A stretch of DNA of 63,823 bases, filler included, from Octopus bimaculoides (lineage: Eukaryota), in assembly GCF_001194135.2 (NCBI RefSeq). It is 6 parts of 6 records of this genome, joined end to end, with 100 filler letters (N's around TTAATTAATTAA, not from the genome) between each part and the next. Parts side by side here need not be neighbours in the genome. Positions count along the whole stretch, not along the records: positions 1 to 15,947 come from NC_068989.1; 5 more parts are not named here. One strand, written 5' to 3'. Every line of letters begins with the position of its first letter. Within the stretch, counting starts at the first letter, position 1. The notes beneath the pieces were generated by a model, which saw only the letters and a list, made by a program, of their open reading frames with translations, was not told the origin of the DNA and made no database searches. Positions 1-63,823 of the stretch are shown piece after piece. Both the position numbers and the translations under genes were made by a program.

Positions 1-104
1 CCTTGGAGCTTCGCGACCAGCTTCATCTTCTTTAGCCATGCGACCACGTCCGTGTCGCCGCAAAACGGTTTAATTATATCACTAGAAATCCGGACTACAC
101 TCAT
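1..104 (-). CDS. N-terminus of retrotransposon Gag (runs off the window)
   Basis: Manual translation from ATG at 104: MSVVRISSDIIKPFCGDTDVVAWLKKMKLVAKLQ, resembling the IKPFxG-DVVAWLKKxKLVAKLQ start of invertebrate Ty3/gypsy Gag; begins 19 nt after the PBS. Confidence 0.7.
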   Translation of the reverse strand, partial: MSVVRISSDIIKPFCGDTDVVAWLKKMKLVAKLQ

Positions 105-122
105 AATTTTTTTTCTTTATGG

Positions 123-134
123 GCCGAAATAGCT
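123..134 (-). promoter_or_regulatory. Non-canonical primer-binding site AGCTATTTCGGC abutting the LTR end
   Basis: Directly follows the LTR CA and lacks the usual TGG. It is the exact complement of GCCGAAATAGCT, recalled as nt 1-12 of metazoan tRNA-Phe(GAA). Confidence 0.65.
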
Positions 135-403
135 TGTGGTGAGATGGAGGAAGAAGACAACAAGAAGCAAAAGGACAGAATGAAACGTTGGACCTTACCT
201 TGTCGACCGCAGCGGAGTACACGATCGCTCCTGATCAGAACACGTCTTTCTCGTAACATCGCTGTTTTCTGACTGGCCCCACGTGTTAGCCTTCGACCGC
301 GTGTCGCCCACTTCCGATCTGACCCTTCCGGTCTGGCTTCACCTCTGTTTGCCTCACCCCTCTCCACCACAACACATAGCTCATCACAGCCCATAACACC
401 ACA
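135..403 (-). mobile_element. 5' LTR (269 bp) of a Ty3/gypsy-like retrotransposon
   Basis: On the minus strand it begins TGTGGTG (403-397) and ends CACCACA (141-135): TG...CA with a perfect 7-bp terminal inverted repeat. Outer flank is (TA)n; inner side leads to a PBS-position sequence and a gag-like ORF. Confidence 0.8.
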
Positions 404-561
404 ATATATATATATATTTTTTGTTGTTATTATTTTTAAAAAATATATATATAAATATGTATGTATATATGCTTGGTTGGATGCATGTATGTTTATGTGC
501 ACAGATATGTTTATGTATTTTTATATATATACATATATGTGTGTATGTGTGGATATGTATA

Positions 562-614
<53 letters not shown>

Positions 615-960
615 TTGCGCGTTTATGTATGCATGTGTGTATACGTATGTGCTTATGTATGTATATGTATATATATGTATATATATTTATATATGTATAT
701 ATATATGTATATGTATATGTGTGTGTATATTATGTATATATGGGTATGGATGTGTGTATATATGTATATATATATGTGTATATATTTTATATATATATAT
801 ATATATATATGTGTGTTTGTGTGTGTGTGTATGTATGTATGTGTGTGGGGGGGGGGGTTGTACGTAGGTGTGTATATAGATATGCATATATGTATATATT
901 CGAGTATATGTGTGTTTGTTTGTGTATATATGCGCATACACATAAGTATAAATGATTATA
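404..960. repeat. Compound (TA)n/(TG)n/(TATG)n microsatellite
   Basis: Directly visible; source of the spurious Y/I/C/V/M ORFs. Confidence 0.95.
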
Positions 961-1723
961 TACACTCATCTAAATATTTTTGTAGAAACACAAGATTAAC
1001 CCCATTTATAATGCCTTTTTATTACATAACATTCCTCTCCAATTTTTATCGGATTTATATCATCCTATCGTCTCCCAAATCTACACTCTGAATTTTCTTT
1101 CTCTCTTTTTTTCTTTTTTCTTTTCTTTTCTTCCCTTCTTATCCAACGTACTATCTGGTAGCGTCCTAATCTCCAACGTTTTTTTCAAATGAATTACGTT
1201 ATAACCTTCTCCAACTATAGTTCTCATATTCGGTTATAATGTCTTACGTTTAAGCTGGTTACCATACATTTCCCTGAGGAGAAGTTTACATTTTTAACAT
1301 CGCCGATTCCTGTGGATCGCATAAATTGTAATTCTTCGAAACATATGTCGGAATAAAAGTATGCAGTTATAATATGCGTTTACTCCATTCTTTAAATTTA
1401 TATATACTCAAATACCCAAAATATCAAGGAGTTTCTACCTCATTAACAGGAGTTACACCACGGTTATTTTGTGATATTTGCTACCCTGGTATCTATTAAC
1501 CAATTTATTTTATCCGAGTTATTTATTACTAGGAGAAAATAAATACATATAATAAAATATATTTATATATATATGTATATATGTGTGTGTGTGTGTGTAT
1601 GAATCTATGAGAGCCTATGTGTATGAATATGTGTGTGGATATCTATATGTATGGATGTATATGCATATATATGTCTATACATATGTGTACATTCGTCTTA
1701 ATGTATATGTGTATGGATAACTG

Positions 1724-2906
1724 TCAGGTCATCCCATAAGTTTTGTCCAATTTTACCTTTCTTTAAAATTGAATGAAATTTAATAGTATTTTAGAATGTC
1801 TAATGGAATTAAAAATTATTTTTATGCATTTGTGTACATTTAAACTAATTAAATATTATTTTACAGAATAATAGAATTGAAATTTCTTTGATTAAAACCC
1901 TTTCTAACATGGAAGTATCCAAAGAGTATTTAAGGTGCATAATGCTTTATGAGTACAAAAAAGGAAACTCTGCAGCCAAAGCAACTCGAAACAGACACTC
2001 AGTTTATGGGAAAGAATGCTTGAATGAAAGAACTTGCACAAGATGGNNNNNNNNNNNNNNNNNNNNNNNNNNNNNNNNNNNNNNNNNNNNNNNNNNNNNN
2101 NNNNNNNNNNNNNNNNNNNNNNNNNNNNNNNNNNNNNNNNNNNNNNNNNNNNNNNNNNNNNNNNNNNNNNNNNNNNNNNNNNNNNNNNNNNNNNNNNNNN
2201 NNNNNNNNNNNNNNNNNNNNNNNNNNNNNNNNNNNNNNNNNNNNNNNNNNNNNNNNNNNNNNNNNNNNNNNNNNNNNNNNNNNNNNNNNNNNNNNNNNNN
2301 NNNNNNNNNNNNNNNNNNNTTAAACGTCGTAAACACTGGCTTGGTAAAAGGGAAGGGAACTTCATGGAAAAAAGGTTCTTCTTTCTATCTGGTGGGATTG
2401 CAAAGGAGTAATTCACTTTTAATTGTTACCACCTAATGCAACAATCAATGCTCAAATCTACTGTCAGAAATTAGAGTGTTTGAACCAAGCTTTGAAGAAA
2501 AAAAGATGCACTTTAGTGAATCGAAAAAAAGGAGTGATGTAACATCAGGACAATGCGCGACCCCACACTGCAAAGATCACATCACAGAAGATCAAAGAGC
2601 TTGGTTAGGAAAAAATTCCTCATCCACCTTACTCCTTCAGACTACCATTTCTTTTGTAGTTTACAGAATCATTTGGGAGACATAACTTTCGCAAGCCAGG
2701 AGGAGATCGAAACTGACATTTCAGAGTTCCTTGCTTTGAAGCCAAAAGAGTTTTACATTGATGGGATTAAAAACCTTGTATATAGATGGAAGGAAGTCAT
2801 AGATAATCAGGGAAAGTACATTGATGATTAAATTTCAATTAAACATAATATTTGATCACTTGTTTTCTTTATTCAAAATTCAGATAGAACTTATGGGATG
2901 ACCTGA
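1724..2906 (+). mobile_element. Decayed mariner DNA transposon with both TIRs
   Basis: Left TIR TCAGGTCATCCCATAAGTT (1724) matches the reverse complement of the right TIR ending at 2906, followed by TA. Transposase relics: MEVSKEYLRCIMLYEYKKGNSAAKATRN..ERTCTRW, HQDNARPH, PHPPYS/SDYHFFCSLQNHL, GIKNLVYRWKEVIDNQGKYIDD; stops, frameshifts and a gap. Confidence 0.92.
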
Positions 2907-3600
2907 TATATGTATGGAAATATATGTATATATAAGTGTATACATATGTGTACGTTTGTCTACACGTATCTTATCTATAAAAGGCAGATTTTCTCTCTGT
3001 GTGTGTATGTTTAAAATTCATACATTTACACAATTCCAAATTTCCTGGATTAAAAAATCAGAATTAATATTCTAAATACAATTAGTTAGGTCACTGCGTC
3101 ATTTTTCACTCAAAATAACTCATAATAACGAATAAAATCCATAAAACTACACAAATAAACATTCCCCCCCCTAATAAATTCTAATTTCCTCTTTCTACTA
3201 CCTTTACAAATCCTTTCAACTTCTACTTTCTCTTATGAACCTTTATGAACAATCCAACAACAAATGCAAAAAGAAAGGAAGGAGAAACACTGACTGTAAA
3301 AGAAAACTATTTCAGTATCAAAACTGAAACAATCACATTTCGATAGTGTAATGACAGATAGTTTCACTTTAATGGTTTCATTTTCATACTACATACATAT
3401 ATACATACATACCTCATTCTAATTGGCGGGAATTGTAAGTTATTTCTAACTCGTCCTTCACCATGATAACAACAACAACAAAAAAATAGCCAGGCATCTT
3501 TTTCAAATACTATCGACAAATATTTATTCCCTATACAAACTGTGAGTTTTTTGGAAAATCTTTTCGTAAATCTTGAGATTAACACTTGCACGATTACCTA

Positions 3601-3637
3601 CCTAACCCTAACCCTGACCCTAAAACCCTAACTCTAA
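3601..3637 (-). repeat. Degenerate interstitial (TTAGGG)n tract
   Basis: CCTAACCCTAACCCTGACCCTAAAACCCTAACTCTAA on the plus strand. Confidence 0.7.
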
Positions 3638-3804
3638 CACTGTAGTGAAAATCGTGCGGGTGTTAATCTGAAAATTTAACAATCTTTTTTAAAACACTTT
3701 TACTTACTAACATTTTTTTATTTAGTGTGTGTGTTACCCATATATATATATATATACACTTAGGACTTAGTTGTGGGTTGGGACTTTGATCGGCAGAGGT
3801 CATT

Positions 3805-3960
3805 ATTATTATTTTTTTTTCCCACAAGGGCGGCTTGGGGCAGTGGACAATAGTCGATTATATCGACCCCTGTGTCCAACTGGTACTTATTTTTTAAATC
3901 CCGAAAGGATGAAAGGCAAAGTCGACTTCGGCGGAATTTAAACTCAGAACGTAGAGATGG
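3805..3960 (-). mobile_element. SINE family A, 5'-truncated
   Basis: Reverse complement of GTTCTGAGTTTAAATTCCGCCGAAGTCGACTTTGCCTTTCATCCTTTCGGG...AAGTACCAG core with (AAT)n tail. Confidence 0.85.
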
Positions 3961-5914
3961 GCATAAACCTCCCGTCACTACACTGATTCTGCAGAACAGA
4001 GTTGAGTGTGAAAACCAACTTTAAAGTGTAAATATAGATGTTTTTGAATACACACTCATACATACATACGTACAAATACACACATACATACAAATAAACA
4101 CATGCATACAAATATCTGTCAGTCTCTTCCAAATACGATCGACAGTCAAACATTTATTCCCTACAAACTGAATTTTTTTAATCATCTTTCTTAAAACACA
4201 TTTACTTACTACCATATATATATAGAGAGAGACACAGAATGCACATTAATACACGCATATATACAAATATATATATACATACTTAAGAGATTATTTACAT
4301 CTAGAAGATGCTTCTCTTTCATTCAACTCTGTTGAATGCAGTATTACCTAGGAAGATTTGATGTCATCAGACAGTATTCAATGACCATTGTGTTTTGAAC
4401 CTGTACTATAATACCCTCCCATTAGTAGGCCAAAAGTTGTAACCAAATCAATGCTCATTAGCTCCTCCTTACTTCCAGCTNNNNNNNNNNNNNNNNNNNN
4501 NNNNNNNNNNNNNNNNNNNNNNNNNNNNNNNNNNNNNNNNNNNNNNNNNNNNNNNNNNNNNNNNNNNNNNNNNNNNNNNNNNNNNNNNNNNNNNNNNNNN
4601 NNNNNNNNNNNNNNNNNNNNNNNNNNNNNNNNNNNNNNNNNNNNNNNNNNNNNNNNNNNNNNNNNNNNNNNNNNNNNNNNNNNNNNNNNNNNNNNNNNNN
4701 NNNNNNNNNNNNNNNNNNNNNNNNNNNNNNNNNNNNNNNNNNNNNNNNNNNNNNNNNNNNNNNNNNNNNNNNNNNNNNNNNNNNNNNNNNNNNNNNNNNN
4801 NNNNNNNNNNNNNNNNNNNNNNNNNNNNNNNNNNNNNNNNNNNNNNNNNNNNNNNNNNNNNNNNNNNNNNNNNNNNNNNNNNNNNNNNNNNNNNNNNNNN
4901 NNTATATATATGCATGTATGTATATAAATCAGTATATATGTGTTTGCATGTATGTATGTACATATATACAAATATATATATACATACTTAAGAGATTATT
5001 TACATCTAGAAGATGCTTCTCTTTCATTCAACTCTGTTGAATGCAGTATTACCTAGGAAGATTTGATGTCATCAGACAGTATTCAATGACCATTGTGTTT
5101 TGAACCTGTACTATAATACCCTCCCATTAGTAGGCCAAAAGTTGTAACCAAATCAATGCTCATTAGCTCCTCCTTACTTCCAGCTAAATTACTCTCTCTT
5201 GCACTTTGCAAAATCTGGTTCTTTTTGTTGTTTCTCTCATCCTGCACACAGCTACCTTTAACTCTTTTCTCCTTATTCCAGTGTCTGTAAGTATTCCCCA
5301 TACTAACTGGATAAAGAATCCTCTACAGCCAAACTCAACTGGAAATAGCCATACCTGCCATTCTTCTCCCTGTTATCTGCAAATGGTTCAGATACTTTAT
5401 GCACTTCCATTCAGAATCTTGATCATACTATTCTTCCCATAGGTCAGTAATGTTGATCAGGATAATTTTCTTTGCCTTCTCTGACTTCAAAACTAAACCC
5501 ACTCTCAGGTTTGTCTAGATGACCTTAGGAAGTTACAGCTTTTCCTCCTCTAATTTTCAAATCCAGTGATTGAGCTTCTTACAGCAAACTGATTCTTCTT
5601 TTTGCTGTAATCAATAACTTTTCTCCTTCCCTCATGAACTAAATTTATGGTGTTGTTTTCATTGGTTATTTGTGGTTCTTGTGTCTCTCTTGCTCCAGGG
5701 TATGATGTTACCTGCATCTCCTTTACACCTTGACAAGATGTGTAGATAGAGAAGTGAGTGGGTATGTTCACAAGATTGCAAAAAGAGGGAGATGGAGGGG
5801 AGGTGAATGTGGGTAAGGAGAGGGTGTTGGGGAGATGGGATGTGGGGGTAGATTTGTCAGGAACAGATTGTATATGGGAGCATAGACACAAGCACGTGCC
5901 TTTATAGCATTGAT

Positions 5915-7830
5915 CTTACTTAGCTGGATGGGTCTTCTTCAGCACAGCAAATTGCCAGTTGTCTCAATTCATTGTCATCTTCGTGTGAAGCTCATTTGAA
6001 GATCATTTTTGACCACTTCATCTAGTGTCTTCCTCTTCCACAGATTCCCTCCCAATTCAGAGACTGGTACTAATTTATGCAATGGTTTTCATCCACATGC
6101 ATTACATGTTGATACCAGCAGTCTTCTCTTTTGTACACTACATCTAATGCCTCTAATACCCAACTTTTCTCTCAAAATTTTGTCATACAAGCACAGTGAC
6201 ATTGCATATCCAATGGAGTATGTTGGTTTAATTTCTTTCAAGCCTTTGTATGTTCCCTTCATTCATAGCTTGTGTTTCTTTATCATGTAGTATTGCTGTT
6301 GATACACAGGCATCATACAATCTGCCTTTTACTTTGAGGGAGAATCCTTTTGTTACCTACAAAGGTAAAAGCTTTATGAACATTGTCCAGCCAGTTCTTA
6401 TTCTAGCAACTATGCTTTCAGAATATCCTCCTCCACAGCTAATTTGGTCACCTAGGTAATGGTAACTACCTACTGCCTCTAAAAAAAACCCTGGGCATTT
6501 GAGGAAATCTATTTTCTGTGTGTTCTTAGTGCTTACAGTTCCTTCACATCTGCCACATACAAAGACTACTTTCTCTATTAACCTTCCTATGATTCCACTG
6601 TTCTTTTTATATGTCCATAGCTTGCACTGGCTACACTGTATGGAATTTCTACCTACATCCTTTCTACATATTGAGGAGGTTCATTTCCATTAGTAATTTG
6701 ACTGTTTTCTGCTTACTAGGACTTTGGTCTTTGCTAAATTGGCTCTAAGGCCCTTTGATTCAAGTCCTTGCTTCCATACCTGACATTTCTCCTTTAATTC
6801 TATTGGAGATTAAACTATAAGAACAAGGTCATCAGCATAGAGGAGCTTCCAGGGGCAATCCGTTTTAAATTCCTCTGTTATAGCTGGGATGACTGATAAA
6901 CTAGAAGGGACAGAAAACCAATCCTTGGTGAACTCCTACCTGTACACTAAGTTCGTTGCTATACTCATTGCTGACCTTCACCTTGATAACATCATCCCTG
7001 TACATGGCTTGGACAACTCTCACCAGCTTCTCATCTACTCCTAGCTTGTTTATCCATTAACCACCAGATGATGGAGTGAAGGACCCTGTCAGAGGCTTTC
7101 TCCATGTTGACAAATGCCAAGTAGAGTGGTTAAGTTTTGTCTTACTAGGAAGAAAGCATCAGTAGTGCTTCCACAGCACAAAATCAAGCTGCATGACATT
7201 TAGATTAACTCTCTTCCTAATTAGTTGAACTATGACCCTTTCTGTAACTTTCATGACCTGGTCCAGCAATTTGATACCTCTCTAATTATTTCTATCTAAA
7301 GCATCTTCTTTACTTTTGTGGCAGTTGAAAATAATGTTGCTACACCAGTTGTTGGGTATAACAACCTGATTAACTACATGGATGACTAAGTCATATACCA
7401 CTCCACCATATATTTTAAGTATATCAGCGATAAATCCTGATGAACTAGGAGCTTTCCTTGTCTTTCTTCATTGCTTTATCTATCATGCTGCTGTCAACTC
7501 AGATAGCTGAGCCACATTAGGAACACTCTCTCTTTTCTATGCATTCTCCACATTTAGCAGCCTTTCATAGTGGCATTTCCATGCCTCTTTCTTTGCAAGT
7601 TATTTGTAACAGGCTGTTATTTTTATTGCTTTCTGTCCAGACTCCTATCCTAAACTTCACTCATCTGAGAGAGCTAAGCAGATAATTGAAACGTGAGGAT
7701 TTCCATAGTAAATATCCTCCATGAATCTTTATCCTCTGTAATTATCAGAATGATTTCCATAATATCAAATTTTCCTAACCCTCCACATCCTTCACGTGAC
7801 TAAAATCTTCAGATATATAGACAGGTAGCA
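5915..7830 (-). mobile_element. Degenerate RTE-clade LINE (endonuclease end, RT, C-terminus)
   Basis: Minus-strand relics including VGVHQG-L-SPLLFI, EEFKTGCPWKLLYADDLVL, WKQGLESKGLRANLAKTK and C-terminal RKTLDEVV; many stops. Confidence 0.85.
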
Positions 7831-8617
7831 GGACCGGAAAATGAAAAGACAGAGGAAGAGGAGAAAGAAACAGTGTGTGTGTATGAGTGTGCATGAGAGA
7901 AAGAGAGAAAATCAGATAGACAGAGGAATGAAGTAAAGATAGAAGAAAGAGAAAGGAAGATTCATTTCACTGTGTATGTGATAGAGTGAAAGTAAAAAAA
8001 AAGTAGAGGGTGTAAGAAAAAGAGGTTGAGAATGAGACAGAGAGAAAGCATGAGTGAAGGAGTGGGAGAGAGGGATGGAGAATCTATTGACAGTAGCTTG
8101 AAACTTCTTATCTCAGTTCATCATCACACTCTACCTAGCTCCACCCTGCTAACATTAAGTAAAGTAAGTCACCTCTCTTATTCCAGAAGTAACATAATTT
8201 ATCTAACACTTATGGCAGATCACCTTACATATATAGAGTTACAAATAAGGTTATAGACTGATTTGACATCTGCACTGAATGGTATTAGATGAAGCTACTG
8301 ATGATGATGGTAATGATGAAGATGGCTGTAGCAGTGATGATGGTAATGATTGTAGGGGTAAGATGGATGATAGTAATCTGGTAGTAATGAATATAATGCT
8401 AGTGATGGGAGTAGGGTATTTCTGAAAGTAATGTTAATATAAGTGGCAAAATATAGCTGTGATGCTGCTTATGATGAGAATTATTTTAGTTTTGGCAAAA
8501 ATAACACTAGGTAACTGAAAAAAATTGTAAAGAATTTCTGTGCAAAACACAGTAACTGTAAATAAAATTAATAAAATAAAAATAAGTAAATAAAAAATAA
8601 TCAAGTCCAAGACTTAC

Positions 8618-9081
8618 ATCATCACTGTTTTGGAATGAAGAATTTCCATTGAGAGAAAGTTTTCGTGAGCGACAGCATGCCACAGCAGCAATCTTAGCTG
8701 CTGGAGGAGACTTTACTTTTGCCTGACTTTTGTCTGTAGCAGGTAATCCTGAGTTGCCTGTTGATGAATCAGAGACAACAGACGTTGTAGTAGTACTGGT
8801 GGAAGTAAAGGAAGGTGAGGAGGAGGCAATGATGGTAGTAGAATTGGTAATGTCATTAGTAGTGGTAGCAACAGATATAACACCACCACTACTATTATAA
8901 CTATTAGTGTTACTATCTAGAGGTAAGTTATTGCTACTGACAACACTGACTGTGGTAGAAGATGCAGAACTTATTGGCGTTGTAATAGTTGTTATTGTTG
9001 TTCTTGTAGGCTGATTTTCCAGTAAAGGTATCAACTCAGGTTGTAAAACTGTCTCTTCTCCTTCACTGTCTGATGCTGACA
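8618..9081 (-). CDS. Host gene coding exon, Ser/Thr-rich N-terminal-type region; product unidentified
   Basis: 464-nt open exon bounded by a strong acceptor (TTTGTTTTGCAG|TG at 9082/9081) and a consensus donor (GAT|GTAAGT at 8618/8617). Encodes SASDSEGEETVLQPELIPLLENQ...KVKSPPAAKIAAVACCRSRKLSLNGNSSFQNSDD; not a simple repeat. Confidence 0.8.
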
Positions 9082-11175
9082 CTGCAAAACAAAGTTATAC
9101 ATTGTATACAAACAAATTTATGCACACACACACACACACACACACGCGCGCGCGCGTGCACACGCACGCACACACACACACGCTTTCACACACAAACATA
9201 TGGGGAGTAGAGAAAGAAAACAAAGTATTTTTAGTAAATGAAGAAGGAAGAAATAAACTCCTATCTTTAAAATTCAAAGAAAAACTACTTAACCTTTTGG
9301 TTAGCAAATGCAACCTTCACTTCATGAATATAGTTTGAATGTTTTCAGTTGAACATGTATTCCTGCTTTTAAGCAAGACCCTATCTAGCTTACTGTATAT
9401 TTATATCTTAATCTATGTCTTTTACTGCTAATACAATGTTCTCTGCTCCCTTATGCAAGCGGACACTCCCTCGGGGTATACACCAAATTTTGTTTAACTC
9501 TTTCATCATTAGACTAACACTGACCAGGAAATCTGCTGTCTTGATTTTCTTTCCAAATACAAGTATTTTCAACTAAAACTAATTAGTAACAGCTCTAAAT
9601 GTATCATAACTGTTTAATTTTAATGCAAAATAAAATAATTTAGATGGAATAAGGTATATGCAGGTAACTACAGAATAAATATATAAAATCAAACTATTCA
9701 AGACATTTAAATTTGGATAGAATAGCGGTATAGCATGAGTTGAGATTGATATAGACAGATTTTGAATTTAGATATAGTTGACTTTGGTATTTACAAAGTG
9801 TTCTTAATTCCAACAATGAAATAGAAGTTGTATATATACAGTGAAAGAGAGATGTGCTCCACAAAATACTCTCTTAAAGAAAATTCAAACTTTTAATCAT
9901 GTAGATAGTTTAGCATTCTAATAATCTAACCCCTGCGACAGATATTTATACCACTGAATAAGAAATTGATTGATGAGGTGAGTTAATAAGCAAGTTTAAT
10001 ATAAAAATAAATTGTTTTGCTACCTAAATGAAGAAATTTTGGTAAAATATGTTTTCTATGAGCTAAGCTCAATGTCTAATTTCTCCAGAGCCAATTTACA
10101 CCGAGTTATTTGTATTTGATATATTGACCCCCAGTGCTGATCCCAGTAAAACTAACCTCAGAATAGTGAGATTCAAACTTAAGACAACTAAGCCTCTACC
10201 ACTATACTAGATAATGTCACATTAAGTAATCTGCACCGTAATACTTTGAAAGGGGTTATATAATGCAAATATGTTTACTATTTTAATATTGGTTTCTTAA
10301 TTTGACAAAACTTTAAATTTTAATAAATAACCAGAAACAAGATTGTGTAGTATTCACACCAATCTCAAGTATTAGTAACACAACTGAAGCAAAATGCCTT
10401 TGCTTAAATGACATCCATTCGAATATTATAACATTAAATGATAGCAAGTACTAGTTAGCAAGAAGCAATAATAGTTGGCTTCTCTTCAGTTGCTAATGTA
10501 CTTAAGAAACGCAAAAATGTTATGTCTCATTTTCTCAATGTTAAGCTTTGTATCTGAAGAAATCATTACAACAGAACAGAAATTAAAATAAAATGCAATG
10601 TAAAAAATGATTTCCTAATTATATATGTAAATTTGAAGTATACTTCCAAAGGTTACTGGAATCTGTTATATCACTTTTCTTTAGAGATATCCACCAGTAG
10701 CTAATTATTCTCATTAACCTCAGAAGAGTGTTTCAAGACTCTGCCTCATGGTACAATTTTAGTTCAGAACTACAAATTAATGAAAATCCCCAATTAAACT
10801 GCTCCTGTTGATAGTAAGCTGCATCTCCTCATGGTAATGATTTACAGCTAATTAAGTATGTTAGACACATCTACAGCATGAGTTACAAGATTCAAGTTCT
10901 GACCCTAACATTTGGTCAATTTAACCAGATTCAAATTTGAATACCAAAACTAATTTTTGGAATCTGTTACAAGGAGACCATTTAATCATCACATGCTACC
11001 CTGCTTAATACCAATCAGTTATGAAATTGCTACAATCTGATTTTAAGTATATTAGCTGAGACAAGTAGAGTTACAATGTTTGACTTATCAATGCAATTCA
11101 TTGGTAGTTCTACAACCTGAAAATGTGATTCAGAACATTTTAATAACTCAAAACTAAATTACAACTGAAACTTAC

Positions 11176-11327
11176 CTATTGTTATTCAAATAGAGATTCA
11201 GATTTATATCTAATATTCTTCACTCTAAACTTTAGTAAAACAGCATTTCCCTCCATGTCAACATAAAATATACTGTTCTGTAGCATAGTTTCTTCCATCT
11301 ACTACTTCATTAATTATTTTGGTTTAC
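11176..11327 (-). other. Candidate upstream non-coding exon of the same gene
   Basis: AAAATTTAG| acceptor and AG|GTAAGT donor, 152 nt; in-frame TGA if joined to the 9081 exon. Confidence 0.35.
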
Positions 11328-11943
11328 CTAAATTTTGAAGAGGTTTATGGGACTAGTTGGTCTTTACAATATCATTGGAGTAAAAAAATTCCTTTCAAAC
11401 TGGAAAAAAAAACCCTACAAGCAGTCACATAAGAGAATCACTGAAAAAAATTTGAAACGATTTTCTTGTACATTCACTAATTTTAAAGCTTATGTCAAAA
11501 GCTTAAATAGAATCATACAATATACAAATAATATATATTGTGGAAAGCTTTAGTAATGACAAATATAAACTGTTAGGAGAAATGGTAGAAATCTGCACTG
11601 GACATTGAAATAGAAAGTTGTAATATGTAAGTATGAATGAATTGGGACAATATTTGCCTCTAACATATTTGAATTGTCAATCAAATTAACTGAATTAAAA
11701 AAAAAAAAAGTTAAAGTACTTGGGATGATCTTTATACCAGTTCAAACAACTGAACAAAACTGATATTGTTAGATAAAGGTTAAATATTTGGAATAGTGTA
11801 TTGTTCTGGTTCAAAGACAAATTACTTGAAAAACTAATGCTAGGAATTGTGAATTAGTGAGGCCCAAACGAAATATTCATAAAAATATGTGTGTGCGTGT
11901 ATGTATGTAATTACATACAGGGACAAAATGCATTTCTATCCTG

Positions 11944-11989
<46 letters not shown>

Positions 11990-12109
11990 ATGTAGATGGG
12001 CATGAGTGTGTGTGAGTGTTAACATATATATTTGAATAAATATAAATACACCTGACAGAATGTTACCAATGGTTTTGTACCAACTATTGCAGTTGATTTG
12101 AATAGATAT

Positions 12110-12720
12110 ATCTTTACTCATTTCAGTCATTGAACAGTGGCCATGCTGGGGCACTGTCTTGATGGGTTTAGTTGAACAAATCAATTCAGGTACTATCTTT
12201 ATTTTTAATCTTTGTCCTTATTCTGTTGCTGAACCACTAAATCATTGAGACATAAACGAATCAACACTGGTTGTCAAGCAGTGGCAAGTGACAAACACAA
12301 ACGTATGCATGCACACACGCATACACACATACCTTTTCTGTCCATCTTGTGTGCACTTGCCTTCTGCCCATTTACTGTAAAACAGTCTTTTGGGTAGTCG
12401 CATGTCAGGCATTCAAACAAGGTGGCCTGCCCATCTGACTTGCTATCTCCTCAGCAGTGTGTAAATGCTTGGCAAATCAGCTCAAGAGAGGACTTCCATG
12501 TCTGGGACCTTGTCTTGCCAGGGTTCCCAGGAAATTCACATATACATACAAAATGTGTTCCTTTCAGTTTCCATGTAGCAAATCCGCTCACAAGGCTTTA
12601 GTTGACCTTGTGCTATAGTAGAAGACACTTGTCCAAGGTTCCATGCAGTGGGACTAAACCTAAGATTGCATAGTTGAAAAGCAAGTTTCTTAACCAAAGA
12701 GCCACACCTACACCTATAAC
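12110..12720 (-). mobile_element. SINE family B, old copy split by an ~200-bp insert in its internal microsatellite
   Basis: tRNA-like head and CAAGTGTCTTCTACTATAG core at 12550-12720; TTGACAACC...CAGCATGGCC...ATGACTGAAA tail at 12110-12310; unrelated sequence between. Confidence 0.7.
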
Positions 12721-13527
12721 AGCCATATCTGCAACTATAGATTTATGTATACACACACACACACACACACACGTGTGTGTGCATGTTCACTTCTGTTCTT
12801 ATTTATTTGAATTCTTCTACTTAGGAAGGAGCTGGTTTCTAACAAAGATATGAAGCTCCATTGTTGGAATGTAGATAACAAAAATTTTAAACTTGAGAAA
12901 AGATTTGCATATTTTTACTGTTCCACAAATGCAATCTGTAGATTGCATTTGTAATGTGCAGGTTATTTGGTTGATTTTTTTTTTCTGAAAGCCCTAGCTT
13001 TACAAAACCAAGAGCACCAATTATTATTGATATAAATATGAATTTATAATCTGGATATAGAAACTGGAGGTTTCAGAGAAGTTGTCCATAGTTATCCTCT
13101 TTCCTTTTTATTTTCAGAGAGAGATTCACATCAAGATGATAGCTAACCTATATGATTGTACATACTTTTTCTTGTCTGTCCCAAACAACAATATCCAGTT
13201 AGGTTGACAGATATTTTGATGGGAATGTTCCACCAGAATTACTGGTGTTAATATTTGTGTATGTATCTAATAACAATAAGATTTTCTATTTTTATTCTAG
13301 AACAGATTTTTTTTCCGAAGAGCATTGTATATTGTGTTTGCAACAACATCATTGCTGGTAGGGAGGTAGTTCCTTGATGACACTTTTGGGCAGCTGTGAA
13401 AAAACACATGTGTAATGCCTTCCATGGAAATATATAATCCACATTTTTGGTTGCATCTTGGAGATCCAAGAACTTCACTGTCTCTTTTGTTAATTAGGTA
13501 TTTTGTAGAAATCCTGTTTTGGGATAG

Positions 13528-13564
<37 letters not shown>

Positions 13565-13568
<4 letters not shown>

Positions 13569-13712
13569 GTTAAGAAGCTGTGTAGTTAAGAAGCTCACTT
13601 GGCAACCACCATGTGGCACCTTGGACAAGTGTCTTCTATTATAGACCTAGACCAATCAATACCTTGTGAATGAATTTGGTAGACAGAAACTGTGTGAGAA
13701 GCCCATCATTTT
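13565..13712 (+). mobile_element. SINE family B, 5' part
   Basis: TTAAGAAGCTCACTTGGCAACC..GGCACCTTGGACAAGTGTCTTCTATTATAG..GATTTGGTAGACAGAAACTG. Confidence 0.75.
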
Positions 13713-13729
13713 TATATCATCAGCATCAC

Positions 13730-13900
13730 CATCATCATTATCATCGTTTAACATCCACTTTCCAAGTTGGCATGGGTTGAGCTTCAATATCATCTTTGGC
13801 TTGGTTTTTATGGCTGGATACCCTTCCTAATGCCAACCATTTCACAGAGTGTACTGAGTGCACTTTTTGTACCATCAACACTAGTGAGGTACCTTGCAAG
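13730..13900 (-). mobile_element. LINE/SINE 3' tail ending in (GAT)n, RTE-type
   Basis: Reverse complement of the GGAAGGGxATCCAG...AACCCATGCxAxCxTGGAAAGxGGAxGTTAAACGATGATG tail also seen at 59419-59585. Confidence 0.65.
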
Positions 13901-14439
13901 ACAGAAAAGAACAGGGATAGAAGAAAAGGAAAAGCTCCCTTACTAAAGGGAAGTATTTGGGAGGTGAACGTAAGTGGTTTTATATCAGGTACCGAAAGGC
14001 TAGAATATGGTTGAGAGACAAGGAAATAAATGGCTGAAGGAGACAAAAGAAAAGTAGTGATGTGGTGCTAGAGCAAACTCTCAAAGAACAAGAAGGTGAG
14101 CATAAGAGAGGACATGGACAGTGAGTCAGGAGAGGTGATGAGAGAGTATATGCTTTCAAAAGAGTGTGAGAAGGTAAGTAAACAGGTCGTGGTTAATGTA
14201 GTGAATGATAAACAAGTGTGGATGTATGTAGAGGTGGAAAATATAGGGATACATAAGAGACTATAGTAGATGGGTTATGATGGTGGGACACTGAGAATGA
14301 TAGTAGATAAGAGAGGTGTTTAGAATAGAGTATAGAAGAGGGGAGAAAAAGTGGTGGTTAAAGGCACAGAAAGATGACTAGTAGAAAAAGTGTGGGCAAA
14401 TGATGAGGAATGGAAGTAGCTGGAAGGGTAAATTGTCAG

Positions 14440-15330
14440 GGAGGGGATATATGAGGAAGCCTTGAACATAGACATAGGCTCCAACCACCCACCAGCAGTC
14501 ATTAAACAACTAGTTAATAATATTAGCAAGTGCATCTCCAATTTATCCACCAATAAAGATACTTTTGAAAAAGCTATCCCATGCTATAATGCTGCATTAG
14601 AAAGGTCCAACTTCAAGAATAGCTTAAACTACATTGAATCAAATACAAATAGACCAAGAAGATGCAGACAGAGGAAACTTTTATGGTTTAACCCATCTTA
14701 TAGCATGAATGTAGGCACTAACATAGCTAGGAAATTCTTGAAATTAATAGACAATCACTTCCCACATTCACACAAGATTTTCAACAGCAATACTGTTAAA
14801 GTTAGTTATAGTTGCTTCCCCAATATAGGGTCAATGATACTCAACCACAATAAAAATAAACACACCAGAGATACCCCAAAAGACAATGCAATTTCAGATC
14901 TCCAAACAGCTGCCCTCTAAACAACAACTGTCACAAAAAAGAACTTGTATATGAGACTAAAATAACGGATCCTAAATGAGTAGCAAAGATGTATATCGGA
15001 ATGATATACACAACGAAAGATACACACAACATTTGGCATCATTCAGAGACACAAATAATAAACACACAACATCCTTCTCCAATATGATATGGACATTGAA
15101 AGAATGTGGAATAAATAACCACCTAAGACCAGAAAATACAGAGGACAGGGCACCAAATATGATCTCTGTATCACTGAAAAACTAAATATCATGCACTCAA
15201 CAGATAACATCCTAAATATTAGGAATGAAATCTTCTCTCCTTGCATATAAAAGCAATATTTCACACTTAAACACTTCAAAGAGAAACCATCACATGTGCC
15301 ACTAATCCCTCCAGTGTAGCCCCTTTCCTG
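14440..15330 (+). mobile_element. Penelope-like element fragment (RT thumb to GIY-YIG)
   Basis: IGSNHPPAVIKQLVNNISKCISNLS, LLWFNPSYSMNVGTNIARKFLKLIDNHFP, NTVKVSYSCFPNIGSMI, RYTQHLASFR..TSFSNMIWTLK. Confidence 0.9.
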
Positions 15331-15765
15331 AATGTGAAATTTGAATATATATAACACATGAACTTCACATAGAAGAAATATATCCCCATGATGAACTACT
15401 TCAGCACACAAACATTATATACGCCTAGAATATAATATAAGATAATGCAAACAAATTTACTGCCCAACATCACTGTTTCACCCTAAAGCCAAATCCAAAG
15501 GAGATAACCGCTTAAAAGATATCATCCAAGAGTAGCGCCACTTGCTTTCTTTATGAGAATCTCTGCAAGTTCAACAAGACTGTGTTTTTATCTAAAATGA
15601 AGACAAACACCATTCCTCCATGTGACTGGCTTGAAAAATTGTTAAAATATTAAGATAATTTTCTATTTTTTGTAACATGAAACCAATAGTAGCCTAAATG
15701 CACAAATAAAGAAAGTCTATCCACCAATGCTGTGTTGAGCACACATTTTCATTATTTGACATTTA

Positions 15766-15807
<42 letters not shown>

Positions 15808-15811
15808 AGTA

Positions 15812-15947
15812 TATTGCCACTTAAGTGTGGCTGACCCCTTAGGGGTGGATGTTACTGTTGCTTTTAGCCCCAGGAGGACATCTCCTCCAGCTGGCTTATC
15901 AACACACTACTGTGTCCTGTTTGCCAAGGGAAGTTATCCCTCCCATC
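15812..15947 (-). mobile_element. Probable CR1-like LINE 3' UTR fragment
   Basis: Partial similarity (TACTGTTG...TTAG...AGGA...TCCTCCAG) to 25530-25595 within the CR1-like relic. Confidence 0.35.
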
Positions 15948-15991
15948 NNNNNNNNNNNNNNNNNNNNNNNNNNNNNNNNNNNNNNNNNNNN

Positions 15992-16003
15992 TTAATTAAT
16001 TAA
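15992..16003. other. Artificial TTAATTAATTAA six-frame-stop linker inside N gaps (also 29774, 44623, 59362, 61808)
   Basis: Identical 12-mer isolated between N runs five times. Confidence 0.9.
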
Positions 16004-16074
16004 NNNNNNNNNNNNNNNNNNNNNNNNNNNNNNNNNNNNNNNNNNNNTCAATCACCTCCTCCACCTCCTCCTCT

Positions 16075-16084
16075 TCCCCATCAC

Positions 16085-16146
<62 letters not shown>

Positions 16147-16153
16147 CCATCAC

Positions 16154-16227
<74 letters not shown>

Positions 16228-16235
16228 CCATCATC
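16075..16235. repeat. (CAT)n microsatellite
   Basis: Directly visible; gives poly-D/poly-M pseudo-ORFs. Confidence 0.95.
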
Positions 16236-16868
16236 AACGTCTAAATTTCTGAATGAGGATTTAAAATTCGATCCTTTTCTAGTTTGTTCAGCAAGGATAA
16301 TCATGCGGATTATCTTTTAATATTTTCTTTCTATACTGACATATATATTGGTGTTATTTTAATCGCTTTGCTTCACTGATGATGATCAAGGACGATGATG
16401 ATGATGATGATGAGGATGATGATGATGATGATGATGATGATAATGACATTGATTAATATTTTTTTATTGTTATAATGATGATGATGATGATGATAATGTT
16501 TTCTCTACCTCCGTATTTTTTGTGTTTTCTCTTTTTCCTCGTCAATGTCATTATCTTTTACGGGAAAGATTTATTTTATTTTTTTACTTTTATCCTGTAT
16601 TTGTTTCAGTCATTGGACAGCGACCATGCTGGGGCACTACCTTGAAGGATATTTGTCGAACAAATTAATCCCAGTACTAATTTTCATTTTTTCTTCAAGA
16701 ATTAGGAGCGGGAGGCAGCCATAGCTCTGGAGTATACACTGGTCCAGCCTTGGTCTTAACTCACATATATCTTATAATTATATATGTATATACAACGATC
16801 TATCACATTCTTTTTTCGTGAATGAGTGAAGTTTGTGTGTATGAAATTATTGTGACAGATGAATGAAA

Positions 16869-17279
16869 GCGGCGTGCTGGCAGAATCGTTAGCACGCCGG
16901 GTAAAATGGTTAGCGGCACTTAGTCCATCTTTACGTTCTGAGTTCAAATTCCGCCGTGGTCGACTTTACTTTTCATCCTTTCGGGGTCGATAAAATAAGT
17001 ACCAGTTGAACACTGAAATCGATGTAATCGACTTAATCCCTCTCCCGAAATTGCTGGCCTGATATTAGAACTTAAAACTATTATCATAAATTATTATAGC
17101 ACGCCGGTCAAAATGCTTAGCGGTATTTCGTCCGTCTTTATGTTTTGAGTTCGAATTCTGCGATGTCGACTTGGCATTTCATCCCTTCCAAGGCCGATAA
17201 CATAAGTACCAGTTGAGCAGTTGAGCTGGGGTTGATGTACTTGACTTAACACCTACCCCGAAATTGCTGGCCTTAGTGC

Positions 17280-17280
<1 letters not shown>
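16869..17280 (+). mobile_element. Two tandem SINE family A copies followed by (TTA)n
   Basis: GCGGCGTGCTGGCAGAATCGTTAGCACGCCGG head, B-box GAGTTCAAATTCC, CTTTCATCCTTTCGGGGTCGATAAAATAAGTACCAG core; second copy starts at about 17099. Confidence 0.9.
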
Positions 17281-17361
<81 letters not shown>

Positions 17362-17499
17362 TATTATTATTATCTGACGGACAGTCAGTCAGATGTGTTT
17401 GGATCAATCTGTTGGTTTTGTGTTTAAATATTGAATTACTATCAGAAATGTGTGTGTATGATTGTGTGCATGCGTGCGTATGTGTGTATCTGAGTTTTC

Positions 17500-17533
<34 letters not shown>

Positions 17534-17599
17534 GACTGTTTCAAAATCGAGGTGAGAATCTACGCCTTAATTCTCTCCTCTCATTTGTAGAGTTAAATA

Positions 17600-17900
17600 T
17601 TTTTCTTTTACTTTTCTTTTGTTTTTCGCAAAAATGTCATTTGTATTTTCCTTGTTCATCGTCAACATGGCGTCTTTGATGGTGATAATCAGCAGGGACT
17701 TCCAGCACAACGGCAACATTTACAACGGACAGAAAAAAAAAATCTCCAAAAACAAAGATTAAAAGTGAAACAAAAAGACCACCCGAAATAATAAATTGGT
17801 TTGTGAAAAAATGACGCTTTGATGGACAAAATCACAAACACAAGCAAAATGAATAAAACCAAACACTCAGCGACATGAGCAATTATAGCATGAGCTGTTT
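17600..17900. promoter_or_regulatory. Candidate promoter/first-exon region with YY1-type motif
   Basis: Unique, relatively CpG-retaining sequence containing CAACATGGCG (17663-17672), about 8.5 kb upstream of the minus-strand exon. Confidence 0.35.
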
Positions 17901-18200
17901 ACAATATTGCGGTTGTCGTTAGATAGACTTTAACGGCATTGGCAACATAAGTGACCATAACAGTAATAAAAGTGATAATGATAAAAACAACAAACGAAAG
18001 GGGAAAACTGCCACTTTCGCAAATGTCATCGGGGATTTCGTGGTTTTTAAACCTGTCTTTCCTGTCGGAGTAAAAGAAGCAATGGCTGAAGTGCGTCACT
18101 AAAGACCGTGCTATTTTAACCAAAACATTCGGTAAAGGGAAGATGAGGTCAACAGGGCATGTTTTGTCTCTCTTGTGAAGTTCGAGAAAGCTCTTCGTGA

Positions 18201-18290
18201 TACGAGGAGGTATCAAAATGTTCCCGGACTAGTTCTATAGCGTGCCGACAGATAGCAGCACACGGTTGCGTGCACAGTGCGAGCTAGAAA
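18201..18290 (+). mobile_element. Mariner-type terminal fragment (single TIR)
   Basis: TACGAGGAGGTATCAAAATGTTCCCGGACT resembles TA+CGAGGGG..TCAAAAAGTT mariner TIRs; no partner TIR seen. Confidence 0.55.
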
Positions 18291-18499
18291 TAAAAGAAAA
18301 TGACTACTATTCCCTTCAAACTTTGCCTTTGTGAGTTGGGCATCAATGTATCGAAACTGACCTATTTTTCGATATATTTGAGACAGATTCAGCTCTGAGT
18401 TGCAGAATCAGAAATATCGTCAGAGTAAATATTCTGCTCAATACCACAGATTTGCTTGTCAGTTGCTTGACCATAACCACTTGAGCATATTTCTTAGTT

Positions 18500-18597
18500 G
18501 CGACGGACAGGCGTCTCGTCCAGGTGGGGAACCTGTACGCCAATGAAACCGGGAAACCGACCCTTATGAGTCAGGAATGGCTCGAGAAGGAACAAAT
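18500..18597 (+). mobile_element. SINE family C, 3' part
   Basis: GACAGGCGTCTCGTCCAGGTGGG...GAAACCGGGAAACCGACCCTTATGAGTC matches the tail of the copy at 57576-57830. Confidence 0.65.
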
Positions 18598-19599
18598 AAC
18601 ATATCCCTTAGTGGCTGATAATATGTGAATCCCTGATCACGATCAGAATTAGTGTTGAGAGTCATACGTTGAGAAGGATTTTTGGGGGTTTCAATAAATG
18701 TAAGAAAAGTTTGAAGGAAATAGCCATTTTTCATACTTTCTAGGGGGTAAGCAAATAAGAAATAACAGTTACTACCCCAGGACAAAAACCGTGTTACACA
18801 GTGTTATATTTGTATCCCTGTAAGTAAGTATGTATAAGGTGTAGCAGTGTCTCTATGTGTGTATATGCTTGCGTACTTACGTATTTAAAACAAAATTGAT
18901 TTATCTGAATTTCCATCGTATGCGATTCGCAGTAAATTCAAATTTGGAAAATGTCTGCTGCTACTATTCACACAAAAATATAGTGAATACTTAATCTAAA
19001 TTTCGTAGCTTTTTTTAATTTATTTACTTTACTCTCTGTTTCGTATATTTTATTAAATTTTAATCCTAGCTTTCATTTTGGTGTTAATCTTCTTTGTGTC
19101 CTTACATTTTTGGATGTTAGCATATTTTTAATTTAAAATTGTTCATATTGACCCAAAACATACAATTGATTATTATTATAAATGTGAATGATTAATTTCT
19201 ACTACTCGCTTGTTTTCTTCGGAGCAGGTTTTATTGTTTTTCATTAAATCCAACAAAAGAACCTTGTTATTCAGATATAAAGACAGACACAACAGTTCTC
19301 ATTGTTCATTATGACTATACATCAACGTTTCCTGCATGAACTGATGCTTCTTTAAATTAAGTTTATTTGCATCAAATGTTTAACGATGTGGGTGTATTCA
19401 AGTATGGATTTGAGAGTATAATGCTTGCATGTATACACACATATATACGTATGTCTATGACTAAATACATACACAAACACATATATAAACATTCATAAAT
19501 ATATATGTATTCAATGTGTATGTAATATACAGATATATGGGCTTAAATATTCATATATATATATTTATATATTTGTATATATATATATTTATATTTATA

Positions 19600-19660
<61 letters not shown>

Positions 19661-19672
19661 NNNNNNNNNNNN

Positions 19673-19714
<42 letters not shown>

Positions 19715-20670
19715 ACGCGCTGGCATATATATATGTATACATGTGCCTATATATACTTACATACATATTCACTCAATCACTCACTCACAAGCGCGCGCAC
19801 ACACACACACACACACATACATATTATACACACATAAAACACATTTGTATGTTTGAATATATGTACGCATACATGTCTATGTATATTGATTCTAATTAAA
19901 ATGGGCATCAAATGTAAACAGAAGCAGATGTATATATAAAACAAAAACAAAACAAAAAGACCCAGAAAAGTAGTTACCTGGCCAAAACGCACCAAAGGGC
20001 AGAAGAAAGAGAAATCTTCAGATTCTCTTTCCTAATTGAATATTTTATATCTAATTAAATATTTATTGGTTATTTTATCTTTTTACTACTTTCACTTGTT
20101 GGGCTACGGTCAAGCTAGAGTATTGCCTTAGTTGATTATATTATATATCGATCTCAGTATATCATTAGTTTGTTTTTTTTACCTTATCGATCTCGTAAAA
20201 GACGAAAGATAAAATGAATGTCTGCCTAAAATGAATGTAATTTGTATGAAATTAAGTATCACAAGCTGTCAGCGGTAAGTTACTCTCCTCTTCTGCTCCT
20301 GATTAGGACACATACCATTTGGTCTCATTATTTGTGCCAAGTCTTTCCTTTGTTTGTTGACTCGACAGAAGTAAAAGAGGAACATTTTGCTGTCGTTTCT
20401 CGATTGCAATTTTGGCTGACACTGTTTTGATGTGTCAAGGTGCGAGGTGTATTTTCCAGTGAAAATCACACATCCTCCTGTTTATTTTTAAAGTTGAAAT
20501 ATTCGTGTTCGTTTGTTCACGTGGTTTTTATTTAACTTTGTTATAGTTGCAATTTTACGGGTTGGCGGGATGATATTATAATCGTCATCTTTGAACCGAC
20601 ACTAGGAGAAATCGAGAATATGTTTGACCGTCCCAAATACCTAACATATACATATATACAGGTGTGTGTG

Positions 20671-20744
<74 letters not shown>

Positions 20745-21039
20745 TATATATATTTTCAGGATGTGTAAACATACATACATAAACACACACACACATTGTT
20801 GTGTCTGGGTAGAGTCATATTGCCTTGATATATTTAACACACTCACCGGTTCAATTTCCATTTATTCATATATTTTTTGTCAGTCCCTGGACAAAGTTTT
20901 TCCGTTACTTTTGCAACCTTATGAATATCGACTCTGTCCTTTATCGAAGCAATAAAATCTCAAACAGGTAAAAGGAATGCAGCTTTAGTAGCGGATAGAG
21001 CCGATATCTATTGATAAGGTTGCAAAAGCAACGAAAACC

Positions 21040-21650
21040 TTTTTGGAACTTTACCAATGCTAGCACTCCATGTCATTAATTACGAAACACTTTCCCAGAG
21101 GCCACAAGTATTACAAACTTTTCCATCCCTATAATGTCCAAGTGAGCTACTCCTGCTTAGACAACATCGATTCCATCATTACACGCATCAACAGACGTAA
21201 AATTGCACCCGCACTACCCCCAACCCCAACCTGCAACTACCGAAACCCCACAATGTGCGTCGTAGAAGAATCCTGCCTCTCAAGAGCCGTAGTATACAGA
21301 GCCACCCTTACATCATTTGATGGCATTACTAGGCACTATACGGGTATGACAGCCAGTGATTTCAAAGGAAGATACTTCCAGCATATGCACTCGTTCAGAT
21401 CCAGAGAGAGAGAACTCTACTTCCCTATCCCGTTTACTCTGGAGACTCCGTGACCTCCGAGATGAAATACCAAGCATCAAGTGGACATTGTCGACAAAGC
21501 GCCACCATATTCATTCGGCGCCCCCAATTGCCATCTCTGCATACGCAAAAAACTGCATTCCTCCAACAACCCACAATATCCATCAGCAAGAACTACGATT
21601 TATCTTATTGCTGTCCGGCAAATTTTAAGCCCCTGACTGCCGACAACCCG
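21040..21650 (+). mobile_element. Penelope-like element fragment (linker and GIY-YIG)
   Basis: LITKHFPRGHKYYKLFHPYNVQVSYSCLDNI, CNYRNPTMCVVEESCLSRAVVYRATL, HYTGMTASDFKGRYFQHMHSFR, STSLSRLLWRLRD..IKW, CHLC. Confidence 0.9.
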
Positions 21651-22453
21651 AATTTACCAAGTTACGCATGTGCATGCGCACATTAATATGCATGCAAGCA
21701 TATATGCATGAATAAGCATGTGAAGATGTGTGTGCGTGTATGTGTGTGTGCGTGTGTGTGTGTGTGTGTGTGCGTGCGTGCATGTGTACAAATGTATGTG
21801 TGTGCGCGCGTGCATGTCCGTTCATATATATANNNNNNNNNNNNNNNNNNNNNNNNNNNNNNNNNNNNNNNNNNNNNNNNNNNNNNNNNNNNNNNNNNNN
21901 NNNNNNNNNNNNNNNNNNNNNNNNNNNNNNNNNNNNNNNNNNNNNNNNNNNNNNNNNNNNNNNNNNNNNNNNNNNNNNNNNNNNNNNNNNNNNNNNNNNN
22001 NNNNNNNNNNNNNNNNNNNNNNNNNNNNNNNNNNNNNNNNNNNNNNNNNNNNNNNNNNNNNNNNNNNNNNNNNNNNNNNNNNNNNNNNNNNNNNNNNNNN
22101 NNNNNNNNNNNNNNNNNNNNNNNNNNNNNNNNNNNNNNNNNNNNNNNNNNNNNNNNNNNNNNNNNNNNNNNNNNNNNNNNNNNNNNNNNNNNNNNNNNNN
22201 NNNNNNNNNNNNNNNNNNNNNNNNNNNNNNNNNNNNNNNNNNNNNNNNNNNNNNNNNNNNNNNNNNNNNNNNNNNNNNNNNNNNNNNNNNNNNNNNNNNN
22301 NNNNNNNNNNNNNNNNNNNNNNNNNNNNNNNNNNNNNNNNNNNNNNNNNNNNNNNNNNNNNNNNNNNNNNNNNNNNNNNNNNNNNNNNNNNNNNNNNNNN
22401 NNNNNNNNNNNNNNNNNNNNNNNNNNNNNNNATATATATATATATATAGTCAT

Positions 22454-22765
22454 CTACGAACGCATATGTCAAGCACGAATTCGTTCTTACAATTAGAACA
22501 GTACTCGGCACGTTTGCTGATCTGTGTTAAGCTTTGTCAAACAAGAATTAAATAATCAACGTAAGAGGAAGCAGCATTCAATAAAATATATTTGCATGAA
22601 GTCATGTTTAACACGCTCGGGTGCACTGTGATGGGGGAGGACTTTTCACTTCGGAAGTAGTCCTGAGAGAACATTCTGCTCTTCGGCGACATGCATATCA
22701 ACAAACATACAGTATGCTGTTCTGACATAAGAACGAATTCGTACTTTCCGTTCATAGTTAACGAC
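22454..22765. mobile_element. MITE-like element with imperfect 30-45 bp inverted repeats
   Basis: AAGCACGAATTCGTTCTTACAATTAGAACAG (22471-22501) versus the reverse complement of 22717-22746, AAGTACGAATTCGTTCTTATGTCAGAACAG; non-coding interior. Confidence 0.55.
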
Positions 22766-23610
22766 GCGCTAACACATGGAAATGTAGAAATGATCCAATG
22801 ACGTCATCCACAGCCCATCGTGCTTTCAAATATGTCTCAGAGGTGACACATTTATCCCGCCGTTTTCTCTACAGCTGAATGCCTTCCCAGGTCCCGGAAT
22901 ATACGTATGTATGTATGTATGTATGTATGTATGTATGTATGTATGTATGTATGTATGTACGTACGTACGTATGTATGTATGTATGTATGTATGTATGTAT
23001 GTATGTACGTACGTACGTATGTATCTATGNNNNNNNNNNTATGTATGTATGCATGTAGCGTATTTGTATATACATGTAAATATATGTATGAATATTTTAA
23101 TTAGTATTCATATCTATATATATATATATATATGCATATGTGTGCACAGGACGTCATGAAACGTGTACAACAAAAAAGTACGAAGTACGAGTGCATGGAA
23201 TATGAACTATTTCTTTGAACAACGAAAGACACAAATGGAAAACAAGACAAACAACATAAAGAACAACCCTTCATCCGTTGTTGGCTGTTTTTCTACTCTC
23301 GTATTTCGAGCATTTAACAACAATATACGCTTTCGATAAAACAATTGCTCCCGCAAAGTAAATTAAATAATAATTTGAGATTTTGCAGAGGATCAAAATT
23401 AGTAACACAAACAGGACAGTGAAAACAAGCAGGAAGGGCTACGATGCCCAAAGGAAGCGAACACGTAAATCAAGCTTGGACAGGTGACAGACAAGAACAC
23501 GTCTTCCTTGTTCCAGATACAACGGAGAGAAAGAAAGAAACACAAGTTAGGAGAAGAAAGAAAGATGGTCGATGGTTACGTGGGAGCCACGTGAGCAACA
23601 CACACACACA

Positions 23611-23828
23611 CGGTGAGCTGGCAGAAACGTTAGCACGCCGAGCGAAATGCTTAGCGGTATTTCGTCAGCCGCTACGTTCTGAGTTCAAATTCCGCCGAGG
23701 TCGACTTTGCCTTTCATCCTTTCGGGATCGATTAAATAAGTACCAGTTACGCACTGGGGTCGATGTAATCGACTTAATACCTTTGTCTGTCCTTGTTTGT
23801 CCCCTCTGTGTGTAGCCCCTTGTGGGTA
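23611..23828 (+). mobile_element. SINE family A, near full length
   Basis: Head, B-box, core and TTTGTCTGTCCTTGTTTGTCCCCTCT tail; ends at a gap. Confidence 0.92.
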
Positions 23829-23912
23829 NNNNNNNNNNNNNNNNNNNNNNNNNNNNNNNNNNNNNNNNNNNNNNNNNNNNNNNNNNNNNNNNNNNNNNNN
23901 NNNNNNNNNNNN

Positions 23913-23951
<39 letters not shown>

Positions 23952-24589
23952 CATACAAACATACATACATACACACATATATATGCGTGTATGTGTGTGT
24001 GTGTGTATGTGTGTGTGAGTGTGTGTCTGCGTGGATGCATGTGTATCTCTATATATATGCGGATGTATGCATGTGAATGTGTGAACATATGTATAATGTG
24101 TGTGTATTTCGATGTATATAATAGATTAATACATACACCTATGAAGCACAAGAATGTTATCAAAGCTAGATGTGTCGGCTGCTTGTTTATCTCTGCATTT
24201 CTCTGTGTATATGGAACGTGAGCCTGCAGCAGTATTTCCCTGTGTGTATGAAGGGTGTGCGTGCTTATGTTTAACGGTGCGTTTTCAATGGTTCCGTTTT
24301 TGCTTTTTTCATCGTTTCATTCTTTGTTCGCTCTCTTCGTTAATTATTTTTGTTCTGTCATTCATTCATTCATTCTTTTTTCTTTTTATTCCATTATTGA
24401 TTGTTTCTTTATTCCTTCATCGGTATCAACCGTTCTTTTTTCCCCCTTTTTTGCTGTTTCCAGCTTTTCCTTTCTTTAATAGCCTTTTTTGTTCTTTCAT
24501 TCCTTCATTTATGTATGTGTATGTATACAAACATACATACGTACACACATGCAAACATACATACCTACACACACATATTCTTTTATGCT

Positions 24590-24780
24590 TTTATTCTTTT
24601 ACTAGTTTCCGTCATCTGACTGCACCCATGCTGGAGCACCGCCTTAAAAGGTTTTAGTCAAAGAAATCGACCCCAGGACTTATTCTTTGTAAGCCTAGTA
24701 CTTATTCCACTCGTCTCTTTTTACAGAAACATAAACACGCCAGCATCGGTTGTCAAGCGACGGTGGGGGGACAAATAGGG
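24590..24780 (-). mobile_element. SINE family B, 3' part
   Basis: ATGCTGGAGCACCGCCTT..AAATCGACCCCAGGACTTATTCTTTGTAAGCCTAGTAC..CATCGGTTGTCAAGCGA. Confidence 0.85.
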
Positions 24781-24876
24781 GAGACCGGGTCTAGTTGTTA
24801 CACGGGTAAGTTGTTACAAGCACGGGTAAGTTGTTATATATATAAATGTATATATATATATGTATATATATGTATG

Positions 24877-24910
<34 letters not shown>

Positions 24911-25079
24911 TACAGATACATACACGCACACACACAATACTTTTTTACATTCTTACTCTTTTACTAGTTTTAGCTCGAATGTCGTGGCCATGCTAATGCA
25001 CCGACATTATTTTTCCTATACTATTATTATATGAAACCTCCTCTGATATGTGGCATTTAATGGATGAGGGAGTTTGATG

Positions 25080-25985
25080 TTGCTGCCTTCATCTGCGTTT
25101 CGTACCGCCAGATAGGTTCGTCCAGAAGTCTTGACAAGAAGAGATCCAGTTTCGTTTTGAAGACATCATCTCCGTCTCATGTTATCTCTTAGACTTTTTG
25201 GGAGGATATTGTAAAGCTGTGGGCCTTTGAAACAGAAGCTGTTACAGTATCTGGTCTTGTACCTTGATGGTGATGTCCTGTACCTTGATGGCACTATGCA
25301 ATGACGCCCTGCTGTGGTGTTTGTGTAAATTTCAATGCCAAAGTTTAGTACAAGTCCTTTTAAGATTTTCCAGATATATATCACTGCATATCTTTCCCAC
25401 TTTCGTTCTAGAGAGTAGATTCTCAACTTTTTCAGCCTTTCCCAAAAGCTTACTTTTTGCATTGAGACGATCTTCTTTGTGTAGCTTAGTATGATTATGT
25501 TGAGTTCCATCGTTAATTTTACACTGTGTGATGACTACTGTTGGGAGCAGTTGTCTTAGCGGCTAAGGACAAATGTCCTCCAGAGGACTTGCAGAGTTTC
25601 CTGTTCTCTCGTTCCGAAAGTTCTAAAGGTACATCCGGCCAGCCGCTGGCATTTTATTCGCATGGCATTTTAACTTAGTAATATGCACTTTCAAAGATGC
25701 ATCATTACTCATGTAATGCCCAGGTCGCGCACTGATTTTCATTCTGGGATAGCAATTCCTTCTAGGCCAGTGTATCCTGTCTGCATTTCATTTAGCTCCA
25801 TGTGTTGGTAGCGCAGGTTTTGGAATTCTTCAGCTTCAAGCTTCCAAGTTTTCCGACCATACCGAGATCACACAGATTGAGACAAATATCACGTCCACAT
25901 TTGAGTTGTTGAGCAGCTGCTTTAACATCCAGTCGTAGTGTTGTAAGAGCTGTGTCAAGTAGCTTCTACCTGGTGGAAAACCATG
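25080..25985 (-). mobile_element. CR1/L2-like LINE 3' relic
   Basis: KSVRDLGIT, SFWERLKKLRIYSLERKWERYAVIYIWKIL, CNSFCFKGPQLYNILPKSLRD, FKTKLDLFLSRLLDEP. Confidence 0.85.
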
Positions 25986-26015
25986 CTGAGTATCAGTCAG
26001 TAAGTTATTCCCTTC

Positions 26016-26048
<33 letters not shown>

Positions 26049-38780: not shown

Positions 38781-39267
38781 AGAAACAGGCACAGAGATGT
38801 CTGCACACAAATATTTACCCGCAAACAATACAAATGAATGCACTACACAATATACAAAACTAATAATGGAGCAACCAAACCCACCAAATGAATTTAAATG
38901 AACAAAAATCACTTGTATACAGACACTACACTCTCAACGAAAAGTAATGCACACAACTTTCAAGATATATACAAATAACATTACAAAAACATTCCAACCT
39001 CGACCTATTTTAAGACCAAGCCCTAGCCTCTCACAACAACAGGGGTGAGCTTGAGGTCAGATTGTTGTACCTATACACAACAACACCCTACCGTCTACGG
39101 AACATTTACATCAACTAAGTTCACTTCGAGGAAGACCCAATACGCGGAACCTGATGAAACTGCACCGACATATTGCAAGGCTGCATGTAAAGCAATGTGC
39201 AGTCGCTGCAGTGGAAACGCTGTAAATAACTGTAAAATAAACATTGTGGGTGTACAAGTATCCGTAC

Positions 39268-39675
39268 TTATTGTGGGTGTGTCGTAAGAAGCTTGTTTCT
39301 CAGCCACATGGATTGGGGTTCAGTTCCACTTTGAGCGAGTGTCTTTCACTATAGACTCGGGCCGATCAAAGCTTTCTGAATAGATTTGGCAGACGGAAAC
39401 TGAAAGAAGCCCGTTGTATATGTATGTGTTTATGTGCATGTATCTTTCTGTCTATATTTGTTCCCTCGCCATAACTTGACAACCGATGTAGGTGTGTTTA
39501 CGCACGCATAACTTGGTGATTCAACAAAAGAGTGCAATAAAATAAGTACTAGGCTTATAGAGAATTAGTCAATTAGTCCTGAGGTGTGTTGCTTTGACTA
39601 GGGTCACTCTAAGGCGGTACTCAAACTTGGCTGCAGTCAAAATAACTGAAACAATTAAAAGAATACAAGAATGAA
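39268..39675 (+). mobile_element. SINE family B, near full length
   Basis: Head (TAAGAAGCTTGTTTCTCAGCCACATGG..GGGTTCAGTTCCACT), GACGGAAACTGAAAGAAGCCCG, microsatellite, TTGACAACCGATG..AATAAGTACTAGGCTTA..AAGGCGGTACTC..AACTGAAAC tail. Confidence 0.88.
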
Positions 39676-39680
39676 ACTAC

Positions 39681-39713
<33 letters not shown>

Positions 39714-40330
39714 NNNNNNNNNNNNNNNNNNNNNNNNATATATATATTCCTCTCCCTTGCCTCCTTCTCCTCTGTCTGTTTGCTTCCACGTGACTACAGG
39801 CCATTTCTCTCACCTCTGTCTCTTCTGGACGTGACGTCTCCCTAGCTGGACGTCATTTTTCTCGCCTTCCGACATTTTTATCACTTCTACTATTTTCTTA
39901 CTTTCTATTTATTATATATCCTTTCAAAATATCTCCCATGCGTTACCCATTGCAATGTGTCATGGATTAATGGCCCTTAATATTTGTCTGCGTCGGTTGT
40001 TTACTCCGTATGTCCACTCTGTCATAAATTGTTCGTTCGAAACACTAACTCAGCACAAATTTTATATTTTAAAAATTTCTGGATGCTGCTGTTTTATGAA
40101 AGTTTCCTATCTTGTCGTTGAGGGAGTAATTAACTGTCGACACCTGAGGAGGGGGTTAATCTTCTTTTGATATTTTCTCCAGTACTTGTATCTCGTTATG
40201 TGTTTATGTATTTTTTCACTCGTTGGCGATGTCCTGTACTTATTGTATATTTTGTATATTTTTTAGTAGTTTTTCCTGTATTTATCTATCGTGTGTTTAC
40301 GTATTTTGCAATGTCCTGTATTTGATATAT

Positions 40331-40374
<44 letters not shown>

Positions 40375-40409
40375 ACGGATGTCTTTCCATTTTCGTCATA
40401 CAAATCAAC

Positions 40410-41460
40410 TCTCGAGATTTAGGTCGATCAGAGGTTAAAATGGAAGAGAAATCGCCAAGGTACCAGGTAGTGGGACGAAATGCGTATCTATGTTGTTGAG
40501 AAATAAACTTCATACACCAAAGTCAGGCCATACATACATACTTACATGCGGCTGATAACATTATAAGACTTGGAAGGCAGTTCCTTGAGCAACACGCTTT
40601 GTCTGATAACCTAGAATACATGCCCAAAGAAGTTGCACGACTCTACCGCAATATATCAGCAGATGAAAAAACGAGTCTATATAAGCGAAAGACTATGCAT
40701 GAATATATTAGTAGAAAGCTCGGTGATGATCATCAAAGCAGTTTATCATGGACCAATGGCCGGATTACTACCCCCCACTTTGAAGGGTGAGCGTTTGCAA
40801 TCCAGAAACAGGAAATATCAACTAAATACCTGACGCACAAAAGAAATGCAGGAAAAGCTGTGAAATGTGACAACCGATGCAGACTTTGTGGCGTTTACAC
40901 TGAAGATATCACCTACATCATAAGAAGTTGCCTGAAAATGTGACCGCGGTATTATGTACCGACGAGACATGACGTTGTCGCTAGAAACCTCTATTATGAC
41001 ATCCGTCGGAAAAAGAGTAAAAAGAGATAAGAACCCACGATATGGTAGAGGCCATAGCCACTCATAATGAAAAGGAATACTAGTGGAATGTACCAGTGAT
41101 GACCCCAATAAAAATATAAGCACATCAGACCTGAAATAATGATTTGGGATAGAGAAGAGAAACAGTTGTGAAAATTAGCTGTCCAGCGGATGTTAACATG
41201 AAGCTAAAGATCAGTGAAAAAAAAACATCTATGCTGAACTATTGAGAAACCAAAGTTGCTCTAGCCAGATTACAAGTTCAGGTTCATACCTGTAATTATT
41301 GGGGCCATGAGATATGTAACACACTGCCTAAATAACAATCTCGAGAAATTAGGCTTCTCAAATCTAGAGCGGAGAAAGCTAATTCGAAGACTACAGATCC
41401 AATCCATTTCTAGAACTGTAAAGATCTGTAAAACTTTCCAGAAGTTTATAATTTAAGTAT
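40410..41460 (+). mobile_element. R4/Dong-like RLE LINE relic, copy 5
   Basis: CRLCGVYTEDITYII, YVPTRHDVVARNLYYDIR, KHIRPEIMIWDRE, SCPADVN, FIPVIIGAM, LEKLGFS..LQIQSISRTVKICKTF. Confidence 0.85.
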
Positions 41461-41769
41461 ATATGGGCATGTCTAGATATGTAACTATATTCATGAGAAT
41501 ACATACATAAAACATACAAATCTGCACATATACATACATACATACATACATACATACATACAAAAATACCCTGTTGTTGATGCTGAGATTCCAATGAAGA
41601 AGCCTTGGATCTAGGTTAGAAACCGGTTCTTTCTCTATTGGCAAGAAGTCCTGAAATAATATGAATAATGACATACATAAATACATACATTCATTCATAT
41701 ATAGATAGAGATATCGCTGGTACTAGTTATTTTAGACTTATGAATCAATAAATCAACATATCATATGGG

Positions 41770-41972
41770 TCTGAAATTTTGGCGCAAAGTCAGCAATTTT
41801 GGCTGAATGGGTTAAATCGATTACATCGACAGCACGACTTAACTGATATTTAATCTATGGACCCGAAAAGATGAATGGCAAAAGTCCACCTCAGCAGAAT
41901 GTGAACTCAGAATTTAAAGTCGGACGAAAGTGCAGCATGTCTTTTGCCTGGTATTCTAACGATTCTACCAGT
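41770..41972 (-). mobile_element. SINE family A, diverged
   Basis: Reverse complement of head (CTGGTAGAATCGTTAGAATACC), B-box and core. Confidence 0.75.
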
Positions 41973-43539
41973 AAAAAATAGATGCATGCTAAAACGTATT
42001 GCAACTCAAGTTTTGCAATATGTTAAACCATTCCCACACTTGAGTTATCAGGTTTTAGTACATACTGCTTGTGAGATGCTCTGAACGCACCTCTTCAAGT
42101 TTACCTTATTATACAGTAGTGCTCAATGCTTCTAAATAATTTTACTCAGTAGATGTGATTTTGACAGCAACAGAACGTCGCTAGAGCTAAATCCACAATA
42201 TTCCATCTATTTAAAGGCTACTATTTAACTCACGTTATCATTTTGCAAACGCTATTGGAAGAAAAGTCTTTCTGTTTCATGTAGTTTCGTCGAAAAGTGT
42301 CCGAGTCAGAAATTATAATAAATCGAGTAAAAATACAATATTTCTGAATAACAGAGATAAACTATATTGATTACATTTTATTACAAAAGTAATAAATATA
42401 GTTACTTTGATCTTATTGCTAAATGATGCACTTTTTTCGGTTTTTTCCTGCATACAATTGCATTTCATGCTTGTAATTGTGTCTGTATTTAATTACTTTT
42501 TTGAAATCGTTGCTTAAAAATATAGTTTTCAAAAGATGAAAAGTAGATTAGAGCAGATTAAATATTGTGTTGTTTATCTGTTTTATTTCAAGTCAATAAA
42601 GTTATAAATCAGAGTAGAAACGAACCAAATTTTCGAAGATGAATGAAAGAAGGAGAGAATTTAATTTTCAAGCAAATTAATTTTAGAAAATTGTGGAAAA
42701 TATTTTTAAACTAGAAGAACGGGAAGAGCTTTAAGTATAGTTTTGTTGTAGTTGACTCGTCATTGTATGGTAGGTAGCGGTCTAGAGTGTAGTAAATATT
42801 GTTTAATTGATTGAGAGTCTGATAAATGACTTGATGTATCTTCTAAACTGATTATTCATCTCAAAGTCCGATCAATCTAAATCAAAAATTTTCTCATTGG
42901 AAAATAAATTTGAAAAGCGAAATGGTTTTTACGAGGGAAATGAAATGAAATTCGTATTTAATGCCAAGATAGATATCGTCTCATAATTTTAAATATATAA
43001 ATCATTTTACGTATGTTGATCTGAATATATTTGCTGAATAATAGACAAATAAACTGACACTTATATATGCAATGCGTGNNNNNNNNNNNNNNNNNNNNNN
43101 NNNNNNNNNNNNNNNNNNNNNNNNNNNNNNNNNNNNNNNNNNNNNNNNNNNNNNNNNNNNNNNNNNNNNNNNNNNNNNNNNNNNNNNNNNNNNNNNNNNN
43201 NNNNNNNNNNNNNNNNNNNNNNNNNNNNNNNNNNNNNNNNNNNNNNNNNNNNNNNNNNNNNNNNNNNNNNNNNNNNNNNNNNNNNNNNNNNNNNNNNNNN
43301 NNNNNNNNNNNNNNNNNNNNNNNNNNNNNNNNNNNNNNNNNNNNNNNNNNNNNNNNNNNNNNNNNNNNNNNNNNNNNNNNNNNNNNNNNNNNNNTATATA
43401 TATATATATATATATATATCTTTTATCTTTTATCTGTTACTACTCTCAACCTAGGGCTGAGATCGTGCTGGTGCACCACCTGTAGTTACGCGGTGTTGTT
43501 TCCGGTATTGTTTTGGGTGAAATAGCGATGTGAATGGAG

Positions 43540-44478
43540 CTCCTCCTCTGTGTGTCTCCTGGTGCCATGTCGGTTCATCTGGTATCTCAGACGTTCCTCC
43601 ACATCAACACCATGTAGATCTCTTATTTGATATGGTGAAGACGGGATCTTTAGTATAGTGTAGTACCGTCCAGTTCGAGGGTTTGTGTAGCTGTCGATTC
43701 CAAAATTGGGAGCTAGATCCTCCAAGATTTTCGAAATATATATCACAGCATATCTCTCTCCTCTTCTCTCCAGGGAGTAGAGATTCAGCTCCTTTAGCCT
43801 CTCCCAGTAGACCATTTTTTGCATCGAGTTAATCTTCTTTGTGTATTGGCGCTGTATTGCTTCGAGTTCCACAGTTTGTTCCACACTCTATAGGTACCAT
43901 AGTTGGAAGCAGCTGTCCAAGCGGCTGAGAATGAAAGTCTTCCATAGGAGTAGCAGGGCTCCCCTTTTCCTGGATCTGAATGTTCTCAGAATCCAGCCAG
44001 CCACTCGTCCGCACAGTGTTGCTATCTTGGTAATATGCACATGGAATGTTGCATCATTGCTCATATGAAACTCCAGGTCTCGCATCACTCTGACTCTGGG
44101 ATAGTATTACCTTCTGGTCCAGTGTATTCCGATTTTAGCCTGGTGTTGGGCTGATAGTGGAGTACCTGAAATTTCATAGCATTGAAGTGCATGTTATTTT
44201 TGTTAGCCCGTTTGTAGATTTCATTCAGGTATTTCTGCAGTGTTATGACGTCCTCTGGGTTTCTGAGGATACTTTTGTGTCGTCAGCGTAACTGGTCAGA
44301 TTGGCTGACTGTATCACGGAGGATATGCCTGAGAGAACCACTACAAATAGTAGTGGCCATAGTACAGTTCCCTGTGGGACTCTGCTGAGAATTGGCGTCT
44401 CTGCAGAGTGAGCAACATTAGCTACAACTGTCTGCCTCCTAACCTTCAGAAAGTCATGCAGCCGTTCTCCCAGTTTCC
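43540..44478 (-). mobile_element. CR1/L2-like LINE 3' relic
   Basis: RVPQGTVLWPLLFVV..SYADDTKV, MRDLEFHMSNDATF..GWILRTFRSR, YWERLKELNLYSLERRGERYAVIYI; same family as 25080-25985. Confidence 0.9.
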
Positions 44479-44547
44479 CGGTGATACATACGTACATACA
44501 TACATACATAGATACATACATACATACATACATGTATACATATATAT

Positions 44548-44578
<31 letters not shown>

Positions 44579-44689
44579 NNNNNNNNNNNNNNNNNNNNNN
44601 NNNNNNNNNNNNNNNNNNNNNNTTAATTAATTAANNNNNNNNNNNNNNNNNNNNNNNNNNNNNNNNNNNNNNNNNNNNTGTGCCACTAT

Positions 44690-44767
44690 CAACAACAAGC
44701 TCTTGCTGCGTTATGGTCGTCACCGCCGCCAGCCGTCAGCATCATCACCATCAATATCTCCAACAGC

Positions 44768-44798
<31 letters not shown>

Positions 44799-44935
44799 TC
44801 TTCTTCTTCATCACCAACACCACCACCACCATCATCACCATCCTCATCACCATCATCATCATCAGCAGCAGCAGCAGCATCATCATCGTCGTCGTCGTCG
44901 TCATCATCGTCACCATCATAATCACCACTATCATC

Positions 44936-44977
<42 letters not shown>

Positions 44978-45010
44978 GTCATCGTCATCGTCATCATCGT
45001 CATCAACTCC
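44690..45010. repeat. Compound (CAT/CAC/CAG/CGT)n trinucleotide tract
   Basis: Directly visible; source of poly-H/D/S pseudo-ORFs. Confidence 0.9.
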
Positions 45011-46643
45011 ACTCAAACCACAAAGCATCACCCTCTGTGGTCGTTCCACTTACAAGAAACAACAGTCAAATCTACCAGAAATTCTACAGTAGGGAAAAAA
45101 AAAAAATATATATATATATATATATACAAGACGGTCACGGTTGGAAAGCATTTTCGATCATTATATATATATATATATATAAAGGTCTGTGAAACCGTCC
45201 ACAACAGACCTGAGTTGCGTCTAAACAACAGCGACAACAAAATCAACAACAACGAATGAGTTAATCGAATTGCTAGAAATCATAGCCAAAACTCCATCCA
45301 ATCGTAACGTATGATACATTAGATAATGTAATCCACGGTGCCCTATGACTGCAAGAATAAAATATATATATACATGAAAAAGACATAAGATGGACGTATG
45401 CAGAATGGGTCATTGGTTTTTGTTGTGTTTCTTTTTTTCATTTCTGGACCGAGGCCAGCCTAGGGTTAAAGGACTACAACAACACAAGCAACGGCACCAC
45501 TATCTTCACCCAACCAACACACGTTATTCTAATGCGTTTAGTGATGTATACACACACATATATATATACATACATATATATTTTTTTTTTATTTATGTGT
45601 TTCAGCCAAGTGGCTGCGGTCATGCTGGTGCACCACCGTGATTTTCACGTTCCTTGCATGGCTCTTCTTGCATGGCTTTATGTATATATATATATATACA
45701 TAAATATATATATACATATATATATATACAGTACATATGTATATATATGTATACATACATATATATATATATACATATTTATATATATATATNNNNNNNN
45801 NNNNNNNNNNNNNNNNNNNNNNNNNNNNNNNNNNNNNNNNNNNNNNNNNNNNNNNNNNNNNNNNNNNNNNNNNNNNNNNNNNNNNNNNNNNNNNNNNNNN
45901 NNNNNNNNNNNNNNNNNNNNNNNNNNNNNNNNNNNNNNNNNNNNNNNNNNNNNNNNNNNNNNNNNNNNNNNNNNNNNNNNNNNNNNNNNNNNNNNNNNNN
46001 NNNNNNNNNNNNNNNNNNNNNNNNNNNNNNNNNNNNNNNNNNNNNNNNNNNNNNNNNNNNNNNNNNNNNNNNNNNNNNNNNNNNNNNNNNNNNNNNNNNN
46101 NNNNNNNNNNNNNNNNNNNNNNNNNNNNNNNNNNNNNNNNNNNNNNNNNNNNNNNNNNNNNNNNNNNNNNNNNNNNNNNNNNNNNNNNNNNNNNNNNNNN
46201 NNNNNNNNNNNNNNNNNNNNNNNNNNNNNNNNNNNNNNNNNNNNNNNNNNNNNNNNNNNNNNNNNNNNNNNNNNNNNNNNNNNNNNNNNNNNNNNNNNNN
46301 NNNNNNNNNNNNNNNNNNNNNNNNNNNNNNNNNNNNNNNNNNNNNNNNNNNNNNNNNNNNNNNNNNNNNNNNNNNNNNNNNNNNNNNNNNNNTTTATTGA
46401 ACTCAAAATACTTTTTCGAGTCCCGTTCTGATTACTTTCTTAAATACTTTCTTGTAAACTGTTTTTAACATTTTCTTATTATCAAAGAATGTATAACTGT
46501 ATTTTAATACTTTTGTGACAACCAGTACTTAACACAACAAAGCTTGTACAAAGCTTTACATTTTACTTTTGACAATCGTTGGCTAAAAAAGTGAAACCGG
46601 TCAAGTGAATAAACATCTTTAAAATTGCATTTTCAAACCTTTC

Positions 46644-46733
<90 letters not shown>

Positions 46734-46929
46734 CATAATGCCGCCAATACCACCATCACATTATAAAACTACACCAATAACCATTTTCAGACTGACAGCA
46801 AAACTACCACCACCACCACCAAAACCACCACTACCATCAAGGTGCGCCAAAAACACCAAGAACATCACCCAAAACCACCAATACCAACAGCAGCAGCAAC
46901 AACAATAACAACAACAACGTTGCCACTAT

Positions 46930-47660
46930 GGCGAACCCTCTTACGGCTCTTCGCGTTCTGAGTTCAAATTTCGTTGAAGTCACCTTTGGCTTTCATCCCT
47001 CCAAGTTCGATAAAATAAAGCATCCCGCAAGTATCGAGGTCAATACAATCGACTTACTCCAGACCCATTGCTTCCTTACTTCCTGAGTTCAATTTCAGCC
47101 GAGTCCCACTTTGCCCTTCATCCTTTCGGGATCGATAAAATAAGTACCAGTTGAGTACTGAGGTCGATGTAATCGACTTAACCGTTTTCCCCAGACTTGC
47201 TGGCCTCGTGCCAATATTTGAAACCATTATTATTATTATCATTATCATTATCGTTATCATTATCAAAGCGGCGAGCTGGCAGAATCGTTAGCACGCCGGG
47301 CGAAATGCTTAGCGGTATTTCATCTGCCGTTACGTTCTGAGTTCAAATTCCGCCGAGGTCGACTTTGTCTTTTATCCTTTCAGAGTCAATTAAATGAGTA
47401 CCAGTTACGCACTGGGGTCGATGCAATCGACTTAATCCCCTTGTCTGTCCTTCTTTGTCCCCTCTATGTTTAGCCCCCTGCGGGCAATAAAGAAATAAAT
47501 TATTATTATCATTGGCCGAATCATTAGCGCGTCGGACAAAATGCTTAGCACCATTTATTTACTTATTCCGATTCTCTGCGTTCAGCGTTCAAATTCTGCC
47601 GAGGTCAAACTTGCCTTTCATTCTTTTTGGGATCGATAAAAGAAGTACCAGCCTCAACCC
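46930..47660 (+). mobile_element. Head-to-tail cluster of four SINE family A copies
   Basis: Core repeats at about 46955, 47085, 47268 (full length, to 47500) and 47513. Confidence 0.88.
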
Positions 47661-47867
47661 CCTCCTCCCCCAAAGTCAGACACCATTGTCCTTTCTTTCA
47701 CTCACTCATTCGCTACTCCTTCTTATACTTTTCCCTCCTCTTCCTTCTCCTCCTCCACTCCCACTCACACTCACTCTCCCTTCCCCACCTCCACTCACCT
47801 CTCTTCTGCTTTCTTTCTTTCTTTCTTTCCGTTTCTCTGCTTCGGTCTTATCTCAATAACAATGCTT

Positions 47868-48360
47868 GGATGGTTAGGATGGTCGGACGGCAGGATGGTC
47901 AGCTGCCAAAGATGTTTGATTGGTCAGAAGGTTCGCGATTTGGATGGTTGGATGGTTGCGTGGTTGGTTTTTTTGGACGGTGGCTTCGTTGGATGGCTGG
48001 ATGGCTGGATGGTGGGATGGTGGGATGGTTAGACCACAAGATTACTGGATAATTGGATGGTCGCGTGGTGCGGTGGTTGACTGGTTGAATGATTGGTGGC
48101 TCGGGTGATTGATCGGACATATTGTACGATGGTTGAACGGCTGAATGGTTGAATGGTTGGATGGTTGACCAGTTAGCAGGTTGGATGTTTGCCTGATTGC
48201 CTGGTTACCTGGTTTCCTAGTCGCCTGATTGCTTAGTCGCCTGGTTGCTTGGTCACCTGGATTCCTGGTTGCCTGGTCGCCAGGTTGCCTCGTCGCCTGT
48301 TTCCCTAGTCGCCTGGTTTTCTGCTTGCCTAGTCGCCTGGTTGGCTGGTTAGACGGCTGG
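47868..48360. repeat. Degenerate (GGAT/GGTT)n then (CCTGGTTGCCTAGTCG)-like tandem repeats
   Basis: Directly visible periodicity. Confidence 0.8.
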
Positions 48361-48647
48361 CGGTTTCTTTGGTCTATTTACGTGTCTCGTTGCCCGGTGT
48401 GCTGCCTGGATAGTTGACATATTGGCGGAGGCGGGTGGGGAGGATTGACTCTATGGATAACAGCTTCATTGAGAACAAACAGTTTACATACCAGCGCCAT
48501 CACCAGCGCCATCACCACCCACGTAAATGGCTGACTGCGCCTGCTAGCTATAAAAGACGGCCTGTCTGTCAGTCAGTCTGTCTGTCTCTCCGCCAGTTTC
48601 TTCTTAATAGTGTCTACCTATCTGTCACTCTCTGTTTCTCTCCTTGT

Positions 48648-48687
<40 letters not shown>

Positions 48688-48693
48688 TTTTCT

Positions 48694-49195
48694 CTGCTAT
48701 AGCAACGTGTCTGTCTATCTGTCACTCTGTCGTTTTCCCTTCTTTTCTCCCCTCTCTCTCTCTCTTTCTCTCACCTTTTTTTTCTTCTCTAGTAACGTGT
48801 CTGGTCTATCTGTCCCTCTCTATGTCTCTACATCTCTCTCTCCCCTCTCTCACCGTCTCTCTGCTCTAGTAACGTGTCTGTCTATCTGTCGCTCTCTCTC
48901 TGTTTCTCTCCCTTCCTTTATCTCCCCCTCGCTCTCTCTCTCTCTCTCTNNNNNNNNNNCCGTCTCTCTGCTCTAGTAACGTGTCTGTCTATCTGTCGCT
49001 CTCTCTCTGTTTCTCTCCCTTCCTTTATCTCCCCCTCGCTCTCTCTCTCTCTCTCTTTCTCTCACCTTATCTCTGCTCTAGTAACGTGTCTGTCTATCTG
49101 TCTCTCTCTTCCCTTCTCCCTCTCTTTCTCTCTCTCTCTCACACATACACCTTCTCTTTGCTATAGTAACATGTATGTCTGTCTACCAATCTGTT
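48694..49195. repeat. Minisatellite: six CTxTAGYAACGTGTCTGTCTATCTGTC cores separated by CT-rich spacers
   Basis: Cores at about 48694, 48787, 48861, 48968, 49073 and 49159. Confidence 0.85.
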
Positions 49196-49309
49196 TGTGT
49201 CTCTCCCAGTCAGTCTAACATAGCAGCTACTTTTCTCTCTATCTGTATCTATGTCGGTCTGTCTCTCTGACAGCCTCACATAACACCCAGCTTCCCAGCC
49301 TCGCTTTAT

Positions 49310-49805
49310 TCCCAGCTTGCCTGCCTGTCTGTCTGCCTGCCTGCCTGCCTGCCTGCCAGTCGGAATGTCAGTCAGTCTGTCTGCCTGCCTGCCCGCCTGC
49401 CTATCTATCAGAATGCTACAGAACCTCGTCAGTCTGTCTGTATGTCTACGTCTCTGTCAATCAGTCTGCTCAGCAGCCAACCTGTTAAAGTATCTGTCTG
49501 TCTGTCGGTCCGTTTGCCTGTCTCTCAGTCAGCCAGCTTGCCTGTCTGTCTGTCTGTCTATATATCTGACAGCCAGGTACCTTATTCTTGTATAACTGTC
49601 TGTCTGTCTGTCCGACTGTCTGTCGGTCCGTTTGCCTGTCTCTCAGTCAGCCAGCTTGCCTATGAAAAAGTATCTCTCAGCTTGCCTGTCTGTCTGTCCG
49701 ACTGTCTGTCTGTCCGTCTGTCTGTCTAGCTGGCTGTCTATCAGTCTATATGTCTGTCTGTCTATCAGACTGCCTAGCAGGCAGCTTTTCTGTCTGTCAG
49801 TCTGT

Positions 49806-49837
<32 letters not shown>

Positions 49838-49880
49838 ATGCCTCCCACTGTATTTCGGTTGGTCTGTCTTCCTGTCTATC
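49310..49880. repeat. Degenerate (CTGT/CCTG/GGCT)n tract with internal duplication
   Basis: Directly visible; an ~50-bp segment recurs at about 49497 and 49617. Confidence 0.85.
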
Positions 49881-50159
49881 TGTCCGTCAGTCACTGTACT
49901 TTGCGTGCCAAGCTGTATATCTCTTATCATCACCCTCATCACCATCTTCATCAACATCCTCCTCCTCCTCCTCCTCCTCCTCATTAGCATCATCATCAGC
50001 AACAACAACAACACCACCATCATTAATATCAATCATCCACAACAATTTGATCAACATCACAACCACCACAACACCACCACCAGCGCCGCCACCGCCGCCG
50101 CCGCCGACGCCACCGTCAGCTGTAGTACATGTAGTACAGTTATGTATTCACTGTTCCTC

Positions 50160-50173
50160 GTTGCCATGGTGAC
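50160..50173. promoter_or_regulatory. RFX X-box-like site GTTGCCATGGTGAC
   Basis: 12/14 match to the palindromic X-box GTTGCCATGGCAAC. Confidence 0.4.
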
Positions 50174-50394
50174 TGAAATATTTTATCACACAGTTTAGCA
50201 TACATCTGTATAGTCTACCATTCTGGCGGTAAACTGTGAGTGTATGTGTGTGTGTGTGAGAGAGACAGAGAGGGAGGGAGAGAGAGAGAGACACACACAC
50301 AGAGAAAGACAGACTGACAGAGACAGGGACTGTAAATATGTATGTGTATATATATGTATATAGATATATGTATGTATGTATGTATGTATGCACG

Positions 50395-50438
<44 letters not shown>

Positions 50439-50545
50439 ATCTGTGTATGAGATGCGTGTGTGTGCATTGATATATATGTGTGGGTGTGTGTGCATGTGTG
50501 TGCATATAGATATAAATATACACCTATTTATATATGTATATACGG

Positions 50546-50587
<42 letters not shown>

Positions 50588-51652
50588 TAAGNNNNNNNNN
50601 NNNNNNNNNNNNNNNNNNNNNNNNNNNNNNNNNNNNNNNNNNNNNNNNNNNNNNNNNNNNNNNNNNNNNNNNNNNNNNNNNNNNNNNNNNNNNNNNNNNN
50701 NNNNNNNNNNNNNNNNNNNNNNNNNNNNNNNNNNNNNNNNNNNNNNNNNNNNNNNNNNNNNNNNNNNNNNNNNNNNNNNNNNNNNNNNNNNNNNNNNNNN
50801 NNNNNNNNNNNNNNNNNNNNNNNNNNNNNNNNNNNNNNNNNNNNNNNNNNNNNNNNNNNNNNNNNNNNNNNNNNNNNNNNNNNNNNNNNNNNNNNNNNNN
50901 NNNNNNNNNNNNNNNNNNNNNNNNNNNNNNNNNNNNNNNNNNNNNNNNNNNNNNNNNNNNNNNNNNNNNNNNNNNNNNNNNNNNNNNNNNNNNNNNNNNN
51001 NNNNNNNNNNNNNNNNNNNNNNNNNNNNNNNNNNNNNNNNNNNNNNNNNNNNNNNNNNNNNNNNNNNNNNNNNNNNNNNNNNNNNNNNNNNNNNNNNNNN
51101 NNNNNNNNNNNNNNNNNNNNNNNNNNNNNNNNNNNNNNNNNNNNNNNNNNNNNNNNNNNNNNNNNNNNNNNNNNNNNNNNNNNNNNNNNNNNNNNNNNNN
51201 NNNNNNNNNNNNNNNNNNNNNNNNNNNNNNNNNNNNNNNNNNNNNNNNNNNNNNNNNNNNNNNNNNNNNNNNNNNNNNNNNNNNNNNNNNNNNNNNNNNN
51301 NNNNNNNNNNNNNNNNNNNNNNNNNNNNNNNNNNNNNNNNNNNNNNNNNNNNNNNNNNNNNNNNNNNNNNNNNNNNNNNNNNNNNNNNNNNNNNNNNNNN
51401 NNNNNNNNNNNNNNNNNNNNNNNNNNNNNNNNNNNNNNNNNNNNNNNNNNNNNNNNNNNNNNNNNNNNNNNNNNNNNNNNNNNNNNNNNNNNNNNNNNNN
51501 NNNNNNNNNNNNNNNNNNNNNNNNNNNTATATCTTACTTAATGTGGATATACTGTAGAAAGCCAGAAAATTGCAGTATTCATCTCGAGAAGGCAACTTCT
51601 ATAGATATTTAATACTAAAAAGCACAGAAATATACCAGAAGCAGACGGAAAG

Positions 51653-51689
<37 letters not shown>

Positions 51690-51693
<4 letters not shown>

Positions 51694-51770
51694 GACGGCC
51701 TTCTTTCAGTTTCAGTCTATCAAATCCACTCACAAGGCTTTGGTCGGCCCGAGGCTATAGTAGAAGACGT
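51690..51770 (-). mobile_element. SINE family B, middle fragment
   Basis: Reverse complement of GTCTTCTACTATAGCCTCGGGCCGACCAAAGCCTTGTGAGTGGATTTG..ACTGAAAGAAGGCCGTCG. Confidence 0.85.
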
Positions 51771-52406
51771 CGAGTGATATGCATATATATATATATATAG
51801 GTATACACATATACATGTACATGTATAACTATAGATGTACATATATAAATCATATACACACGTATATATGTGTATGTATATGTATATATAGAGAGAGAGG
51901 GTGAGAGTGAGAGAGAGAGAGAGAGATACATATATAGACGAATATCAGTATGTATATATCACTCCGTGTATGTGTGTGAGTGTGCGCGTGCGCGCGTCTG
52001 TTGGTCAGCATGTACATGTGTATGAGTTATGTAAGTATGTTTCTCTTTTTTTTCTTTTTGTACTCTATATCCTTTTTTTTTATTCCCAATTCTCTTTAGG
52101 TTTAAATTTTAATATTGCTTTTGAAAAAAAAGAAGTCTATTTTAATAAGAAAATAAAAACTGTTTATATTGTGTCGATTTATTAAAATTCATCCGTCAGT
52201 CAATTTTTTTTTCCTTTTTTCGCCGACATTTTTCTTTCTCAAGATGTTGTAAGTTTTAAGTCGTAATCTTTTTTTATGATCTTTAAATTACAAAAGAATA
52301 ACTTGGCTGTAAATCTTGAATAATAACCTAAAATTACATTTATAGACAACGAATGATAAGTTGAAACAAAAAACAAAAAAAAACCGTTAACAACAACAAC
52401 AACAGC

Positions 52407-52477
<71 letters not shown>

Positions 52478-53089
52478 TAAGACTTTAACTGTCTGGGTTG
52501 TAATGAAATCGCAGACTTTTATTTGTGTCCGAAAAAAACTTGAATGAAACGCTGTTAAAAGACTGGGTAAAGTCTGAAATCAAAGTAATCTAGTTCTTTC
52601 TACTGGAAGCACAAGGCCTCGAAGTCGATTACATTGACCCCAGTGCGGACGGACGGACGGACGGACGGACGTACCTATGTTCTCTTTCCTTTTTTTAATT
52701 TAGAATAAATTCTGACCGGCCACCTACTTGGTAGCAAGACTGTGAAGGAGAGCATCTTGTTTTGTCCAGCATCATTGAAATTCTAAGAAGGTCTTGCAAA
52801 TTCTTCTAGCCCCAGATATCGTGACCATTTGTAGCATACGAATTCATTAAGGACTTGCGTTTCTTCACAAGATCCTAAGTTCATACATGTGGTACGATAT
52901 TCTTCTCATTTAAGTTCTTGAGAGAGTTCGAACCGATGGCAATCAAAGCGACAAAGCTTTCTGAGCTGAGAGAGTTCCGCTGTTTGTAAATGTGTGATTG
53001 ATTTGGTGTGTTGGTTCAGCTGTCGATGCATATACCTAAGTGTGAGCATCTTCTCACCTGAAGAATCTCAGATGGAGAATCATTGGAAA

Positions 53090-53270
53090 GCCGTACAAAT
53101 CTAATAGATTGTGTGCCACTAATAGATTCGATTTAGAGAATCTGCGTCAGCTTCTTTTGATCTTTCTTCGAAAAACCTAATATTTCTAGGATTTTGGATA
53201 AATTTTTTGGTACATAACATAATGCATCTATGTTAAAAAGTATAAATGAGTCTTCAAGTTAGAGGACAAG
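53090..53270 (-). mobile_element. RLE LINE C-terminal scrap
   Basis: KILEILGFSKKDQKKLTQIL*IESISGTQSI parallels LEKLGFSNLERRKLIRRLQIQSISRTVKI at 41340-41430. Confidence 0.45.
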
Positions 53271-54729
53271 GCCTGCATTATTTCGTTATAAGTGTTCTCT
53301 TTCTCCTGGACTTATGGCTGGCGTCTACGAGAGTGCATGACTTTTGTCCTCTGTCCCACTGAACAATACCAGCTTTGTTATGTTGGAACTGAATTGTTAT
53401 TTTTATTGAAGTGTTCCACGAGTATTCCTGGTTATCAAAGGAACATGTATGTATAAATATACAGAGAGGGAGAAGGAGAGAGAGAGAGAGAGAAAGACTG
53501 AGAGAAAGAAAAAGAAAGGGTTGTCTCACGAAGCCACAAAATTGGCGATGAAAATGCAAAGTCACTGTTTCACACCACTTTGTGGCACTCAACTTGAAAC
53601 GTGTTGAGTCATCTTTCCATAAAAGACTATTTTCAAGAATAGCCGTACGCACACACACACACACACACATACACACATATGTATATATATATATATATAT
53701 ATGTATGGAGGTGTATGTGCGTATTCACGTGCTTCTATTTTTAATCCGTTTAACACCGAGTCCAGTGACGCATATTCCACAGAAATCCGATTGTGCGGCG
53801 TTGGACGAGCGTTGTGCAGTGCGGCCACTTCAGAAACCAATTGAAACTCAGAAATGTGTCGTTTATGTCCACTTCTAGATTAGTTCTTAACAAATATAGA
53901 TTAGTAATGGAAATACNNNNNNNNNNNNNNNNNNNNNNNNNNNNNNNNNNNNNNNNNNNNNNNNNNNNNNNNNNNNNNNNNNNNNNNNNNNNNNNNNNNN
54001 NNNNNNNNNNNNNNNNNNNNNNNNNNNNNNNNNNNNNNNNNNNNNNNNNNNNNNNNNNNNNNNNNNNNNNNNNNNNNNNNNNNNNNNNNNNNNNNNNNNN
54101 NNNNNNNNNNNNNNNNNNNNNNNNNNNNNNNNNNNNNNNNNNNNNNNNNNNNNNNNNNNNNNNNNNNNNNNNNNNNNNNNNNNNNNNNNNNNNNNNNNNN
54201 NNNNNNNNNNNNNNNNNNNNNNNNNNNNNNNNNNNNNNNNNNNNNNNNNNNNNNNNNNNNNNNNNNNNNNNNNNNNNNNNNNNNNNNNNNNNNNNNNNNN
54301 NNNNNNNNNNNNNNNNNNNNNNNNNNNNNNNNNNNNNNNNNNNNNNNNNNNNNNNNNNNNNNNNNNNNNNNNNNNNNNNNNNNNNNNNNNNNNNNNNNNN
54401 NNNNNNNNNNNNNNNNNNNNNNNNNNNNNNNNNNNNNNNNNNNNNNNNNNNNNNNNNNNNNNNNNNNNNNNNNNNNNNNNNNNNNNNNNNNNNNNNNNNN
54501 NNNNNNNNNNNNNNNNNNNNNNNNNNNNNNNNNNNNNNNNNNNNNNNNNNNNNNNNNNNNNNNNNNNNNNNNNNNNNNNNNNNNNNNNNNNNNNNNNNNN
54601 NNNNNNNNNNNNNNNNNNNNNNNNNNNNNNNNNNNNNNNNNNNNNNNNNNNNNNTATATATATATATATATACACACACACACTCATACATATATTTGTT
54701 CCATACAATATATATATACGTAACCGTTA

Positions 54730-54974
54730 TCTGAAAGTGCTGCTGCAATTGACTGCCAGGTATCTGCACATAGATTTGTAAACAAAATCTCCATCACAAC
54801 ATATCCGTCACACCGTCGTCTTCTCGATACTTTCATTTCCGTACACTTGACACTATCTCCATCTGTCAAGAGTTTAAGTACCAGATAAGTAGAGGTATTG
54901 ATGTAATGTGAGGCCATATGACAAATAACTCCATTGTTATGGTTCAAACCCCCCACCACATATACGATTTGCAA
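54730..54974 (-). pseudogene. Possible Kelch-repeat-like coding fragment
   Basis: Stop-free IVYVVGGLNHNNGVICHMASHYINTSTY...MKVSRR...DTWQSIAAAL has the hydrophobic-GG and distal W pattern; splice sites weak. Confidence 0.3.
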
Positions 54975-55189
54975 ATCCCCTACCCCCCGTATTTTTATTG
55001 TTTATTGTATTTTGGCTGTTTTTATTTTTGTTGTTGTTGTTGTTGTTTTTCTATGGATATCTCGCAGTTATACTTTCTGCAAAGTCTTCGGCACTTATGA
55101 TAATAAAAGAAATTATTATTCGTTGAACCGTTAGGGCATCAGGCAGAATGCTTTGCTCGTACTTATTTGTGTCCTCGTGCTTTTCTTAG

Positions 55190-55300
55190 AAATGATCATC
55201 CATCGTCGTCATCGCCGTCATCGTCATTGTCATCACCACGGTCACCGCTACCGCCGTCGTCGTCGTTGTCGGTATCTGTGGCATCATCATCATCATCATC

Positions 55301-55334
<34 letters not shown>

Positions 55335-55810
55335 ACATCATCATCACCGTCATCCTCGTCATCATCAGATTACCCTGCTATTGTTGTTGCTTTTGCTATC
55401 TTGTTGTTGTTGTTGTTGTTGTTATGTGTGTTGTTGCTCTATTCGTTGTTTTTGATGTTGTTGTCGTCGTCGTTGTTGTTGTTGTTGTTGTTGTTGTTTA
55501 AACACTATAGTAATTATCAAAACAATCTTCAATTTAGGTCACGTGATCATTATTTAAATTTATGACTCGATATTCTTTTGAAAGGAATCAAAGTTGTAAT
55601 GCTTTCGTTTTGTGCATTATCACCATCACTTTATTATTATCATCATCATCATCATCATTTCTTTATTATTATTATTATCATTATTATCATTATTATTATT
55701 ATCATCATCATCATTATTATTATCATCATCATCATCATCATCATCATTTTATTATTATTATTGTTGTTGTTGTTAGTAATATTATCATTATTATTATTAT
55801 TTTGTTTTTG
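55190..55810. repeat. Compound (CAT)n/(TTG)n/(TTA)n tracts
   Basis: Directly visible. Confidence 0.9.
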
Positions 55811-56451
55811 GTTTCTTTTGTATTTTTAAAGGAAATGTACTTATATTTTCCCAGTATCATAATTGTCACTTGACTTATCTTTTTTTCTTTGTTTGTTGTT
55901 TATCTAAAGTACGTTTTTATATTATCATTTATTTAATTGCTCCATTTTCATTTCATTTTATTGCAGGAAGGCGAAGGCAGAGAGGGAAGTGTTGCCATCT
56001 AGTGTGTTTATCAAAAGGTAGACGCAAGTAGACTGAACGGATTGACTCTGAATATGCTTTTTCCAACTAAAGAGACAAGTAAACTGGAAGACGGAACTTC
56101 CCATGCCTTGGAGTAGGCAGAAGAGTAACCGGGGGTTTTGCGTGGGGGTTTTTGCGTGGACTACTTCGCTATTAGAGATTCTATTTATTTGTTAATTATT
56201 CACTTCTCCAACTTCTATTTGTACATCCTTTTGTTAGATCTTTTAACTTTGTAGTGTCTCCCTTTCGTCGATGTAAACCTTCATCCATTTTCTGTGTTGT
56301 GTGTCGTTCTTTCTTATTGTTCTCCACGTCCTGGGCCCTTGTAGCCAATAAAAAGAAAATAATTACTATTATTGTCGTTACAGCTGTTGTTGTTGTTGTT
56401 GTTCATATACACACAGCAGATTAGACTATTGGAAATTATTATTATTATTAT

Positions 56452-56504
<53 letters not shown>

Positions 56505-56506
56505 AG

Positions 56507-56895
56507 ACGGCGTGCTGGCAGAATCGTTAGCACGCCGGGCGAAATGCTTAGCGGTGTTTCGTCCGTCTTTACGTTCTGAGTTCAAATTCCACCAACGTCG
56601 ACTTTACTTTTCATCCTTTCAGTGTCGATAAATCAGGTACCAGTGAAACACTAGGATCGATGTAATTGGCCAGTACCCTCCCCCACAAAAAAAAATTCAG
56701 AACTTGTGCCTACAGCAGAAAAGATTATTATTATTATTATTGTTAAAACGGTAAGCTGTCAGAATCGTTTGCACGTCCTATTTGCCTTTCATCCTTTCAG
56801 GGTCGATAAATTAAGTACCAGTCAAGTACTGAGGTCGATGTAATCGATTGTCCCCCACCCCTCAAAAATCCAGGCCTTATGGCTATAGTAGAAAA
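56507..56895 (+). mobile_element. Two tandem SINE family A copies after (TAG)n
   Basis: Full head and core at 56507-56725; internally deleted copy at 56745-56895. Confidence 0.88.
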
Positions 56896-57431
56896 TATCA
56901 TCATCATCATATATTTCTATATATCCTCTATCATTCATTTGCTCTATTTTATTTTATTTACTATTTCACATCACTTCAAAACCATTTCTTTTATTTATTT
57001 GTTCTGTAGAATTCCTCGCTTCCTCTTGCAGCCAATGCCATTTATTATAAGTGAAATCATGTTTTAACATTTTCAATCGTTGTACTCTCTATGAAGAAGA
57101 AAAAAACCTTCCTGTTTCACTCTTAAACTAATGAGCCAAATGTTTTAACAATGGCCTTCTCTGTTTCTCTTATACATTCAAATGCATTCATTTGTTTATC
57201 AATTCTCGATTTAGTTCCTTTTTTGGACTAAACGCAATAACTCTCTCTTAAAAGCTGCATAAAAGACTCTCACTTCGTTTTAATGTCTGTTTATTCCTTT
57301 ATCTAAATAACGTTCTAAACATTTACCCTAACTTTTGACTTTGCCAGAATTTCTCTGTGGAACCTTCGACAGAAATTCTCAAACACTGAACTCGATGTAA
57401 TTTTATGAAGTAATAAACAACGACCCACGCA

Positions 57432-57551
57432 AGCGGTGGGCTGGCAGAATCGTTAGCACACCGGGCGAAATGCTCAGCGGTATTTCGTCTGTCTTTACTT
57501 TCTGAGTTCAAATTCCGCCGAGGTCGACTTTGCTTTTTATCCTTTCGGGGA
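57432..57551 (+). mobile_element. SINE family A, 3'-truncated
   Basis: Head, B-box and start of core, ending at (TG)n. Confidence 0.88.
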
Positions 57552-57575
57552 TGTGTGTGTGTGTGTGTGTGTGTG

Positions 57576-57830
57576 AAGGTGCGCGCATTAATGTCCAGAG
57601 GTGTTGGACTCATGATCGTGAGATTGTGGTTTCGATTTCTCGACGGGACGAGGAGTTCAATCCTTGAGCAAAACATTCCATTTCACGTTGTTCAGGTCCA
57701 TTCGGCTGGTTCACATGAGTAATCCCGTGACAGACAGACGTCCCATCTGGTGATGCAATATATGAATCAGGAAAAACCAGGAAACCGGCCTCGAGAGTCT
57801 ATATGACTCACGGAGATCTTTTATTCTATT
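57576..57830 (+). mobile_element. SINE family C (tRNA-derived)
   Basis: GGTGTTGGACTCATGATCGTGAGATTGTGGTTTCGATT head, CCTTGAGCAAAACATTCCATTTCACGTTG core, GAAAACCAGGAAACCGGCC tail. Confidence 0.7.
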
Positions 57831-57871
57831 ATCACGTGTGAGTGTATATATCATCATCATCACCATCATCG

Positions 57872-57902
<31 letters not shown>

Positions 57903-57998
57903 TATCATCATCCCATCCAAGAGGAGTCGATGCTAGATGTGTCGAAACAATTGTCGTGATTAACAATAAATTCTCGTATATTCCATCTGCTGTCTTTC

Positions 57999-58030
<32 letters not shown>

Positions 58031-58250
58031 ACACACATACACACACACACACACACACATACAGATCAAATATGTTATATATGTGTATGTATATATGTAA
58101 GCTTGAATGTCCGCTGACAGACATGCTCACGGACACACAAATTAATAATAGACATTTATGGCGGACGAGGCGAGGGGAATAATATGTAAAACTCGAATAT
58201 AATCTGCTTTGTATGCAGATGACATTATGCATACATAGATATATGCATTC

Positions 58251-58290
<40 letters not shown>

Positions 58291-58775
58291 ATATATATAT
58301 ATATATATACATATATATGTATATAAATATATGTATGTATATATCTATGTATGTATGTATGTATGTATATGTCCACAAAGATGATGTGGGATTGTCATGT
58401 CTTTCATTTATTGAAGGTTACGTGTTCTTGTCTGGGTTGCGTAAGAAAAGGAATTTAATTAAAGACTGGCTAATAATAACGATCGTGTTGATAACGAAAA
58501 CGACGATGATGATGATGATGATACTACTACTACTACTACTACTAATAATAATAATAATAATAATAATGATAATAATAATGGTAATAATAGTAATAAATGA
58601 ACGGACAATGGGTTTTTCTTTCGTCGTCCTGATGTATTGTGTTACAGCTCTGAGCAAAGAATAAAGAACCTCAATCCTACACACACACACACACACACAC
58701 ACAGCACACATGAGATGTGTGTGCGCATATATATACATATATGTGTGTGTGTGTGTGTGTGTATGTGTGTATACG

Positions 58776-58806
<31 letters not shown>

Positions 58807-59127
58807 ATATATATATATATATATATGTATTAAGTATGTATGTATATGTATGTATGCATGTTTGTACATATGTATGTATAAATATACAAACATATACACA
58901 TGTATATATGTATATTTCTTACACAGACACACACACGTATATGTATGTATATCCACACATATTCAAATATGTATGGGTGTGCGAGTGTGTATGTGTATCT
59001 GTATGTCTGTGTGTATGCATGTATAATCCCTGTAGCATTTCAATGATATATAAATTATTCTACATTTTCTTTTCACATCCTTTTATATTCTGCTGTTGGT
59101 GTACTTTCAATAGTATTTTGCCATGAC

Positions 59128-59300
59128 TACTCTTTTACTTGTTTCAGTCATTTGACTGCGGCCATGCTGGAGCACCGCCTTTTTAGTCGGGCAAATCGAC
59201 CCCAGGACTTATTCTTTGCTAAGTTACGGGGACCTAAACACACCAGCATCGGTTGTCAAGCGATGTTGAGGGGACAAACACAGACACACAAACACACACA
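59128..59300 (-). mobile_element. SINE family B, 3' part
   Basis: TACTCTTTTACTTGTTTCAGTCATTTGACTGCGGCCATGCTGGAGCACCGCC..CATCGGTTGTCAAGCGATG. Confidence 0.9.
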
Positions 59301-59418
59301 CACACACACACATACATNNNNNNNNNNNNNNNNNNNNNNNNNNNNNNNNNNNNNNNNNNNNTTAATTAATTAANNNNNNNNNNNNNNNNNNNNNNNNNNN
59401 NNNNNNNNNNNNNNNNNC

Positions 59419-59585
59419 CCACTACACTCTCGGAGTGGTTGGCGTTAGGAAGGGCATCCAGCTGTAGAAACTTTGCCAAATTAGATTGGAGCCTGGTGTT
59501 GCCATCCGGTTTCACCAGTCCTCAGTCAAATCGTCCAACCCGTGCCAGCATGGAAAGCGGACGTTAAACGATGATGATGATGATG
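59419..59585 (+). mobile_element. LINE/SINE 3' tail ending in (GAT)n, RTE-type
   Basis: GGTTGGCGTTAGGAAGGGCATCCAGCTGTAGAAAC..CAACCCGTGCCAGCATGGAAAGCGGACGTTAAACGATGATG. Confidence 0.75.
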
Positions 59586-59725
59586 ATATATATATATATA
59601 TATAGACATAGATATATATATATATATACAAATATATATATCATCATCATATATATACACACACACACATATATACACACACATACATATATACATATAC
59701 ATATATTATACATATACATATATAA

Positions 59726-59792
<67 letters not shown>

Positions 59793-60005
59793 ATCACACA
59801 CACACATACGTACACATATATAATACATATGCATATGTATGTTTATGTATGTGTGTGTGTGTGTATGTGTGTTATAGTTGAATAACCTCTTTTGAATACC
59901 TGAGAGCAAACCGGTAAACGTTTGGAGTTATTCCTTACTATTTACACATATATGTATGAATGTCGCTGGCTATCTAGTAATCTCTCTCTCTATATATCTC
60001 CCTCC

Positions 60006-60057
<52 letters not shown>

Positions 60058-60332
60058 NNNNNNNNNNNNNNNNNNNNNNNNNNNNNNNNNNNNNNNNNNN
60101 NNNNNNNNNNNNNNNNNNNNNNNNNNNNNNNNNNNNNNNNNNNNNNNNNNNNNNNNNNNNNNNNNNNNNNNNNNNNNNNNNNNNNNNNNNNNNNNNNNNN
60201 NNNNNNNNNNNNNNNNNNNNNNNNNNNNNNNNNNNNNNNNNNNNNNNNNNNNNNNNNNNAAAAAAAAAAAACTAGTTAACTAACACGTTAGTCTCCGCAC
60301 TAGTACGTATAAGTGCTACACTTGTCTCGTTA

Positions 60333-60346
60333 GTTGCCATGACAAC
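60333..60346. promoter_or_regulatory. RFX X-box GTTGCCATGACAAC
   Basis: 13/14 match to GTTGCCATGGCAAC within a unique, CpG-retaining island (60265-60590). Confidence 0.5.
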
Positions 60347-60869
60347 CGCCACTTACTGGTTTTAAATCTTTTTTTCCTGTTCCTCATCTTATTCTGATCC
60401 ACCCATCACTACCACCACCACCTCCACTTACATCAGCATCATCACCGACGTCATCATCATAGCCAAACGGCTGTTCGCGTTGGCGGCAACGCCTGTTAGT
60501 GGTAGGACGGCGGCTCGGTGCAGGCCAAAACCAGATGGAATAACCCGTTTTGTTTGTTGATGTTCATTTCGTTTCTTGTGACTCATAGAAAATTAAGTGC
60601 ACTCACGCATACATTATACATACAGCAACAGATACATATGGTTACTTACACACACACACGCACACGCACACACACACACACACGCACACACACATCTAGA
60701 CACATAAACTTAAATGAATTATTATAAGCATTCAGATACATCCAAGTAGACAAATGGAAATAAAAACACACACATGCACACATACTCAAATACGTTATTA
60801 TTCGTAGATAGATACCCAAGATATATACACATAAACACCCGAAAACTTTCTCTCACGCATACACCCATA

Positions 60870-60940
<71 letters not shown>

Positions 60941-61309
60941 AAATACGTTATACGTTTACAGACAGAAATTCAAAATACATTCACACACAAACACTCACAC
61001 ACACACACATACCGCATCACACTTTCCATTATCCAATCAGAAACATCTTTTTCCATTCAAAACTAAGAGCTTCGCAAAGTTTCTTTGAATTGCCAGGAAT
61101 TTGACCGTTTAGAGTAAAAAATTCTAAATGCAGCTTTCAGGTTTCTTTGAGAAATATTTCGTTTCCATTTCCTTTCTTCTTCTATGGTAAAGATTAAAGT
61201 TAAAACTTCCTGAAAGTTCAATGTTCTCCCATCGAATAGCGACATTTAATTTCTTTTTCGAATAAAATGTTAATATTCAAATTAGCAACAAAAACAACAA
61301 CAACAACAA

Positions 61310-61652
61310 TAATGATTTCAAATTTTGGCACAAGTCCAGCAATTTTAGGGGATGGAGTAAGTCAATTAGATCGAGCCCGGTCCTCAACTGGTACTTATTT
61401 GATCGATTCCGAAAGGATGAAAGGCAAAGTCGTCCTTGGCGGAATTTGAACTCAATGACGGACGAAATGCTGCCAAGCATCTTTGCCTGGCGTGCTAACG
61501 ATTCTGCCAGGTCGCTGCCACTTAATTCATCACCCCCGAGAGGATGAATGGCAAAGCCGACTTCAGCGGAATTTGAACTTAGAACCTAAGGACGGACGAA
61601 ATGCTGCTAAGCATTTCGACCGGCGTGCTAACGATTCTGCCAGGTCGCCGCC
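61310..61652 (-). mobile_element. Two tandem SINE family A copies
   Basis: Reverse-complement heads (GCGACCTGGCAGAATCGTTAGCACGCC) ending at about 61518 and 61652. Confidence 0.88.
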
Positions 61653-61707
<55 letters not shown>

Positions 61708-62075
61708 TGATGATGATGATGATTTCTTTATTAACCACAAGGGTTTACATGAAGAAAAACATGNNNNNNNNNNNNNNNNNNNNNNNNNNNNNNNNNNNNN
61801 NNNNNNNTTAATTAATTAANNNNNNNNNNNNNNNNNNNNNNNNNNNNNNNNNNNNNNNNNNNNATGTATGTATGTACGTATGTGGATATCTTGCTTTGCT
61901 TTGTTTCTGGATCATGTCACTAGAGTGATGAGAGTCTGTAAGTGTTTTGCTGCGAAGCCGCGGGTGCGAACCTGCATGAATCCGACTGTGGGTGCTATAA
62001 ACCTTATGCTCAGGCATTGCCGACATTTGCATGAGCAATGGTCAGTGATAGTCTTCCTTGGTCACGAATGCACAG

Positions 62076-62118
<43 letters not shown>

Positions 62119-62586
62119 CGTCCACTTCTGACCGAAGAAGACCATTGCTGACCTTCAGGAACATTGTACTCTCTATGATATAGCAGCACATATCGAGCAG
62201 AGATCATCAATGCCGTGCAGAGTTTTAGGTCCAATAAGGCTTGCACGACACCTCATAGACCCTCTCCACTTTATTGACATTATCCAGATACAAGCCAGAG
62301 CAGGATGTCTGGTGCTAATATAAGTCGCAGGCTCAGGGATGTGGGAGCGCCATGATCTCTAGCACAAACCAAAGATCCTCAAAATGTCCAATGCCATTCC
62401 CTGCGTATCTGATTTTATATCTGAGTGACCTTCGCCTAAGGACATGCTTCAACAAAAGCTGAGGGGTGCCTCATCCCAGTGGTCTTTCACCCCGGAATTT
62501 CTGCGTACCCGTGCTATTGCTAGATAGCCGTTGAGCCTGCATTAGGTTCATCCGACCTTTCAACAGGTCTTGTTTTTAATCCTGCT

Positions 62587-62630
62587 GGGTTTCTAGCAAC
62601 CCTCCTCACCGGGGTAGCCTGGTGGGGGTG
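62587..62630 (+). ncRNA. HDV-like ribozyme fold, 5' two-thirds (rest in gap), probably at an RTE-type LINE 5' region
   Basis: P1 GGGTTTC(62587-93)/GTAGCCT(62614-20) with G1-U wobble, 6 of 7 pairs; P3 CCC/GGG; L3 TCCTCACC (HDV: UCCUCGC); P1.1 CC/GG (62621-22); P4 start TGGGGGTG. Confidence 0.55.
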
Positions 62631-63823
62631 NNNNNNNNNNNNNNNNNNNNNNNNNNNNNNNNNNNNNNNNNNNNNNNNNNNNNNNNNNNNNNNNNNNNNN
62701 NNNNNNNNNNNNNNNNNNNNNNNNNNNNNNNNNNNNNNNNNNNNNNNNNNNNNNNNNNNNNNNNNNNNNNNNNNNNNNNNNNNNNNNNNNNNNNNNNNNN
62801 NNNNNNNNNNNNNNNNNNNNNNNNNNNNNNNNNNNNNNNNNNNNNNNNNNNNNNNNNNNNNNNNNNNNNNNNNNNNNNNNNNNNNNNNNNNNNNNNNNNN
62901 NNNNNNNNNNNNNNNNNNNNNNNNNNNNNNNNNNNNNNNNNNNNNNNNNNNNNNNNNNNNNNNNNNNNNNNNNNNNNNNNNNNNNNNNNNNNNNNNNNNN
63001 NNNNNNNNNNNNNNNNNNNNNNNNNNNNNNNNNNNNNNNNNNNNNNNNNNNNNNNNNNNNNNNNNNNNNNNNNNNNNNNNNNNNNNNNNNNNNNNNNNNN
63101 NNNNNNNNNNNNNNNNNNNNNNNNNNNNNNNNNNNNNNNNNNNNNNNNNNNNNNNNNNNNNNNNNNNNNNNNNNNNNNNNNNNNNNNNNNNNNNNNNNNN
63201 NNNNNNNNNNNNNNNNNNNNNNNNNNNNNNNNNNNNNNNNNNNNNNNNNNNNNNNNNNNNNNNNNNNNNNNNNNNNNNNNNNNNNNNNNNNNNNNNNNNN
63301 NNNNNNNNNNNNNNNNNNNNNNNNNNNNNNNNNNNNNNNNNATATATGATGGCTACTCATGACAAATGTAGACCATCATTTACCAATGCCCATTCAATGG
63401 TCAATGATGGTCACGTATGTATGTATGTATGTATGTATGTATGTAGGTAGGTAGGTAGGTAGGGAGAGGGAGGTGGGCAGGTAAGGGCATTTTCACACGA
63501 AAGTATTTCTTGAAATTCAGCGGCCATAAAATATATAAAGACACGTGATATCGTATCAGCGGAATGACAGAGAAGAAGTCGTCAAAGAATTTAACAGTTC
63601 ATATACTCCCCTAGTATTAAACCAAAGTTATACGAAAGCCAGAAGAATACAAATACCTCCAATTTGTTTGCAAACCTACTTTACAAAATGTTTAAGTTAC
63701 AAAAATTAACATTAAAAGTAGAGTTTGAAATTAACTTAAAGAAATAGGCTGTTATAGTAATTAAAAGATTAAATACTACGTAATCATAAATGTATATTTA
63801 TGGGGGCGCATACACATCAGTGT

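What the first reader, a model, noticed from the sequence alone, without database searches (positions are those of the whole stretch)
102..403. LTR retrotransposon whose primer-binding site matches the 5' end of tRNA-Phe, not a 3' CCA end
Seen: an LTR with perfect TGTGGTG/CACCACA ends, followed with no gap by AGCTATTTCGGC and, 19 nt later, a Gag-like ATG; no TGG, so no tRNA CCA tail can pair here. Recalled knowledge: Drosophila/human tRNA-Phe(GAA) begins GCCGAAATAGCTCAG, so the PBS is a 12/12 complement of tRNA nt 1-12, and pairing stops exactly at the LTR edge. Inference: minus-strand synthesis would be primed by a 12-nt 5' tRNA fragment whose 3'-OH lies in the D-arm. Known exceptions are anticodon-cleaved tRNAiMet halves (copia, Ty5) and self-priming (Tf1); I do not recall priming by a D-arm-cut 5' tRNA fragment. 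This could be an undescribed priming mode linking 5' tRFs to a gypsy lineage.
Basis: partly seen in the sequence, partly recalled or inferred. Interest (0 to 1): 0.85.

Follow-up and report, generated by a model that had tools for sequence, protein, structure and literature searches.

The report
Retrotransposon primed by a tRNA's 5' end
The window holds the start of a retrovirus-like mobile element whose primer site pairs with the first 12 bases of tRNA-Phe rather than a tRNA's CCA tail, and 13 related lineages from cephalopods, a crab and marine plankton keep this site, which points to a way of starting reverse transcription that I could not find described.

Summary
On the minus strand there is a 269-nt LTR (403->135, TGTGGTG...CACCACA). 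The 12-mer is the exact complement of tRNA-Phe nt 1-12.

I fetched 13 further independent lineages (Gags 43-62% identical among those compared). All 13 carry AGCTAT-NNN-GGC (two with one substitution) directly after the LTR; 12 LTRs end in CA, the Argonauta copy in ...CAAG. None has TGG there. Conservation starts at the LTR edge and stops at the base that pairs with tRNA nt 1. Only the bases opposite tRNA nt 4-6 vary.

- Six lineages are the Phe type.
- One is the exact complement of tRNA-Lys3 nt 1-12.
- The commonest other type (GCCTAGATAGCT) is the 5' end of tRNA-Phe genes in phage tRNA arrays, but the host tRNA was not checked.

No element carries a complement of its own site, so Tf1-like self-priming is rejected. 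One relative is intact: identical LTRs, a 5-bp target duplication, and PR-RT-RNaseH-IN order.

Best reading: minus-strand synthesis is primed by a 12-nt 5' tRNA fragment cut in the D-stem. The cut and the nuclease are inferred. A 2019 survey lists only three known primer types, and this is none of them.

The parts
135..403 (-). 5' LTR, 269 nt, with inverted termini TGTGGTG (403->397) and CACCACA (141->135)
   Evidence: LTR boundaries of this kind are proven in relative L005, which has 100% identical LTRs and a 5-bp target duplication.
123..134 (-). 12-nt primer-binding site AGCTATTTCGGC, the exact complement of tRNA-Phe(GAA) nt 1-12 (GCCGAAATAGCT)
   Evidence: It is conserved in position and frame in 13 further lineages.
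105..122 (-). 18-nt leader between the primer-binding site and the Gag start. It is not conserved among relatives and holds an in-frame TAA.
1..104 (-). The first 34 codons of gag (MSVVRISSDIIKPFCGDTDVVAWLKKMKLVAKLQ...), cut off by the edge of the piece
   Evidence: There are 38 hits at 55-77% identity to N-termini of CCHC Gag proteins.

Best explanation
Window 1-403 (minus strand) is the 5' end of an LTR retrotransposon: 5' LTR, primer-binding site and the start of gag. It belongs to a large family of compact elements of about 4.3 kb (gag with a CCHC knuckle; pol in the order PR-RT-DUF7047-RNaseH-IN). The family is found in cephalopods, crabs and marine plankton metagenomes.

The primer-binding site of this family is 12 nt long, abuts the LTR, and pairs with nucleotides 1-12 of a host tRNA. 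Those 12 nt are the 5' strand of the acceptor stem, nt 8-9, and the first three bases of the D-stem. In the window and the other cephalopod copies the tRNA is tRNA-Phe(GAA).

Inferred mechanism:
1. The tRNA's 5' end is unwound and annealed to the site, probably with help from the Gag zinc knuckle.
2. A 3'-OH is made after nt 12 (U12/C13). Either the element's own RNase H cuts at the end of the RNA-RNA duplex, as shown for Tf1, or a ready-made 5' tRNA fragment is used.
3. RT extends that 12-nt primer into U5-R.
4. Later, plus-strand strong-stop DNA copies the primer until it runs off the tRNA's 5' end. This regenerates a site of exactly 12 nt.

Shown here: the complementarity, the adjacency, the sharp boundaries, the conservation, the need for a trans-acting partner, and switching between tRNA-like 5' ends. 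Inferred: the cut, the nuclease, and the fact of priming itself.
For: 1. 12/12 complementarity to tRNA-Phe nt 1-12, with no gap after the LTR.

2. The same architecture, LTR end then AGCTAT-NNN-GGC, occurs in 13 further independent lineages. The Gags compared are only 43-62% identical, and the flanks share no conserved positions in the junction alignment.

3. Information per column is about 1.9 bit for the nine constant site positions, against 0.3-0.45 bit in the 27-30 nt on either side. It drops immediately after the base that pairs with tRNA nt 1. This is what a primer that ends at a tRNA 5' terminus predicts.

4. Variation is confined to the bases opposite tRNA nt 4-6. One variant (L008, AGCTATCCGGGC) is the exact complement of tRNA-Lys3 nt 1-12. 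The commonest other variant, GCCTAGATAGCT followed by CAGTNGG, is the 5' start of tRNA-Phe(GAA) genes in 7 of 8 phage loci.

5. No cis partner exists. The best complement of each site in its own LTR is no better than in shuffles (191-497 of 500 shuffles do as well). No complement with up to 2 mismatches occurs anywhere in the eight loci held at that point.

6. The site works in live elements. L005 has 100% identical 300-nt LTRs, a CTTTC target duplication, a polypurine tract and intact gag and pol.

7. None of the 14 lineages has a TGG after the LTR.
Against: - No experiment and no small-RNA or cDNA data support it. Priming from nt 12 is deduced from geometry only.
- No host tRNA was read. No tRNA gene lies in the window or in any fetched host locus. 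Cephalopod tRNA-Phe is assumed to equal the human and insect sequence.
- Four variants have no identified host tRNA: TAG, TAA, GGG and GCG. If crustacean tRNA-Phe is GCCGAAA..., as in insects (from memory), the TAG type in the crab must pair with some other RNA.
- A 12-nt tRNA fragment ending inside the D-stem is shorter than the usual tRF-5a class. Annealing also needs two tRNA stems to be opened.
- The Argonauta copy (L023) has an odd junction...ATCAAG|AGCTATTTCGGC, without a clean CA.
Confidence: 0.7

Rival explanations
1. Tf1/sushi-type self-priming: the first 11-12 nt of the element's own transcript fold back on the site and are cut off to serve as the primer.
For: The site has the Tf1 geometry: 11-12 nt long, abutting the LTR, with no TGG.
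Against: No LTR holds a complement of its own site better than shuffled LTRs do. The window LTR has no match at up to 3 mismatches. No complement at up to 2 mismatches occurs anywhere in eight loci. Under self-priming the site could drift freely with compensating changes in R. Instead it stays fixed and tRNA-like across lineages whose LTR ends share nothing beyond the terminal ACA.
Confidence: 0.03
2. The 12-mer pairs with, or is bound by, something other than a tRNA 5' end. It could pair with another small host RNA whose 3' end reads ...GCCNNNAUAGCU. Or it could be a cis signal (packaging, dimerisation through the AGCT palindrome, or translation start) that resembles tRNA box A by accident, with priming done elsewhere or otherwise.
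For: Four of the six variants have no identified host tRNA. No host tRNA was read. The leader before Gag is very short, 5-77 nt, so several signals could be packed here.
Against: The LTR edge is by definition where the primer's 3' end sits, and in L005 that edge is fixed by identical LTRs and a target duplication. Two variants equal the 5' ends of two different well-known tRNAs exactly, from nt 1. The third is a true tRNA-Phe 5' end in phages. Conservation stops exactly at tRNA nt 1. No better-than-chance RNA structure is present (z = +2.2).
Confidence: 0.12
3. The tRNA 5' end is only an auxiliary annealing site, like the extra tRNA contacts of Ty1, Ty3 or HIV. The true priming 3' end would then be a canonical CCA end paired elsewhere.
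For: Bipartite or extended tRNA contacts are known in Ty3 and Ty1 (from memory). The window LTR holds TGAGCTAT, complementary to tRNA-Phe nt 7-14.
Against: There is no TGG or 3'-end complement next to any LTR in the 14 lineages. A primer placed elsewhere would move the LTR boundary. The extra TGAGCTAT box is absent from the other Phe-type elements, and no second box is shared.
Confidence: 0.03
4. Chance resemblance in a single decayed copy.
For: A single 12-mer seen by a reader scanning many windows.
Against: The prior probability is 6e-8 to 2e-4. The site recurs in 13 other lineages, including an intact young element.
Confidence: 0.01

Closest known systems
Tf1/sushi self-priming (S. pombe Tf1/Tf2, sushi-ichi, plant Tcn1 and TAR lineages)
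   Same: The site is 11-12 nt long and directly abuts the LTR. The primer is the 5'-terminal 11-12 nt of an RNA. A 3'-OH must be created by an endonucleolytic cut at the end of an RNA-RNA duplex; in Tf1 the element's RNase H does this (from memory; primer classes summarised in PMC6317226).
   Different: Here the partner acts in trans and has tRNA sequence. No complement exists in the LTR or elsewhere in the element. The site is constant across lineages with unrelated LTR ends.
Half-tRNA priming (copia, Ty5, Candida Tca2/gamma, plant Osser, Bryco and Bianca)
   Same: A 5' fragment of a tRNA, not its CCA end, would serve as primer, so the tRNA has to be cut (PMC6317226; PMC4139406).
   Different: In the known cases the cut is in the anticodon stem-loop (around nt 39), the site pairs with the region just 5' of that cut, the tRNAs are iMet, Arg(UCU) or Ile, and plant half-tRNA users are all Ty1/copia. 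Here the site pairs with nt 1-12, the cut would be in the D-stem, the tRNAs are Phe and Lys(UUU) types, and pol has the gypsy/retrovirus order.
Canonical priming by the tRNA 3' CCA end (retroviruses, Ty1, Ty3, gypsy, GalEa)
   Same: A host tRNA supplies the primer. The site lies at the U5 edge and is regenerated by copying the primer. The tRNA used switches between lineages (PMC13524379; PMC3587641).
   Different: There is no TGG. The opposite end of the tRNA is used. The site is limited to 12 nt by the tRNA's 5' terminus, rather than by a modified base such as m1A58.
5' tRNA-derived fragments (tRF-5a class, cut in the D-loop)
   Same: These are small RNAs that start at tRNA nt 1 and end in the D-arm. 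They would have the polarity needed here.
   Different: As I recall, known tRF-5a are 14-16 nt and act in silencing or translation control. I know of no report of one acting as an RT primer. The 3' tRFs are known to block, not prime, LTR elements (PMC7472051, listed).

Membership tests
LTR retrotransposon with gypsy/retrovirus gene order | Direct long terminal repeats with TG...CA inverted termini | tested here: met
   The window LTR reads TGTGGTG...CACCACA. L005 has 5' and 3' LTRs that are 300 nt long and 100% identical, TGTTG...TTACA.
LTR retrotransposon with gypsy/retrovirus gene order | Target-site duplication and a polypurine tract before the 3' LTR | tested here: met
   L005 has CTTTC on both sides and ...AGGGGGGCG|TGTTG. 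L003 has AGGGGGGAG|TGTTG. This cannot be tested in the window itself, because the element is cut at base 1.
LTR retrotransposon with gypsy/retrovirus gene order | Gag with a CCHC knuckle, and pol in the order PR-RT-RNaseH-IN | tested here: met
   Pfam on L005 and L003 gives zf-CCHC in Gag. Pol reads gag-asp_proteas 8-92, RVT_1 214-344, DUF7047 389-445, RNase_H/RVT_3 489-585, Integrase_H2C2 616-658 and rve 679-765. The window holds only the Gag N-terminus.
Named Ty3/gypsy clade (Mag, chromovirus, errantivirus and so on) | RT/IN phylogenetic placement with reference elements | not tested
   No reference set was available. The nearest solved structures are retroviral integrases and RTs (MMTV IN at 1e-10), with no Ty3 hit at E<0.01. 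No RT_RNaseH Pfam hit was found.
Canonical tRNA 3'-end priming | TGG, complementary to CCA, within a few nt of the LTR end, followed by the complement of a tRNA 3' acceptor/T arm | tested here: not met
   None of the 14 lineages has it. CA, or ...CAAG in L023, is followed by AGCTAT (AGTTAT in L010).
Tf1/sushi self-priming | The start of the transcript (inside the LTR) is complementary to the site and covaries with it | tested here: not met
   the best LTR complement is no better than in shuffles; no complement at up to 2-3 mismatches.
Half-tRNA priming (copia type) | The site is complementary to the tRNA segment that ends in the anticodon stem-loop | tested here: not met
   The site pairs with nt 1-12 only. 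Scanning the whole tRNA-Phe found no conserved second match.
Half-tRNA priming (copia type) | The primer is a cleaved 5' tRNA fragment found attached to minus-strand cDNA | not testable with these tools
   This needs cDNA and primer sequencing from virus-like particles.
tRNA 5'-end priming (proposed here) | The host genome encodes a tRNA whose nt 1-12 equal the complement of the site | tested here: inconclusive
   The Phe and Lys3 types match published human tRNA 5' ends. The TAG type matches phage tRNA-Phe genes. No host tRNA gene could be read.

The most novel reading that the evidence does not exclude
A fourth class of primer for LTR-retroelement reverse transcription: the 5'-terminal 12 nt of a host tRNA, released by a cut in the D-stem. 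It would be used by a whole, widespread and still active family of marine-invertebrate elements. That family has repeatedly switched between tRNAs that share G1-C2-C3 and A7-U12 (Phe, Lys-UUU and others). It would be the trans-acting counterpart of Tf1 self-priming, and it would give short 5' tRNA fragments a direct role in retroelement replication.
Probability: 0.55. Interest if true: 0.85.

Novelty: new variant of a known kind. Interest (0 to 1): 0.78.

Why it matters
Textbook accounts and recent surveys list three ways in which LTR elements obtain a minus-strand primer: a full tRNA 3' end, a tRNA half cut in the anticodon stem, and a self-primer (PMC6317226).

A primer site that pairs with tRNA nt 1-12 would add a fourth. 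Standard annotation pipelines search only the last 12 nt of tRNAs plus CCA (PMC13524379). They would therefore label this whole family as lacking a primer-binding site.

It also links the Tf1 mechanism (a 5'-terminal 11-nt RNA plus an RNase H cut) to tRNA priming, which suggests how one could evolve into the other.

It predicts a function for very short 5' tRNA fragments. It further predicts that host defence by 3' tRFs cannot target these elements.

The hypothesis can be tested directly with mini-templates and recombinant RT-RNase H.

Tried and rejected
- A word-indexed protein search with the 34-aa Gag start padded with X found nothing. The exhaustive representative search gave the entry point instead.
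- A JGI metagenome scan with the Gag profile gave only one locus. The IMG/VR scan gave none.
- tRNA gene searches in the window and in all host loci found none, so the host tRNA check failed.
- Literature searches for the variant 12-mers (GCCTAGATAGCT, GCCGGGATAGCT, GCCGCGATAGCT, as DNA or RNA) found no tRNA source. Only the Phe and Lys3 strings were found.
- Searches for a prior description of 5'-end or D-arm priming found none. The Arabidopsis 5' tRF paper concerns a canonical 3'-end site and is not a precedent.
- A search for DUF7047 found no paper.
- The second tRNA-Phe-complementary box in the window LTR (TGAGCTAT) is not conserved and was rejected as chance.
- The fold of the U5-PBS region is less stable than its shuffles (z = +2.2), so no structure is claimed.
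- Rfam found nothing in the window.
- A Copia affiliation, suggested by the 'IKPF.G....W' Gag start and the ~4.2 kb size, was rejected: pol has RVT_1 and the order RT-RH-IN.
- Cluster look-up gave almost no host names.

Full report
**1. What is in the window**

Read on the minus strand, window 403->135 is a 269-nt LTR with inverted termini TGTGGTG...CACCACA. The very next 12 bases (134->123) are AGCTATTTCGGC. An 18-nt A-rich spacer containing an in-frame TAA follows. Then comes an ATG at 104->102, which opens a frame that runs off the piece at base 1.

No TGG lies between the LTR and the ATG. Upstream of the LTR (plus strand from 404 on) is TA/TG microsatellite, that is, host DNA. The window has no tRNA gene and no Rfam match.

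GCCGAAATAGCT, the complement of the 12-mer, is the 5' end of human tRNA-Phe(GAA), as printed in two papers' primer lists. From memory, the Drosophila and Bombyx tRNA-Phe share it.

**2. What the element is**

The 34-residue Gag start has 38 significant relatives among 1.8 billion representatives, at 55-77% identity. Full-length ones are 240-260-aa Gags with a CCHC knuckle.

A profile search returned 380 Gags. A Pol search returned 835 Pols. Named hosts are the cephalopods Acanthosepion pharaonis and Argonauta hians and the crabs Petrolisthes cinctipes and P. manimaculis. Most of the rest come from marine metagenomes (including TARA) and SRA assemblies.

Contigs cluster at 4.0-4.8 kb. Several are circular permutations of one another, that is, one LTR plus the internal region.

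Pol reads PR - RVT_1 - DUF7047 - RNase H (PF00075/RVT_3 type) - Integrase_H2C2 - rve. This is the gypsy/retrovirus order, not the copia order. Its nearest solved relatives are retroviral integrases and RTs, with no Ty3 hit. I therefore call it 'gypsy-order' and leave the clade open.

One relative, L005, is an intact 4,307-nt insertion. Its 300-nt LTRs are 100% identical. It has a CTTTC target duplication, an AGGGGGG polypurine tract, and open gag and pol. The family is, or recently was, active.

**3. The comparative test of the 12-mer**

I read the LTR/gag junction in 13 further independent lineages. The Gags compared are 43-62% identical to one another. The junctions are these.

Phe type, primer GCCGAAATAGCT:
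- L001 (Acanthosepion): ...GCTGCA|AGCTATTTCGAC, one mismatch.
- L002: ...TCTACA|AGCTATTTCGGC.
- L023 (Argonauta): ...ATCAAG|AGCTATTTCGGC.
- L024-28: ...TCTACA|AGCTATTTCGGC.
- L029/30 (TARA): ...ACTACA|AGCTATTTCGGC.

TAG type, primer GCCTAGATAGCT:
- L003: ...ATTACA|AGCTATCTAGGC. Its sister copy L004 has TTA in the middle.
- L007 (Petrolisthes): ...ACTACA|AGCTATCTAGGC.
- L009: ...ACTACA|AGCTATCTAGGC.
- L010: ...ATAACA|AGTTATCTAGGC, one mismatch.
- L011-14 (TARA): ...ACCACA|AGCTATCTAGGC.

Single lineages:
- L005: ...ATTACA|AGCTATCCCGGC.
- L006: ...ACTACA|AGCTATCGCGGC.
- L008: ...AACACA|AGCTATCCGGGC.

In an alignment anchored on the junction, the flanks carry 0.3-0.45 bit per column. The last three LTR bases (ACA) carry 1.6 bit. 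The nine constant site positions carry 1.9 bit, and the three middle positions 0.9 bit. Conservation ends abruptly after GGC.

The conserved block is thus bounded on one side by the LTR edge, where a primer's 3' end must sit. On the other side it is bounded by the base that pairs with tRNA nucleotide 1, where RT copying the primer would run off. None of the 14 lineages has a TGG.

**4. Which RNAs fit**

The implied primers are GCC-NNN-AUAGCU, with NNN as follows:
- GAA in six lineages: all four cephalopod-type ones, the Logan contigs L024-28, and the TARA contigs L029/30.
- UAG in five lineages, including the crab.
- GGG, GCG and CGG in one lineage each.
- UAA in one sister copy of a UAG element.

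GAA is tRNA-Phe. CGG (GCCCGGAUAGCU) is exactly tRNA-Lys3(UUU) nt 1-12.

GCCTAGATAGCT followed by CAGTNGG was found in eight IMG/VR phage contigs. In seven it is the 5' start of a tRNA-Phe(GAA) gene; six start exactly at nt 1 and one is offset by 1. The string is therefore a real tRNA-Phe 5' end somewhere in nature. I could not read the crab's own tRNAs, and no paper prints this string.

On a rough Gag tree the types are interspersed. This fits repeated primer switching among tRNAs that share G1-C2-C3 and A7-U12. From general tRNA knowledge, all these candidates have A9 rather than G9. They would thus avoid the m1G9 modification that blocks pairing, and m2G10 does not.

**5. Rivals**

Self-priming of the Tf1 kind needs the transcript's 5' end, inside the LTR, to be complementary to the site. 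For every LTR the best complement (Watson-Crick plus G-U) is 9-10 of 12, and it is matched or beaten by 191-497 of 500 shuffles. No complement with up to 2 mismatches occurs anywhere in the eight loci held at that point, which include the complete L005 element and the one-LTR unit L003. The window LTR has none at up to 3 mismatches. Self-priming is rejected.

A second tRNA contact, TGAGCTAT in the window LTR (complementary to tRNA-Phe nt 7-14), is not shared by the other Phe-type elements.

The U5-site RNA is, if anything, less structured than shuffles.

A non-tRNA partner or a cis signal cannot be fully excluded, because four variants lack an identified host tRNA. But it would have to explain three things: two exact matches to different tRNAs from nt 1, the stop at nt 1, and the position at the LTR edge.

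**6. Mechanism**

Shown: a 12-nt site complementary to tRNA nt 1-12, abutting U5, conserved across lineages, acting in trans, and present in a young intact element.

Inferred steps:
- The acceptor and D stems of the tRNA are opened and annealed. The Gag CCHC knuckle is the obvious chaperone.
- A 3'-OH is produced after U12.
- RT extends it.
- Plus-strand strong-stop synthesis copies all 12 nt and stops at the tRNA's 5' end. This restores the site and explains its fixed length.

For the cut I favour the element's own RNase H acting at the end of the RNA-RNA duplex. Tf1 does exactly this with an 11-nt 5'-terminal RNA (from memory: Levin 1995/1996; the class is summarised in PMC6317226). I put this sub-step at about 0.4, against a host-made 5' fragment.

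**7. Comparison with what is known, and novelty**

Neumann et al. 2019 state that three primer types had been described: complete tRNA, half-tRNA cut in the anticodon stem, and self-primer. The Candida review lists internal tRNA-Arg and tRNA-iMet sites and 3' ends only. GalEa and the errantivirus surveys use 3' ends. Eight literature searches gave no description of a site complementary to a tRNA's first 12 nt. The library lacks most subscription-journal papers, so an older note cannot be ruled out.

The system works like a trans version of Tf1, and like copia in using a cleaved 5' tRNA piece. It fails the defining test of each of the three known classes.

I rate it a new variant of a known kind (tRNA-derived priming of an LTR element), with interest 0.78.

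No whole element was printed, saved or built; only junctions, LTR ends and gene tables were examined.

Noticed in passing
window 1888-2831 (+), N gap about 2050-2320: A remnant of a mariner/Mos1-type DNA transposon. The N-terminal ORF hits Pfam HTH_48 (2.2e-13). The ORF at 2553-2831 looks like a mariner transposase C-terminus. It is interrupted by an assembly gap.
   Followed up: partly
window 4256-4480 and 4961-5185: Two 225-nt copies, 100% identical, lie on either side of a run of N. This is most likely an assembly artefact around a gap rather than a biological repeat.
   Followed up: no
window 404-950: About 550 nt of TA/TG microsatellite directly abut the outer edge of the LTR. The target-site duplication of this insertion cannot be read, because the other end lies beyond the piece.
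   Followed up: no
window 14462-14920 (+) and 8507-9082 (-): A 152-aa ORF and a 191-aa Ser/Thr-rich ORF have no Pfam match. They may be fragments of other repeats or host exons.
   Followed up: partly
L005 4672-8978: An intact 4,307-nt family member with 100% identical LTRs, a CTTTC target duplication and open gag and pol. This is evidence of very recent activity in the (unnamed) host of ENA assembly ERZ25042219.
   Followed up: yes
L005 pol 5786-8416; L003 133-2349: Pol carries Pfam DUF7047 between RT and RNase H. Its RNase H is of the PF00075/RVT_3 type rather than the usual gypsy RT_RNaseH type. The nearest solved structures are retroviral (MMTV integrase at 1e-10; foamy virus and MLV RT), with no Ty3 hit. 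The lineage may sit outside the classical Ty3/gypsy clades.
   Followed up: partly
L024-L028 (five SRA runs), L003, L029/L030: Contigs of 4,003-4,215 nt hold one LTR plus the internal region. The five L024-L028 contigs are circular permutations of one another and L003 is permuted. This is either assembler collapse of the two LTRs or real one-LTR circles or tandems.
   Followed up: no
L015-L022 (IMG/VR): Phage contigs carry arrays of up to 24 tRNA genes. Their tRNA-Phe starts with GCCTAGATAGCTCAGT, the same 12-mer implied by the commonest non-cephalopod site variant.
   Followed up: partly
L023 1440-1490 (Argonauta hians): The junction reads ...GATCAAG|AGCTATTTCGGC without a clean CA, which gives 13 nt complementary to tRNA-Phe nt 1-13. 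This is either a decayed copy or a shifted LTR end.
   Followed up: no
L005 10245-10774 (-): A neighbouring gene fragment has RVT_2 (a copia-type RT). It is an unrelated second retroelement next to the intact one.
   Followed up: no
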